Both the position numbers and the translations under genes were made by a program. A DNA stretch of 64,000 nt, from contig OZ253665.1 in the NCBI GenBank assembly GCA_965263295.1, forward strand, positions 896,001-960,000, written 5' to 3'. The notes beneath the pieces were generated by a model, which saw nothing but the letters and a program-made list of their open reading frames with translations, searched no databases and was not told where the DNA came from. Every line of letters begins with the position of its first letter. Within the stretch, counting starts at the first letter, position 1. Below are positions 1-64,000 of this stretch, one piece after another. The DNA is from Spirochaetia bacterium (GTDB taxonomy: Bacteria > Spirochaetota > Spirochaetia > SP-2023).

Positions 1-2
1 GC

Positions 3-2192
3 TCATCTCTAAGTAGCAACCGGCGACTTGCCATATCCCTAGTCATCATCTCCCTGTCGCCCACACTGGCTTTTCTGCCGCGCCTTTGGCGCTGTAGGGC
101 CTTTCAGCTGCTGAACGGCATCCACACCGCAAAAAGCCACACGAAAGGCCCACGCAAAACGCCAGACAAGAAGCCACTCAAGCTGATGCCGGGAGGCGCG
201 ACAACGCAGTTGGCCGCAGCCAGCACAGCGGCCCTCTGTGGCCTGGGACTATTCAACAGCAGTGCCCTGCTCGCCTCCTCGCCGAGCGAAAGCCCCCAGG
301 CCATTGCCGTATTGCTGCGCTATATCTTCCCCGGCTTTGGCATTTGCGCCATCGTCCTAGTTCTGTTCATTTTTATCCCATCCTTTCTGCCGTATTCCAT
401 GCCGTATGCCGTTCTAAGGCGCCGCTGGCGCGGCCTGAATTTACAACTAGCCTATTTCGGCAGCGGCGCTCTATTGCTCGCCCTGTTTGACAACTTTGTC
501 ATGCGGCACAATTACGGCGTCATGACCAGCTGGGTCTTCGATCAGCCAGAACGACTGATCATTCCCTTTGGCACCATTTGGCTTTGCCTGGCTTCCCTGC
601 CCCTGCTCTACCTGCTGTGGCTCTTCCTACTCAGGCGTTTGCAAGTCCTGGTGCCGCTGTGCTGGATCCTGGCCGCCAGTCTGTGGCTCAGCTCCGCGCA
701 CTACGCTTATAACCTGCGACAATTTCAGCGCGATGCCCAAACTCTCCCAGCTTCCCAAGTTTCTCCGGCAGCCCAAACAGACGCGTCCCAAAACTCGCGC
801 CAGTTGCAAAGTGTCTTTTCGTACAGTAGCGATCAACCCAACGTAATTATTCTCATGCTGGATCGCTTCATCGGCCCCTATCTCGCCGACATTCTGCAGC
901 TGGACCCAGAACTTCGCGCAAGTTTGGACGGCTTTACCTGGTACAAAAATACACTGTCTCCCGGCCCCTACACGATTTCTGGCCTGACCGCCCTGCTCGG
1001 AGGCCACGAGTACAGCCCGGACGGCATTGCGCGGCTTGAGGGCAGCTTGAAGGAAAAGATCAACCAGGCCTATCTCCTCTTGCCGACATTGTTCCGGCAA
1101 AATGGCTTTGAGAGTACCGTCGCCGATCCCAGCTGGGCCAATTTTGACTGGAAGGGCGACCTGGAGCTTTTCCGCCGCAACGGCATTCGCGCCGAGCGCC
1201 TGAAAGGCCGCTACACCGGGCAGTGGCTGCGCCGCAGCCAAGAGTCCCGCGCCGCTTTAAGTGCCTCTCGCACCGAGCCCGCCGGCCAGACCAACCAAGA
1301 AACCCAAGAAACCCAGCTGGGGGGCGCCCAAGGCCAAGGGCCACAACCCAAATACGCGGCCATAATGCTGTTACAGGCCGTGTTTCGGGCGTTGCCCGCG
1401 CCGCTGGCGCCATTGATTTACGACAACGGCTCGTGGCTCGGCAATAACTTTGCGGCCGGCAATATGTTTCTCGACCTGGTCAATGCCTGGGCCGGCCTAG
1501 TGGAACTGCCGCAAATCAGCGACGCCCAGGCGACAAAGCCGCAGTTTGTGTTCATGACCAACGACACTCCCCACGAACCGATGCTCATGGGGTATCGCGC
1601 TGGCGATCCGCGCTTTCCCTTTCAGCCGATGCTGCAAACTGAGGTGCCCGGCCCGAGCAATAGCCCGCTGCCACCCGAACTGCTGCGCGAATTGCTGGGC
1701 CCCAACAATAGCGACTATTCGTTGCGCCACTTCTATGCGGATTGGGCAACTTTGAAGGAACTGCGCCACTACTTCAAATGGATGCGCCAAAACGGCGTCT
1801 ACGACAATAGCCTGATTATTCTTATCTCGGATCACGGCCGCGACGTGCGCCTGCCCAGCATGGACCTAGGCCCCAAGGAAAGCAACTACGCTTATTTCAT
1901 GCCCCTCTTGATGGTTAAATTGCCCCACGCGCAAGGCCCCGTGCAAAGCGACTTGAGTCCCCATAGTAGCGCCGATGTCCCCTACTTTGCCAGCCTGGTC
2001 TTGCCGCCGGAGCAACGCCGCAACCCGTTTACCGGCAAAGCACTAGAACAGCAAAATCCACAGGATCCGCGCCATGCCTATTACATCGACTCAAACCCCG
2101 CCAGCCAAAAAGCCGACCGCTTCAATAAAGAGCGCAGCTACCGCATCACGGGTCCACTCTGGGAGACCGCATCTTGGCAGGAAATACGTTAA
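3..2192 (+). CDS. Membrane protein with C-terminal alkaline-phosphatase-superfamily (LTA synthase/sulfatase-like) domain; 5' end outside the window
   Basis: Frame is open from base 3 to the ATG at 186. Several TM segments, then motifs NVIILMLD, GPYTISG (Thr nucleophile position), NDTPH and ISDHG. Clear paralogue of the C-terminal part of 54665-57916. Confidence 0.8.
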   Translation, partial: SSLSSNRRLAISLVIISLSPTLAFLPRLWRCRAFQLLNGIHTAKSHTKGPRKTPDKKPLKLMPGGATTQLAAASTAALCGLGLFNSSALLASSPSESPQAIAVLLRYIFPGFGICAIVLVLFIFIPSFLPYSMPYAVLRRRWRGLNLQLAYFGSGALLLALFDNFVMRHNYGVMTSWVFDQPERLIIPFGTIWLCLASLPLLYLLWLFLLRRLQVLVPLCWILAASLWLSSAHYAYNLRQFQRDAQTLPASQVSPAAQTDASQNSRQLQSVFSYSSDQPNVIILMLDRFIGPYLADILQLDPELRASLDGFTWYKNTLSPGPYTISGLTALLGGHEYSPDGIARLEGSLKEKINQAYLLLPTLFRQNGFESTVADPSWANFDWKGDLELFRRNGIRAERLKGRYTGQWLRRSQESRAALSASRTEPAGQTNQETQETQLGGAQGQGPQPKYAAIMLLQAVFRALPAPLAPLIYDNGSWLGNNFAAGNMFLDLVNAWAGLVELPQISDAQATKPQFVFMTNDTPHEPMLMGYRAGDPRFPFQPMLQTEVPGPSNSPLPPELLRELLGPNNSDYSLRHFYADWATLKELRHYFKWMRQNGVYDNSLIILISDHGRDVRLPSMDLGPKESNYAYFMPLLMVKLPHAQGPVQSDLSPHSSADVPYFASLVLPPEQRRNPFTGKALEQQNPQDPRHAYYIDSNPASQKADRFNKERSYRITGPLWETASWQEIR

Positions 2193-2304
2193 TCCAGAAC
2201 TTCTGACCTTCGCGCCCCATTTTCTTCTTTCCCCTGGCACCCGCAGCTCCCGTCGTCCTTCGGCCCCTTTTTTAACCTTTTCCTACCCCCCACAGCTCCC
2301 CAGC

Positions 2305-2363
2305 CTAAATTTTGTGCCTTTTCGCCACCTTTCGTGTACTTTCGTGGTTCCCTTTAAGAGTCC
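2305..2363 (+). repeat. TTTCG-box dispersed element, left arm
   Basis: CTAAATTTTGTGCCTTTTCGCCACCTTTCGTGTACTTTCGTGGTTCCCTTTAA is near-identical to 35320-35364 and 37232-37276. Confidence 0.9.
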
Positions 2364-2427
2364 TCACCGCCAAAGATGTATTGCCATACGATATTAATCT
2401 GACTAAGATAGCGTCATTGGAGGACAC

Positions 2428-3057
2428 ATGGATACCCTGGATGAAGTGAGGGAAATCCTCAAAAAGATCGGCATTTCTCAGGCTAAAACCGATGCACAAC
2501 TTGCTAAATCCCAAGCGGAAAACGATAAACAGATGGCGGTTCTACGCGAAGGTCTGGCCGAATTGCGCAGGTCGCAAGAAAAAACCGATGCGCAGATGGC
2601 GAAAACCGATGCGCGGCTGGAAAAAGTGGCCAAAATATTAGGCAATATTGGCATCAGCAACGGTGATTTTGCCGAGGAACTGTTTTTCAACAGTCTCTAC
2701 GCAAATCCGTTTCTCGGTGGGCTGCGCTATGAGAGCGTGGAGCGCAATGTGTCCAACCGCCGTAGGCATCGCGACCAGGGGGAATACGACATCGTGATGT
2801 GCAATGGCGATACCGTGGCCCTGATTGAGGTGAAGTACAAGGCACACAGCAACGACATTGCTAAGCTGCTCAAAAACGAGCCACAAAGTTTTCGTAAGAC
2901 TTTCACCGAATACCGGGACTACAAATTTTACCTGGGGCTAGCGTCCACGGTGACTTACGACAAGCTGATTACAGAGGCACGGGAAGCGGGTATTTTTCTC
3001 TTGACCCAGAGAGGCCAGCACATTGAAGTCGTGAATGAGGAAGTGCACAGCTTCTGA
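2428..3057 (+). CDS. Coiled-coil plus PD-(D/E)XK nuclease-fold protein (DUF3782-like)
   Basis: N-terminal repeats (AKTDAQLAK, EKTDAQMAKTDAR), G.FAEE motif, EYDIV...ALIEVK catalytic signature; GGAGG RBS. Confidence 0.75.
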   Translation: MDTLDEVREILKKIGISQAKTDAQLAKSQAENDKQMAVLREGLAELRRSQEKTDAQMAKTDARLEKVAKILGNIGISNGDFAEELFFNSLYANPFLGGLRYESVERNVSNRRRHRDQGEYDIVMCNGDTVALIEVKYKAHSNDIAKLLKNEPQSFRKTFTEYRDYKFYLGLASTVTYDKLITEAREAGIFLLTQRGQHIEVVNEEVHSF

Positions 3058-3094
3058 TCACGGCCCCCCTAACAGTCCCTGGCCGAGTAATCAT

Positions 3095-3574
3095 CTAATT
3101 ATTTTCCAAAAAATCCTTTAGTTCACTTAAAAACTTAATTAAGCAGTATGTTTCAAACCATGCAATACGTTCAAAATTGAGTGTAAAGGTTGAGAAACCA
3201 TTCTCTTTTAAAGCCCCAATACTTAAAATTAAACTCTTTTTATTTAAAATATTAACGTTCGGAAAAACGCTTGTAAGAATTGTGTTAGAAAAATTGTTTA
3301 TTCCCAATTCCCACTTAATAAATGGTTTCTCAGGTAAATTTTGAAAATGGTCTTTGCGTGCTTGCCGGAATTGTTCTTTGGATAAAATATGTAATTTGTC
3401 TGGAGTGGAAACGTCAATCCCTAAGGGCATATTTTTAGAAAATTCATTCCCTTCACAAAAATCAATAATTTTGTTTGTTAGATTTTTAGTGTCCTTTAAT
3501 TTAATCTCAGTTTCAAAGAACGAAAATATCCTGTTTGAATTAATCGTTTTAAACACCCATTTCCCTATACTCAT
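3095..3574 (-). CDS. Hypothetical protein in very AT-rich segment
   Basis: 159-aa ORF with ATG and AAGGA RBS upstream; composition far more AT-rich than neighbours. Confidence 0.6.
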   Translation of the reverse strand: MSIGKWVFKTINSNRIFSFFETEIKLKDTKNLTNKIIDFCEGNEFSKNMPLGIDVSTPDKLHILSKEQFRQARKDHFQNLPEKPFIKWELGINNFSNTILTSVFPNVNILNKKSLILSIGALKENGFSTFTLNFERIAWFETYCLIKFLSELKDFLENN

Positions 3575-3843
3575 TATTTATATTCCTTTCTCGTTATATA
3601 TGGAGTATTGTTTGATAATTTTTATAATATATTTTTTTTATTTATTTGCAAAGTCTATGAATAATTTTTTAATCTATTTGATGATTATGAATATCATATA
3701 TAGATAATATTTATCTTCTATTACTAAAATTATTAGACTATCATATTGGCCATAAACAACAATATTTTTTATTTTAAAGTTTTATTTATTGTATATATTA
3801 GTTTAAATCTATTTATAAATACTATAAGAAACAAAAAATATCT

Positions 3844-3933
3844 TAAAATGCCGCGTCCACCGCCTGAACGCCATCCGTCATGTCTCCCATGGCCCCTTGT
3901 CTATATTTCGTGGATTTCATAGCTTTTGTGGTT
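3844..3933 (+). repeat. Degenerate right part of the TTTCG-box element
   Basis: 3844-3872 matches 35223-35251 at 22/29 (all differences are transitions); 3901-3933 is a degenerate core (CTATATTTCGTGGATTTCATAGCTTTTGTGGTT). Confidence 0.7.
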
Positions 3934-3995
3934 GCCCGCGCTTACGTCACGCAGTTGGCAAAGAGTTTGGCAATGAGAGGGCATCGCCAGGATTA

Positions 3996-4763
3996 TTACT
4001 TCAATACAGTCGGCCGTTCGTAGACCAGTCGGCGCACAATCTGTGCGGCATTGGCTGCCGCCAAAGGCAAATATTGCTGGAAGTCAATTTTCCCGTCCGG
4101 GCGCAGAGGAAAGTCGGAAATGGAACGCACAATCAGGCACGGGCAGCCATAAATAAATGCGATGTGGGCAATTGCCGCAGCCTCCATATCCACCGCTTTG
4201 GCCTGCGGAAAGTGTTGGCGAATTGTCGCCAACTGCCGGCTGCCGTGCCCGACAAAAGAGTCACCGCTGACAATTTGCCCGGTTGTGGCCCGGTTCTTGG
4301 TTTGAGTTTGGCCGGCAAAGTATTCGCCGGCCACTTTCTCGGCCAACTGGCGCAGCTGCAAGCTCGTGGGATAATGTTCGGGGCAGCCCGGCAGCTGGCC
4401 ATAACCGTAACCAAAGGTACGAACATCGACATCACAGTAGGCCAAAGTGTCCGCAATGACAACGTCACCGTGACGGCCATCACCCATCAGGCCACCCGCC
4501 ACGCCGATATTGACAATGTAGTCCACATCGTGACGCTGCAAAAGCAAACCCGTGTGCAGTGCCGCCTGGGCCTTGCCCACTCCAGATTGCAACGCGACAA
4601 CTTCGACCGGCCCTTTTTCGCTATCCATCTGGCCATAATGCCATTCGAGCACCGGCACGGCGATGTGATAGCGACTGCGTTCACTCACCATTTTGTAGTC
4701 CTGCAGCCATTTGATCAGCGCCTGTAACTCTTCCGGCATTGCGGCAATTACACCTATTTTCAT
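3996..4763 (-). CDS. mtnN: 5'-methylthioadenosine/S-adenosylhomocysteine nucleosidase
   Basis: MKIGVIAAMPEE, SGVGK, NIGVAGG, GDSFV, VDMEAAAIA, RSISD motifs. Confidence 0.95.
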   Translation of the reverse strand: MKIGVIAAMPEELQALIKWLQDYKMVSERSRYHIAVPVLEWHYGQMDSEKGPVEVVALQSGVGKAQAALHTGLLLQRHDVDYIVNIGVAGGLMGDGRHGDVVIADTLAYCDVDVRTFGYGYGQLPGCPEHYPTSLQLRQLAEKVAGEYFAGQTQTKNRATTGQIVSGDSFVGHGSRQLATIRQHFPQAKAVDMEAAAIAHIAFIYGCPCLIVRSISDFPLRPDGKIDFQQYLPLAAANAAQIVRRLVYERPTVLK

Positions 4764-4928
4764 AGCGTATTCCTCGTGTGTGTGATGTGGTATAAATTAG
4801 GTTCGGAAATTTTAAAAATTTAGCTTAGCAAAAATATACGGCCAATAAAAGGGCAAAGTTAGGGCAAAAATTTCTTGCGATGTTTGCTTGATCTGCAAAA
4901 TGTCTGAGATTATCATTTTGTACAAGGT

Positions 4929-5729
4929 ATGTTTATGGCAAAAATTTTACGCAGCTGCGAGACCACAGCGGCATGCTGGCTACTTTTCACGCTGGCGCCT
5001 CTGTTCTCCTGTTCGCCAGTAAGCACGGACAAGCTTCTCGTATTTGACGGACAAGGGCCAATCCCTCGCAGCTGGCTCGGCGAGTACATTCTTGTGCCCG
5101 GCCCTGAAGATGTTGATGATGATTTTACAGGGGACATCGTCTTGTCGCTGGACTCCGTCTTGTCATTGGGCTCCAAGGATGAGGCCGACGGCTTGGGCGA
5201 TTTGCATGACGCGACGGGCATGCATGCCATGCGCTTGTCGGCTTATGGGGAAATATCAAAACAAAAATCTGTAGACGGCCAAACTGCGGCGGATAAAAGA
5301 ACTCTGGATGGCGAAACCTTTGCCAGTGGCCTGTTCGTGTCGTCGCGGGTGCCCGCAAGCGAACTGTATGTGCTCGCGTTCCCTGAGTTGTTATATTCGG
5401 ACCTGGAAGCAGCAAACCTAGACCCTGAATATACCGCTGAAAAGTTGGAGCGAGCCTTCTTCATTGTCCGCCGAATTGTCGGCAAAGCCGACTCCCGGCT
5501 GTATGTCTTCATCGGACTGCCCGCTCCGTATCGCCAGCAAGATTTCTGGAAACAGAATTCCCTCGTCGACGCGGACGGAGACCTCGTGGCCGCCAAGTTC
5601 AAAGATTTCCTGCAAAATCACGTCGGCATATTTGAACTGGACGAAGCTGAACTAGTTTTTGTGCAAAAGCCAGAAGAAGCTGCTGCGGCAGCCGAACCAG
5701 ATTCACAAGAAGCCGCAGCGACAGACTGA
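4929..5729 (+). CDS. Hypothetical lipoprotein
   Basis: Signal peptide ending LFSC (spirochaetal lipobox); acidic mature domain. Confidence 0.65.
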   Translation: MFMAKILRSCETTAACWLLFTLAPLFSCSPVSTDKLLVFDGQGPIPRSWLGEYILVPGPEDVDDDFTGDIVLSLDSVLSLGSKDEADGLGDLHDATGMHAMRLSAYGEISKQKSVDGQTAADKRTLDGETFASGLFVSSRVPASELYVLAFPELLYSDLEAANLDPEYTAEKLERAFFIVRRIVGKADSRLYVFIGLPAPYRQQDFWKQNSLVDADGDLVAAKFKDFLQNHVGIFELDEAELVFVQKPEEAAAAAEPDSQEAAATD

Positions 5730-5814
5730 AAGCTGTTCCCAGCAGAAAGGCGGGCCCAGAGACAGACTTGCGATGGGCCGCCCGCCCCCCAAAAAAAACC
5801 ATTGCCAAATGCTA

Positions 5815-8490
5815 TTATTCCGGGCCGTCGCTCAGTACGCGATTCAGCTGAGTCACCGCGCTGCGACTGTAGCCACACGAGCAGAAGACAATTTCGCATC
5901 CTTGAAATTCTTCTTGACTTTTTCCTTTGTGGCGGGCAAGAAAAAATTTCGGGAAGCTCGCGGTGCCCCAGTTCGTATATTCTGCGAGCTGTGCTTCGAC
6001 ATGACGCAGCTCGTCTGGCGGCAAAAAGGCAAAATTCTTCAGGCCGGGGAATTGCTGCAGATAAACGGGCAAACTTGCCTGCAGTTCGGCGGAAAAGAAT
6101 AATTGCAAGTGCTCGCAGCCGAACGGCAGCTGCTCCAGGTCGTGCAATACATGATAAAAAGGCTCATCCGTATTTTCTGTCGCGATGTATACGGAAAAAC
6201 GGCATGTGGATTTCCTGAAACTGTGCAATTTCTGTGTGTCCAGCTGCACAAGTAGCGCCGGCTCTTCTGCCCAATTATTTATCTCGGCGAGTTCAAGTGT
6301 CTTCTGTTCGCCGTCTCCGAGAGAAAAGTGGTGGATCTGGGCCGCGACATTTCCGTCTGCGGCGCGCAAGCCGTAGCACAAGCGGTAAAATCCCCGCGGC
6401 AGGAACCCCGACAAAATTGTGGCCAAGTCGGGACCTTCACCGTGGATACTGCTCGCGGCGTTGATGCCGCCGGCATACAAGGTTTTGAACTCCAGCTCAT
6501 TTTCTTTTCTCCATCCCAGAGATATTTGCGTCGCCGCAGGCAGAGCATCAAGGTTGCCGAGCTGCAGCCCGGCGTCGTCTTCGCGCCCGGTGCCGGCAGA
6601 GACTTCGCGCCGCCATACTCCAGCTTCAAACCATTCCACCCATTCCACGGCGAGCAAGGCTTGATTCAAGCGGGCGGGATGACCAAAAATGCGCAGCAAG
6701 GCGACCGCCAGCACTTTGCGGCTCAGCTCATCCGCCCTTCTGGTGGCAAAGCTGTGCAAAGGAGGCTGGACGCCGCGATAGTGGAAAAAACCGTGATCCG
6801 GCTCGCGCACAATATTGTGTTGTAACCAGCTGAATATCTCGTCCGGGCTCATTTGAGACTTGGCCGTCGCGCGCGTAATCTGTGTGTAAATATTGCGGCG
6901 ATGTGCCTGCAGGATTTCAAAATCGACCTTGGGCGCCAGGATGTATTCGCGCCATATATGGGGGCGATTTTGTTCCACATAAATATTTTTATATGGCAGT
7001 GCAGAATCGAGAAAGTCCTCTAGGTCAAAACAACGGACAAACGCGCGATCCTTGCAGGGTATCGTGGCCAGCAAACACCACAAATCCAGGCCGTAACGCG
7101 GGAAGAGCTGTTCAAAGGCCCCGTGCAACTCGCGCGCGCCACAGCCGGCGGAGCGCAAATACTCTCGCAATTCCACTTCTATTTTTTGCAGTGACGGGAA
7201 GGCGGCGAGAATTTTGCCGGCGTAAACTTCTGTCTGAAAACCGCGCAATCGGGCTTGATAGGCTAGGTCGCCGGCAGCAATTTGCGCCTGAAAATGCCGC
7301 TTTTTTCCCTCGCCAGTCCGCTCAAGATCGCCCTGTGCGCTAGGTGGCGCAGGGCTTTGCGGCTTATAGCTAAACGCGAGCTGCCGCGGTATCGCGTGTT
7401 CTTGCAAGTGGCAGGGCAACAACTGCAGCCCATGGGCATTTATTTCGCCGCCCGACGCGACAATCCGCCAGTAAGCGTGGACTTTGCCGCTCGCCGGATC
7501 GCGCCACTGAACTTCCAGCAGCACATCGCCCCGGCCCAGGGCAAATACTGCGCTAAAGCCGTCCGCAAGGGTGACAAAGCGATGCACGACAAAAAACTCG
7601 CCGCTATTGAACACAGAAATCTGTGCCTGGGCGCCACTGACGGGGCGACCGTTGCAGATACTTTGGATCTGAAAATTTATGCAGGGAATGTAGCGGGGCG
7701 TAACGTTAATTACGCTACAATTGCGCCCGCGCGCGAAGACAGGTTCCAGCTGGTAGTGGGCGTCACTGCTGCGAGTCTGTATCGCGATGGCTCGCTGCAG
7801 GCTCTCTACAAACCAGCCCCTGTCCAGCTCTGGCTCTGGCTCGCAGGCTCCCAGAAAGCGCCAGCGATCGCCGATGTATACTTCGACCCAGGCGTGATTT
7901 GACTCCGTGTGGGACCAGCGCGGCACATAGCACTGCCGCGCGGGTATGCCGACGGAGCGCAGCAGGGCCGTCAGCAAGGTCGATTGTTCGCCGCAGCGAC
8001 CGCAAGCGCGCCTCAGCAGACTTGCGGGTCCCAGGGTTCTGATGTCGGTCGCCGTATACCGCACCCGTTCGTAGCAATAGAGGTTCACCTGTAAAACGGC
8101 CTCTTCTACAGTCAGGCCGGCGACTCGCGGCCATATGCGCGCAAACAACGCAGAACGCTCGCAGTCGATTTCTTCGTTATTTACGCGGAAAGGCAGGATG
8201 AAGTTGCGATAGATCTCTTCATTGAGGCCAGCGCCCCACGGAACCATGGCCATAATCTGCCGACTGGTCATCACGTGCTGCCGCAGCCAGCGGCCATCCA
8301 CATGGGCCAAGTCAGCGGGCAACATGACCGAAAGCAGATAGATCATGTCGCCGCGCTGTCGTTCATCCAGCGTCGCATCTGCGAGCACCGGCAAGAAATT
8401 TTTTTTCACGGCGCCAATTTTTTGCCATAAATTCTGCTTTTCCGACTCATTTAAATCTGAAAAATAGACAGAATCCAGACTGTAGTCCAT
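5815..8490 (-). CDS. Transglutaminase-like (PNGase-like) domain protein
   Basis: GRCGEQ...LRSVGIPAR...NHAWVEV core; second degenerate transglutaminase repeat (LLRIFGHPARL) without catalytic Cys; no signal peptide seen. Confidence 0.85.
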   Translation of the reverse strand: MDYSLDSVYFSDLNESEKQNLWQKIGAVKKNFLPVLADATLDERQRGDMIYLLSVMLPADLAHVDGRWLRQHVMTSRQIMAMVPWGAGLNEEIYRNFILPFRVNNEEIDCERSALFARIWPRVAGLTVEEAVLQVNLYCYERVRYTATDIRTLGPASLLRRACGRCGEQSTLLTALLRSVGIPARQCYVPRWSHTESNHAWVEVYIGDRWRFLGACEPEPELDRGWFVESLQRAIAIQTRSSDAHYQLEPVFARGRNCSVINVTPRYIPCINFQIQSICNGRPVSGAQAQISVFNSGEFFVVHRFVTLADGFSAVFALGRGDVLLEVQWRDPASGKVHAYWRIVASGGEINAHGLQLLPCHLQEHAIPRQLAFSYKPQSPAPPSAQGDLERTGEGKKRHFQAQIAAGDLAYQARLRGFQTEVYAGKILAAFPSLQKIEVELREYLRSAGCGARELHGAFEQLFPRYGLDLWCLLATIPCKDRAFVRCFDLEDFLDSALPYKNIYVEQNRPHIWREYILAPKVDFEILQAHRRNIYTQITRATAKSQMSPDEIFSWLQHNIVREPDHGFFHYRGVQPPLHSFATRRADELSRKVLAVALLRIFGHPARLNQALLAVEWVEWFEAGVWRREVSAGTGREDDAGLQLGNLDALPAATQISLGWRKENELEFKTLYAGGINAASSIHGEGPDLATILSGFLPRGFYRLCYGLRAADGNVAAQIHHFSLGDGEQKTLELAEINNWAEEPALLVQLDTQKLHSFRKSTCRFSVYIATENTDEPFYHVLHDLEQLPFGCEHLQLFFSAELQASLPVYLQQFPGLKNFAFLPPDELRHVEAQLAEYTNWGTASFPKFFLARHKGKSQEEFQGCEIVFCSCGYSRSAVTQLNRVLSDGPE

Positions 8491-8642
8491 AGATTATCCT
8501 CTCAGTCAATATTCCCCTCAATCAATATTCTCCCCGGCACGAAATTTAGTCGACAAACACTCACAATCAAAAAGTCTGCCAAAAATTTTACATTATAAAA
8601 ACAGCTGTCAACAAATACCAGTTTTTTCTACATAAAAACTAA

Positions 8643-8671
8643 TTGATTCATCTCAGCCACTGTCGTATAAT
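8643..8671 (+). promoter_or_regulatory. Sigma70-type promoter of the carbohydrate ABC operon
   Basis: TTGATT-17 bp-TATAAT, 40 bp upstream of ATG 8712. Confidence 0.65.
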
Positions 8672-8711
8672 TGCGCGCAATTAAATTCCTGTATTTAAAA
8701 AGGAAAACCTT

Positions 8712-10410
8712 ATGAAATCCCAGCAATTTATTATCCTAGCTGTATTTGCAGCTACAATATTATATTTTTCGTGTGGCGGCGGTTCGAACCCCAAACGCAC
8801 TGAACTTGAGATCCGCGACGGCAAGCCGGTACTGACAATGTACTCAAACTCCAGCACGCCCAACCCCCTGACGCCGTCTGATATCGACATGGAGCTTGAA
8901 GAGCTGACCGGCTACAAAGTCGACAAGACATTTTTAGTCGCCGACCAGGCGACGAGCAGCGGGGTCTTGTTGGCGTCCGGAGAATACGCCGACCTGCTGA
9001 ACATGCGCGAGGATACGCAAAAATTTATTGATGCGGGCGTCTTCATTCCTTTGGAGAAATTAATCCGGGAAAACGCACCGCGCATCTATGAACTTTACCA
9101 GCCTTATTGGGAACAGATTAAAAGTTTGGATGGCCACATCTACGTCATTCCGGAGATTTATCCCCTCAATAGCGACATGAATGTCATTCTAGGGACTTCG
9201 GGGATAGGAGTCGGCATGTATATCCAAAAGGCCGTCCTAGAGTGGGCAGGGTATCCACTGATTACGACCCTCGCGGAGTACTTTGACTTGCTCAAACGAT
9301 ATCGCGATGCATTCCCCGAAATTGATGGGCAAGCAACTATCGCATTCTCGTTTCCGGCCGAAGGCTGGCGTTTTAACTACATGATCTACTCGGCATCCTA
9401 TCTGAGTGGCTATCCCAACGAGAGCGGACCTTTGATTGATTGCATGCGAGATGGAAATATCGACTACGAGAGCAATCCGTGTGTGGGCAAATGGGTCCCG
9501 CGCGACCCGTTCTCGGGGCAAGAATTCCACGACACCTTGCAAATTTACAACCGGGCCTATCTCGACGGCTTGATGGTCAAAGAGACTATCGTGCAGACAC
9601 ACGATCAATACAACGAAAAAAATAGCTTCTGGTCGGGTCCTGGGTGTTTTCGATCAGGAGTGGGAATTTTTAGGGGCCCAGGATGTCCTGCGCCTCGAAA
9701 TGCCCGACAGGGTGCTTTACAACGTTCCGGTGGTGCTGAAGGAAGGAATTCGAATATTTAACGCTCAAGAGATGCCAAACTACGAAAAGGGCTGGGGCAT
9801 CAGTGTAAAGGCTCCGGACCCCGTGGCGGCCATAAAATTTCTCGATGCCAATCTCAGCAAGGAAGCCATTGTGCTGACAAATTGGGGCATAAAAGACAAG
9901 GATTACCTGGTCGGCGCAGACGGAATGTATTACCGGACTGAAAAAATGCGCGCCCAGGCCCACGACAGAAGATACCGGGCAACACACTGGGGAGATTCCT
10001 TGATTTGGGTCGTGCACGGTGTATTTAGCGATGGCAATTCCGTCATCCCCGACAGCCAGCCAGCAGAATATTTTGCGCAATTAAGTGAGGCAGAGAAGGA
10101 ACTTGCAGGAGCCTACAATGTCAAGTCCATGGGCGAACTCTTCCCCCCTCTGAGCAATCGCCGCATAAAATTCAGCCCTTTATGGACTTTCACCTTTGAT
10201 AAAACTAAGGACAGAGACTACCTCAAGGTAGAAGAGAGACGCGCCGAAATTACCCGACAGTATTTTGCCAAATTAGTTTTTGCTGAAGAAGGACTGTTTG
10301 AAGCGATCTGGCACGAATACAACGAACAGATGGCCTCTATTCCCAACGCGGATATCTGGCTGGAAACCTGGCAGAATAGATTAGCTGATAGAATTGCCTC
10401 CTGGGACTGA
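8712..10410 (+). pseudogene. Carbohydrate ABC substrate-binding lipoprotein (LplA-like), frameshifted
   Basis: YFSC lipobox. ORFs 8712-9761 and 9700-10410 join if one A is removed from the A7 run at 9616-9622, restoring YNEKIASGRVLGVFDQEW. Confidence 0.85.
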
Positions 10411-10424
10411 GAAGAAACATAAAA

Positions 10425-11375
10425 GTGGAAAGCAGAAGAATAAAACGAGGGACTTTTCGTCGGGCACTTTGGCGGGATCGCGTCGCCATCGCGATGTCCT
10501 TTCCCTTGATCATTCATCTATTTATCTTCCTGTATCTACCATTGTGGGGAGTTTTGATGGCTTTTCAGAACTTCAAGATTGCCCATGGTGTAACATTCAC
10601 CGACATTCTCCTGAGGCAAGAATGGAGTGGCCTGAACCACTTTGCAGATTATTTTTCTTCGCCGGATTTCCTGCTGACAATGAAGAACACCATTGGGATG
10701 TCCTTGATCAGCCTGGTATTCGGAACTTTTTTTTCGTTACTTCTGGCTGTTTTACTCAACGAAACCAGAGACGGCCTGTTTAAAAAGAGCACGCAGACCA
10801 TTTCCTATTTGCCCCACTTTATTTCATGGGTTGTCGCGGCAAATATTGTCATCAGTTCCCTCTCCCCTGAAGGCGGTATACTGAATGAACTTCTGTTGAA
10901 ACTGAAAATTATTGACAAGCCCATTTTATTTATGGGAGAACCCAAATACTTCTGGTGGATTATAGGGTGGAGTAACGTTTGGAAAGGCATGGGTTGGGGT
11001 GCGATTATTTATCTGGCTGCCATGACTTCGATAGATCCGCAACTTTACGAAGTTGCAGAACTCGACGGAGCGAAACGTTTGCAGCGCATTGTCCATATAA
11101 CCTTGCCGGGCATTCGTTCGACTTTTGTCCTGCTGCTGATCCTCAATATCGGGGCTCTCGCCACCGGCGGCTTTGAACAACAATACTTGCTGAAAAATCC
11201 CTTGGTTGAGCAAGAAGCCAAAACCATCGCCATCCATACGTTTCAAAAGGGGCTGGTCGAGTCGGACTTTTCTTATGCGACGGCAGTGGGCATTTTTGTC
11301 AACGCTGTGAATTTTCTTTTATTAATTTTTGCCAACAGAACGGCCAAACGGCTTGGTCAAGAAACCTTATTCTAA
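10425..11375 (+). CDS. Carbohydrate ABC transporter permease (LplB-like)
   Basis: SYLPHFISWV, WKGMGWGAIIYLAA, IDPQLYEVAELDGA (EAA motif). Confidence 0.95.
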   Translation: MESRRIKRGTFRRALWRDRVAIAMSFPLIIHLFIFLYLPLWGVLMAFQNFKIAHGVTFTDILLRQEWSGLNHFADYFSSPDFLLTMKNTIGMSLISLVFGTFFSLLLAVLLNETRDGLFKKSTQTISYLPHFISWVVAANIVISSLSPEGGILNELLLKLKIIDKPILFMGEPKYFWWIIGWSNVWKGMGWGAIIYLAAMTSIDPQLYEVAELDGAKRLQRIVHITLPGIRSTFVLLLILNIGALATGGFEQQYLLKNPLVEQEAKTIAIHTFQKGLVESDFSYATAVGIFVNAVNFLLLIFANRTAKRLGQETLF

Positions 11376-11394
11376 TTCAAAAGGAAGATTAATT

Positions 11395-12339
11395 GTGGCC
11401 AGAAGCTATTATTTCATCATCAAAAAACTGTTTGGCCTGAAACGTATCCCCACATTTTCCGATATAGTTTTCGACACTTTTAAGATCCTGTTCCTTTTAC
11501 TCACAATTCTAGTTACCGTTTATCCATTTTTAAATCTATTGGCATATTCTTTCAACAACGGTTTAGACGCCATCAAGCCCGGAATACAAATCTGGCCCAG
11601 AAAATTTACGCTACAAAATTATGCCCACATATTTGACGATATGGTCATGATTCGCGCGAGCTTTAATTCCGTCGCGCGCACTGTGATTGCCATTATAACG
11701 CAAATCTTTTGCAACGCACTTGTCGCCTTTGCGCTGAGTAAGAAAAATTTTGTGTTGCGGAAATTCTACAACACCATGTACATAATTCCCATGTATATCA
11801 GCGGCGGCTTGATTCCAACGTATTTTCTAATGCGCAGCCTCGGCCTGGTCGGCAGCTTCCACGTCTACTGGCTGCCCGGCCTGACTAGTTTTTATTACAT
11901 TATTTTAATGCGCACCTATTTTCGGCAACTTCCGCCCAGTATAATGGAATCCGCCTACATGGATGGTGCCAATGACTGGATCGTTTTTAGCCGATTGATA
12001 TTACCACTTTCGATTCCGCTACTTGCAGCCCTTGCCCTGTTTATCGGAGTCGCCGCCTGGAACTCCTGGATGGACACTCTAATTTACAATCAGGATAAAA
12101 TAAACCTGACTACCCTACAATTTGAACTTATGCGCAAACTGCAATCGGCAAACCAAGCCCTAAACATCAATGCCGACGCATTTGCCATTGCGGCGGCCAA
12201 AGGCTCGACGATAGAAGTCACCCCGAAAGTCTTGCGCGCGGCCATGACAATCGTTACTTCGCTTCCCATTATTTTACTTTATCCATTTCTGCAAAGATAT
12301 TTTATCCACGGGCTGGCCATCGGGGGAATCAAGGAATGA
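11395..12339 (+). CDS. Carbohydrate ABC transporter permease (LplC-like)
   Basis: SGGLIPTY, ESAYMDGA, LYPFLQRYF..G..IGGIKE; GTG start after an AAGGA RBS. Confidence 0.95.
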   Translation: MARSYYFIIKKLFGLKRIPTFSDIVFDTFKILFLLLTILVTVYPFLNLLAYSFNNGLDAIKPGIQIWPRKFTLQNYAHIFDDMVMIRASFNSVARTVIAIITQIFCNALVAFALSKKNFVLRKFYNTMYIIPMYISGGLIPTYFLMRSLGLVGSFHVYWLPGLTSFYYIILMRTYFRQLPPSIMESAYMDGANDWIVFSRLILPLSIPLLAALALFIGVAAWNSWMDTLIYNQDKINLTTLQFELMRKLQSANQALNINADAFAIAAAKGSTIEVTPKVLRAAMTIVTSLPIILLYPFLQRYFIHGLAIGGIKE

Positions 12340-13346
12340 AATTTGCAATCTGGGGAGAAGCGACGGCCAACGCCGAAGATGCATTCACCCAGGCGCTGGA
12401 CCTCGCCTGCGAGGCCGGGATAACGCGGATGCTGCCTTGCCTGTACAACACCAGAGAGGCGAAATTCAGCAGCCAAACCGCGCAGGCAAGCACCGACCTG
12501 TTTGAACGTTATCTGCTGCCTCTGGCGCGAGAGCGTCATCTGGAAGTACACGCCTGGGTAATGATGCTGCGCTACGGTGCGGACGATGCCCAGAGCAAGG
12601 CCCACTGGTTTGCGCACAACCGCCTCGGGCAATCGGCACTTGAATACCCCCAATACGTCGACTACTACACCTGGCTGTCTCCATTTGTGGCCGAAGTGCA
12701 GGCATATTTGCACAATCTGATCCGTGAAATAGCACAGTTGGAAGTCGCCGGCGTCCAGCTCGACTATATCCGCTACTGCGATCGCTTCTTGGCGCCTGGC
12801 CTGCTGCCCCTTTACAATCTGAAGGAAACGACCGAGCTCAACCCCAGCTTTGACTACGACTACCACCCCGCCGCCCTGGCCGCCTTCGAGGAAAAATACC
12901 ATTACAACCCCTTAGATGTCGATATTCGCGATCAGAAATGGCAGACCTTTCGCTTGGATGCCATCAGCGCCATCGTGCGCGACTGTGGCGAGATTGTCCG
13001 CGCCCAGGGCAAGCAGCTCAGCGCGGCGGTCTTTCCCCATCCGGGCAACGCGCCGGCCATGGTGCTGCAAGACTGGGGGCCCTGGCCTCTGGATGCAGCT
13101 TATCCGATGATTTATCACAAGTTTTACAACCAGGACTACCACTGGGTGGCGGAAGAATACAAACGCTGCCGGCAGCAGAGTCAGGCTAAAAAAGTGATAC
13201 CGGGCATTTTCTTGCCTGATTTCGTTCCGCAAGAATTGCACGATTGCCTCAAAGAATTGCAGGATGCCGCCGTCACGGAAGTTTCTCTGTTTGAACTTGG
13301 GGCACTGACACCTGAACTGGCAAAAGTTATCAAAAGATTTAGCTGA
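12336..13346 (+). CDS. Glycosyl hydrolase-like 10 (GHL10/DUF187) TIM-barrel protein
   Basis: LEVHAW, GVQLDYIRY, LSAAVFP, QDW..W, PMIY motifs; ATGA overlap with the permease. Confidence 0.8.
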   Translation: MKFAIWGEATANAEDAFTQALDLACEAGITRMLPCLYNTREAKFSSQTAQASTDLFERYLLPLARERHLEVHAWVMMLRYGADDAQSKAHWFAHNRLGQSALEYPQYVDYYTWLSPFVAEVQAYLHNLIREIAQLEVAGVQLDYIRYCDRFLAPGLLPLYNLKETTELNPSFDYDYHPAALAAFEEKYHYNPLDVDIRDQKWQTFRLDAISAIVRDCGEIVRAQGKQLSAAVFPHPGNAPAMVLQDWGPWPLDAAYPMIYHKFYNQDYHWVAEEYKRCRQQSQAKKVIPGIFLPDFVPQELHDCLKELQDAAVTEVSLFELGALTPELAKVIKRFS

Positions 13347-14416
13347 TGATCAATACCGACGCCGACCCAGCCGACCCAATGGAAACAACCAACTGGGAAA
13401 CAGACTGGCAATACATGAAAGATATTGAGCCGCGCTCCTATAATTGCCAATATCTGGACCACGATATGGCCATTGACGGCAACATTCAAAAACCTGAGTG
13501 GCAAATTGTGCCCTTCAGTGAAGAATTTGTCGATATTGAAGGGAAATGCAAGCCCCGCCCTCTCTGGCCGACGCGGATGAAGATGCGCTGGTCTGAGGAA
13601 TATTGGTACTTTGCCGCAGAGATTACTGAGCCGCAAGTCTGGGCAAAGCTCACAGAAAAAAACACAGTAATTTTTCAAGACAACGATTTTGAAATCTTTA
13701 TCGACCCAAGTTCAAGCAACAGCAACTATTATGAATTGGAAATCAATGCGCTGAATACCATATGGGAACTGAACCTGCCCCTGCCGTATAAAGATGGCGG
13801 CAGCCCCATCAATCCCTACAATCTGCGAGGCCTCAAATCGGCCGTGCAAATACAGGGCAAGGTCAATGACCCAAGCTCGGAAGATCAGGGTTGGACGGTA
13901 GAGCTGGCAATCCCATGGTCGAGCCTACGCCCTTTCCATCAGCAGGACAAGGCTGTGCCACAATTGGGCGATTACTGGCGCGTCAATTTTTCGCGCGTGG
14001 AATGGGATGTCGATGTGCAAAATGGCCAGATCCGCAAGCTGCCGGGGCACCCCGAACACAACTGGGTCTGGAGTCCACAAGGCGTAGTGGACATGCACCG
14101 TCCCGAAAAATGGGGTTTTGTCTACTTTGTCGCCACCGGGCAGGAAACACCGATGCCCAGGCATCCGATTGAACAATTAAAAAACCATGCCATGGAACTG
14201 TATTATTTACAGGGCAAGTTAAAGCAAATCAGAGGCCGCTATTCCAGCAAGGAAGAAATCTTGCACTGGCTCAGCCCGGCAAGCGCAGAACTCTTGCAAG
14301 ATATTACTCTTCTGCGCGGCGGCCGGGCCGGGCAGAGCGGATTTCTGGCCCACTTCGCCCAAACAGAAAAGAAATGGCAACTCGCCATTAGCCATCGCTC
14401 CCAAGTCTTTTTTTAA
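13346..14416 (+). CDS. Carbohydrate-binding family 9-like (DOMON/CBM9-like) protein
   Basis: IDG...EW, FVDIEG, DNDFEIFIDP, YYELEINA, GWTVELAIPW, WRVNFSRVEW, NWVWSPQG, MHRPEKWG. Confidence 0.85.
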   Translation: MINTDADPADPMETTNWETDWQYMKDIEPRSYNCQYLDHDMAIDGNIQKPEWQIVPFSEEFVDIEGKCKPRPLWPTRMKMRWSEEYWYFAAEITEPQVWAKLTEKNTVIFQDNDFEIFIDPSSSNSNYYELEINALNTIWELNLPLPYKDGGSPINPYNLRGLKSAVQIQGKVNDPSSEDQGWTVELAIPWSSLRPFHQQDKAVPQLGDYWRVNFSRVEWDVDVQNGQIRKLPGHPEHNWVWSPQGVVDMHRPEKWGFVYFVATGQETPMPRHPIEQLKNHAMELYYLQGKLKQIRGRYSSKEEILHWLSPASAELLQDITLLRGGRAGQSGFLAHFAQTEKKWQLAISHRSQVFF

Positions 14417-14790
14417 AACAACGACAATTGAAAACTTTGTGGTCAGAACGAACCGGACCATCGCCCATTACCCGGCCCGGTGCCCGAATACGGGGGAGCG
14501 AACTTTGATTCAGTCCTGAAAAGTCGTGGGGAAATTTCAAAATCTTACAGACAGAACTTCAAAACCAGCCGGTGGCAATCCCGCTTCGGTCAACCCGGTC
14601 AACTATATTGACTTTTTAAAGCAGGAACTCTACGGAAAGTTTGAAGTAGAATTCCCGCTTGAACATGACAGATTGCTATTTCCCGCAAAACTAGCTAGAA
14701 AAAAACGATGGCATCCCTTGACCCAGAGCTGGAAAAAAACTAGGCTCCCGAAAGAAAGATAGGTCACGACTGGATATATTTTTAATTTAA
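14415..14790 (+). pseudogene. Unidentified gene remnant
   Basis: Protein-like frame from 14415 with one in-frame TGA, continuing into ORF 14526-14762, with apparent shifts at A-runs; no family recognised. Confidence 0.3.
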
Positions 14791-14966
14791 TTATCTGAAT
14801 TCCCTGGAATTAGCGACATGCCGCCAAACAGCCACGTTACACTTCTTTTGTTGGAAGGCGACTTTATATTCTGCCTTATCATAGCCCGCCCCAAAATGGC
14901 CAGGGCAATTTCCAAGTGTGTTTACAAATTTGGGGCCCAAAATTTATAGATTTTCCTGAAAGTATA

Positions 14967-14994
14967 TTGAAAATAGATATTGATATCATATAAT
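14967..14994 (+). promoter_or_regulatory. Promoter of the sit operon, possible metal-repressor site
   Basis: TTGAAA-16 bp-TATAAT enclosing the palindrome TGATATCA. Confidence 0.45.
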
Positions 14995-15041
14995 ACCTCT
15001 GTCTGGAAGCAGATAATTTTATAATTCAGGAGACTAAAGAA

Positions 15042-15992
15042 ATGTATAACAATAGTTTAGCATCTCAATTAGGAAAACTTCTTATCTCAACTTTGGCGGC
15101 TGTTTTTATGTTTGCGGTTCCCGCGACAGTGTTTGCCGCCGGGAATCCCGCGAAAAGTTCTGTCGAGGAAAAATTCAAAGTGGTGACGACATTCACCATC
15201 ATCGCCGACATGGCGCGCAACGTGGCCGGCAACGCCGCCATTGTCGAGTCCATCACTAAACCTGGCGCCGAGATACATGACTACGAGCCGACTCCCCAGG
15301 ATCTCGTCAAAGCCCAGGGAGCAAAGCTGATTTTATGGAATGGCTTAAACTTGGAGACTTGGTTTAAACAATTCTTCCAGAAGCTCAAAGGCATTCCTGA
15401 AGTTTATGTGTCGAAAGGTGTCGAGCCCATTGGCATCAGCGAAGGCCCCTATACCGGCAAGCCCAACCCCCATGCCTGGATGTCGCCCAGTGCGGGCATG
15501 ATCTATGTGGAAAATATACGCGACGCCTTGATGAAATACGACCCAGCCAATGCGCCGGTATACCGCAAGAACGCTGAAAACTACAAGCGCCAGATTCAGG
15601 GGACAATTGGTCCAATTAAAGCGCAGATTGATTCTGTGCCGCCTGATCAGCGTTGGCTCGTATCCAGTGAAGGCGCCTTCAGCTATCTCGCCCGCGATTT
15701 TGGTTTAAAAGAACTATATATATGGCCGATCAACGCCGACCAAGAAGGGACGCCCCAGCAAGTGCGCAAGGTCATCGACGTTGTGAACGCCCAGCATATT
15801 CCGGTGGTTTTCAGCGAAAGTACCATATCCCCGAAGCCGGCTCAGCAAATAGCCCGGGAGACGGATGCCGAATATGGCGGCATACTTTATGTAGATTCGC
15901 TATCCGAGGCCGACGGGCCGACGCCAACTTATATTGATCTGCTTCGCGTCACATCAGATACCGTTGTCAAAGGGTTGACGTCGAGGAATTGA
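15042..15992 (+). CDS. sitA: Mn/Fe ABC transporter substrate-binding protein (SitA/YfeA)
   Basis: [63 protein letters not shown]. Confidence 0.93.
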
Positions 15993-15996
15993 ATCA

Positions 15997-16869
15997 ATGG
16001 ATATAGGATCCACTGCGCCGGTGCTTCCCGCGCAGCCTCAGTCGCAAGAGCGAAACAGTGGCATTTGTGTGCGCAATGTCACTGTCTTCTACCGCAACGG
16101 TCATTGCGCCTTGCGGGATGCGAGCTTTGCGAGCGCGGCTGGCACGATAACGGCACTGGTCGGCGTCAATGGTTCGGGCAAATCTACACTATTCAAGGCC
16201 ATTATGGGTTTCCTCCGCCCCAGCAGGGGCGAAATCTCCATTCTTGGCCAGTCCGTCCGTGTGGCCATCAAAAAGAAGTTGGTCGCCTATGTGCCGCAAA
16301 GCGAAGAGATAGACTGGAACTTCCCGGTGCTCGTTGAAGATGTGGTCATGATGGGCCGCTATGCTTACATGGGCGCGATGCGACTGCCTCGGGCCAAAGA
16401 CAAGGAATCTGTCAGCGCCGCGCTCGCCCAAGTTGACATGGGCGATTTCCGCAAGCGCCAGATCGGAGAACTGTCCGGCGGCCAAAAGAAGCGGGTATTT
16501 TTGGCCCGTGCATTGGCCCAGGGAGCTCGCTTTATTCTGCTCGACGAGCCGTTTACCGGCGTAGACGTCAAAACTGAAGAGGCAATTGTCAAATTGCTCC
16601 TCAAGCTGCGGGATAAAGGCGATGTCATATTGGTTTCCACGCACAATCTCGGCAGTGTGCCCGAATTTTGCGACCAAGCCGTCTTGCTAAAAAACACGGT
16701 GCTGGCCTATGGCCCGACGTCGGAAGTTTTTACGAGTGAGAACCTGGAAAAAGCATTTGGCGGCATGCTCAGGCATGCCATGTTCGACGGGCAATATGTT
16801 AACGTAATTACCGATGATGAGCGGGCTTTGGTCCTGCCTTTGCCAACTGATCGGCCGCAGAATACTTGA
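15997..16869 (+). CDS. sitB: Mn/Fe ABC transporter ATP-binding protein
   Basis: [38 protein letters not shown]. Confidence 0.93.
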
Positions 16870-17747
16870 AAATTGCGATAATGCCGTCCATGCTACTTGA
16901 GCCCTTCCACTACGCCTACATGCTCAATGCGATGTGGGTCTCATCTCTGGTGGGCGGTATATGCGCCTTTCTTTCCGCCTATGTTATACTTAAAGGCTGG
17001 TCACTGATTGGCGACGCCCTATCTCATTCAATCGTACCCGGTATCGCCGGCGCTTACATTTTGGGTTTGCCATTTTCGCTCGGTGCCTTTTTTGCCGGCG
17101 GCATAGCCGCGCTGGCCATGTTTTTACTCAACCAACGTACCAAGTTAAAAGAAGATGTGATCATTGGCCTCGTTTACTCCTCGCTCTTTGCCCTGGGTCT
17201 GTTTATGATATCGGTGCGACCGACCTCTGTAGACATTCAGCAAATAGCTCTGGGCAACATTCTGGCCATTGCACCGGGCGACATCCTACAACTGGCCATT
17301 ATCGGCTTCGTTGCCCTCACTATTTGCATTGCCAAGTGGAAAGACTTGATGCTGGTATTCTTTGACGAAAGTCACGCCCGCTCAATTGGCCTCAACACCA
17401 CCTTCCTCAAGGTTTTATTCTTTGCACTGCTGGCAGCTGTGACCGTTGCGGCCCTTCAGACTGTCGGCTTCTGCCTCGTCATCTGCATGGTGGTCACGCC
17501 CGGCGCGACAGCTTATTTATTGACCGAGCGCTTTCAGCGCTTGATTGTCATTGCCGTGACTATCGGTACCATCACGAGCTTTATCGGCGCCTATATGAGC
17601 TATTTCTTTGATGGTGCCACCGGCGGCCTCATTGTCACAATGCAAACGTTGATTTTCCTCACTGCTTTCTTTTTTGCGCCCAAACACGGCGTACTGGTGG
17701 CGCGGCGCCGGCGAGCCGAGCATTTTCCCCAGCGTTTTCTGGAGTAG
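16866..17747 (+). CDS. sitC: Mn/Fe ABC transporter permease
   Basis: [21 protein letters not shown]-3 family. Confidence 0.92.
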
Positions 17748-17751
17748 AATA

Positions 17752-18591
17752 ATGAATGTAGTCCAAACTTTACTCACCCCGTTTCATTTTAGTTTCATGC
17801 GCGACGCCTTTGCAGTTTCGCTGATGATCGCAGTCCCCACAGCATTGCTCTCTTGTTTCATTATCCTCAAGGGTTGGGCCCTGATGGGCGACGCGATTTC
17901 TCACGCCGTTTTTCCCGGCGTTGTGATTTCCTACATTGTCGGCCTACCTTATATCGTGGGCGCTTTCGTCGCGGGCATAATTTGTGGACTCGCCTCTGGC
18001 GCCCTGCACGAAAACAGCCGCATCAAGCAGGATACGGCCATGGGAATCGTCTTTGCCGGCATGTTTGGATTCGGACTGGTATTGTTTACCAAGATTCAGA
18101 GTACCGTGCACCTGGAACATATCTTGTTTGGCAACATGCTGGGGGTAGGGCCCGCCGAAATTGTCCAAGTCGCCCTGATTGCCCTTTGCACGACTGGCAT
18201 CATCGCGGTCAAATGGCGTGACTTGCTTTTACATTCCTTTGATCCAACACATGCGATGGCGCTAGGACTGCCGTCCAAACTCTTGCATTTCGGTCTTCTT
18301 GCCATGTTGTCCCTGACGATCGTGGGAGCAATGAGCGCCGTCGGAATCATTCTTGTCGTCGCTGTATTGGTCGCTCCGGGCGCGATTGCCTTCCTTTGGA
18401 CGCGCAAATTTAGCTCCATGTTGCTACTTTCTGTCGCAATCGCAACGACAAGCAGCTTCTTTGGCACCTATCTGAGCTTTTTTCTCGACAGCTCTCCATC
18501 GGCAACTATCGCCTTACTGCTCGCCGTATGTTTTATTATCACACTGCGAATCACAGTGCGCACAGTATCTTTGCCCAAAAGCGAAAACTAG
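17752..18591 (+). CDS. sitD: Mn/Fe ABC transporter permease
   Basis: LKGWALMGDAISHAVFPG, HILFGN; ATG 17752 follows GGAG. Confidence 0.92.
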   Translation: MNVVQTLLTPFHFSFMRDAFAVSLMIAVPTALLSCFIILKGWALMGDAISHAVFPGVVISYIVGLPYIVGAFVAGIICGLASGALHENSRIKQDTAMGIVFAGMFGFGLVLFTKIQSTVHLEHILFGNMLGVGPAEIVQVALIALCTTGIIAVKWRDLLLHSFDPTHAMALGLPSKLLHFGLLAMLSLTIVGAMSAVGIILVVAVLVAPGAIAFLWTRKFSSMLLLSVAIATTSSFFGTYLSFFLDSSPSATIALLLAVCFIITLRITVRTVSLPKSEN

Positions 18592-18625
18592 CCCCCAGCG
18601 AAACTAGTCTTCGTATTTTAAGCTT

Positions 18626-21091
18626 TTAAGCATTGATCATAGCTGTCTGCTTTTTTTCTCCCCGCGCCTGAGCTTTCTGTTCCAATACCAGAGAACTCCG
18701 GCAGCGGAATTGCAGCTTGCCACTACGCAAGGATATCAAAACCTCTCCACCATTGGAAAGTGGACCATAGAGAACCTCGTCAATCAGCTTTCCTTTAATT
18801 TCGTCTTCAATATAACGATTCAAGTTACGAGCGCCGAACTCTTGGGAATAGCCTTTCCCGCAAAGATATTCCAGCACTTTATTACTATATTTAATGCGAA
18901 TATTCTTTTCACCTAGGACACGGGCAAAATTTTCCATTTCCTTGCGAGCTATGCGATTAATCACATCTTTATCCAATGCGTTGAACGGTACAACCTTATC
19001 CAGACGGTTGCGGAACTCTGGGGTAAAGATATGCTTTAGCGCCTCGTCTATCGCATCCTGGCTGATTACCTGATCGCCAAAACCTATACGTTTCTGGCCG
19101 ATGCGGTGGGCTCCCGCATTGGAAGTCATGACAATAATGACATTGCGCAAATCGGCCTGACGGCCTTGATTGTCTGTAATTGTCGCATAGTCCATCATTT
19201 GCAACAAAATATTGTAGATTGTGCTGTGAGCCTTCTCGATTTCGTCTAACAACAGCACTGAATACGGATTCTTGCGCAGAGTGTCGGTCAATAAGCCGCC
19301 CTCTTCATAGCCGACATAACCAGGAGGAGAACCAATCAGGCGAGCCACAGAGTGGGCTTCTTGATATTCACTCATGTCAAAACGATGCAGGCTGACCCCC
19401 AGCTCGCTCGCGAGCTGGCGTGCCAGCTCGGTTTTACCGACACCGGTGGGCCCGACAAATAGCAAATTGGCAATCGACTTATTCGCATCGCGAAATCCCA
19501 CGCGTGAACGTTTTATAGCTTCGCTAACTATTTTTACAGCTTGATCCTGACCGTGAATGTAGCGCAATAAATGTTCCTCCAAATAACGCAACCGCTGCCG
19601 CTCGTCGACTTCGACAGTCTTCTGCGGAATATGGGCGATGGAAGCCACAACCTGCTCAATATGGGCCTGGCCAATCTCTGGTTTACCTAACTTACGCCAA
19701 GCAGCCTCTTTTTCCTCCAGTTCGGCATTGGCCAACTTTTCAAAGCGAATGCGAGCCCAGGCCCCTACCTCATCCATTACGTCGATCGCCTTATCTGGCA
19801 ACTGGCGCTCGTTGATATACTGATCCGACAACTCGACGGCAGCCTTTAGACTTTCCTCGGTATAACGGACTTGGTGAAAAGCCTCATATTTATGTTTGAT
19901 ACCTTGCAAAATCTTCTGAGTCTCTTCACGACTGGTGGCCGGCACATCAATCTTTTGGAAACGACGGGCCAAAGCGTGATCCTTGGAAAAACTTTTTTTG
20001 AACTCATCGTAAGTTGTCGAACCAATACAACGAATCTGGCCGCGGACCAAGGCTGGCTTCAATAAGTTTGAAGCATCCATACTGCCACCAGAAACAGAAC
20101 CAGCGCCGATAATACTATGAATTTCATCGATGAACAGAATGCCGTTACCGCGCTCACTCAGTTCGCGCACCAGCGCTTTCATCCGTTCTTCAAAATCACC
20201 CCGATAACGAGTACCCGCGATAAGCCCGGCCATATCGAGTGAATAGACTTCCATATTTTGTAAAGTGCTGGGTATATCGCCCGCGACGATGCGTTGAGCC
20301 AATCCTTCGGTAATAGCCGTTTTACCGACTCCAGGATCACCGACATGAACCGGGTTATTTTTAAACCGGCGCGCCAGGATCTGTATCGTCCGATCCAAGA
20401 CTTCCTTGCGACCGATCAAGGGCTCCAATTCATTATTCAGAGCTAAGTCCGTCAAACAAACAGTAAACTGTTCCAGCGGGCTTGGCCTCTTGGTACGTCC
20501 CTCACTGCTCTGCTGCTTTTGGCGCTCCATACGCTCTTTGCGTTTCTGAATCTCACCGCGACCAGACAGGCTCTGAGCACTGAGGCCACTCAAAGCAGAG
20601 CGATCACTGCGTGATTCGTTCCATAGCTGAGTCAAAGCATCGTTGGGCTCAGAATCTTCCTCTTTTTGCAAGGTCACCTGTTCCAGTAAAGTCAAGCGGT
20701 CCAGACCGTCACTCTTGAGGAAATAGGCCGCATGGCTTTCGGGTTCATCCAACAAGGCCACCAACAGATCGCCCACTTGAATTTCTGTCTTACCAGCTGC
20801 AGAAATATGAAACATGGTCCGCTCGATCACACTCTGAAAAGCATGCGATTGTTCCGGATCTTTTACCTGCCCTTCGACAAATTTAGTCAAGTGCTGATCA
20901 AAGTAAGCCAGCAGCTTTTTCTCAATTCTTTCTACGTCGACATCACAGTCCATCATCAGCTGGCGGGAGGGACCAAAGCGCAAGGCTGCAAACAAAATAT
21001 GCTCAGGGGTCAAATGGTCGTGTCGATTGTCCACCGCCAATTTGTAAGCCGCAGACATAACGATGTGGGCTTCTCTATTTAACTCCATCAT
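18626..21091 (-). CDS. clpA: ATP-dependent Clp protease ATP-binding subunit ClpA
   Basis: Clp N domain, two AAA modules (GDPGVGKT, GPTGVGKT), RFDMSEY, GSPPGYVG; downstream of clpS. Confidence 0.95.
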   Translation of the reverse strand: MMELNREAHIVMSAAYKLAVDNRHDHLTPEHILFAALRFGPSRQLMMDCDVDVERIEKKLLAYFDQHLTKFVEGQVKDPEQSHAFQSVIERTMFHISAAGKTEIQVGDLLVALLDEPESHAAYFLKSDGLDRLTLLEQVTLQKEEDSEPNDALTQLWNESRSDRSALSGLSAQSLSGRGEIQKRKERMERQKQQSSEGRTKRPSPLEQFTVCLTDLALNNELEPLIGRKEVLDRTIQILARRFKNNPVHVGDPGVGKTAITEGLAQRIVAGDIPSTLQNMEVYSLDMAGLIAGTRYRGDFEERMKALVRELSERGNGILFIDEIHSIIGAGSVSGGSMDASNLLKPALVRGQIRCIGSTTYDEFKKSFSKDHALARRFQKIDVPATSREETQKILQGIKHKYEAFHQVRYTEESLKAAVELSDQYINERQLPDKAIDVMDEVGAWARIRFEKLANAELEEKEAAWRKLGKPEIGQAHIEQVVASIAHIPQKTVEVDERQRLRYLEEHLLRYIHGQDQAVKIVSEAIKRSRVGFRDANKSIANLLFVGPTGVGKTELARQLASELGVSLHRFDMSEYQEAHSVARLIGSPPGYVGYEEGGLLTDTLRKNPYSVLLLDEIEKAHSTIYNILLQMMDYATITDNQGRQADLRNVIIVMTSNAGAHRIGQKRIGFGDQVISQDAIDEALKHIFTPEFRNRLDKVVPFNALDKDVINRIARKEMENFARVLGEKNIRIKYSNKVLEYLCGKGYSQEFGARNLNRYIEDEIKGKLIDEVLYGPLSNGGEVLISLRSGKLQFRCRSSLVLEQKAQARGEKKQTAMINA

Positions 21092-21199
21092 GATGAAACT
21101 CCTTATTCAGGTAATTACTACCTCAGGCACAAAAAACCGTATAAATGCATTCGCGGACAAACGATTCAGTTGGGCTTTGGCAATCGCAAACATTATAAC

Positions 21200-21508
21200 C
21201 TAGACTTCCTCAATCAGACAGCGCAAGGGAAAGTCTGCCTTACGCGCCAAATTCGTTGTTTTTCTCACTTTTGTTACGGCAATATCATAGGAATAAATAC
21301 CGACGACAGCCTGCCCTTCATTGTGAATATCCAGCATCAGCGCATTTGCTTCAGAGTGGGTTTTGCGAAATACGTCAATTAAAATCTGTATCACAAACTT
21401 TTGAGTGGTGTAATCATCGTTCAGCATTATGACCTGATAAGACTTTGGGTGCCGAATTGCGGTGTCAACACTGACATCAATGTCTTGCTGATCTTTGGTC
21501 GCTGGCAT
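21200..21508 (-). CDS. clpS: ClpS adaptor
   Basis: YQVIMLNDDYT, MLDIHNEG, FPLRC. Confidence 0.95.
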   Translation of the reverse strand: MPATKDQQDIDVSVDTAIRHPKSYQVIMLNDDYTTQKFVIQILIDVFRKTHSEANALMLDIHNEGQAVVGIYSYDIAVTKVRKTTNLARKADFPLRCLIEEV

Positions 21509-21862
21509 TCTGCATTACTCCTGTCTGTCTTTCCGGGCACTTCCCATCGATACTGGCAAGCTTTGCCCGCCCAACAAGTAACCCAAATATTGGCAAGATT
21601 ATTAAATTCTTGATTATATCAAATGCGGCCAGGAAAGTCAGCCGGTCATAATGCAATATATGACCCAAGCATCAATTCTAGCTCTAGCTTACAGATATTC
21701 TTTCACAAATTTTAACAAGTGCCCCCCGTTGGGCTTTTGATTGGCTTATTTATTTTAGGACTGCAAGCAAAATATGGACAGACTCAATATAAAAAGGCAT
21801 GGCAACAGGATACCGAGATATTTCAATATTATAAAGCAAGTACTGAAGTTTATCGCTGACAG

Positions 21863-22693
21863 TTAGACGTTCTTATACCATATCTGTTGTAAACCCAGAA
21901 AGAGTAGGTCCTCCTGAAACTCACCAAGACATTGGCTGTGTTGGTGATAGAATCGGCCAAAGAAACCAGTGCTATAAATATGAACATCCCAGCCCGAATC
22001 TCCCGGCCTTTGCGCCTGGCTAATTTGACGTAATTCTGCCAGCTGTTGCTCTACCAGATACTCCACCGCGCCCAAGTTGCCCAATATTAAGCCTGAACGG
22101 ATGGCTTCCTGAGTATTGCGACCAATGGAAGACTGCGGCATTTGCAATTTTACCTGGCTCAGCAAGGCCGTATTTTTGACCAATGACACCAAGGATGTCT
22201 CCACGCCCGGCGCGATCGCCACGCCCAGCAATTCACCGCGGCCATTAACTGCCGTAAACGTAGTCGCGGTTCCAAAAGCGATGGCAATGCAAGGCGCGCC
22301 TCGGCTAAAATGATAGGCTCCAACGGCATTGGCGACCAAGTCAGCTCCCAGCTCATGTGGGTGTTCGGTACAAATCTTCAAGCCTGTCTTGACGCCGGGC
22401 CCCAGGATCACCGAAGGCTTATCTACGTGACGTTCTAAAAAAATACTCAACTCCGCGGTAATCAAAGGCACGACACTGCTGATGATAATACCTTCGATAT
22501 CCGGCCAGCTACAACAATTCTGCCGCAAAAACTGATCCACAAACACACAGTATTCATCGGCCGTGCGCTGTAGCTGTGAATTAATACGCATTTTGCCGCG
22601 CACGCATCCGGCTTCGGCCAGCAAGCCAATTTTCACATTGCTATTGCCCACATCAAATGCCAGTAACATACACCCTCTTTCGCATAGCCTCAA
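21863..22693 (-). CDS. coaX: Type III pantothenate kinase
   Basis: DVGNS, SSVVP, LGAD, FGTATTF, IAPG motifs; true start probably at MLLAF. Confidence 0.92.
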   Translation of the reverse strand: MRLCERGCMLLAFDVGNSNVKIGLLAEAGCVRGKMRINSQLQRTADEYCVFVDQFLRQNCCSWPDIEGIIISSVVPLITAELSIFLERHVDKPSVILGPGVKTGLKICTEHPHELGADLVANAVGAYHFSRGAPCIAIAFGTATTFTAVNGRGELLGVAIAPGVETSLVSLVKNTALLSQVKLQMPQSSIGRNTQEAIRSGLILGNLGAVEYLVEQQLAELRQISQAQRPGDSGWDVHIYSTGFFGRFYHQHSQCLGEFQEDLLFLGLQQIWYKNV

Positions 22694-22888
22694 CCACTTG
22701 GAAGCTTACTACAGTTATATGAATATCGCGTTTTTGTCCAGCTTCGTCCAGTATGGCAAATCCTGCTGAATACCGAGACGCCAGATTTACTCCAACTCTA
22801 TTGCTAATTAAGTATTATCTCCATATAATGCCCAGAATATTCCCGCATATGACATTCCGCGCAGATAATCAATAATGAGGAGGAAAGC

Positions 22889-24049
22889 ATGTCTTTTCCG
22901 TTGTTCCCCAACTACAGCTACCCTGAACATCCAGCCTTTCCATTTTCCGTCAGTGCCGCCGCGGGCAGCTGGCTCTACGACCGAGAAGGACAAAAATATC
23001 TAGACCTATTTGCAGGTATCGCAGTCAATAATCTTGGCCACCGCCACCCGCATGTACAGTCGGCAATTGAAGACCAGCTAAAAAAAGTCTGGCATACCAG
23101 CAACTACTTCCTCAGTCCCCTGGTATTACAACTCGCCGCAACTCTAACTAGTGCCACTCCCCACTGTTCGCGCGCTTTTTTCTGCAACAGCGGTGTCGAG
23201 GCCAACGAAGCCGCATTTAAACTTGCGCGCAAATTTACGGGTAAAAAAACGATTCTAGCCTTCCACAACTCTTTTCACGGTCGCAGCCACTCGACACTTT
23301 CAGCCACTGGCCAAAAGCGTATTCAGCAAGGCTTTTTCCCCCTGGGTGAGGACTTCTATATCCACGCCCCCATCGATGAACCCTCCAGCCTAGAGCGGGT
23401 GAACTCCAACTTGGCGGCTGTCGTAATTGAACCAGTGCAGGGTGACGGCGGTATTTATCCCGTGTCTCCACGTTTTTTGCAGTCTCTCGCCCTAGCATGT
23501 CGGCAAAATGATGTCTTGCTGATTGTCGATGAGGTTCAAACAGGTATGGGCCGCACAGGCAAGCTGTTTGCATACGAACATTCGGGCATTGAACCAGATA
23601 TTATTTCACTGGCAAAGGGCTTGGGTAACGGCCTGCCCATCGGTGCCATCCTGGCGCGAGAAGAGCTCGCTGAAACCTTTAATTACGGGTCCCATGCCTC
23701 AACCTTTGGCGGCAATCTGCTCGCTGTTCGCGCAGCCAGCGCGGTACTCGAAATAATTCAGGAGCCAGGCTTTCTGGAACAAGTCCGGCAAAAAGGGCTG
23801 TGGCTGCTTAACCAACTGCGAGAAAAGCTGACCGAAAACCCCAAGGTAAGGGAAGTGCGCGGTCTAGGCCTGATGCAAGGTGTTGAGCTCTCTGAACCTG
23901 TGGCTCCTTATCTGCAGCGCCTGTGTCGCGAGCACAATGTCGTCTGCATCGGGGCTGGTCCGAATGTCCTGCGCCTGGTCCCGCCACTGACCATAAGCCA
24001 AGAGGAACTGCAGATGGCTGTCGACGCAATTACCGCCGTCCTAAGTTAA
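22889..24049 (+). CDS. argD: Acetylornithine aminotransferase
   Basis: LDLFAGIAVNNLGH, NSGVEANE, FHGR, DEVQTGMGRTG, LAKGLG. Confidence 0.9.
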   Translation: MSFPLFPNYSYPEHPAFPFSVSAAAGSWLYDREGQKYLDLFAGIAVNNLGHRHPHVQSAIEDQLKKVWHTSNYFLSPLVLQLAATLTSATPHCSRAFFCNSGVEANEAAFKLARKFTGKKTILAFHNSFHGRSHSTLSATGQKRIQQGFFPLGEDFYIHAPIDEPSSLERVNSNLAAVVIEPVQGDGGIYPVSPRFLQSLALACRQNDVLLIVDEVQTGMGRTGKLFAYEHSGIEPDIISLAKGLGNGLPIGAILAREELAETFNYGSHASTFGGNLLAVRAASAVLEIIQEPGFLEQVRQKGLWLLNQLREKLTENPKVREVRGLGLMQGVELSEPVAPYLQRLCREHNVVCIGAGPNVLRLVPPLTISQEELQMAVDAITAVLS

Positions 24050-24100
24050 GTGGAGGTTCACGGCAATTCGTATGATAAAAGGCTGTCTCTTCTGTAGACA

Positions 24101-24134
24101 ATTAGCCTGTTATAATATATAATAACAGGCTAAT
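24101..24134. terminator. 13-bp perfect inverted repeat between argD and tRNA-Ala
   Basis: ATTAGCCTGTTAT-8 nt-ATAACAGGCTAAT. Confidence 0.5.
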
Positions 24135-24163
24135 TATTATTATTCATTATTACTTATTATAAT

Positions 24164-24237
24164 GGGGACTTAGCTCAGCTGGTCAGAGCGCAGCCTTCGC
24201 ATGGCTGAAGTCACGGGTTCGAATCCCGTAGTCTCCA
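24164..24237 (+). tRNA. tRNA-Ala(CGC)
   Basis: Acceptor GGGGACT/AGTCTCC with G3:U70; anticodon arm CAGCC-TTCGCAT-GGCTG; GTTCGAATC T-loop; CCA not encoded. Confidence 0.97.
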
Positions 24238-24337
24238 ATACGTTTTCCTATATCACAAAATAAGGGCTTGAGAGGCAACGCAAAGATTCGCATATTCTGG
24301 AGCCATACTCCAGGCTCTGAGATTCAAGGCCTTGGGA

Positions 24338-25171
24338 TTACTGTCCCAAACCCTGCAGGAAATTATAACTTTCAGTGAAAGACGCGGGGCTTTCTTCTTC
24401 AATCAATATGTCGATATACGGTTTCTGCCGACTCAAAAATTCCAGAAAGTATTTATAATCAAAAATGCCCTTTCCCAGAGTTCTCGGTTTTTTTATACCG
24501 TTTTCCATGACAAAATCTTTGGCATGTACGACGGCAACCTGACTGCCGTATAGATCAAATACTTTGTTAATCAGCTTGTGCTGCTCTCGATAATTTTCTT
24601 CTGTAATTAGGTTGACAGGATCAAAGATGACTTTGAGATTACTTGAATTAATTGTATCCAGTACTTTTTTCATTCTTTCGGGGCTGTTGATTATGTGGTC
24701 TGCCACCCCTTCTATCGCAACAAATACGCCAAATCTCTCCGCCTCTGCGACAAGAGGTTCTAAATTTGCGATAAAATGGCTGAAAGCTTTTGCACTAAAG
24801 TTATCTTCATGAAAAGAATAATCCCGATTCAGAGAGCCTGTCTCCGTCGCGACCAGACACGTTCCGAAATCTCTGGCGTGCCTTAGATGCATTTTAAACC
24901 ATGCGCCGAGTTTTGCCATTTCGGCCGGGTCGGGATGTGCCATATTGATATAGCATCCCAACACGGCCACCCTGATATCGTGAACGTCCAATTCTTTCCG
25001 GACTCTGGCTGCAAATCCTGGCGTTATTTTTGCCGGATTCATTCCAAACCCCGCAAAAGATTTTGCCAGAGCCAGCTGAACAAACTGAAAATTATAATCG
25101 TGAATATCACGGGCTAAATCTTCTAAGCTTGTCGAAGCAAAATCATGCGCTCGAACCCCGATATTGAACAT
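24338..25171 (-). CDS. Sugar phosphate isomerase/epimerase (xylose-isomerase-like TIM barrel)
   Basis: IGVRAHDF, LGCYIN, ATETGS, IEG, FDPVN, HAKDF. Confidence 0.88.
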   Translation of the reverse strand: MFNIGVRAHDFASTSLEDLARDIHDYNFQFVQLALAKSFAGFGMNPAKITPGFAARVRKELDVHDIRVAVLGCYINMAHPDPAEMAKLGAWFKMHLRHARDFGTCLVATETGSLNRDYSFHEDNFSAKAFSHFIANLEPLVAEAERFGVFVAIEGVADHIINSPERMKKVLDTINSSNLKVIFDPVNLITEENYREQHKLINKVFDLYGSQVAVVHAKDFVMENGIKKPRTLGKGIFDYKYFLEFLSRQKPYIDILIEEESPASFTESYNFLQGLGQ

Positions 25172-25455
25172 TGCCGGTACTTCTCCTGGATATTTTGGGA
25201 TATCTTTTGAACACTAAAGCAAAAATAGCTTGGATTTAATCTATATTTATAATTATACCGACAAATATACTTTTTAAAACTACCTCTGCGGACCCAAATA
25301 TTGTTATTTATTCATTTATACTTCAATTTATAACCTAAGCATTCAGCAAGAATATCTAAATACATGGAAATTTCTATTGTCTTTCGCAACATTTTAAATA
25401 GTATATGAAAAATTAGCAGTGTTTTACGCAAAATATTTAACCATCACATATCGGC

Positions 25456-26676
25456 ATGCATGGCCAAGGAATGCTCGGAAAATGCAAGTCCCTGAATTTG
25501 ATTATTTATCGCCTAGAAGGCCGGGAAAAAATAATTGATCCCCGCGCATACAGAATACAAAGTTTTAAAAAGGCAACAGCAGGAGGATTGAAGCCATTGA
25601 TCAAGCAAAATGAAGTTGACGAAAAGATACACAAACTTGAGGCGAGCCTGAAAGAAGTCCTATACGACAGAGATGAATTTTTTATTGCAAACATGAAAAA
25701 ATCCGGCCGCGATGTACGTAGATTCATACATTGGGAATGGCCACAGGGAGTAGGCATATACGGATTTTTCAAACACTATGAACAGACAAAGGACGAAAAA
25801 TACCTCGATGTTTTGGAAGACTGGTTACAGGACAGATTGAAAGATGGGCTCCCCGCGAAAAATGTAAATACAGTAATTCCCTTGCTGTCGATGGCCTGCT
25901 TATATGAGGTCAGGCCCCAGAATCAATATAGAGAAATCATGTTCGAATGGAGCAACTGGATAATGCATGAGATGCCCCGGACAAAAGAAGGCGGATTTCA
26001 GCACATTACATCGGACAGTTTGAATACGGGACAACTCTGGGATGACACATTATTTATGACCGTCCTTTTCCTGGCAAGAGTAGCTGAGATTTTTGCCAGA
26101 AAGGATTATAGCGATGAAGCACTGCGACAGTTCTTACTACACACCAAATATCTCTCGGATCCGGCGACAGGATTGTGGTTCCACGGCTGGACATTTGAAG
26201 GAAATCATAATTTTGCCAAAGCTTTATGGGCAAGGGGCAACAGCTGGATTACGATGGGGATCCCCGAATTTATAGAGATGGTCTCGCTGGAAGGGGCTGC
26301 AAAATATTTTTTGATAGAAACATTTAAACGGCAAGTCGATGCATTGCTAGAGTACCAGGATGATTCGGGCATGTGGCATACACTGATCAATGACAGCGAC
26401 TCTTACTTGGAAAGTTCGGCGACAGCAGGCTTTGTATACGGTATACTAAAAGCGATAAGATTGGGATACATAGGCAAAGAATACCTTGATTCAGGCTTAA
26501 AAGGACTCAAATCGGTCATGGCCAATATCACGGAAGGTGGAGAAGTAAAACAGGTATCGTATGGAACAGCCATGGGGCATACCCTTGATTTCTATAAAAC
26601 AATACCGATCAAAAGAATGGCTTACGGGCAGGCAATGGCGATGCTGGCATTGTTGGAAGGAATGAATCATATTTGA
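25456..26676 (+). CDS. GH105 unsaturated rhamnogalacturonyl hydrolase (YteR/YesR-like)
   Basis: WEWPQGVG, LWDDTLFM, WFHGW, WARGNSW, ESSATA; real start probably TTG 25597 after AGGAGG. Confidence 0.92.
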   Translation: MHGQGMLGKCKSLNLIIYRLEGREKIIDPRAYRIQSFKKATAGGLKPLIKQNEVDEKIHKLEASLKEVLYDRDEFFIANMKKSGRDVRRFIHWEWPQGVGIYGFFKHYEQTKDEKYLDVLEDWLQDRLKDGLPAKNVNTVIPLLSMACLYEVRPQNQYREIMFEWSNWIMHEMPRTKEGGFQHITSDSLNTGQLWDDTLFMTVLFLARVAEIFARKDYSDEALRQFLLHTKYLSDPATGLWFHGWTFEGNHNFAKALWARGNSWITMGIPEFIEMVSLEGAAKYFLIETFKRQVDALLEYQDDSGMWHTLINDSDSYLESSATAGFVYGILKAIRLGYIGKEYLDSGLKGLKSVMANITEGGEVKQVSYGTAMGHTLDFYKTIPIKRMAYGQAMAMLALLEGMNHI

Positions 26677-26796
26677 ACGCGACAAGATTTCCAGAGAATA
26701 TTCATAAATTCATTTTCAACGTACTCAAGAATAATTTCTCTGTACTGCAAAATCCTTATCAGCTGCGTTACTTCCGATGCTATCGGGCATAGGGGG

Positions 26797-26825
26797 GTCG
26801 CCCTCGCGGGCGCGTGAATTGAGAC
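26797..26825 (+). CRISPR. Solitary degenerate type I-C-like CRISPR repeat
   Basis: GTCGCCCTCGCGGGCGCGTGAATTGAGAC, near-identical to 29745-29775. Confidence 0.7.
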
Positions 26826-26841
26826 CTGGCCTATGTGGCTG

Positions 26842-27795
26842 CTAGTCCCAGCACGGACGATTTTTCGACGGAGCTAGGAAGGCGCCCGCGACCGCGCCGC
26901 CCACGATCAGGCAGAATCCGCTGACTTGGAGTAGGCTCAATGGCTCATGTAGCAGCATCGCGGTGAGAATCACCGCCGTCACCGGCTCAACTGGTGTGAT
27001 CAGACTGGCTGAGGTGGCGGGAAGCTCATTGAGCCCCCGTGTGAACAGAAGATACGACATCACGGTCCCGAACCAGCTCAGGCCCAGCAGCGCAAGCAAA
27101 ACGCCGGGCGAATGATGCATCGCCAAGCGCCTCAGGCCCGACCATAGATCGGGGATGAGCAGGTTTGCCAAGCCCGCTGTCAGAAAGGAAGAAAACACGA
27201 GATCGGTCGGCGTCAATCCGCGCTTGAGACACCGTTTCCCGAGCACGCCATACAGGGCGTAGCAGATGGCGGACAGCAGAGCCGCGAAAATACCGGCGGC
27301 ATCAAGGCCAAGGCTCTGGTCTCCCCCCAAAAAAAGGTTCGGAGACAGGACCAGCAGCACGCCGGCGACACTTAACGCCGCAAGCCCCATTTGCTTAATG
27401 CCCAAGCCGACACCGAGAAAAACCGCCGCGCCCATGACGGTCCACAAAGGCGATGTGTAAAGCAGGGCGACGGAAAGCGTGACACCAATGCGGGAGATGG
27501 CTGTGAAATAGGCGATATTAAAGCCGATGACGCCAAAAGCCGCATGTGCGATCACCAAACGCACCATTTGCGCATACGGCCGGAAACCGCGCGACCGGAA
27601 AAGGAAGGCGGCCGCCAGCGGCGATGCGGCAAAGGCGATGCGGAGCGAGGCCACTTCACGCCCGCTGAAGCCAAGCGTATTCAGAAAGGCTCCGATCGGC
27701 CCCAGGGTTCCCCATGTCGCCGCCGCAAGAAAGACCAGGATGCCGGGCCACAGCTTTGTCAAGATTGACCTTTCCGCGCGCGGCCAGAATTTCAA
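26842..27795 (-). CDS. EamA/DMT family transporter
   Basis: Ten TM segments, LLYTSPLW, EPVTAVIL motifs; GC-rich. Confidence 0.88.
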   Translation of the reverse strand: MKFWPRAERSILTKLWPGILVFLAAATWGTLGPIGAFLNTLGFSGREVASLRIAFAASPLAAAFLFRSRGFRPYAQMVRLVIAHAAFGVIGFNIAYFTAISRIGVTLSVALLYTSPLWTVMGAAVFLGVGLGIKQMGLAALSVAGVLLVLSPNLFLGGDQSLGLDAAGIFAALLSAICYALYGVLGKRCLKRGLTPTDLVFSSFLTAGLANLLIPDLWSGLRRLAMHHSPGVLLALLGLSWFGTVMSYLLFTRGLNELPATSASLITPVEPVTAVILTAMLLHEPLSLLQVSGFCLIVGGAVAGAFLAPSKNRPCWD

Positions 27796-28072
27796 AATTC
27801 AATGCCATATACGGCATGATTTCGGCAATGCCGGCATCGAGATCGACAGCCTTTGCCACCTCGCCCATCTGGCTTGTGCGTTGCGTTCGTGCCGGCAATT
27901 CCATCCGGTCAGGACAGGCAGACCCCGGCCAAACGAAGGCCAGGTCAAGACCGTGTTCGTGCAAAATGCTCTGGATCTGTGTATGGCCCGCTCGCACCCG
28001 TTGCGCCAGAATTCCCCAGACATGTGTGGGAGAAAGCGTGAGGAAATCGGATTTTTCATCCATTTTAGTCAC
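27656..28072 (-). CDS. Hypothetical ORF or gene fragment between MFS and EamA
   Basis: 138-aa ORF overlapping the EamA 5' end; no family recognised. Confidence 0.3.
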   Translation of the reverse strand: MTKMDEKSDFLTLSPTHVWGILAQRVRAGHTQIQSILHEHGLDLAFVWPGSACPDRMELPARTQRTSQMGEVAKAVDLDAGIAEIMPYMALNFEILAARGKVNLDKAVARHPGLSCGGDMGNPGADRSLSEYAWLQRA

Positions 28073-28125
28073 TGCGATTCAGCGAGGACTCGCTTTTGGG
28101 ATGGAGCTGGTAGCGCAAGCTTTGT

Positions 28126-29388
28126 TTAGTCTTCATCCACCAGCTCTTTGGCCTTGTGGGCAATCCGGAAATACAGTCCAAACAGCACTAGACTTAAAAT
28201 CGGCAACACGCCCATAAACGAATACGAACGGAACACTCCAAAGACATCGAATGAAATGCCAAAGACAATATAACCGAGCCCCGTAATACCCGTATACACA
28301 AAACTCTGTGCCGAAAGCACCGAGGCTCGTATCTGACTAGGTATTTTTTCCTGGATAAAATTGCCTATGATAATGTCTACTGCGGAAGGTAAAATGGTAA
28401 TCGAGAAAAAGACAAGCAGCGAGAGCACTCGATTATTGAAAACGTTAAAAAACATCATAACCGCAGAGAAGAGCATAGTAGCAAACAAAAGAGTTTTAAA
28501 CTCTATTTTAGTGGAAATCTTTTCAGCCAATAAATACGTAAACCCTGATAGAACTTGAATAACACAGAAGACAAGGGCAATTTGCCGCGCGTCGAGATGA
28601 AACTCCTTAAACAAGGTCTGGCCATAGATGTAATATACGGTGGCCACCATATTGTAGATGCCCAAGGAAAATAAAAACAGGAATAGATGCTTTCCGATCG
28701 AGGTGTTGAAGAAACGAAGCATTTGCTTCGTTTCTCCTATTTTTTCTTCCGCCTCATGTTTCTCCTCTGCCTCATGGTGTGGATTGAAATCCCGCAGATT
28801 TTCGTGCATGCTTAAAATACAAAAAGAGGCCAAGAGAGCAGCGCCGGCATCGGCCAGATACACTAAAGCCCAACCGCCCCAGGACAAGAGGTAGCCACCC
28901 ACCCCCATACTGATGCCCAAAATCACGGAAGAAAAAGCAGCGATCCGGGACGTGATTTTAATGTACTGTTTTTCTCTCTGTAAAATCTTAAGACTATCAT
29001 AGAGGAGGGCATCTTCGGAGCCGGACTGGAATGCGAAGCCAACGCCTTGAATAATAAACAGGCTCAAAAAGAAAAAAAAGTCTGCCGTGTAAACCATTCC
29101 GACGGCGTTGACAACGAGTAGCACCATGGCTATGAAAACAGACCATTTTCTCCCTATCTTATCCCCAAACAACCCCGCTGGGATTTCCATGAGAAAATTG
29201 GCCCAGAAGAGCGAGGCCTGCAGTACGCCCACCTGTGCATTCGTCAGACCCTTTTCCAACAGATACAGAATAAATATGCCTCTTTGAAAGATAATACCGG
29301 TAAAAAAAGAATACAAATAGAACAGAGGGATGTTGCGCTTGTATTGTTCTATGGAATGTTTCAAGTGTTTTTCTCCTCGTGCACCCAT
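28126..29388 (-). CDS. MFS transporter
   Basis: 12 TM segments, EIPAGLFGDKIGRK motif A, SGSEDALLYD, RASVLS; AT-rich relative to flanks. Confidence 0.9.
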   Translation of the reverse strand: MGARGEKHLKHSIEQYKRNIPLFYLYSFFTGIIFQRGIFILYLLEKGLTNAQVGVLQASLFWANFLMEIPAGLFGDKIGRKWSVFIAMVLLVVNAVGMVYTADFFFFLSLFIIQGVGFAFQSGSEDALLYDSLKILQREKQYIKITSRIAAFSSVILGISMGVGGYLLSWGGWALVYLADAGAALLASFCILSMHENLRDFNPHHEAEEKHEAEEKIGETKQMLRFFNTSIGKHLFLFLFSLGIYNMVATVYYIYGQTLFKEFHLDARQIALVFCVIQVLSGFTYLLAEKISTKIEFKTLLFATMLFSAVMMFFNVFNNRVLSLLVFFSITILPSAVDIIIGNFIQEKIPSQIRASVLSAQSFVYTGITGLGYIVFGISFDVFGVFRSYSFMGVLPILSLVLFGLYFRIAHKAKELVDED

Positions 29389-29682
29389 CTACCGCATAGA
29401 CCCAGGTGCTTTCCCGCAATATGGCAATCATAAAGACTTTTCCTTGTATGTGTTGCCAGCCTTTTAAGGTGACTCTATTGCCATATATTTCTAGATCGTT
29501 AAGACCCAACATATATTTTATATATGGTTGGTTGCTAATATCGCCAATTGTCTATATTACAAGTGGAATCGTTCACAGAGCGACGAGTTCAGATTTCTTT
29601 TATACGACAAAGATGGCGAAATTGTCCAAGGCGAGGTCCGCAAAAATTCCGTGTCGTCGCCCATGACCAGAAGCGTAAAGCC

Positions 29683-29775
29683 GTCGCGCTCATGGGCGCG
29701 TGAATTGAAACAAACTACGGATAGGGATTGAAAGCGTTCAGAAGGTCGCGCCCTCGCGGGCGCCTGAATTGAAAC
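29683..29775 (+). CRISPR. Orphan CRISPR mini-array (2 type I-C-like repeats, one 33-nt spacer)
   Basis: GTCGCGCTCATGGGCGCGTGAATTGAAAC (29683-29711), spacer AAACTACGGATAGGGATTGAAAGCGTTCAGAAG, GTCGCGCCCTCGCGGGCGCCTGAATTGAAAC (29745-29775); no cas gene in the window. Confidence 0.8.
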
Positions 29776-29814
29776 GATCGTCCTCAATTTGCTCCGGTCG
29801 GATTATGCCCTAGT

Positions 29815-30804
29815 TCATGGACGCACGAGGATTTTGCCCATGCGGCCGCTTTGCCGGCTTGCGGTCGCGGCTGCAGTGATATTTTCCAGGTCGAACACGC
29901 CTCCGACCTGCAGGCTTACGTCGCCGGCAGCGACCAGAGACATCAGTTCCATCACGATGCGCTGCTTTTCCGGCGAAGGAGCGGTCCTAAGTATTTTCGC
30001 GAGCCAGAATCCCTTGACGACGATCTGCTTGAAAATTAGGCCGGCCGCCGGCAGATGCAGGGGCTTGCCGGACATGGCACCGAAGGAGACTAAGGTTCCA
30101 TCCTCGCTCAGCAAGGATAACAGCGCCCCGGCGTCAGGGCCGCCGACCCCGTCGACGGCCGCCGCGACGCGGGCGTCACCGACCATGGCCTTGACCTGGT
30201 CCTGCCAGTCGTCGTCCTGAGTCGACACGACATTGCCGATGCCGATTTCACCGAGCGCGGCGATAGCCTCCCTTCGGCGTACCAGATTGACGACGTGAAT
30301 GCCCCGCGTCCTTGCCGTCATTGCCAGAACCTTGGCGACCGCGCCCGTCGCAGCATTCTGAACGATCCACTGGCCGGGAGTGACCTTCAGGGACTCAAGC
30401 AGGAACAGGGCGCTGAGAGGCATTCCCATCAGCTGCGCCCCGGCCTCGTCGGAGACCGTCTCCGGCAAGGGGATGGCCTGATCGGCTTGCACCAGGCAAT
30501 ACTGTGCCCATGCGCCTTGCACGCCAAAGACCGCAACGCGCTGCCCGATAGATAAGTTTGTGGATAAGCCTGTCACGCCCTCGCCCAGCGCATCGACGAT
30601 GCCCATTGCCTCGCTGCCGCCGACAGCCGGCAGCGCCGGCCGGTATCCATAATTGCCCTCAATTGTGATTAAGTCGTGGTTATGAATTGACGCCAGGACT
30701 GTCTTGATCCGAACCTGCCCCACGCCGGGTTCAGGAATTGGAATATCCTCAACCCTGAGGACTTCTGTTGGATCGCCGAATGCACGATAAATAATGCCGT
30801 TCAT
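29815..30804 (-). CDS. MDR-family NAD(P)H oxidoreductase (quinone/enoyl reductase-like)
   Basis: SIHNHDL, GSEAMG, QNAATGAVA, DGVGG, FGAMSG, GKILV; start MNGIIY after AAGGAAGG. Confidence 0.88.
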   Translation of the reverse strand: MNGIIYRAFGDPTEVLRVEDIPIPEPGVGQVRIKTVLASIHNHDLITIEGNYGYRPALPAVGGSEAMGIVDALGEGVTGLSTNLSIGQRVAVFGVQGAWAQYCLVQADQAIPLPETVSDEAGAQLMGMPLSALFLLESLKVTPGQWIVQNAATGAVAKVLAMTARTRGIHVVNLVRRREAIAALGEIGIGNVVSTQDDDWQDQVKAMVGDARVAAAVDGVGGPDAGALLSLLSEDGTLVSFGAMSGKPLHLPAAGLIFKQIVVKGFWLAKILRTAPSPEKQRIVMELMSLVAAGDVSLQVGGVFDLENITAAATASRQSGRMGKILVRP

Positions 30805-30886
30805 AGAAATTCCTTCCTTTTCAAAGGCTTCATACGAGGCCCAGATCATGTGAGAACCTCTAAAAACCTAGATTTTAATATGATCG

Positions 30887-30900
30887 GGCATTGTTGCAAA
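30887..30900 (+). mobile_element. Isolated IS6-family-like terminal inverted repeat
   Basis: GGCATTGTTGCAAA is one mismatch from the IS26 IR GGCACTGTTGCAAA; no transposase or partner end found. Confidence 0.4.
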
Positions 30901-31194
30901 ACTCTCTTCACAGATCAAGCCTGCTCCTTTCCCGTTTGATGTCATGTGCCACGCACTCGGTCCCGACTAGCCCTTTAAAATTAAATGTATTGTGATTTAC
31001 ACTACAAAATAATGCTGTTCTGGAAACTTAAATCTCAGAGACAAAATGGCAGAAAGCCTAGCACCTGGCATACAGGTGAATTCGAGCGGATCCACAGGGA
31101 AAGGTTATCCCCATTTTAGGATTTACAATCTTGACACCATATTATGTAGACAGTTATTATATCCATAATTTAATAATTAGCAGCGAGGCTGTGT

Positions 31195-32463
31195 ATGGTA
31201 AAAATCGCAATGAACGGGCGCGACAAAACCATTGAGCCCCAGCGCCAGCCGTCCATGCTTTTGACGCTTGGCCTGATCTCAGCAGTCATCGTGCCGCAGA
31301 TCGGCATCGGGCTGAGTGCCCCGGCACTGGCGGAGCTCGCCGGCGATTTCCATGCGCCGGTCGAGATGGCGCAAAACACGCTGATTCTCTACATGACCGG
31401 CTATGCCCTGTCGGTGCTGGCTTCCGGGCTGCTTGCAGACCGATTCGGCCCGCATCGGGTGCATTTGTGGGGCTTGGCCCTGGCTGCGGCGGCCTGCATG
31501 CTGTGCGCCGCAGCCGGGCAAATGACGCCGTTTTTCCTGGCGCGCTTCGTCCAGGCCGTCGGCGGATGTGTCGGAACCGTGACGGCCCGGCTGATCGTCG
31601 GCCGCGATTATCCTGCCGGCGACAGAATGAAGATCCTGACCACCTTGTCCTGCTTCGTCGCCGTCACGCCCTGCCTGGCGCCGCTGGCCGGCGGCGCCCT
31701 TTTGCCTTATACCGGCTGGCGCGGCCTGTTCGCGGTGAACGCCCTGATCTGCGCGGCGGCTTTCGCGCTGTTCCTCGCGGCCACTCGCGGGGCGAGACCG
31801 CATCCGCAAGCGACCGCGCCCTTGAAGGCTGTTGGTGCGATTTATCTCCGCAACCTGAAAATGCCGCGCTTCGTCCTGTATGCCGCAGCCATCGGCATCG
31901 TCTGGATGTCCTATTTCGCTTTCGTGTCCTGCTCGTCGGGTCCGCTGCGCCTCGGCATGGGCTTGTCCGCCTTCGCCTACGGCCTGGTGCTGGCCCTTGC
32001 GACGGCCGGCGAAGTGGCTGGCAGCCTGATCGCGCGCTTCGTGTCGGGACGGGGAGGCATCGACAGGGTGACGCGAATGGCCTCCCGCACCGCGCTGGCC
32101 GGCGGCATTTGCCTGGTCGTTTGCGCGCAACTGTTTCCCGACAGCATCCTGGCGCTGCTCTTGCCGGCCACAGCGATATTGTTCGCGACCGGGATGACCA
32201 TCCCCGCGGCCCAGGCCGGGCTTTTAGAACATGTCCGGCGCGATGCCGGCATCTCCGCCGGTCTGTTCTTCTTTCTGCAAATGATTGCCGGCGCGGTCTA
32301 TGCGGCGCTCGGCAACACGTGGCCGGGCATGACACCGCCCATTCTGGCCGTGCTGGTCGCCGCGCCCGCCATTGCCATGCCATTCTTGCTGGGTTGGCTG
32401 ATGCGGCGCGCCGTTCGTTATGAAATCACTCGCGATGAAATCGCTCGTCATGAAACCCCATGA
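31195..32463 (+). CDS. Bcr/CflA-like MFS drug efflux transporter
   Basis: GLLADRFG, RFVQAVGG, APLAGG...GWR; very GC-rich. Confidence 0.85.
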   Translation: MVKIAMNGRDKTIEPQRQPSMLLTLGLISAVIVPQIGIGLSAPALAELAGDFHAPVEMAQNTLILYMTGYALSVLASGLLADRFGPHRVHLWGLALAAAACMLCAAAGQMTPFFLARFVQAVGGCVGTVTARLIVGRDYPAGDRMKILTTLSCFVAVTPCLAPLAGGALLPYTGWRGLFAVNALICAAAFALFLAATRGARPHPQATAPLKAVGAIYLRNLKMPRFVLYAAAIGIVWMSYFAFVSCSSGPLRLGMGLSAFAYGLVLALATAGEVAGSLIARFVSGRGGIDRVTRMASRTALAGGICLVVCAQLFPDSILALLLPATAILFATGMTIPAAQAGLLEHVRRDAGISAGLFFFLQMIAGAVYAALGNTWPGMTPPILAVLVAAPAIAMPFLLGWLMRRAVRYEITRDEIARHETP

Positions 32464-32595
32464 CGAGATCGCATAAGCCCCTCTAAAAACCTTGCATTCA
32501 ATTTCATTGACGGGCGTTGCGTTCGCTCCGATCGTGGGATTTGGGATTTAACGCAGGTGATTTGGGAGCAGCTTACCGTGCTCAAGCTTGCGGCC

Positions 32596-32624
32596 TTGAC
32601 GCCTTAGCATATAGACCGTAAAAT
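32596..32624 (+). promoter_or_regulatory. Sigma70-type promoter for ogl-GH105
   Basis: TTGACG-17 bp-TAAAAT. Confidence 0.55.
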
Positions 32625-32658
32625 TCTTTTTAAGTACAAGCGGGGCTGACTATATGAA

Positions 32659-33903
32659 ATGGACAATCATATAAGAGCTCTTAGATCATGGCAAAGAAGC
32701 AAGCATAACGACAGTGGAGATAGATATATGGCGAGGCGATCTCGGATGAAGTTTGATTTTGATAAAATCACCTGTGAAGTCACTGGCAAGGAAATCACAA
32801 GGCTCACGCCGAAAGGAGTCCTGTCCCACCATCCTTATTTTTATAACAAAATGTTTACAAACGATGGCAAGAAGCTCTTGCTGGCTTCAAAGATTAACGG
32901 TGGCCGAGATTATTATCTTTTATCTTTGGAGACAGGGGAAGCCTTGCAACTGACTGAAAATACCGGCAATGAAGCGGGCGATGGAGGCTTTGACGCAGAT
33001 GACTTTGGCGGGTTTATATCTCCAGATGACCAGTATATGTATTACACAAAAGCGGGAACTTTTGTCCGCATAGATCTGAAAACGCTAGAAGAAAAATTGA
33101 TATACCAAGGGCTTGAAGACTGGGATATAGGCGGCCCTATCAATATGAGCAGTGACGGCAAGCAGATCGTCATGGTGCAATGCGACAAAAGGCAGGCTGT
33201 GAAAGACCAGGGGGATCACTGGAAGAACTTTTTAAAACAAGGGAAACTGGGGAGGCGAACCAGACTTGTCTTATATAATATGGAAACAAAACAGGAAAGA
33301 CAGCTTCTAGATACAGCGGATTATGAAGAGTACGGATTGAAGAAAAATCAATGGCTCACGCACCCGCAAATAAGGCCTTTTGACAATAGTTTGATCAGTT
33401 ATTGCCACGAGGGGCTCGGAGGGACCGTAGACGCCAGAATATGGCTCATAAACAGTGATGGAACTAATTTGCGGTGTGCCAGAAAGCACGATTTCGCGGG
33501 GCAGATCATTTCACATGAATTCTGGTTCAAAACGGGGGCGAAACTCGGCTACGTGCGGATTGATGACGCTAAAGCTAAAGAATCTAAGATCTGCATGATT
33601 GACCCCTTTGAGCTCAAAGAAGAGGTAATTGTAGAACTTCCTAGGTCTTCTCATTTTATTACGAGCCACGATGACAAATATATCATAGCTGACGGAGCGA
33701 GGCCAGCGGAAGAACTATTTCTTTATTTGATAAATATTGAGGAGAAGACATATCAAGAGGTCGTGTCTCACCGATCATCATTCCAAAGCTATGGACATGG
33801 CCAAGATTCGCATCCCCACCCTTCATTTAGACCAGATAACAGGGGAATAGTGTATACATCTGATTTTGAAGGCTTGCCAGCTGTTTATATGGTTGAGATC
33901 TGA
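32659..33903 (+). CDS. ogl: Oligogalacturonate lyase (PL22)
   Basis: TG.EITRLT, HHPYFYNKMFTNDG, YCHEG, DARIW, HEFW, HPHPSF; true start probably near 32728. Confidence 0.9.
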   Translation: MDNHIRALRSWQRSKHNDSGDRYMARRSRMKFDFDKITCEVTGKEITRLTPKGVLSHHPYFYNKMFTNDGKKLLLASKINGGRDYYLLSLETGEALQLTENTGNEAGDGGFDADDFGGFISPDDQYMYYTKAGTFVRIDLKTLEEKLIYQGLEDWDIGGPINMSSDGKQIVMVQCDKRQAVKDQGDHWKNFLKQGKLGRRTRLVLYNMETKQERQLLDTADYEEYGLKKNQWLTHPQIRPFDNSLISYCHEGLGGTVDARIWLINSDGTNLRCARKHDFAGQIISHEFWFKTGAKLGYVRIDDAKAKESKICMIDPFELKEEVIVELPRSSHFITSHDDKYIIADGARPAEELFLYLINIEEKTYQEVVSHRSSFQSYGHGQDSHPHPSFRPDNRGIVYTSDFEGLPAVYMVEI

Positions 33904-33957
33904 GAACAACTTTTAAATGATTTGGCACGCTAGAGTACCCAAAGGAAGGAAGCAAAA

Positions 33958-35043
33958 TTGGCCGACGAAAATAAATATATGAATAAAATATCTATTCTGC
34001 ATGAGAGAATGGAAGAGATTCTAGCAGAAAGAGATAAAAATTTTATTAAAAGTAAAACCATTTCCCAGGAAGAACACCAAAAACTTCTTCGTTGGGATTG
34101 GCCTCAAGGAATCGGAGTTTATGGCATCTGGAAATGCTATGAAAAAACTCATGACGACAAATATCTGACATACTTGAAATCATGGTATGCCAAAAGCTTT
34201 GCCGCAGGACTGCCGGGGAAAAACGTCAATACGGTTGCCCCTTTGCTGTGTCTGGCATTCCTATACGAGCGGACTAAGGATCAAGATTACCTTCCTTACA
34301 TAAAACATTGGGCCGAGTGGATCATGAATGAAATGCCTAGGACAAAAGAAGCCGGGTTCCAGCATATCACTTGTGAAGCAATGAATACGGGTGAGTTGTG
34401 GGATGATACACTTGTGATGACCGTCTTGTTCTTGGCAAAGATGGGGAAACTTCTCAACCAGAAAGCTTATGTGGATGAAGCCGTAAGGCAATTTTTTCTC
34501 CATACAAAATATCTTGCCGACAGAAGCACGGGGCTATGGTTTCACGGCTGGACGTTTGAAGGAAACCATAATTTTGCCAAAGCTCTATGGGCAAGGGGTA
34601 ATAGCTGGATAACGATTGGAATTACCGATTTACTAGAAATAACGGAAATCCAAGGTGCCGAAAAAATGTTTTTAGTGGAAACCCTAAAGAGACAGATAGA
34701 GGCACTGAAAAAGCATCAGGATAAGAGTGGGATGTGGCATACATTGATAGATGACCATGCTTCCTATCTTGAAGCGTCGGCCACGGCAGGATTTGCGTAC
34801 GGAATATTAAAATCAGTCAGAAAGGGATATATCTCTTCTGAATTCTTTGAAACCGGATCGAAAGCACTGGTTGCAACGGTGAGCAATATCTCTGATGAAA
34901 CCGGAGAATTAAAACAATGTTCCGGTGGCACATCTATGGGAAGGGATCTAGATTTTTATAGAAAGATATCTCTCCAGCCGATGGCTTACGGTCAAGCCAT
35001 GGCAATGTTAGCACTCATAGAAGGGTGCAATCATAACATTTAA
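33958..35043 (+). CDS. GH105 unsaturated rhamnogalacturonyl hydrolase, second copy
   Basis: WDWPQG, LWDDTLVM, WARGNSW; closely similar to 25456-26676. Confidence 0.92.
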   Translation: MADENKYMNKISILHERMEEILAERDKNFIKSKTISQEEHQKLLRWDWPQGIGVYGIWKCYEKTHDDKYLTYLKSWYAKSFAAGLPGKNVNTVAPLLCLAFLYERTKDQDYLPYIKHWAEWIMNEMPRTKEAGFQHITCEAMNTGELWDDTLVMTVLFLAKMGKLLNQKAYVDEAVRQFFLHTKYLADRSTGLWFHGWTFEGNHNFAKALWARGNSWITIGITDLLEITEIQGAEKMFLVETLKRQIEALKKHQDKSGMWHTLIDDHASYLEASATAGFAYGILKSVRKGYISSEFFETGSKALVATVSNISDETGELKQCSGGTSMGRDLDFYRKISLQPMAYGQAMAMLALIEGCNHNI

Positions 35044-35094
35044 TAGAATAAATCTACAATTCCCGTTGAAAATAATGGTACAGATTCCTGTCTC

Positions 35095-35527
35095 CCGCAG
35101 CCCCCCGTCGTGCCACCCGCGGCTCCGCCGTCTAGATTTCGTGACTTTTCGCTGTCTTCGTGCAATTCGTGGTTCCCTTTAAAAGTCCCTGGCCGAGTAA
35201 CCACGAACAACACCAAAAATTCTAAAACACCGCGCCTGCTGCCTGGACGCCCTTCTTGGCTGCCGTCCCCTTTTTTCCTGCCTCCTTGCCACCCAAAGGA
35301 AAATTTCCGGCCCCCCTGCCTAAATTTCGTGCCCTTTCGCCCTCTTTCGTGCACTTTCGTGGTTCCCCCTTTAAAGTTCCCCTGTCACCCACAGCCCCCC
35401 ATCGTTTCACCCGCGGCTCCCCAGCCTAACTTTCGTGACCTTTCGCTGTCTTCGTGCCCTTTCGTGGTTACTATTTCGTGCCTTTTCGCCACTTTTCGTG
35501 TAATTTCGTGGTTCCTTTCGTGATCCC
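35095..35527 (+). repeat. Cluster of TTTCG-box elements (4 direct cores, 1 partial inverted core)
   Basis: Cores at 35132-35174, 35320-35364, 35426-35469, 35471-35513; inverted AACCACGAA from 35199. Confidence 0.9.
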
Positions 35528-35529
35528 AC

Positions 35530-35569
35530 AAAAAAAACGCCGCCCACTGTCTTTCGACAGGAGGCGGCG
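35530..35569 (-). terminator. Rho-independent terminator of the lipoprotein gene
   Basis: Minus strand CGCCGCCTCCTGTC-GAAA-GACAGTGGGCGGCG followed by T8. Confidence 0.8.
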
Positions 35570-35616
35570 CGGCGTAGGCAAAAAGGCTAACGCGAAAAGT
35601 TAATTACCCAATATAA

Positions 35617-36945
35617 TTATGGAGCAGTAGGCTTAAACCCTGTCAAAGTAATTTCTTTATCATTTCCATGATTTTTAATGGTGACTTTTAAAGTTCCCGC
35701 ATCGTCATCAGCATCGCTAAACTCAATGTCACTATCAGGCAAAGCGCTTAAACCATCAATAGCTTTAATGGCTGCTATAATTTCACTATGATCAACATCA
35801 GATGCCTTCTTAGTCGAGTCAACAGTATAACCTGCTATTGAATCTGTGGGCAAATTTTGCACTGCCTCTTTCAAGTCCTTTGTAGCAGTAGATTGATCCT
35901 CAGAAGGTTGATCCTCAGAAGGTTGATCCTCAGAAGGTTGATCCTCAGAAGGTTGATCCTCAGAAGGCTGATCCTCAGAAGGTTGATCCTCAGAAGGCTG
36001 ATCCTCAGAAGGTTGATCCTCAGAAGGTTGATCCTCAGAAGGTTGATCCTCAGAAGGTTGATCCTCAGAAGGCTGATCCTCAGAAGGTTGATCCTCAGAA
36101 GGCTGATCCTCAGAAGGTTGATCCTCAGAAGGTTGATCCTCAGAAGGTTGATCCTCAGAAGGTTGATCCTCAGAAGGTTGATCCTCAGAAGGCTGATCCT
36201 CAGAAGGTTGATCCTCAGAAGGCTGATCCTCAGAAGGTTGATCCTCAGAAGGCTGATCCTCAGAAGGTTGATCCTCAGAAGGTTGATCCTCAGAAGGTTG
36301 ATCCTCAGAAGGTTGATCCTCAGAAGGCTGATCCTCAGAAGGTTGATCCTCAGAAGGCTGATCCTCAGAAGGTTGATCCTCAGAAGGTTGACCCTCAGAA
36401 GGTTGATCCTCAGAAGGTTGATCCTCAGAAGGTTGATCCTCAGAAGGTTGATCCTCAGAAGGCTGATCCTCAGAAGGTTGATCCTCAGAATAATCCATAG
36501 TCAGTATAAAAGTCTTTGGTTTCGCCCAGTCATACCCGGTCAAGGTCCTCATGTCGTGGGCGGAAATTGGGATTCCAATTTTTTGGGGTCGGGGCTTTGA
36601 GACCTCAAAATTATAAACTGACTCTAAAATCTTCTTAAATTGTGTCTTACAAATTTTCTCATCATCAGTTGCTAAAGGATTATCAGCTAACTTTTGAGCT
36701 TCCGTAAAAAATTTGTCTACAATCTTATCTATCTTATCTATGCCAATATCGTGATCGCCAAAATGAATTGTTAAAGACTCTGGCACACTCTCCATGAAAG
36801 TCGACCGGGCAGTCGGCTTAGGATCGTCAAAATCTTCGACCTGGCAAGAGAATATTAGCCCGGCCAGAAGAATTTGTACATATGCATAATATATATGCAG
36901 AAAAGAAAATTTCTTTATAGTATTTCTCATTGTGAAATTCCTCAA
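35617..36945 (-). CDS. Surface lipoprotein with (SEDQP)n tract and C-terminal Lipoprotein_17-like domain
   Basis: LLAGLIFSC lipobox; 40 SEDQ units; C-terminal ADDDAGTLKVTI...ITLTGFK. Confidence 0.85.
   Translation of the reverse strand: MRNFTMRNTIKKFSFLHIYYAYVQILLAGLIFSCQVEDFDDPKPTARSTFMESVPESLTIHFGDHDIGIDKIDKIVDKFFTEAQKLADNPLATDDEKICKTQFKKILESVYNFEVSKPRPQKIGIPISAHDMRTLTGYDWAKPKTFILTMDYSEDQPSEDQPSEDQPSEDQPSEDQPSEDQPSEGQPSEDQPSEDQPSEDQPSEDQPSEDQPSEDQPSEDQPSEDQPSEDQPSEDQPSEDQPSEDQPSEDQPSEDQPSEDQPSEDQPSEDQPSEDQPSEDQPSEDQPSEDQPSEDQPSEDQPSEDQPSEDQPSEDQPSEDQPSEDQPSEDQPSEDQPSEDQPSEDQPSEDQSTATKDLKEAVQNLPTDSIAGYTVDSTKKASDVDHSEIIAAIKAIDGLSALPDSDIEFSDADDDAGTLKVTIKNHGNDKEITLTGFKPTAP
35894..36490. repeat. 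15-bp tandem repeat, about 40 copies
   Basis: TGATCCTCAGAAGG(T/C) repeated; one GACCCTC variant near 36390 (SEGQP). Confidence 0.98.
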
Positions 36946-37197
36946 AATTAAATTAAAAAATTAATTACTTAAACGTAACAATCTAAACGACTTCAGGCTG
37001 ATTACCAGAGTCGTTACTAGGTGTAAAAAAAATTGCCGCTGTGGCAAACAGGTTCCCAAAATGTATTTTTAACCAATAATAACCTCCTTGTGTCATCGCG
37101 TCAGATCGCTGCACAAAAATCTATGATACACATACAATAATTCTATTCGGTGATAAAATCAATCATCTTGAGATAAAAATACGAAAAATTTTAGAAT

Positions 37198-37462
37198 GCA
37201 GCTCCCCATCGTTTCACCCGCGGCCCCCTATCTAAATTTCGTGCCCTTTCGCCACCTTTCGTGCACTTTCGTGGTTCCCCTTTCACAGACCCTGGCCCAG
37301 TAACCACGAAATACACAAAAAAAGAACGAAACAACACGAAAAATTCTAAAACACCGCGCCTGCTACCTGGACGCCTCCCCCAGCTCCCCGCGGCTCCCCT
37401 ATCTAGATTTCGTGACTTTTCGCCGTCTTCGTGCTTTTCGTGGTCCCTCTTTCGTGGTCCCC
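37198..37462 (+). repeat. Cluster of TTTCG-box elements (direct-inverted-direct)
   Basis: Cores at 37232-37276 and 37403-37445, inverted core about 37302-37346; linker shared with 35184-35251. Confidence 0.9.
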
Positions 37463-37728
37463 GTCGTCCATTTGGACTTACCACTCAGCCAGATATCTAA
37501 AGGGTTATCATATATTGCGACACTGCGGGGCTATCGAAAATGAATTATGGTTAAAAAATAGAGTCGATTATGACTTCCATGATTTATTGCATCACAGCAT
37601 AATCGGACTGCAGATTTTCCCATGCCGTCTGCACCATTCTGAATCACTGCGAAATTTTAATTCTAGTCCCAAGCCTGCTCCATTGTGTTGGAGAAAAGGG
37701 GCAGGTCGAACCAAAGGAGCCGCCGTAA

Positions 37729-38553
37729 ATGAGTAATCTAATTGAAGTTTTGCAGCATATCCCAGTGCTCGGCATGGAAGTCATTTCCCTGCTGATTTAC
37801 TTCAGTTTTATTATCGCCTTCTATATTCTACTAGGAAAAGAAGGAATCTATACATTTATTGTTGTTGCCGTTATTGGCGCAAACCTGCAGGTCATGAAAG
37901 TCGTCAATTTCCCCTTCTTTCAAGATCCAGTCGCTCTGGGGACCATACTTTTTGGCAGTACCTACCTCTGTACCGACATCCTCGCCGAATACGAAGGGCA
38001 CAGGGCCGCTCGCAAGGGTGTCTGGATCGGTTTTCTAACCATGTTATTGTGGACCATTATAACAACGCTAACAATTGGCTTTCAGCCTCTTGATCCGGCC
38101 ACAACTTCACCTGAATGGGCCTGGGCCCTGCCCGTACAAAGCCAAATCGCCAATCTGTTTACCAGCGTGCCTTCACTGTTTGTTGCCGCCATGAGTGCTT
38201 ACTTGATCAGTCAAATGCACGATATATTTATTTACCGGGTATTGCGCAAGCGCCACGGTCAGAAGTTCCTGTGGTTGCGCAATAACCTCAGTACCATGAT
38301 ATCGGCTTTACTGGACAATACTGTCTTCAGCTTACTGGCCTGGATTGTTCTGGCTGAAGAACCCCTAGAACTGCGCGTGGTTGTACGTACCTATATTTTG
38401 GGGACCTATGTCATCCGAGTGGCCATCGCTCTGCTCGATACTCCTTTTTTGTATCTGCTGCGCTACGCTGGCCATTGGCAAAAGACTCTCCACGTCAAAA
38501 ATTTTAGGCGGCTTACAAGCTGGCGCTCGCTGTTCATGAATACAGACGATTAA
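37729..38553 (+). CDS. Queuosine precursor transporter (YhhQ/Vut_1 family)
   Basis: ANLQVMK, TDILAEYEG...ARKGV, AYLISQMHD, WLRNNLST, ALLDTPF. Confidence 0.88.
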   Translation: MSNLIEVLQHIPVLGMEVISLLIYFSFIIAFYILLGKEGIYTFIVVAVIGANLQVMKVVNFPFFQDPVALGTILFGSTYLCTDILAEYEGHRAARKGVWIGFLTMLLWTIITTLTIGFQPLDPATTSPEWAWALPVQSQIANLFTSVPSLFVAAMSAYLISQMHDIFIYRVLRKRHGQKFLWLRNNLSTMISALLDNTVFSLLAWIVLAEEPLELRVVVRTYILGTYVIRVAIALLDTPFLYLLRYAGHWQKTLHVKNFRRLTSWRSLFMNTDD

Positions 38554-38600
38554 ATCCCCATTGACAACTTCTGTAATCTCCGGCACCTGCTCAATATTTT

Positions 38601-39302
38601 CTAGTTCGTCTGCTTCCCATTCTTCGTATGCGGCTTTTTATCCTGTGCTTGCAAAGCCTGGTTCAGCAGGCGGGCAAAATGGCCATTGTCATATGCTCGG
38701 CTACGCGCTTCCTTTTCCAACCTCCAGGCGGCCATGTCGCGAAGGAGGTGCTGGTCCGCGCCATTTACAGAAGCATCCGAGAGGCCACGTTGATGGACCA
38801 GGCAGATAGCCGCAGCCAAAGCGTCGGCGGCATGATCGGAACGCTTTACCTGACCGGCGTCGTCACTTGCCCCATGAACTTCGGCGCGCAATCCCAACAA
38901 TAAGCCGACCATCTCCTGAACCTGCTGTTTGGTGGCCTTGCCATTGCCCGTAACCGCCTGCTTGATCAAATTTGCAGAGAATTCAAATACGGGCACCTCG
39001 TGTTGAGCCGCACAGAGCAGGGCAACACCTCGTGCATGAGCGACAGGCAAGGCACTGCTACAATTTTTGTTGAAATACAACTTTTCTACCGCGCAGGCCT
39101 GAGGCCGGTGCAGGGAGAAAATATCTTGCAGTTGCTTGTGGATTTCACGTAAGCGCCCGGCTAAATCCTGGCAGCTTGTCGTGCGAATTTCACCACAAGC
39201 CAGCAGGCGGAGTCGAGCCTGAGGCCCCCGTGGCAAGGCGAGCACGCCCCAACCACAATGCGCCAAGCCGGGATCAATCCCCACGATATTTATATTGCTC
39301 AA
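38601..39302 (-). CDS. ruvC: Holliday junction resolvase RuvC
   Basis: IVGIDPG, AVEKLYF, IKQAVTGNGKATKQQV, DHAADALA. TTG 39302 preferred as start because a terminator lies in the longer ORF's 5' part. Confidence 0.93.
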   Translation of the reverse strand: MSNINIVGIDPGLAHCGWGVLALPRGPQARLRLLACGEIRTTSCQDLAGRLREIHKQLQDIFSLHRPQACAVEKLYFNKNCSSALPVAHARGVALLCAAQHEVPVFEFSANLIKQAVTGNGKATKQQVQEMVGLLLGLRAEVHGASDDAGQVKRSDHAADALAAAICLVHQRGLSDASVNGADQHLLRDMAAWRLEKEARSRAYDNGHFARLLNQALQAQDKKPHTKNGKQTN

Positions 39303-39341
39303 ACCTGTGTTCTCCGAATTTGACCACTCGTATAAAATATG

Positions 39342-39368
39342 AAAAGGCGGGTCACAACCCGCCTTTTT
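39342..39368. terminator. Bidirectional-type terminator hairpin
   Basis: AAAAGGCGGG-TCACAA-CCCGCCTTTTT, just downstream of 39386-40036. Confidence 0.75.
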
Positions 39369-39385
39369 CGCGAACTCAACTGCGC

Positions 39386-40036
39386 TTAACCACAGCCACA
39401 ACCCCCACCACAGCAGCCACCGCCGCCCATTCCGGCTTCGACCATACTGGCACTGCGAGCGGAAATATATTTATTGTAGCGCTCTTCAATTAACTGATAA
39501 GGGATTTCCTTGGAGTCGGGCTTTAAATCCTTATAATACGTAAGAGCTTCACGAATAATTTGCGCCTTCTTTATGGTATCCTGAAAATAACGATTGCACG
39601 AAGTTGCAGCTGGCTGTTTTTCTCCGCATGCTTCACCAATGCTATCGCGCAGATACAACATGACCGAACCCAAGTCATCCAGCCCGGTTTCAACCACGGT
39701 TTCAATAATTTCTTTTTCGGTAACTTTCTCACAATAGCAAATATAGCTATTTTGAGCGCCATCTTTGAACCAGATGCCGACAGCACAATCGCCATTGGTA
39801 AACACTTCGTTAGTATTGGGATCAAAGTAAGAAACTTCACACGAAGGATTTAAGCAGAGATACGGAGTCTCTCCGCCATATGTTTTGGCAATCTCGTCCT
39901 TCAAAATATTGCCGAGTAAATCAATGTTTACCGGGTGAGCCTGTGAGCCACACTTGGGACAAAACCTTGTCAGGCGCCCCCCTGTTTGAGCTCCACTGCC
40001 GCAACCACAGGCTTCTGAGCCACATCCTCCAGACAT
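39386..40036 (-). CDS. Cys-rich Zn/[2Fe-2S] protein (CopZ N-terminal-like plus BFD-like domain)
   Basis: CPKCG, LCLNPSCEVSYF, ICYCEKVT; Gly/Cys-rich ends. Confidence 0.7.
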   Translation of the reverse strand: MSGGCGSEACGCGSGAQTGGRLTRFCPKCGSQAHPVNIDLLGNILKDEIAKTYGGETPYLCLNPSCEVSYFDPNTNEVFTNGDCAVGIWFKDGAQNSYICYCEKVTEKEIIETVVETGLDDLGSVMLYLRDSIGEACGEKQPAATSCNRYFQDTIKKAQIIREALTYYKDLKPDSKEIPYQLIEERYNKYISARSASMVEAGMGGGGCCGGGCGCG

Positions 40037-40198
40037 AAGACCTCCTAAATTACAGCATTTGCATGCCGACTAGAGAGACAGATTATAATCTAAATTATTG
40101 ACCTTTGTCCAGCGAAATCCGAAAAAGCCATAAATTACATTGCCAGCCGAGATTTAGACTCCTCCCGCCATTGCGATTAATGGCAGCCATAATTGGCC

Positions 40199-41794
40199 TC
40201 ACATCGACAATTTGATAACATTCAGATCGGGAAGCATTTCTTTATAACGAGTTTGCAGTGCCCGAACACTATTCGCAAACAGACGCTTGTTCAGACCGGC
40301 CAGGTCACGACTTGGCTCCAGGTGCAAAGACTTCAGATCGACCGGCTGGCCGTAATGCCTGACCTCATAGTGCACATGGGGACCTGTAGCCCTGCCGGTG
40401 CTACCGACATAACCAATAATATCGCCCTGACGCACACGAGAACCGACGCGGTAGCCGGGCTGGAAGCGGCTCATATGCCCGTACACAGTATCGTAACCAT
40501 TCGCGTGGCGAATGATAATGTGGTAACCATAACCAATCCTACTCCAGCCGCGCGCTATGATCGTGCCGGATCCCCCTGCCTTAATCGGGGTCCCTGTCGG
40601 AGCCGCATAGTCGGTACCACGGTGCAGACGCCAAGTTCCCATAATTGGATCGCGGCGATAGCCAAAGGGTGAAGATATATACGCCCCGTTCACCGGCATC
40701 AGCAAGAGGGCCTTGCTGGCACTGCGTCCCTCAGGGTTAAAGAAGTCAGATTTACCCGCTAAATCAGTATATTCAAAAATTGGGAAGCTCTTGCCATCAG
40801 CTAGCGTGATATTGGCATAAACAATCTCTCCCGATGCCACTCGCTTATTATTTTCATTGTAAATCATAGTATATATCAGCTCATAACGAGTCCCGCTCTG
40901 GATATCACTCTGGAAATTAATGTCGAAACTATAGCGGTTAAACATATCCAACAGAATTCCGCCGGGAACGCCTTGGTCGACGCCATCCTGATAAAGCGAG
41001 CGCGTTACCGTTACTTTTTTATTAAAGGTCTTCGGATTTAGTTCGTGGTAGCGTATTTCATTTCTAGGCTCGCCCTGGTATAGATAGGTATTAACTGTTT
41101 TTTCCCTGCCGTCAATCTCAAACCCCACCAGGTGCCTACCCTCGTCTGTTTCGTCGGAAAAAAACAGCCGGATGGGATCTTCTGCGCTCAAATGCCCCAG
41201 ATTGACATCATCGCGCACACTCAGAGCCAAAGCGGAACTCTGTTTCTGAGTCAGGCCATAACGTTTCAGGAACGAAACCAGGGCTTCATTGCGTTGTAAG
41301 TGTCCGGTTTCTGTACTCAGCGAACTTTTCCAGTCTTGCCAGCTTTCTTCTGGGCCAACGGGCTCGCTGGATGCAACGTAATCATCCCGATTCAGTGCCG
41401 CATTTTCCGCTTTCGCCGCAGACAATCCCGGAGCCAGCCAAGAGACCCAAAGAAACGCATAAGCAATTAGCAATAAAATGCTGCTAACAATTCCTACAAT
41501 TCCTAAATGTAGAGGATGAGTGATAAAAGCATAAAATAATGAACGATTTGAATTTCTGGGCTCCAGGTGGCGACTAGCCCAGAGGCCAACAGCAGGAATC
41601 TCTTCGTGCAAGGACTTTGCCTCAACACCCACCTTGTTGTCTATGTTCAGTAAGCGGCGGCCATTCGAAAAATAACTGCGCCAAGGGCGCCTTTTTGCCG
41701 CCGCGGCAGGGAAGTACTCACGGTTACGACTAGTATCGTTTGTCCGGTCTGCTTCATCTTCCCAGGCATTCTTCGAATAATTCATTTTGTCCAT
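40199..41794 (-). CDS. M23 family peptidoglycan DD-endopeptidase (MepM-like)
   Basis: TM anchor, ISSPFGYR, HRGTDY, YGHMS, TGPHVHYEV. Confidence 0.92.
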   Translation of the reverse strand: MDKMNYSKNAWEDEADRTNDTSRNREYFPAAAAKRRPWRSYFSNGRRLLNIDNKVGVEAKSLHEEIPAVGLWASRHLEPRNSNRSLFYAFITHPLHLGIVGIVSSILLLIAYAFLWVSWLAPGLSAAKAENAALNRDDYVASSEPVGPEESWQDWKSSLSTETGHLQRNEALVSFLKRYGLTQKQSSALALSVRDDVNLGHLSAEDPIRLFFSDETDEGRHLVGFEIDGREKTVNTYLYQGEPRNEIRYHELNPKTFNKKVTVTRSLYQDGVDQGVPGGILLDMFNRYSFDINFQSDIQSGTRYELIYTMIYNENNKRVASGEIVYANITLADGKSFPIFEYTDLAGKSDFFNPEGRSASKALLLMPVNGAYISSPFGYRRDPIMGTWRLHRGTDYAAPTGTPIKAGGSGTIIARGWSRIGYGYHIIIRHANGYDTVYGHMSRFQPGYRVGSRVRQGDIIGYVGSTGRATGPHVHYEVRHYGQPVDLKSLHLEPSRDLAGLNKRLFANSVRALQTRYKEMLPDLNVIKLSM

Positions 41795-42173
41795 AACAAC
41801 CTCCCTCTTTCAGTCTTTAAGACCCGACAGAAGTCCCCCTCAAGCTGTCTCAGCGGCTTGCATGACACAAAAGTTTAATAATATCGAAACAAAATCAATA
41901 TAAATATCGGGCAATCATAAATATTAGGAAATATTAATTCAAGGCATTAATTGCAGCAATTTAGTACAATTACAAATCTAGACACCATTCGGAGCCAGCA
42001 ACTAAAATGCACACCCATCACAAAACAGCGGATAATTTTGCGAACTATTTTCTACATTTAGATAGAAGCATTTATCATGTATTTAACCCAGTATCCCAAT
42101 ATTTGCCAATGAGTCATCAATTGAGCTCCAGAAGCTTTAAGATTATCTTCTTCCTCACGCCGCCGGCGACAAA

Positions 42174-43769
42174 ATGCCAAGAGCTTGTCACAATAGCCCT
42201 AATATATATAATTGCAAGCGAATGCATATGACGCCGATCACTTCCCCAAAAAACCACTGGCAACTCAGGCTTTCCCCCCTGTCTTTAGGCATATTATTAC
42301 GCATTTTATACCGGGACACAACATTTGCACTCGCCGGTTTCTGCTGCCTTTGTATCTCCGCCGCTGTGGTCGCGCAGGTTTTGCGAGCTTCGCAACCTTT
42401 GATGGCTCAGGACTCCAAACCAGCTGAGAGTTTGACTGCCAACCACGCCCAGTCTAGATTCAAGTCTCAAAGTTTCGGTGCCACCAGGCTAGAGCAGAAC
42501 TATCACTTGAAGGAAAATACAGATCTGCGCATACGGCTGCAAAATTTATTCACAGCCCCCCTGAACGAGGTGTTGGCATCCAGGCAAACAATTTATAGTC
42601 AGCGAGATGGCAATCCTCCAGTAATGTTTCAGGTTCGCTTAAACAATGAGCAGCCCGACAAGCTCTATTATGCATTTGTAAATCTCTCAGACGACACAGA
42701 GAATAACACGACACCATCTCCGGTCAGTAGTCGCGGTAGTTACCTTATACGTCGCAACTTGCAAACAGACCGCATTGATCAGATCAAAATTTTCCTCAAC
42801 TACAATATCGGGAACGAACAAAGCTTTATTCGAATCTCTCCGAAGATGAATACTCCTTATTCAGAAATAGAAGTTGTTATTTTTGATCGAACGATCTACT
42901 CTGGCGTCCCGCTATCCATCCCCTTTGCAGATATTCTAACTATGCCATTGCATCAATTTCTGCAGATGACAAGCGAGACTATCCCGTGGGAAACTCTGTG
43001 GAGTGACCCAACATTGACCGATTGGCAGCTAGTAAAGCAAATACCACAGCAATTACGCCCTTTTCTCTACCAGATCCCCGAAATATATGACGGAGCTATC
43101 GACGCCCACGGCCTCTTCGTGCGCATTCAAACAGGCGAACCCCTAGAAAACCCAGGAATGAACTGTTCGGGCTTCGTTAAATGGGTGGCTGACGGCGTAT
43201 ATCGCAGTCTAAAAAGACGGGAAGATGAGCAGCCATATTTAGATATTAATGTTTTAAGACATCGCCAGACTCAAATTCGCGGTGCCAATAACTCTTGGAG
43301 TGATGCCAAAGAAACTACGCGTGACCCGTATTTTGGCTTAGACTGGGCCCGCGCCATCGCCCAAGAGCTTTTAGAGCTCAAGTTGGGACGCCCTGTCGAT
43401 ATCCGCACCAGCGATGTGCGAGCAATTCCTTTTTTCAATTATCTTGAAAATGTTGGCTACCCTGTCGCCAACATTAATGCCATGATGTACCTGTTAGCTG
43501 TCAAAACCCCCGGAGCTTTTTATCTCGGTGCTATCAATGGCACATTCGGCGATCCCCCCCTTCATCAGTATTATCATGAAGTCGTATTTTTCCCTTATTT
43601 TAAAACAAACGGCAAATTTGAGCTAGTAATTATGGACACAGGCGTAGAACGTAGCAAAAGTTTCATTGAAGCCCGTTATAGAAACGCTTACGTGCATTTG
43701 AGCCTGATCAATGCACCTTACGTGTATCAGGCTGCGCCTTTAGATCTTCGCCAAAGGCCAAAAGAGTAG
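42174..43769 (+). CDS. Exported hypothetical protein with NlpC/P60-like NCSGF motif
   Basis: N-terminal hydrophobic segment; GMNCSGFVKWV and downstream YYH. Confidence 0.65.
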   Translation: MPRACHNSPNIYNCKRMHMTPITSPKNHWQLRLSPLSLGILLRILYRDTTFALAGFCCLCISAAVVAQVLRASQPLMAQDSKPAESLTANHAQSRFKSQSFGATRLEQNYHLKENTDLRIRLQNLFTAPLNEVLASRQTIYSQRDGNPPVMFQVRLNNEQPDKLYYAFVNLSDDTENNTTPSPVSSRGSYLIRRNLQTDRIDQIKIFLNYNIGNEQSFIRISPKMNTPYSEIEVVIFDRTIYSGVPLSIPFADILTMPLHQFLQMTSETIPWETLWSDPTLTDWQLVKQIPQQLRPFLYQIPEIYDGAIDAHGLFVRIQTGEPLENPGMNCSGFVKWVADGVYRSLKRREDEQPYLDINVLRHRQTQIRGANNSWSDAKETTRDPYFGLDWARAIAQELLELKLGRPVDIRTSDVRAIPFFNYLENVGYPVANINAMMYLLAVKTPGAFYLGAINGTFGDPPLHQYYHEVVFFPYFKTNGKFELVIMDTGVERSKSFIEARYRNAYVHLSLINAPYVYQAAPLDLRQRPKE

Positions 43770-43989
43770 GCTTTACGCCCTGGCAAAATTAATCACTGTA
43801 TTAAAAGGCTAAGTCTGCAAACTCCGTTGCGCCCGCAAGCTTTTTGCCTTAAATAAGTTGAAGAACTAAAACTACAAAAATAATTAAAGGTTTAACACCA
43901 AATCTTATCATTGGTATTATTAGGATCAATAAATACAAAAGGTTGCAACTGTGCAACCCTATAAATAACTGCTACTATGCAGTAGAATT

Positions 43990-44062
43990 TAGCAGGGGTA
44001 GGACTCGAACCTACGGCCTTCGGGTTATGAGCCCGACGAGCTGCCAACTGCTCCACCCTGCG
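43990..44062 (-). tRNA. tRNA-fMet (CAT, initiator)
   Basis: CGCAGGG...CCCTGCTA with unpaired 1:72; anticodon arm TCGGG-CTCATAA-CCCGA with three G-C pairs. Confidence 0.97.
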
Positions 44063-44317
44063 ATCTGTAACTAAAACTAGGATATTCGCATCCACAAAAC
44101 TTGTCAAGATTATCTATAGTTTTTTTTCCTTGGTCATAGGCTACATTTTGCAGTGATATGCAATATTTCTTAATATTTCATTATAATGATTATATTTATC
44201 TTATCTACTACAAACAAAGATATAAATTATACTTGTAAAATTCTTAATTTCCTTGAATAATAGCCTGCCAATCGCTTCACTCAAGCAGCTGGAAAATCTC
44301 AAGTAATACGGTTTCTA

Positions 44318-46768
44318 ATGCATCGACATTTAATGTTTCGACAGATAAGATTAGCTATCTTGAAACTAAAGTTTAGTAGACAATTAATGCTGGGCTCTTT
44401 TATAAGTTCCCAATCTCTACAGTCAAAATTATTACGAAAAAGAAAATATGCTATTTTTCTCGGCGCCATGACGCAGCTGCAGGCATACTCTTGCAGCACT
44501 GCCAGCGCAGAAAATAACTTATTGTGGGACATGGAGCCCGAAGTGGTGCGCGAACATTTACAGCAGCGCGATTTACTTGATATCAAGGCCCATTTAACGA
44601 AGGACCAAAGCCAGCAAATTATGCGAGATGCCCGCTTGATCGGCACAGACAGCCTCTACACCATTGCCCTGATATTTGCCGAAAAAAAAGAATGGGATCT
44701 ATACCAGCGCGCAATGATGGTACAATCGTATTCGGGCAGCAAATACGGCCAAGAAATCGCCCTGCAGCACATGGCACAACATAAAATATTCAGCGACGAT
44801 CAGCGCCTCAACAGCCTACAACAACATCTGAAAAAGCAAAACCGTGACGGCAAGCACCTGATCCAGGCGGCAACTTTAGCCCTAGACAAAGGCAAAGTCG
44901 ATCTGGCCCGCGACTTCTGGGTGCAGTTTATTTCCAGTCGGCGCACACCTGCGACTGAATTAAGCCTAGACCAAGTTATTATTGGCTTGAAGCTCGCTCT
45001 ACTGCAGCGTGACCAGCTGAGTGCCAACTACTACATGCGCAAGGTTGTGCTGGGCTTTTCCGCCGACACGGCGCACGAGGACTTGCTGCAAGACTTAAAT
45101 ATACGCCCCGAGTGGCGAGAGCTGTTGCACGCAAGCCAAGAGGGGCCCCCTCTGTTGCAAAGTCTGGAATGGAAGGTCAATTTGCTCCAGAAAAAATTTT
45201 CCCAAACCTTGCCCCAATTATTAAACAGCGGCGCGCACCTAGATGGCAAGGAACAACTTAGCGAGCCGTTGAGTTTCTGGTGGACCCATCCCGTTCTGGT
45301 TGAAGACACTGGCAGGGCCCTCTTTAACGCTAATAAATATCGCTCGCAAAGTCGCAACGTGAAAGACGGTCGCCGGCGCTTCCAAAGCCTAATCGGCGGC
45401 CAGACCTCACTGGCCTTCGACCGGAAGACCTACAACAACCTTATTTACTGGTATATCCGCAATAATCGAAATTACCCGGAAATGGAAAAATACAGAGCAG
45501 AATTCCGCGGTGACGATTCTCTGCGCCCTTGGCTACTGACTGAGTACCTCTACTTTTTCAAAAATGCGGATCACTGGACTGATTTTCCTGCCTTTTTGGC
45601 ATCTTGGCGGCGGGAACAGCCGGATAAACTCAGTTTAAACAGTAGCAGTATCCGGATTTTCCGGCAAATTTATCGCGATATGTCGGCACGCAAAAAACGC
45701 GATTTATTGCAAAAAATGTTTCGCGAGGCCAGACGTTGGGGACAAGAAGAACTAATCCTCGAAAGTGCCTGGAATTACCGCCTCGTAAAGGGTCAATCCT
45801 TAAGTACAAAAGAATGGTTGCTTATACCGCGGTCGAGACGAAGCCGGGTTATATCTGACATCCGGCTGTTCGTACTGCGTGCCGACCAAGGTGAAAATAT
45901 GCTGCCACCATTGCGCGAGCGTGAACCAGAAGTTCCTCTAAATCCTGCACAGCAGGCTCTAGAGGAACTTCTGCGCTCTCTAATTGATCACGGCTTCAAC
46001 GACGAGGCCTTGCGTCTGGCACGTATTTACCATCAAGATCTGTCACCGAGCAGTATTGTGGACTTTGCCCGGCGCATTCAGGCACAAGGAGACTACGACA
46101 TTGGCATGCGCATGGTCGCCCAACTGACTTATGACGAAAATTACAATATGTCACGCGAAGCTTTGAAACTGTTTTATCCCAAGGTTTATTACAACTTAAT
46201 AAACAGTTTTTCTGAGGAATACAGTTTGCCGATATCAATTTTTTATGGTTTAATACGCCAAGAAAGTTATTTTTCGCCAGCCGTCGTTTCGCACGCAGGC
46301 GCAATCGGCCTGAGCCAGTTGATGCCTGCCACCATGCACGAAGTGGCGCGGAAAATCGGCTTTCGCGATCCCGATGCCACAGACCCCGCGACCAACTTGA
46401 AAATTGGCTCTTACTACCTGCGCTACCTAATTGACCACCGCTGGACAAATAACTTGGCTCAGGCCCTGATGGCCTACAATGCTGGCTTAGGCAATATCCG
46501 CAAATGGAAAGCCCGCCTGGGAAGTTTGAGCGGTCTGGAATTCAACAATTCTGTTCCCTTACGGGAAACCCGCCTTTACGTACAGAAAATTGGCGCCGGC
46601 GCAATTTACTATGCAATCTTATACAATTGGAGGGATCCCATTTCAGTTCTACACACAATCTACCCCCAAGATTTCCCCAATGCCCAGGCCAAGACCCAGG
46701 CCCGCGCCCAGCAAATGCTTAAGCTGACGGAATATCCCCATGAGCAATCTATTTTGGCTCAGCGATGA
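44318..46768 (+). CDS. Soluble lytic transglycosylase (Slt70-like)
   Basis: Helical N-region, IRQESYF, GAIGLSQLMPAT, AYNAG, ETRLYV; start uncertain. Confidence 0.9.
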   Translation: MHRHLMFRQIRLAILKLKFSRQLMLGSFISSQSLQSKLLRKRKYAIFLGAMTQLQAYSCSTASAENNLLWDMEPEVVREHLQQRDLLDIKAHLTKDQSQQIMRDARLIGTDSLYTIALIFAEKKEWDLYQRAMMVQSYSGSKYGQEIALQHMAQHKIFSDDQRLNSLQQHLKKQNRDGKHLIQAATLALDKGKVDLARDFWVQFISSRRTPATELSLDQVIIGLKLALLQRDQLSANYYMRKVVLGFSADTAHEDLLQDLNIRPEWRELLHASQEGPPLLQSLEWKVNLLQKKFSQTLPQLLNSGAHLDGKEQLSEPLSFWWTHPVLVEDTGRALFNANKYRSQSRNVKDGRRRFQSLIGGQTSLAFDRKTYNNLIYWYIRNNRNYPEMEKYRAEFRGDDSLRPWLLTEYLYFFKNADHWTDFPAFLASWRREQPDKLSLNSSSIRIFRQIYRDMSARKKRDLLQKMFREARRWGQEELILESAWNYRLVKGQSLSTKEWLLIPRSRRSRVISDIRLFVLRADQGENMLPPLREREPEVPLNPAQQALEELLRSLIDHGFNDEALRLARIYHQDLSPSSIVDFARRIQAQGDYDIGMRMVAQLTYDENYNMSREALKLFYPKVYYNLINSFSEEYSLPISIFYGLIRQESYFSPAVVSHAGAIGLSQLMPATMHEVARKIGFRDPDATDPATNLKIGSYYLRYLIDHRWTNNLAQALMAYNAGLGNIRKWKARLGSLSGLEFNNSVPLRETRLYVQKIGAGAIYYAILYNWRDPISVLHTIYPQDFPNAQAKTQARAQQMLKLTEYPHEQSILAQR

Positions 46769-46814
46769 GCAGATGTCGCTTCTTATCACGACTCCCTTGT
46801 TCTTCCATAGTTTA

Positions 46815-46845
46815 CCTGCCTAAATTTCGTGGCTTTCGTGCTTCC
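46815..46845 (+). repeat. Partial TTTCG-box element
   Basis: CCTGCCTAAATTTCGTG, identical to the start of the 35320 core, followed by a second box. Confidence 0.65.
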
Positions 46846-47045
46846 CCCCCTCTTGGCATACAGAGGCTGCTCGCTCCGATAGATGCCGGGAACCAGTTGT
46901 TACTGTAGCGACATATTAGGCTTGCCCATCTGCCGCCAGGAAAATCTGCAATATTATTTATTTAGTCATGCTTTGCTTAAAACTTGCCGAGATAGACGCT
47001 ACCTGTTAATATACTTGACAAACTATTTTTAGTAAATGAGGCTCC

Positions 47046-47462
47046 ATGAAACTGCGGGAAATCTGGCAGTCATTTATCAATCTGGTCAAACGCGAAAACC
47101 CCATTACGTCGAAGTTCGTATTCTGGTATGTAATTGTCATAATTATATTTACTATGCTAATCGTAGCGGTCAAGGTCATACCCATGGTTCAACGAACCAT
47201 TCGTTTAAACCAGGAGATACAACAAGGTAAAATCTATATTCGCGGCCAAAATCCTTTTTTAAACCCTGATATTGATGACTTTATTTTTGAGTATGACGGA
47301 ACATTCCAGTTGGAAAAATTCTATCCATTGCGTGTTCCTCAAGCTCAGTGGGACCAGGCCGAGATACAAGAGTACTGGGATGATATTGACCAAAAGAAAC
47401 TAAAAGACTTGAGAGAGGACAACCTACAGATGCTGGAACAGCAGCTAGAGGCTCTGCCTTAA
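47046..47462 (+). CDS. Hypothetical single-pass membrane protein
   Basis: 138-aa ORF, one TM segment, GAGG RBS. Confidence 0.7.
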   Translation: MKLREIWQSFINLVKRENPITSKFVFWYVIVIIIFTMLIVAVKVIPMVQRTIRLNQEIQQGKIYIRGQNPFLNPDIDDFIFEYDGTFQLEKFYPLRVPQAQWDQAEIQEYWDDIDQKKLKDLREDNLQMLEQQLEALP

Positions 47463-47494
47463 CAGAATTTTTTTCTTTAGTAGAATGACACGGC

Positions 47495-49390
47495 ATGAAG
47501 AATTGGGTGCAAAACATTATTTCCAACATTATTTCTACGGCTTTCCCCAGCTGTTTTGTGAGTTCTGGGACTGTATCACGTTTGTGCCTCTTATGCTTAT
47601 TGCTTTTAATTAAACCAGTTACAATTTATTTTTCATTTCCCTTATGCGCTCAGAATCCCGCTCAAGCTGCAGAAAAATCGCTCCAAGATACAGAAAAACT
47701 ATCCAATAAACGGAATAAACGAGAAAGCCAGAATAATTCAGCTGATGCTGCGGAAGCAGTCCCTCCTCTTTTGCCATTTTCTTCCCGTAAAAACTCTGGC
47801 TCTGGCCTAGATTCTGATTTTGGTCCCGGTTTGGGCATCGCAGATTTTTCACCGGGTGATATCCAACAGCGGCTGGATTCTGTCCGTAAGGACTCAGCTT
47901 CGCCACTGCAGCCAGAATTTTATCCCCAGCGCCGAGAGCCAAGAGAAGCCGACGCCAACAACGCCGCACCTTCAGCAGATACAACAGAGCCTCCAACAAG
48001 CTCCGCGCTGGCCTCCCAGACAGCTCCGGCTACTCAGTCCGCTGCGCCAAATACTATGGATCAACAGAAAGTCCAGTCTCCATTGCCAATGAAGCAGACA
48101 AGGCAAATGAAAAAAACAAGCTCAATGCCACGGACTAATTCCATGACTAATCCCATACTAGACAAACGTCCCCAAGTCGAGCGAGAGACTAAGCGGCAAG
48201 CTCAGACTGGCGCGCGGCCGACCTTGCGGGCTGCGGATTTAAACGATGTAGTGATTCCCCAGCGAAGCTCCCCTTCTGAGCAAATTAATGTGTCTAAGAC
48301 AATCTCTCTGGACACCCCCCTTCAACTTTCCTTGCATGGCTTGATCTGGACTTATATCCCCAGCTTGAGTCAATACCCAAACCAACCAGATTTTGAACGC
48401 GAGCTAGGCAACCTTGAGACCTCATTTCGCTTTGAGTTTCCCTCTGCCGGTCGTTATCTTTTGGCTTTTTCACGTCAGTTTCCAAGTACCGGAGAGCTGG
48501 AATACTATAATGCTGAAATTATCGTAGAAGGTGAGCCCGGTGAGCCCAGAGAAGAGCCAACTGGCAACACGCCTGTAGAAACAAGCCAAGCTCAAGCTTT
48601 CATGGCCGAGCCAATTGAAACAAACAATGTCGCCCAAAAGCAAGGTCTCAATTTAAAAAGCAATGCCAATACCCAAAATATTGTAGAAAATAACTTGAAT
48701 TATCGTATCACAAGCCAGGTTGTTAGTGGTGTACAGCGCATGCTTGATGACGGCGAACTGGAGTCAGCCTACCAAACTTTAAACAACTGGCCCGCGAGTG
48801 AGCGCGGAGATATCTATGACACGGCAGCCCAAAAATTTCTAGATGCGGGCATGTATTCTCAAGCTGTCGATATGTGGAAGCACAACACAAGCCTGGATGG
48901 TGAACTGCAAAACAGAGCGGTAGTCGGAATTGTGCACGCCCTAACTCAGAGTGCGGATTCGGAAAGTCTACTGCAGTGGCTGCCAGAATTTGTCGAACAA
49001 GCAAAACGGCAGCAGGAGGAGGACAGCCTCCTGCAAGAATCTCTGATTGACTCAAACGACTTTGCCGATATCTATCGAACTCTTTTCAAACTTGGTGACA
49101 CATCGGCAAATGATTCGACAAATCATACCGTTGCAATGGCAGACAACGAAAAAGCAAATGATATCCTGGAATTTTACCAAACTTATGTGAATCACTTTGC
49201 AGATTCCAATAGCCCTGAAATTCTTTATAATATGGGTTTATTATTTGAGCAACCGGGTCGCCATCAAGATATACGCCGGGCCGGCCGTTTATACAAAAAT
49301 ATCCAGGTCAATTATCCTGTCGATGAATACAGTCAAAAAGCTACCGAGCGCCTAGACTACTTGAACCGGCAATTCTTTCATGTCCGTTAA
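47495..49390 (+). CDS. Exported TPR-containing protein
   Basis: Low-complexity N-region, C-terminal TPR (EILYNMGLLFE...A..LY..I..NYP). Confidence 0.7.
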   Translation: MKNWVQNIISNIISTAFPSCFVSSGTVSRLCLLCLLLLIKPVTIYFSFPLCAQNPAQAAEKSLQDTEKLSNKRNKRESQNNSADAAEAVPPLLPFSSRKNSGSGLDSDFGPGLGIADFSPGDIQQRLDSVRKDSASPLQPEFYPQRREPREADANNAAPSADTTEPPTSSALASQTAPATQSAAPNTMDQQKVQSPLPMKQTRQMKKTSSMPRTNSMTNPILDKRPQVERETKRQAQTGARPTLRAADLNDVVIPQRSSPSEQINVSKTISLDTPLQLSLHGLIWTYIPSLSQYPNQPDFERELGNLETSFRFEFPSAGRYLLAFSRQFPSTGELEYYNAEIIVEGEPGEPREEPTGNTPVETSQAQAFMAEPIETNNVAQKQGLNLKSNANTQNIVENNLNYRITSQVVSGVQRMLDDGELESAYQTLNNWPASERGDIYDTAAQKFLDAGMYSQAVDMWKHNTSLDGELQNRAVVGIVHALTQSADSESLLQWLPEFVEQAKRQQEEDSLLQESLIDSNDFADIYRTLFKLGDTSANDSTNHTVAMADNEKANDILEFYQTYVNHFADSNSPEILYNMGLLFEQPGRHQDIRRAGRLYKNIQVNYPVDEYSQKATERLDYLNRQFFHVR

Positions 49391-49450
49391 AAAATTCAGG
49401 TTAAACTGTTTGCCAGATTTGAAAATTATTTTTGTTATATGTATAATTAA

Positions 49451-49895
49451 TTATTTGTTTGGCGTAGCTAAGATGGAAATTACGGCCGCAACCAGTAATA
49501 TACTGCCTCCAATGAGTTGATTGAATTTTAGCACGGAGTCAAAGAACCGCAACCCTAGAGCAATCGTGGCCAAGGGCTGTAAAGTCAGTAATAACACCAC
49601 TTGGGTACAACTTTGGGTACTGCTAAGGTGATTCTGTGAGTGCACCTACAAAAGAGTTGCGCCAAAAAAACTGTTCAAGCCCAGTAGGACTGGAAATAGT
49701 CAAGGTAGCTAGAAAACGAACAAACCCAGCCGTTTGCCATATTTTATTTTCGCCTCGCAGACCGTAGTAAACGAACAACAGCACCACGCTGGTAGTACGA
49801 AAAGGACTGTTCTGTAAGTGTCCTTGTCCCACAACAGACAATTTCTTGGCTTCCCGCGTATCAGATAAACGGGCAGGCCAAGGTAAAACCGGCAA
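49451..49895 (-). pseudogene. Degraded EamA/DMT transporter 3' fragment
   Basis: C-terminal LLTLQPLATIALG..FF...NQLIGGSILL in broken frames, abutting the IS end. Confidence 0.55.
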
Positions 49896-49913
49896 ATAAA
49901 GCTAAAATTCCCT

Positions 49914-50755
49914 TAGGCTCAGGACTCATTTCTAAAACAAGACGATTGTCGCAATGTAAATTGCCGATTCAAAGGTGTGTGTAACGATCATATCGCATCG
50001 CAATACGCCAGTCCAGTTTAGCAAAAGTATTCTCGACTTTATCACGATTTTTATAACTCCAGCATGCCCTCGTTACGGCTCTTGCAACAGGGAATACAAC
50101 TCGCAATATTCTGATCTGCAAGTATTTTTCTTACTCTAAAACTATCGTAGTCCCAATCTGCAATCAGCACTTGCGCCGCTAGAAACTCAGAAAGCAAAAC
50201 ATCCGCACTTTTGAAATCACTTCATTGCCCTTATTTTAGATGAAGCCGTATCGGGCGCCCCACACCACCCCGCCCAGAACATGTAATTTGCTATTCATAC
50301 CTTCCTTTAGAGGTATTGGTTGAATGATCGGCCCGGTCAAGCGTGGCTCGCCCCCTTTTTTTGAGGCTCAATACCGTGCGGTGTGCCTTGAGATGGGTGG
50401 CATCACAATCATCAGCATGTCCGTCTGTGCAGCGTTTGGCTTGGCCAATTCTTTGAAGATCTTTTTGAAAACACCGTTTTTTGACCAGCGTAAAAAACGA
50501 TTGTAAAGTTTTTTATACGGGCCATATTCAGGCGGTGCATCGCGGCAAGCGTGAACCATTGCGAGTAATTAATAAAATACCGTTCAGGACACGTTTGTCA
50601 TTTGCCCCAGGAACGACGTGTGACTTTGAGAAATGGGGTTTTAGACGCGACATCTGATCATCGCTCAACCAAAAAAATAGATTGCTCATTGGAAGGCTCC
50701 ATGATAGAGATATTGAATCACTTTGCTCTCTTGAAGCCAATGGGCCTTAAACCTA
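49914..50755 (-). mobile_element. Decayed IS5-family element (IS427/IS1031-like) with pseudogenised transposase
   Basis: Fragments MSNLFFWLSDDQM...RVLNGIL and RDAPPEYGPYKKLYNRFLRWS; imperfect terminal inverted repeats TAGGCTCAGGACTCATT and AATGGGCCTTAAACCTA (12/17). Confidence 0.85.
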
Positions 50756-50784
50756 AATAAGTGCATGGACCTACGAGCAATCCC

Positions 50785-53622
50785 TCAATCTAGGCGGAGC
50801 CATTTATTCTGGCGCACTTGCCGTACCAGTTGCCCCAAATATGGCTCATCAAATTCTGGGAAAAAATAGCAAAACCATAATTTACCGACATTACTCGCGG
50901 ACTGCCACTCTTCACTCAGCATTTGGGTACACAAAAAATAATTCTGCCAGAGCTCTGTGGCCGTTTTCAGTTCATCTGCCGGCAGACGGTTTCTCAAACG
51001 CAAAAATTCTTGCAGTTGGCGTTCCTTGGCACGTTGGGTATCCGCGAACTGTATCTGTAGATTTCCCAGGCGTTTATTGTCGAGCTGTCCGCGCAACAAT
51101 TGGCCCTGAATTTCCAACTGTAAGGCCTTAGATCGTTCATTCAAACGCAGGACATTTTGCAGGTACTCATCATATACAACAAAACTTCGGCGTCGGGAAT
51201 TGTGAATATATAGCGGCCAGGCCTGCCAAAGGCGATAACTACGCAGCAGACGGGCTGCCGCCAGGATACTCTTCTCGGTACGCATAACTTGCATCGGAGT
51301 CGCACTAGTAGTTTGACGATAGCGTTCTAACAGCCCCTGCCATACCTGGGTTACGCGCCGCAGATACGGCAGGGCTGGCACATCCCGCCCATGTGAGACA
51401 GCCGGTTCTACTGCCGGGTCGGCAGGTCTACGTTGTGGTTGTACATCCGTCCGTTGCGGCCACTGACCGGACTGCAGGCCACGGAACAACATGATACAAT
51501 ACAACTTCAACCAGTTAAGGAACCACTGGTCCTCAGCCCGCTGCTCCAAATCAGCAGCAAAAAACAGTCGTTCGTCGTCGTTCTGCGCCTTACGTTGCCT
51601 AACGTCCTCGCGCACAGCCTCTAGCTGCAAGCCTAAATCCCCATTTAAACTATTTAAAAAAATTGGGTTACTCTTGCGAAAGTTATTGTTTCCTAGCAAC
51701 TTCACGGAGATATAACCTGGCCAAAGATCTTGGGCATCGCGACTGTCAAAATAGCTTAAACTGTCCCAGTTGATCAAACGAAATAAAACCGCATCGGGTA
51801 CTACCCGCAAAAGTTCCTCAATATTTTTCTGTTGGAAAACAAGTTGTCTCAGGTCTTCAGAATTTTGCCTTTCTTGCCGCAGTGTCAGATCTACTGCCAT
51901 GGTTTTATTGAAAAGCGATCGGCTGTATGAACGATAAAATTCGTAGGCACTGCGGCTGAAAAAATTACCGAGCAAATCAATCAGGTTCAACTGCACGGCA
52001 CGCAGCAAGAAAGTTAGGAAAAATTTGTGATACGGGCGCTCCTGTTCCATTTCATGGTAAAAATAGAGTTGCAGGACCTTTTCTTGCTGCTCCTCGCTCA
52101 GCTGGTCAAATAGGCCGAGCTGTAAAGCGACAGAGACCTTCACTTGATTTTGCCGCAGAAAATCCATGTATACATGGGCAAACGGCAGCGCCTGGTGTTG
52201 AAAGTATTGTATATAAATAGTGCGTTCTGCCGGGTTCAATTCTAGACGATAAAACAGACCCAACACTTTTTCCGGCGTTGCAGCAGAATTCCGCTGACTA
52301 AGCACCGACAGAACCAAACCCAACTCACTCGGTTTGAGTTGTAAACGCTCTATTTGCCCCATAATAAAATCACTGACGGGATCCGCCGATTGCCCGGTGG
52401 CTTGCGAATCCAAAACAAAAACAGGCCACAAACTGAGCAAGCCGGCAGCCTCTTGCCTTACCGGCAGGTATTCATCGCGGATAAAATAAAATACAGAAGA
52501 CAAAAATTGCATGTAATGACGGAGCTGTAGTTCCTGCCCTTGTTCATGACCTTGCTCCTGCCTGCCCGTCTTCAGCCTGTCGCTCAACCAGGTGGCCTGC
52601 TCAAAAAGAGACTGCATAACAATAATACGCTGCTGCGCACTGGCGTGCCCCAAGGCCTGATAGTAGGCCGCATTACTCTGGGGATCATAGTTGTCAGCGG
52701 CAAACTGTCTGTCCTCCAGGTCAAACGACAAAAGATCGGCCTCGGCCATATCCTTGCCGCCGTGCAAGCGGGAGACGGGCTCCCAAAGCAAAGTATGGCT
52801 CCGAGACAAGAGCCTGGCCAAGTAACTGACTAACTCAGAACTATCGCTAAAACGCGCTATCAAGTAGCGTAGCTGCTTCCGGCTTATTTGCGCATTCAAG
52901 ATACTTGCCGCCTTGACCAGAGCACGATTAAAGCGACGAGCTGGGTCTGTAGTCTCACCTTCGACATCTCCGTCCCTGATGGCGTTTGCCTTTGCCTGTT
53001 TTGTATCAACTGTAGTAGATTTCGGGATACAACTGACTAAAGACAGCTCGGCAAATTCCGGCAACTGCCGGTAATCTGAAAATAATGCGTAACTCAACAG
53101 CCGGCGCTGCCAGGAAAGCTTCTGCTTCTGCGCAGAGAGAATATCCGTGGCCAGCTGGCGGACATTAGTCGCGGGATCCTCCAAGGCGTAAATCAGAACA
53201 TCAAAATAACGCAACTGCACGTCTTCGCGACTGCGCTGCAGTAAAGTCAAAATAGCCAGGCGAAAGCCTTGCAAGGCAGTTCGAGGTTCCTCAAAAAAGT
53301 CGATGATTAAAGGCAGATCAGCATCGCGAAGATCGCGCTGAACCTTCTCGTTCTCAATGATGCGCTGGGCATTATCCCGTACAAATGGCACCAGCGTTTG
53401 GCGCGTCAAGCTAGTGCACGCGCCAAAACTCAACGACAGGCTACAGAGTAAGGCAGAGCGGGCCAGCTTCCAGCTCAAAGCCCAAACTCCACGCCGGACA
53501 AAAAAATTTCTATGGCTGTTCCTGCAAGACACCAGGTGTATTCTCTGCATCGGCTGAAGGCGTGATACCACTTGGCAAACGGCTCTGCAGTATCTGGCCT
53601 TGCAGGTTTGCCGGCAAGGCAT
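50785..53622 (-). CDS. Large alpha-helical protein with HEAT-like repeats, possible lipoprotein
   Basis: ALEDPATNVRQLA and IRDEYLPVRQEAA; LSFGAC lipobox-like; true start likely downstream of 53622. Confidence 0.6.
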   Translation of the reverse strand: MPCRQTCKARYCRAVCQVVSRLQPMQRIHLVSCRNSHRNFFVRRGVWALSWKLARSALLCSLSLSFGACTSLTRQTLVPFVRDNAQRIIENEKVQRDLRDADLPLIIDFFEEPRTALQGFRLAILTLLQRSREDVQLRYFDVLIYALEDPATNVRQLATDILSAQKQKLSWQRRLLSYALFSDYRQLPEFAELSLVSCIPKSTTVDTKQAKANAIRDGDVEGETTDPARRFNRALVKAASILNAQISRKQLRYLIARFSDSSELVSYLARLLSRSHTLLWEPVSRLHGGKDMAEADLLSFDLEDRQFAADNYDPQSNAAYYQALGHASAQQRIIVMQSLFEQATWLSDRLKTGRQEQGHEQGQELQLRHYMQFLSSVFYFIRDEYLPVRQEAAGLLSLWPVFVLDSQATGQSADPVSDFIMGQIERLQLKPSELGLVLSVLSQRNSAATPEKVLGLFYRLELNPAERTIYIQYFQHQALPFAHVYMDFLRQNQVKVSVALQLGLFDQLSEEQQEKVLQLYFYHEMEQERPYHKFFLTFLLRAVQLNLIDLLGNFFSRSAYEFYRSYSRSLFNKTMAVDLTLRQERQNSEDLRQLVFQQKNIEELLRVVPDAVLFRLINWDSLSYFDSRDAQDLWPGYISVKLLGNNNFRKSNPIFLNSLNGDLGLQLEAVREDVRQRKAQNDDERLFFAADLEQRAEDQWFLNWLKLYCIMLFRGLQSGQWPQRTDVQPQRRPADPAVEPAVSHGRDVPALPYLRRVTQVWQGLLERYRQTTSATPMQVMRTEKSILAAARLLRSYRLWQAWPLYIHNSRRRSFVVYDEYLQNVLRLNERSKALQLEIQGQLLRGQLDNKRLGNLQIQFADTQRAKERQLQEFLRLRNRLPADELKTATELWQNYFLCTQMLSEEWQSASNVGKLWFCYFFPEFDEPYLGQLVRQVRQNKWLRLD

Positions 53623-54550
53623 CGCCTTGAGTCACGGCAAAATACTGAATTAGAATGGGATGTTGAGTCAGGATTTCTCCCAGACGTTCAATGTTCTGTA
53701 GATACAATTCCTGAGCAATACGGCTGTTTTGCTGCTGCAACAATTGCGCCAGAGATTCGCTCGACAATTGTTGCAAAAGCTCATGATAGGCCTGTTTGAC
53801 TTCAGAGTAGAGCCATAAGTCCGGCTGTTGGTAACGGCGGACATCGACAGATAATACGTCCAGCTGTGGGAACCCCTGCCCCAGCTCGTGGCCTAGATAA
53901 TTCTCCACAGTTTGAATATCTGTCCCGGCCCCTTGCTTGGTTGTGCTAGAATCAGCAAACATATTCTGCAACTCCAAATCCAATCTTTCATGCAATTTAG
54001 TTCGCAGGCGCTGAGCCAAATCCCGCAAGCCTTCATCGACGCCCCCGACTAGTTTAGAGAGCAATGTGCTTGCACTTTGATTCGGGGCTGCCGAAGTAAA
54101 GTCATTCGCCGGATTCGACACATAAGCCAGTAATTCCTCCGCCCGGTATCGATACCGAAGCGTCAACTCCAGATGAAAAACAAAGGGATTTGTTTCCTCG
54201 CTGCGATCAACTAGGCTTTCATTACTCAGGCGAGGCAAGAGAATCTGGTAATTCTCTGCCGAAGGCAGGCGATAATGTTGGCTAAAGTGCAATTCCTGGA
54301 CTTCGTTGGGAACCGCCACAAAATCGACGTTGGCGGGCAGCCAGTTTTGCCAACTAATATAATATTGCTTTGGCTGTAAAATTTGTTCCTGAAAACCGTT
54401 AAACTTGGTATGAACAAAGTACAATTTACCGCGATCAGACGGAGCCGAGCGAACCGCGCGATAGCCTATAAAGCCAAATATAGCTAGCCACAAGAGCCAC
54501 ACTATGCTACCCAACAAAGGGTTTCTTTTTGCCCTTACTTGTTTTCCCAC
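53510..54550 (-). CDS. Membrane-anchored hypothetical protein, distant SPFH/band-7-like
   Basis: N-terminal TM, HTKFNG...W..LP, C-terminal GEILTQHPILIQY; co-oriented with the HEAT-like gene. Confidence 0.55.
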   Translation of the reverse strand: MGKQVRAKRNPLLGSIVWLLWLAIFGFIGYRAVRSAPSDRGKLYFVHTKFNGFQEQILQPKQYYISWQNWLPANVDFVAVPNEVQELHFSQHYRLPSAENYQILLPRLSNESLVDRSEETNPFVFHLELTLRYRYRAEELLAYVSNPANDFTSAAPNQSASTLLSKLVGGVDEGLRDLAQRLRTKLHERLDLELQNMFADSSTTKQGAGTDIQTVENYLGHELGQGFPQLDVLSVDVRRYQQPDLWLYSEVKQAYHELLQQLSSESLAQLLQQQNSRIAQELYLQNIERLGEILTQHPILIQYFAVTQGDALPANLQGQILQSRLPSGITPSADAENTPGVLQEQP

Positions 54551-54664
54551 TAGATCAACCTAATCTTATTGATTCTGGCACAGCGAGCGACGGCGTCGAG
54601 TTCCCTTCTCCCCAGGCTGGCCCTGCAAGCCCACAAAATTGTATGCCGGCAGAGCACGCCCAGG

Positions 54665-57600
54665 TCAGCGCCCGTCGTCGGCTTTTACCCCTTTCCAGTT
54701 GGCGTCGTCAAAAATATTGAAATTATACAGCTCATACTGGCTATGGATGTAAAATTGCCTGTCATTGCCGGCCAGCTCCTCGCCGCGCACGACACCCTCA
54801 ACAACATATAGCGACACAGGTTGACTGCGCACAGGTTTGAGCTTTTTACCGCTGTACGGGTTGTGGGTTATGCCAAAATCGGGCAAGAACTCTGAAGGCA
54901 AATCAGCCGTGGTGCGGAATTCATTTGAGGTCTGCAGCGGGCCACGAGCGCCAATTTTTTTGCGCATGTAAAGACTATGCCAGCTACCTTTGCCCCTATG
55001 CCAATTATTTTTACCCCGCGATCCCGGAAGGCCCTGCACGGCAAAGCTAGGGTCATAGTGTGACGAGCCATGATCTGAAACCAAATAAATTTCACTGTTG
55101 TCATACAGATCCAGTTCTTTCAGCTTATCAAGGCAATCAGCGACTAGCTGTAAAGTTTCATAGTCCGCCAAATATATCGTAGATAAATCCTTATTGCCAT
55201 TTTGCTCATCGATCTCACGAAACTTTGGCGGCACTGTGGGCAACGGAAAACGGAAATTATCTGGATTGCCAAAATAATTTTGGGCATCGACAAAACCAGT
55301 ATTGTGAGGAAACTGATTGTGATACAAAACATAGCTGCCCTGTGGCCCGGCGCCAGGTTCAAATATCTCACTCAGACTCAATAACTCAATATAAGTTTTC
55401 CAAAAAGCGACCGTGGCCCAGAGGCTGGAATCCCCCAGCAAACCCATCCATTTACCATGATTGTAAATTTTCTGGCGAAACATGGGGCCAAACGCCTGAA
55501 ACAAACCCAACAGGCTCAGAAAATTCTGCCATTCCAGCACGGCCTCCCCGCCGCGAGCCAGCTCGGGGCGGGGCAGTAAATCATAGTCATTCCGGCTATG
55601 CACAACCTGAACCCCTTCCTCCCGCAGGCGTTTTTCCATGGCCCCGCGAGCGCGCGGCACAATCACATAATCGACGTTTAAAAAATAAGAGGCAAAATCC
55701 TGATCGCCAAAACGCTCCTTGAAGGCTTTGGGTACCATGGTAAAAGCTTCAATTAAATCCACCGCAAGGGGCCTGTCATTGGCGTTCATCGCAGTCACGG
55801 TATATTCGCTACCGCCCACTATCGGATGGAAGCCACCATAGGTCCGCTGGGCCTGGGAGACAACGTTGGGATAATAAATAAAACCATCGAGACGCTCGGC
55901 AAGTGTCGGGTCATCTCGCAGGATTTCTGGAACGTAGCCGCCCATGACTTTGTCGAGCATTAAAACGATGACATTGCGGCCTTCGCGACTGAGCTGGATC
56001 TTCGGCACCTCACCGAGGCTTTCAACGGGGCTTTCATCGCGGCCCCAGCGGTCGTCCTGGCTGTGACGCCCTCGTTGCGGCCCGCTGCTATCGACGGCCA
56101 ACTCGCTGCGAAATTTAGCCACTTTGTACAGGTTACTGCCAATTACAATTAAATGAAAACCAAGGATCACTAACAAGAGGCGGTCCAAAGGCGGCCATTT
56201 ATTCGTGTTTTCGAATGCAAAGCCCTTAGAGTGCCGCAGCAAGTAAGCGGCAAATATGAGCAGCAGCAAAGCGGCCAACAGCAAGGCACTTGCCCCCACA
56301 GAATTGGCGCTTATATGCAACTGATTGCGAAAAGTGGTAAATTCCATTGGCCCGTAGTTGCCGGGAAGCAACAGCACGTTGACGCTGAAAAACCAAGCTC
56401 CCGCTGCGGCGAGACCAGAGATGTAGTAGCGCAATGCCAGCGGCAGGATCAAATATATTAGCGCGAATAGCACTGCAGACAGCAAGCAGAAGAGCAGCAA
56501 GCTGAAGGTCAGCGAGACAAAATTGCTGTTGCCCTCAAAAGTTGCCGGATCGCTGGCGATGGCCCGGGCCGGCGCCGTCCAGAAAATGCCGACAAAAATA
56601 CAAGCCAGGGCCAAAATATACAGACGAAAGCTGCTGGAGTTCAAACGCGCTTCCGCGCCCGAATTACGGAATGAGGAATTCCGGAATCGAAAACTCCAGC
56701 TCCAAGGCCGGCAGTCTGCGCGATACGGGCCTAAACTTGAAGGCCAGAGCCAGGCCTCCTTCCCCGCCAAAGCGAGGGCCACGACGATAGCGCCAAAGGC
56801 CAACAAGCAAGCCAGAGGGCGAAGCTCTTGGGCCCGCCGTGACAAAGCCACAGACTGCAATAAGGCATCGTTGTCCGCTTTTCCAACCATTAAAGAGGCC
56901 AGCTTCGCCTGCTGCCCCAGATATAACAAATATATAATTGCCGCGGCACAGCCCAACAAGGCCAGCAATTGGCAGGCTTGCAGACCGTTGTGCACAAGTC
57001 TTTTTGCGGAGCTTGCAGGCCTTGTTGACACCGCGAGAAATCGTTGTAAAAGAAAATAAAACACGCCCAAATAAAATAGCAAAAATAAAGCAATATTAAT
57101 CGACAGAATCGGCAGTGCTTTATCCTTGTCACTTTCAATAAAATAGCGAGTTCCCAGAAAAAGAGCGAAGAATAGCAAGCCCAAATGTAGCGCACGGGAA
57201 CCAGGACTGCGCCAGTAGCGCAGCAGATTCTGCGCCCTCAACTGCGGTATGCGGAGAGAACGCCCGGCGCGCCAAGTCTGCCAAAGGTTTTTCAGCAGAG
57301 AAAATACATTGTTCATGCTCCAATAAAACACAAGGGCCGCAGGTTGCCGATACAACAGAACTAGAAACAACACTGGCAGCAGCCAAATCCTTGAGCGTTC
57401 TTCTTGCGTCTGGGCGTGGTAAGCGGCCGCGAATAGATTGATCAATGTCATAATCAGGGGCAACAAATTGACGCTGATACCCGCAAACTGCAACAGCCCA
57501 TCTGGCTGGGAAAGGTCTCCCAGAATATTGCCGGGCCCTGCCGGCAGCCCAGAAAAAGCCTCAAAGTGATGCAACATCTGGTAGGCCGCGATAAAAACCG

Positions 57601-57916
57601 GCACCTGCACAGCCAGGCCAAAGAGCCCGACCAAACTGTATAGAGGGTTATAGCCGTGACGCCGATATATCTCGCGAGTATAAAAATACTTACGATTGCC
57701 GCTCGGCAGTGCCGCGACAGAATCGAGTTCAGGTTGCATCAGGGCCTTGCGCTGCCTTTCGCGGGCCGAGAGCATGTCGCCAAACTGGTACAATGGCAAC
57801 ATGATGGCAAAAACGCTGAGACTGAGGAGTGTCAAAGCCAGAAGAGGGCCGCTAAAATTAAGATAAATATTCAGCAAACCCTCAAGGAAAGATATTAAGG
57901 TATTGATAATGAACAT
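54665..57916 (-). CDS. YidC/Oxa1-domain protein fused to TM region and LTA-synthase/sulfatase-like domain
   Basis: N-terminal MLPLY...MQPEL...GYNP...QVPVFIA...DLSQPD...NLLPLIM...PAALVFYWSMNNVFS; C-terminal MLDK, QRTYGG, FPH, SDHG. Confidence 0.85.
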   Translation of the reverse strand: MFIINTLISFLEGLLNIYLNFSGPLLALTLLSLSVFAIMLPLYQFGDMLSARERQRKALMQPELDSVAALPSGNRKYFYTREIYRRHGYNPLYSLVGLFGLAVQVPVFIAAYQMLHHFEAFSGLPAGPGNILGDLSQPDGLLQFAGISVNLLPLIMTLINLFAAAYHAQTQEERSRIWLLPVLFLVLLYRQPAALVFYWSMNNVFSLLKNLWQTWRAGRSLRIPQLRAQNLLRYWRSPGSRALHLGLLFFALFLGTRYFIESDKDKALPILSINIALFLLFYLGVFYFLLQRFLAVSTRPASSAKRLVHNGLQACQLLALLGCAAAIIYLLYLGQQAKLASLMVGKADNDALLQSVALSRRAQELRPLACLLAFGAIVVALALAGKEAWLWPSSLGPYRADCRPWSWSFRFRNSSFRNSGAEARLNSSSFRLYILALACIFVGIFWTAPARAIASDPATFEGNSNFVSLTFSLLLFCLLSAVLFALIYLILPLALRYYISGLAAAGAWFFSVNVLLLPGNYGPMEFTTFRNQLHISANSVGASALLLAALLLLIFAAYLLRHSKGFAFENTNKWPPLDRLLLVILGFHLIVIGSNLYKVAKFRSELAVDSSGPQRGRHSQDDRWGRDESPVESLGEVPKIQLSREGRNVIVLMLDKVMGGYVPEILRDDPTLAERLDGFIYYPNVVSQAQRTYGGFHPIVGGSEYTVTAMNANDRPLAVDLIEAFTMVPKAFKERFGDQDFASYFLNVDYVIVPRARGAMEKRLREEGVQVVHSRNDYDLLPRPELARGGEAVLEWQNFLSLLGLFQAFGPMFRQKIYNHGKWMGLLGDSSLWATVAFWKTYIELLSLSEIFEPGAGPQGSYVLYHNQFPHNTGFVDAQNYFGNPDNFRFPLPTVPPKFREIDEQNGNKDLSTIYLADYETLQLVADCLDKLKELDLYDNSEIYLVSDHGSSHYDPSFAVQGLPGSRGKNNWHRGKGSWHSLYMRKKIGARGPLQTSNEFRTTADLPSEFLPDFGITHNPYSGKKLKPVRSQPVSLYVVEGVVRGEELAGNDRQFYIHSQYELYNFNIFDDANWKGVKADDGR

Positions 57917-57952
57917 TATAAAAAGATCTTTCTTAGACCAGGTTAGACCAGT

Positions 57953-59107
57953 TTAGTTTAGGTAACGCAGCTTGAGAATGCCGGCAGTGGCTTCCAGCTC
58001 CTGTAAAGTCTGCAAACTGGGGGCAGCATCGACATCGACAATCGTGTAGGCGAAGTCACCACGATGGCGGTTGTTCAGCTCCTGTATGTTTAATTTCTGT
58101 TTGGCCAAAATTGAAGAAATCTGCCCCAGCATGTTGGGAACATTTTCATGAGTGAAAGTCAGGCGGTGTTCTGTCTCGCGCTCAAGTTCGCAATCGGGGT
58201 AATTAACCGAGTTGCGAATATTGCCGTGGAGCAGAAAACGGGAGAGTTGATCACATGCCATGACGGCGCAATTTTCTTCGGCCTCTGGCGTGGAAGCCCC
58301 TAAGTGAGGAAAGCTAATCGCACCTGCGAGCCCCTTGAACACAGGGCTGGGAAAGTCTGAAACATAGTAGCTGATTGCGCCGGAATTCAGGGCCTCGGAC
58401 ACAGCGCTTTCGTCGACCAGCTCGGCGCGGGCAAAGTTGATCAGGCGGGCTCCCCATTTGATGGACTCAATGTTTTCAGCCCGCAGCAGCCCCCTAGTTT
58501 GCGCCGATAACGACAGGTGTAGGCTGATGTAGTCGGACTGCTTCAATACGCCCTCAATGTCTTCAAATAATTGCATGCCTTTCGTCAATTTGAGGGCATT
58601 TTTTACCGAAAGAAACGGGTCGTAACCAATTACGTTCATGCCCAGAGCATCGGCGGCATTGGCCACCAAAGAACCTATGGCCCCCAAGCCAATAATACCT
58701 AAAGTCTTACCCGATATTTCGGGGCCGGCAAACATCTTTTTACCGGCTTCAACCGCCGTGGAGTCCGTTGTCGCAAGTTGCTCAAGCCACTGGATACTCT
58801 GAGCCAACTTGCGTGATGAAAGCAACATGGCGCAGATGACCAGCTCTTTTACACTGTTGGCGTTGGCACCGGGCGTATTAAAGACGACAATACCTCGTCT
58901 GGCGCATTCATCCACGGGGATATTATTCGTTCCAGCTCCGGCGCGGGCAATGCCGCAAACACTGGCCTCGATTTCACTACCCTGCAATTTGTGACTGCGT
59001 AGCAAAAGGGCATGAGCCGGGGTCTCGCTCCTTGAATGCCCAATAGCAGGAGGCAAACGATTCAATCCTTTTGCCGAGATATTGTTGTAGTAGCGGATAT
59101 TGTACAT
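57953..59107 (-). CDS. serA: D-3-phosphoglycerate dehydrogenase with ACT domain
   Basis: RAGAGTNNIP, NTPGANANSV, GLGAIG, PHLGASTPEAE, HENVPNMLG. Confidence 0.92.
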   Translation of the reverse strand: MYNIRYYNNISAKGLNRLPPAIGHSRSETPAHALLLRSHKLQGSEIEASVCGIARAGAGTNNIPVDECARRGIVVFNTPGANANSVKELVICAMLLSSRKLAQSIQWLEQLATTDSTAVEAGKKMFAGPEISGKTLGIIGLGAIGSLVANAADALGMNVIGYDPFLSVKNALKLTKGMQLFEDIEGVLKQSDYISLHLSLSAQTRGLLRAENIESIKWGARLINFARAELVDESAVSEALNSGAISYYVSDFPSPVFKGLAGAISFPHLGASTPEAEENCAVMACDQLSRFLLHGNIRNSVNYPDCELERETEHRLTFTHENVPNMLGQISSILAKQKLNIQELNNRHRGDFAYTIVDVDAAPSLQTLQELEATAGILKLRYLN

Positions 59108-59606
59108 GGAATACCTTTAGACTGAAATTTAAATGCAGAAATTCAAATATGGCAAATGTAGTAAAAAACTTATTGAGGTGCAAGATTCAGAGCGGGCCTA
59201 CTTTTTAGAAGATACTTTTTTGATTGTCTGAGCTGAATGCATTTACTGTTGTCGAGTTCTAGACAGCGAAATCTTGCGGGTCAAAAAACCATGGGAAATC
59301 AGTAAAACCATAAAAAACCACGGCCTGTGCCTTGTGCAAATAATTTTTAATTGCAGTATAAAACACCTAAGCTTCTACTGGATAATTTCTACTCGGTTTT
59401 GAAGATATGGGCGCCATTGATGATTGAGGCTTTAGAGCAAGAGCTGTGGAAATATGTTTGCGTAGCCAGCAGCTGGCAGCATAGTTATTGCACATGGCGG
59501 GATTATTACGCCAATCGGCGAGCTGTGCCCCGAAGAATATTTTTACTTACTTAATATTGACTTAAATTAGACTTGAGAGATATTCACAAAAGAGGAGCGT
59601 AGAAGA

Positions 59607-60536
59607 ATGCGCGAGCATTATAAATGTTTGGGGATAAAATACCGTCGCTCTATCGCCACCTACTTATTGGGTGCCATGCACTTGCTGGCTGCGGTTTTAA
59701 TTGGCCTCTTTGGGGCGCTTGGGGCGCTGGATGCGGAAGAAGGACACAATTCAATTCAGACCGATACAAAGCGGACTCTCGGTAGGCAGGGAAGAACGGC
59801 TGTCGTTGCCGGACGAGCTTCTTCGACGGCTTCACAGATATCAGCTACCGTGCCAGAGGCCGTATCAAGCCAGCCCAAGCGCCAGGATGGCCTGAGTGTC
59901 GGAATGTTTCAAAAAGGTCAAGCTTCATTCTATGCCGATAAGTTTCACGGTCGGCGCACCGCTAGCGGCGAAATTTTTGATATGAATGCCATGACGGCAG
60001 CACATAGAACTTTACCATTTGGCACGGTAGTCTCTGTCGCCAACCAGGCCAATGGCAGAACTGCGGAATTGCGCATTAACGACCGCGGGCCATACGTAGC
60101 TGGACGTATTATTGATGTTTCAGCGAAGGCCGCCGGAATTTTAGGGATGAAGGGACTGGGGGTTGTGCCAGTTGAAATGGTTATTGTATCCCTACCACCA
60201 GAACGCAGCGTAAAAACTAATAACCCGATTAAAAAGTTAGGGGCCCCGGTACAAAAAGTAAAAAACAAAAAAGTAGAAAGTAAAGCAGAGCTTTCGGGCA
60301 AAGGCAATATGCCTCGGCAGCGACGGTTCGCCATTCAGATTGCGAGTTACCAAAACTTGAAATATGCCCAAAGAAATCGTGAACGTCTCGAAACCGCCGG
60401 TATTCCGGTCCATTTTGAAAAGCATGGCGAATATCATCGCCTGATTATTGTAAACTTAAACAGAGAGCAAGTAGAATATTATCGTGCGGAGCTAGCTCGC
60501 CTGGGTGTCCGCAATGTGTTAGTGCGCCAAGAATAA
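59607..60536 (+). CDS. rlpA: Septal ring lytic transglycosylase RlpA with SPOR domain
   Basis: ASFY..KFHGRRTASGE, TAAHRTLPFGT, INDRGPY, IQIASY. Confidence 0.92.
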   Translation: MREHYKCLGIKYRRSIATYLLGAMHLLAAVLIGLFGALGALDAEEGHNSIQTDTKRTLGRQGRTAVVAGRASSTASQISATVPEAVSSQPKRQDGLSVGMFQKGQASFYADKFHGRRTASGEIFDMNAMTAAHRTLPFGTVVSVANQANGRTAELRINDRGPYVAGRIIDVSAKAAGILGMKGLGVVPVEMVIVSLPPERSVKTNNPIKKLGAPVQKVKNKKVESKAELSGKGNMPRQRRFAIQIASYQNLKYAQRNRERLETAGIPVHFEKHGEYHRLIIVNLNREQVEYYRAELARLGVRNVLVRQE

Positions 60537-60644
60537 AGTTAAAAGAAAGTTAAAATAAAACAGAAAATCCCTTTACACCGGCTGGCCCGTGTCGTTTCAT
60601 TGTGGTTGGGTCTCAAGGTTCCTGCTGTTTCCCCAATTGTTTTA

Positions 60645-62306
60645 CTAGCTGTTCACTAGCTGTTTTACTAAGGCGTTAAACTGTTCTCCACGCTCAAATT
60701 CATTCTGAAACATACCAAAAGAGGCGTAGCCCGGCGAAAGCAAGATGTATTGGCGGGCAAACTCTGCAGCCTGTGCGCGGGCCGTCGAGAAAGCCGCCGC
60801 AAAGGCTGCCTTTAAAGACTCAAAGCCACGCCCCGACGGCCCGGCGGCGTATGGCACGCCGGCCCGTTGCAACAGCGGCAACAAACTATCGGTGCCACTG
60901 CCAGCCAACAAAAACAAAGCGTAACGCCCCTGGTAACGGCCTAAAGCCGCCAACAAACCGCCAAGCTCCAAATTCTTATCCGTACCACCCGCGAGCAGCA
61001 GACAAAAACTTCCCCTAGCTTCCAGGCAGGAAGCCAGCCCCGCCGCCGCCGCGTCGGGCATCGTTGCCGTAGTATCATTGACAAACTGCAGCTCTCTGTT
61101 TGCGCCCAATGCCAGACGGCCACAGAGCTCCATGCGGAACGGCACACCGCGAAAACGGCGCAGCAGCTCGCCGCTGCGCCGGTCAAAGCTTTGCAAGCTG
61201 CAAAGACCCCGCCGCCGCAAAAAGCGATACGCCATGTAACAGGCGACACCGTAATTCTGGAAGCTGTGCTGCCCCAGCTGCAAACAGTCCTGACGACGCA
61301 GAAAAGGCCGGGCACGGCTTGAACCTTCCGCCGCTTCACGAATGAAGCAGCGATCACCCAGCCAATAGATACCCCGAAAACCTTTAGGCAGATTTGAGCC
61401 GGCAGCCATATAGTGCAAATGCCCTGAGTCGCGAATCTTCGACTCGCGCACGGCAAAATCTCCCCAGAACGAGGCCCCCAGATACATTTTGCTTGATGCT
61501 GCCGGCAAGAACAGTTCTCCATCTCCAGCCAGATTGGCGAAAATATAAAACTTGTCCATCACATAGTCCCAGAAACGGGCATAACGATTCTGGTGGTCGC
61601 GCAGAATATTGCTCAGGCAAGCCATTTGTGGGCGCAAAAAGACCCTGCCCCGGCTTTGCTCGACAGCCCGCAAGTCTCCCAATTGCCAGGATGAAAGCTC
61701 CAGCACCAATGGACTGTGCCCACTCAAGTCGATGGGGCTCTGCCCATTCAAGTCTATGGGGCTCTGCCCGCCGCCATTTGCCAAGGAACTCGCCAAGGAA
61801 CTCGCCAGGGCATAGGCCAACGGCGAACGGCCAATATTTCCCGCCAGCATGGCAGCGGGGAAGTACTGCCGCAAAATGTAGTGCAAGGCATACGAGATAC
61901 TGGACTTGCCTTTGGTTCCCGTCACAGCCAGCACCGGCACCTGTGGGTAGAGTTCCAAAAACAGGGCCAGGTCCGTCGTCCAACTGCGCGCCTTTCGCAG
62001 GCACGGCGAAGTGAGCGGCACCCCAGGGTTTTTTATGACCCAATCGGCCCGGCGGAAATCTTCATACTCGTGGCCCCCGAGGCGGAAACTGAGCCGCCCC
62101 TCAACGCCGTGCCGGCGCGCAAAGTCTTCTAGGGATTCAATGCTACTTTGCAGCTTATCTGCAGCATTTAAATCGGTGACGAGAACCTCGGCTCCCTGGG
62201 CCAGGCAGAACTGAGCACTGAGCAGGCCTCCACCATTCTGCCCCAGGCCCATAATCAGAATTTTGTTGCCAGAAAACATTGCCTGTCGTACCTCAGCCAT
62301 GCCCAT
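60645..62306 (-). CDS. murD: UDP-N-acetylmuramoyl-L-alanine:D-glutamate ligase
   Basis: MGLG..GGG, KNPGVP, TGTKGKS, GNIG, ELSSWQL, DHQNRY, NDTTAT, GGTDK, LSPGYASF.MF....RG. Confidence 0.92.
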   Translation of the reverse strand: MGMAEVRQAMFSGNKILIMGLGQNGGGLLSAQFCLAQGAEVLVTDLNAADKLQSSIESLEDFARRHGVEGRLSFRLGGHEYEDFRRADWVIKNPGVPLTSPCLRKARSWTTDLALFLELYPQVPVLAVTGTKGKSSISYALHYILRQYFPAAMLAGNIGRSPLAYALASSLASSLANGGGQSPIDLNGQSPIDLSGHSPLVLELSSWQLGDLRAVEQSRGRVFLRPQMACLSNILRDHQNRYARFWDYVMDKFYIFANLAGDGELFLPAASSKMYLGASFWGDFAVRESKIRDSGHLHYMAAGSNLPKGFRGIYWLGDRCFIREAAEGSSRARPFLRRQDCLQLGQHSFQNYGVACYMAYRFLRRRGLCSLQSFDRRSGELLRRFRGVPFRMELCGRLALGANRELQFVNDTTATMPDAAAAGLASCLEARGSFCLLLAGGTDKNLELGGLLAALGRYQGRYALFLLAGSGTDSLLPLLQRAGVPYAAGPSGRGFESLKAAFAAAFSTARAQAAEFARQYILLSPGYASFGMFQNEFERGEQFNALVKQLVNS

Positions 62307-62538
62307 TCAAGTTTGGATTGGAGTTTGAATTGAAGCTTAGATTGAAGCTTGCAACAAATAAAATTTTCACGTTTATTTTCCCCCCTACCCCAAAAAGTTT
62401 CTTGCCTTCTAAATTTTGCCTGCAGAGAAAATTGTCGTTATCCCAAATGATACAAGTCCCTACAAATTTCTTCAGGAAAACGAGAGAAAAGGTGGCTGAG
62501 CCGGCTACAATAGCTGCCACTGTTTTGGATGTCTGGCT

Positions 62539-63060
62539 TTAGACCCCAAAGAACGACGACAGCAAATATGGGCCAAACACCAAGACACCCTGCAGCACGG
62601 CATGGATCGCGCTCAGCAAGACAAAGGCCGCCGCGATATCCTTGGCCATCATCGCCAGATAATTGAACTTCTTTTCGTAGAGGTCAACCATGTATTCCAG
62701 AGCCGTATTTGCGAGCTCGGCGCCCAGAACCAGATAAATGGAGAACAAAATAGTACTCCAATCGGCGCGCTGGATGCCTAGGTACTTTCCCACAATCAAG
62801 GCACAAATGGCAAAGAACAACTCGACGCGAAAGTTGCGCTGCGTGCGAAAGGCGTAGTATAAACCGCGAAAAGCCCAGCGAAAACTGGCCAAGGGACTGT
62901 GCCGGTGGCGCCGGTCAATCTCGCGAAATTCCGCTTTGCCTTCAGATTCTAGATTTTTAGCCAGATCATGGTGATATTGATATGCCTTTGAAGGCAAGCT
63001 GTCTTTCTCCTTTTGTTCATTCGTCCTTTTGTGCCGCTGCATATTTGCTTGTGCCCTCAA
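62539..63060 (-). CDS. dgkA: Prokaryotic diacylglycerol/undecaprenol kinase (DgkA family)
   Basis: SF..AFRG, QRNFR, AELANTALE..VD, AKDIAAA.VL. Confidence 0.85.
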   Translation of the reverse strand: MRAQANMQRHKRTNEQKEKDSLPSKAYQYHHDLAKNLESEGKAEFREIDRRHRHSPLASFRWAFRGLYYAFRTQRNFRVELFFAICALIVGKYLGIQRADWSTILFSIYLVLGAELANTALEYMVDLYEKKFNYLAMMAKDIAAAFVLLSAIHAVLQGVLVFGPYLLSSFFGV

Positions 63061-63062
63061 AT

Positions 63063-63995
63063 CTAACGGTCGCCGATGTCAAAACTTTTGCCCAAAGCCC
63101 GTGGGGCGCGATTCCTGCGCGAGAACAATAAAATAGAAAGCAATGTAATCCCATACGGCAGCAGATTAAAAACTTCGGACGGCAGTCGACTCAGCCATTG
63201 CCACGAAATATTGGAACCATACACCGAAAGCGTCGTAGCCGCCCCAAAGACAAAGGCTGCGGCCAAAATGCCAAAGGGCTGCCACTTGCCAAACGCCACT
63301 GTCGCCAAGGCGATAAAACCCTGGCCGTTAATGCTGGTAGAAGCGTATTGTGTCGTCGTCGTCAAAATCAGATACGCCCCGCCCAAACTGGCCATGCCCC
63401 CCGAACACAACACGGCAAAATAACGCAGCTGACGGACGTTGAGCCCGGCTGTGGCCGCCGCCTTAGGGTTTTCCCCACAGGATGAAATCCGCAGGCCCAG
63501 TCGCGTAAAGCGAAACAAGAACCAGAAGAGCAGCACGGCCACTAGGCCCACGTAAGTAGAAGGATAAAACTCACCCCAATGAACCATACCCAAGGGGAAA
63601 GTCGGCGTGCGATCACTTTGGAAAATAATATGTGAGAGGTAAATAGTCAAGCCCAGAGCCAGAAAGTTCATACCGATTCCAACCACCGTCTGGTTGCCAT
63701 TAAATGACACACAAATCACGGCCAGCAGCAGTGAAAACAGAGTGCCAGCAACGATGGCCACAACGCTAATGAACACCCAGCTGCCCGCTTGCTCGCCCAA
63801 AAATGGCAGCGGGACCTTAGCAGTTAATAAAAGATACTGTAAAGTGCCGGCGGCAAAACCGCCAATGCCCATAATACCTTCCAGGGCAATATTAACTACC
63901 CCAGAACGTTCACAGATCATTCCCCCCAGGGCAGCCAGCAAAATAGGTACGGTGATGTACGAAGCCGTACTAATAAAAGCCAAAAACTCAGACAT
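63063..63995 (-). CDS. Nucleoside/simple-sugar ABC transporter permease (BMP-associated type)
   Basis: ERSGVVNIALEG, GENPKAA...G.NV, GQGFIALA, APRALG. Confidence 0.9.
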   Translation of the reverse strand: MSEFLAFISTASYITVPILLAALGGMICERSGVVNIALEGIMGIGGFAAGTLQYLLLTAKVPLPFLGEQAGSWVFISVVAIVAGTLFSLLLAVICVSFNGNQTVVGIGMNFLALGLTIYLSHIIFQSDRTPTFPLGMVHWGEFYPSTYVGLVAVLLFWFLFRFTRLGLRISSCGENPKAAATAGLNVRQLRYFAVLCSGGMASLGGAYLILTTTTQYASTSINGQGFIALATVAFGKWQPFGILAAAFVFGAATTLSVYGSNISWQWLSRLPSEVFNLLPYGITLLSILLFSRRNRAPRALGKSFDIGDR

Positions 63996-64000
63996 GGGAT

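Follow-up and report, generated by a model that had tools for sequence, protein, structure and literature searches.

Two accessory genes at a spirochaete locus lie between separate copies of a genome-wide repeat

At positions 2215-3933 of the window, the 64,000-nucleotide stretch of DNA analysed here (G000:C1:896001-960000), pieces of an intergenic repeat alternate with two genes, a PD-(D/E)XK nuclease gene and an orphan open reading frame (ORF), and the question is whether a single element has been split open at defined internal points to receive them or whether they lie between separate repeat copies. The genome, G000, is a 2.41-Mb single contig rated 92.6% complete, and its organism is likely related to the spirochaete Candidatus Haliotispira prima, judging by the closest named homologue listed for the nuclease. 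The original prediction took the former view, with a continuous stretch at 35166-35251 as the empty version of the element, and its reading of the letters is accurate: the quoted blocks are present there letter for letter, 2341-2363 differs from 35166-35188 by one base, the 17-mer at 3074-3090 is identical to 35184-35200 (17/17), 3844-3872 matches 35223-35251 at 22/29 positions, a degenerate core is found at 3901-3933, AGTCC stands on both sides of the nuclease gene (2359 and 3074) and the AT-rich stretch 3091-3843 has 24% GC. Since the 17-mer at 3074-3090 has 14 exact copies in the genome, the likeness of the pieces is far beyond chance. The locus is nonetheless not one divided element: it is two accessory genes between separate copies of a genome-wide repeat.

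A BLAST search of G000 with four pieces of the window returned 80 regions, and an iterated mask gave 71 regions covering 22,497 bp, which together with small clusters merge into 76 fields. The repeat unit runs from a left arm, AACCACGAA, through a body to a right arm, TTCGTGGTT; more fully, the left arm comprises AGTAACCACGAA...CACGAAAAATTCTAAAA and the right arm TTTCGTG...TTCGTGGTT. A block map shows a fixed order genome-wide (spacer S, left arm, pyrimidine-rich body, right arm and S again), and the random arm order that the original prediction had set against itself is not seen. In the congener G001, short gene-less palindromes consist of the two arms facing each other and align with G000 units at both termini, which places the unit boundaries at the left and the right arm. 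The supposed empty element at 35166 is therefore no unit but spans the junction of two tandem units: it comprises a right arm (to 35174), spacer and then the first part of the following unit, namely a left arm (from 35199), which is the 'inverted box', and body. The field that contains it is the left bracket of a predicted lipoprotein gene (Table 1).

Folding of one unit, in which the terminal 9 bp pair, was no better than that of shuffled sequences (z -0.73), and the same held for a unit-unit junction (z -1.64); the arms would appear to resemble arrays of CACGAA words more than a long hairpin. Among 74 cases, with ends called by motif detection, which favours arms, fields end in a right arm in 47 and in a left arm in 18; they start with spacer or left arm in 37/74 (39/74 counting the second left-arm block), the first block being S in 27, D in 13, R in 11, L in 10 and another in 13. 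A 481-bp field used as BLAST query matched 0/30 relatives, only short arm words being common to them, and the spacer-arm 23-mer gave 0 matches in JGI metagenome contigs. A single-sequence scan of the genome contig collection returned 1 locus.

Read with these boundaries, the locus begins with a repeat unit, followed in turn by the nuclease gene, a spacer, the orphan gene and a decayed unit (Table 1). Its upstream spacer is near consensus, and its downstream unit, which over ~100 bp retains about 70% identity with one at G000:422k, has left-arm remains of its own, which excludes a single element split in two and shows that the 'inverted box' has decayed rather than been replaced. The spacer at 3058-3090 halts exactly at the tip where a left arm normally starts. 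As for the AGTCC duplication, it is present on both sides of the nuclease gene, but the piece that is really duplicated is a decayed spacer of ~20 bp, longer than AGTCC; a target-site duplication is excluded, as AGTCC is part of this longer piece and marks only 2/5 copies. The ~20-bp duplication would fit a crossover inside the spacer.

Table 1. Features of the window locus and of the bracketed lipoprotein gene
Feature	Position in window	Strand	Basis or remark
Partial repeat unit: pyrimidine-rich body and right arm ending TTCGTGGTT, without left arm	2215..2349	+	Block map, field ends
First part of inter-unit spacer, ends AGTCC	2350..2363	+	Same junction only in paralogue at G000:133k
Nuclease leader, travels with gene	2364..2427	+	
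Coiled-coil PD-(D/E)XK gene, 209 aa, read as cargo	2428..3057	+	
Decayed right-arm tip and full spacer S ending GGCCGAGTAA	3058..3090	+	
Orphan ORF, 159 aa, inside 24%-GC segment (3091 to about 3814)	3095..3574	-	
Decayed complete unit: left-arm remains, body, right arm	3815..3933	+	Alignment
Tandem repeat field, 440 bp, contains the 'empty element'	35087..35527	+	
Predicted lipoprotein, EDQPS repeat tract, between same-orientation fields	35617..36945	-	Related genes elsewhere in genome
Second field, closes lipoprotein bracket	37198..37462	+	

In runs X3 and X4, contigs extend from the end of the nuclease gene across the spacer into the orphan gene, and in X3 on to 5200 with one difference, which rules out faulty assembly as the source of this order. 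One contig of X3 links 3084 to 2320 through unknown letters, a picture that any spacer-to-right-arm field elsewhere would equally give, and in X4 the loose ends of three contigs continue AGTCC into spacer at 2363; neither observation is taken as evidence for circles or an empty allele, as it cannot be assigned to the window locus. A further contig, from run X5 (depth 2, 9 differences), carries a right arm directly before spacer and orphan gene, without the nuclease; it has G3143A in common with the orphan paralogue (10 differences to the paralogous locus) and was not counted as an empty allele, as it may be that paralogous locus. A comparison with the congeners G001, G002 and G003 for an empty site met no synteny here: in each of the three, a different gene adjoins the MTA nucleosidase gene on the side in question.

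The original prediction further placed recurrent insertions at AGTCC and after GAGTAA. Upstream of the nuclease gene, AGTCC forms the junction at 2/5 full-length copies, two further junctions lie directly after TTCGTGGTTCC and one after a body fragment; downstream, four nuclease copies carry the decayed right-arm tip and spacer. Of 55 fuzzy spacer matches, 44 were kept by a flank rule and 11 dropped as chance, and spacer is followed by left arm in 43/44, the sole exception being the window locus, so that a break after GAGTAA occurs in 1/44 spacers only. The junctions thus lie at unit ends and in the inter-unit spacer, not at defined internal points. A truncated nuclease gene at G000:422k is fused to a left arm via a 6-bp GCCGAG common to gene and spacer. 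Nor is there one fixed crossover of the integron type, right arms being followed by varied sequence. That no integrase or RAYT is in view, as had been noted for the window, holds genome-wide by profile search: G000 (92.6% complete) has no match to the integron integrase IntI, its two tyrosine recombinases being best assigned to XerD and XerC and scoring 104 and 83 against TIGR02249 (cut-off 265), and 0 matches to RAYT (PF01797, Y1_Tnp), a profile that, as a control, matched in 6/14 genomes.

The nuclease gene encodes an N-terminal coiled coil of variable length (helix 3-74) and a PD-(D/E)XK domain. Its structure model (pLDDT 90) has 2vld NucS as best fold match (E 6.9e-4) and NucS/EndoMS and BspD6I as nearest folds, and E83, D121, E134 and K136 are invariant in 101/101 homologues (101 of the 120 homologues listed); with the modelled fold and the E..D..ExK residues both present, the predicted product belongs to the PD-(D/E)XK superfamily, and no curated Pfam or NCBIfam family claims it. 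G000 holds four intact copies, one frameshifted and one truncated; a further remnant, behind a right arm at G000:1691107, consists of the leader alone. All copies touch repeats on at least one side, as the expected tie between nuclease paralogues and repeats would have it, and synonymous exceed non-synonymous differences in 10/10 paralogue pairs. The leader has a GGAGG ribosome site and a sigma70-like site at 2381-2409 (9/12 matches), such sites being no more frequent in the region than chance would give (6 found vs 4.7 expected).

Outside G000 the tie loosens. Nuclease-family matches number 3 in G001, 15 in G002 and 11 in G003; the family occurs in these congeners without G000-type arms in its immediate flanks, and G003 has neither arms nor GxxExxY. 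For a test of arm octamers we took 32 GxxExxY loci together with 80 metagenome and 19 congener nuclease-family loci, and scored those with both flanks (29, 50 and 18, respectively): octamers were found within 150 bp at 7/29 GxxExxY loci vs 0/50 metagenome and 0/18 congener nuclease-family loci. In G002, 3/10 arm words are found at 0.4-1.4 kb from nuclease copies, and a fourth copy is followed after ~100 bp by a variant arm, so that the nuclease is not wholly independent of the arms. Elsewhere, the family sits between unrelated direct repeats at 8/43 loci vs 2/127 shuffled pairs, and from these flanks it appears to behave as a general repeat hitch-hiker. The original prediction had left open whether the nuclease-fold protein is cargo or the mobilising enzyme: cargo is likely, and a mobilising role is unlikely because the family spreads without these arms elsewhere.

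The orphan ORF has one paralogue (G000:746521-746994, 80% at the amino acid level), also beside repeats, with 27 synonymous and 31 non-synonymous codon differences between the two. As the paralogue at 746.5 kb has the same AGTAA junction, one joining event, later duplicated, accounts for both loci. Used as query, the ORF was not found in 3/3 congeners and had no Pfam or NCBIfam match, and its Atlas neighbours are all unnamed.

A likely partner of the repeats, a GxxExxY gene, lies 1 Mb from the locus and so out of sight from the window. This gene (G000:C1:1901341-1901742) is the sole PF13366 match in the genome (E 3.9e-43), and its protein matches TIGR04256 (E 7.5e-44), above the cut-off for both families; the frame is open, has a GTG start and encodes 133 aa with GFLEAVY, AD and ELK motifs. 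It is found inside the largest fields (1.90-1.92 Mb), the densest arm cluster, with 28/160 arm-word matches within 3 kb and 72/160 within 30 kb; its stop codon abuts an intact left arm, and its N-terminus overlaps the opposite, upstream arm, which is decayed in G000. In G001, two GxxExxY genes (L033 and L036) are enclosed by intact arms, AACCACGAA/TTCGTGGTT and AACCGCGAA/TTCGCGGTT, and the two closest homologues of the G000 protein (70% and 60%) have the G000 arm type. Exact right-arm pattern matches number 161 in G000, 32 in G001, 10 in G002 and 0 in both G003 and G055, and GxxExxY matches 4 in G001, 1 in G002 and 0 in G003; the match between arms and gene is not one-to-one, because the GxxExxY gene of G055 is accompanied by variant arms, with 0 exact arm-pattern matches, and the G002 gene has a different flank. 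The repeats are probably descended from a GxxExxY (PDDEXK_3) palindromic element and lack its gene. No link between GxxExxY and such repeats was found in the mainly open-access papers searched, and a description may exist; in 10.1101/2021.01.26.428298, GxxExxY is named only incidentally. By eye, many other GxxExxY loci have different tandem words.

The arrangement seen at the window locus recurs along the chromosome. Neighbouring fields up to 6 kb apart have the same orientation in 33/36 pairs vs 17/28 pairs more than 10 kb apart (two pairs skipped as unclear), and in 26/29 with a tandem array collapsed (p=0.015). With rough gene calls (1,998 ORFs), a field is found no more than 150 bp from 28/87 multi-copy vs 54/1,911 single-copy genes, and 10/34 multi-copy families touch one (expected 2.8). 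Genes held between fields include those of several predicted lipoprotein families and a small pair that we take to resemble a toxin-antitoxin module; eight coiled-coil protein genes also stand there in a tandem array, separated by mosaics that differ from one gap to the next. Same-orientation fields bracket many multi-copy, predicted surface-protein genes; of the proposed gene-capturing platform, what stands is that repeats fence cargo genes, and what falls is the single element opened at fixed sites within it. In 46/61 cases the gene next to the right arm is antisense, and a terminator-like hairpin often directly adjoins the arm.

Of 145 duplicated segments, 44 have an end no more than 40 bp from a field, and where both copies of a pair-end meet a field, homology stops inside it in 37/40. 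The tandem array is left out of this latter count, whose pair-ends are non-independent, and since fields are located close to the ends of genes, similarity between paralogues would often break off there in any case. Recent dispersed duplications number 11; in 6 an end falls at a field, and in 5 neither end does. A 99.8%-identical duplication of 2.56 kb extends 237 bp into a 246-bp field, across a whole unit, and stops at the right arm, its other end lying inside a neighbouring host gene at a microhomology junction; a 2.04-kb cassette (98%) begins at a left-arm tip and finishes in a right arm. None of 51 one-field duplicate ends gave a clean empty target site, so that insertion of units and duplication of a target are at most putative. 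From these sequence comparisons, the repeats are likely recombination points for copying such genes around the chromosome.

How such copying starts is the point on which explanations diverge. In the reading that we prefer, and to which we give about an even chance, GxxExxY would act in trans at the arm tips and start a copy-type recombination that carries neighbouring genes. The protein would bind the CACGAA word arrays in trans and nick near the tips; the nick would lead to strand invasion into another field, synthesis and return at a repeat or microhomology, and such copy-type exchange would spread units, shuffle blocks and carry adjacent genes. Both genes of the window locus would then be passengers copied in by recombination at or near arm tips: the orphan gene would have been joined once to the spacer and duplicated later, and the nuclease gene would probably have entered the spacer behind the right arm thereafter, bringing its leader and a single copy of the spacer. 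Support comes from the unit structure, the arm match, the position of GxxExxY in the densest cluster, the brackets and the duplications ending in fields; against it count the decayed upstream arm of the GxxExxY gene and the 5/11 recent duplications without a field end, and no GxxExxY activity is reported in the literature searched. A bolder extension, which we put forward only tentatively, is an integrase-free and transposase-free gene shuffling in which one domesticated GxxExxY protein would nick the tips of dozens of fields and repair would copy genes located between or next to them, so that surface lipoproteins, coiled-coil proteins and defence-like genes would be amplified and diversified as portable cassettes.

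Long dispersed repeats would also draw RecA-dependent and microhomology exchange without a dedicated enzyme, and it is possible, if somewhat unlikely, as the main rival reading has it, that movement is entirely passive, through host RecA-dependent ectopic recombination, unequal crossover and microhomology template switching on fields of 100-2500 bp; the ancestry of the repeats would be the same, with GxxExxY having at most seeded the units and taking no role in moving genes. The ragged left ends of the fields (first-block counts above), the junctions formed at microhomologies, both at G000:422k and where the 2.56-kb duplication stops in the host gene, the eight-gene tandem array with its mosaic spacers, as unequal crossover would give, and the occurrence of the nuclease family between unrelated direct repeats all point this way. 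Several junctions, however, lie within ~10 bp of a left-arm tip or at a right-arm tip, sharper than passive homology predicts, and in the accessible part of PMC1428787, REP sequences were not preferred junctions in stress-induced amplification in E. coli. We consider it improbable that the association is one of coincident targeting, with units inserting singly and with preferred polarity beside accessory genes or terminators and the genes duplicating by unrelated means: the antisense bias of the right-arm-side gene, with its frequent hairpin at the arm, and the tolerance of accessory regions for insertions are consistent with it, but paralogues have the same arm junction sequence, which argues that arm and gene were copied together, the identity of recent duplicates runs into fields, and the 51 ends examined yielded no empty site.

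Two whole units could alternatively delimit a cut-and-paste or copy-out element with a gene between, as the nuclease loci at G000:133k and 683k, with complete left-to-right units on both sides, and the direct orientation of the brackets would suggest; this composite transposition appears quite improbable, as the flanking units vary by locus (the window locus is without an outer left arm and G000:1453k without a downstream unit), one-ended duplications exist and no empty site was recovered. Most improbable of all, in our view, is the integron-like platform in which the 2428-3057 protein would mobilise genes at fixed internal exchange points, even though all five full-length copies and a fragment touch repeats in G000, the catalytic residues are invariant in 101 homologues, the synonymous excess extends to all ten pairs and arm words in G002 are loosely linked to the nuclease. 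Arm octamers are found within 150 bp at 0/68 family loci elsewhere, G003 has its 11 matches and no arms, AGTCC and the GAGTAA break are as infrequent as given above, and neither an integron integrase nor a RAYT was found.

Among known systems, the G000 repeats are of the non-autonomous-repeat and partner-gene kind, notable for genome-wide gene bracketing. Enterobacterial BIMEs are counted here alongside REPINs as resembling them. The REPIN/RAYT systems described by Bertels and Rainey 2011, in the accessible part of PMC3116915, are similar in their many non-autonomous intergenic doublets, ordered tandem clusters and single-copy partner beside a large cluster, and G000 likewise has dispersed intergenic copies and a large cluster beside a single-copy partner gene. 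Unlike in REPIN/RAYT, however, the G000 partner is a PD-(D/E)XK protein and not an HUH tyrosine transposase, the arms are CACGAA word arrays and the fields bracket multi-copy genes genome-wide; whereas the G001 palindromes are short, G000 units contain a long pyrimidine-rich body and build up mosaic fields that reach 2.5 kb. Integrons hold single accessory genes between direct-oriented repeats, mostly in one polarity, and G000 is alike in this, so that of the proposed analogy to integrons or BIMEs the single genes between direct repeats remain; what fails is that G000 lacks IntI, a RAYT, a single array and a fixed crossover point, and that its nuclease cassette has its own leader. MITE-flanked composites and mobile insertion cassettes, in which non-autonomous ends and passenger genes are moved in trans, can also be likened to G000, with the differences that no DDE transposase tied to the ends was identified in G000, that cargo lies mostly between units rather than inside one and that the 51 one-field ends gave no target duplication or empty site.

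GxxExxY/PDDEXK_3 is a widespread family, which PMC3424549 lists as of unknown function, with multiple transfers. The single-contig genome shows the consequences of the element chromosome-wide, with one partner gene, 76 fields and recent duplications ending in them. If GxxExxY does drive copying, it would provide a novel way of amplifying genes and varying the surface; even with passive copying, a defined enzyme, arm sequences and natural cassettes make the function of the family directly testable.

The cargo nuclease itself resembles Rpn/YhgA-like proteins (PMC10400941, PMC5350276) and DUF3782/PDDEXK_10-like coiled-coil nucleases in being a multi-copy, horizontally moving PD-(D/E)XK gene with a repeat helix of variable length, and differs in that its variable helix is N-terminal. 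Rpn genes are described, in the accessible part of PMC10400941, as toxin-antitoxin anti-phage genes, and by analogy an anti-phage role is a possible model for the nuclease. The Rpn families PF04754 and PF12784 are absent among the 14 Pfam families matched by the 101 homologues (E 0.001), and DUF3782 and PDDEXK_10 each match only 2/101, weakly. PF26618 is annotated on some of the homologues, and the closest named one among the matches listed is from Candidatus Haliotispira prima (47%).

The coiled-coil PD-(D/E)XK nuclease gene family of the window is also found in other repeat settings. In the congener genome G002, several of its copies (L014, L017, L020 and L028) carry short tandem GATATTG/GATATGG repeats 5' of the gene, with an AT-rich hairpin 3' of many; these surroundings are another repeat context in which the one nuclease gene family occurs. 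Distant homologues (L070, L098, L100, L102, L108 and L115) are flanked by direct repeats of 25-44 bp, specific to each locus and in some cases palindromic. Methyltransferase-like genes at L160, in congener G001, and L161 include in-frame arm words, the short motifs of the repeat arms, close to their N-termini (…EDGTTKDTKIDF… and …EETAKDANGREK…), and directly upstream of such genes, within restriction-modification-like islands, lie genes of the PDDEXK_3 family GxxExxY.

In the genome under study, G000, a family of large predicted lipoproteins shares the N-terminus MSSDLIFKRLF... and contains internal repeats. Because the genome-wide repeat fields adjoin or bracket nearly all of its copies, surface variation in this family is suggested. 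Another predicted lipoprotein, in the window, contains approximately 36 tandem EDQPS repeats.

Other genes and segments also lie beside fields. Same-orientation fields bracket a small gene pair (80 and 86 aa), which we take to resemble a YefM/YoeB-type toxin-antitoxin pair; a phage-tail-like 3.5-kb segment is present in duplicate (96%), one copy ending at a repeat field; and a field starts ~190 bp downstream of two 1.8-kb stretches, 71% similar to each other, whose translations resemble CRISPR repeat arrays. To the left of the nuclease locus, the genome gene call gives the sulfatase-like membrane gene a length of 1,115 aa.

Coordinates of the genes and segments described
Feature	Position
MSSDLIFKRLF... 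lipoprotein family	G000:C1:807280, 863206, 989301, 1649k, 2001326, 2083763, 2086073, 2198k
Predicted lipoprotein with EDQPS repeats	window 35617-36945
Sulfatase-like membrane gene	window 186-2192 and upstream, past window start
Small gene pair	G000:C1:457374-458012
Phage-tail-like duplicates	G000:C1:726107-729561, 1914960-1918414
CRISPR-array-like stretches	G000:C1:552971-557083
Coiled-coil gene array (L010)	G000:C1:1907142-1912982
Ninth copy of array gene	G000:C1:1929963
Locus L160, with methyltransferase-like gene	G001:C1:498500-502000
Methyltransferase-like gene, L161	

At L010, a coiled-coil gene of 130-159 aa is assembled as eight tandem copies separated by a repeat mosaic that is different each time, with a ninth copy elsewhere; the array proteins combine a coiled coil, whose heptad number differs among copies, with a terminal hydrophobic helix.
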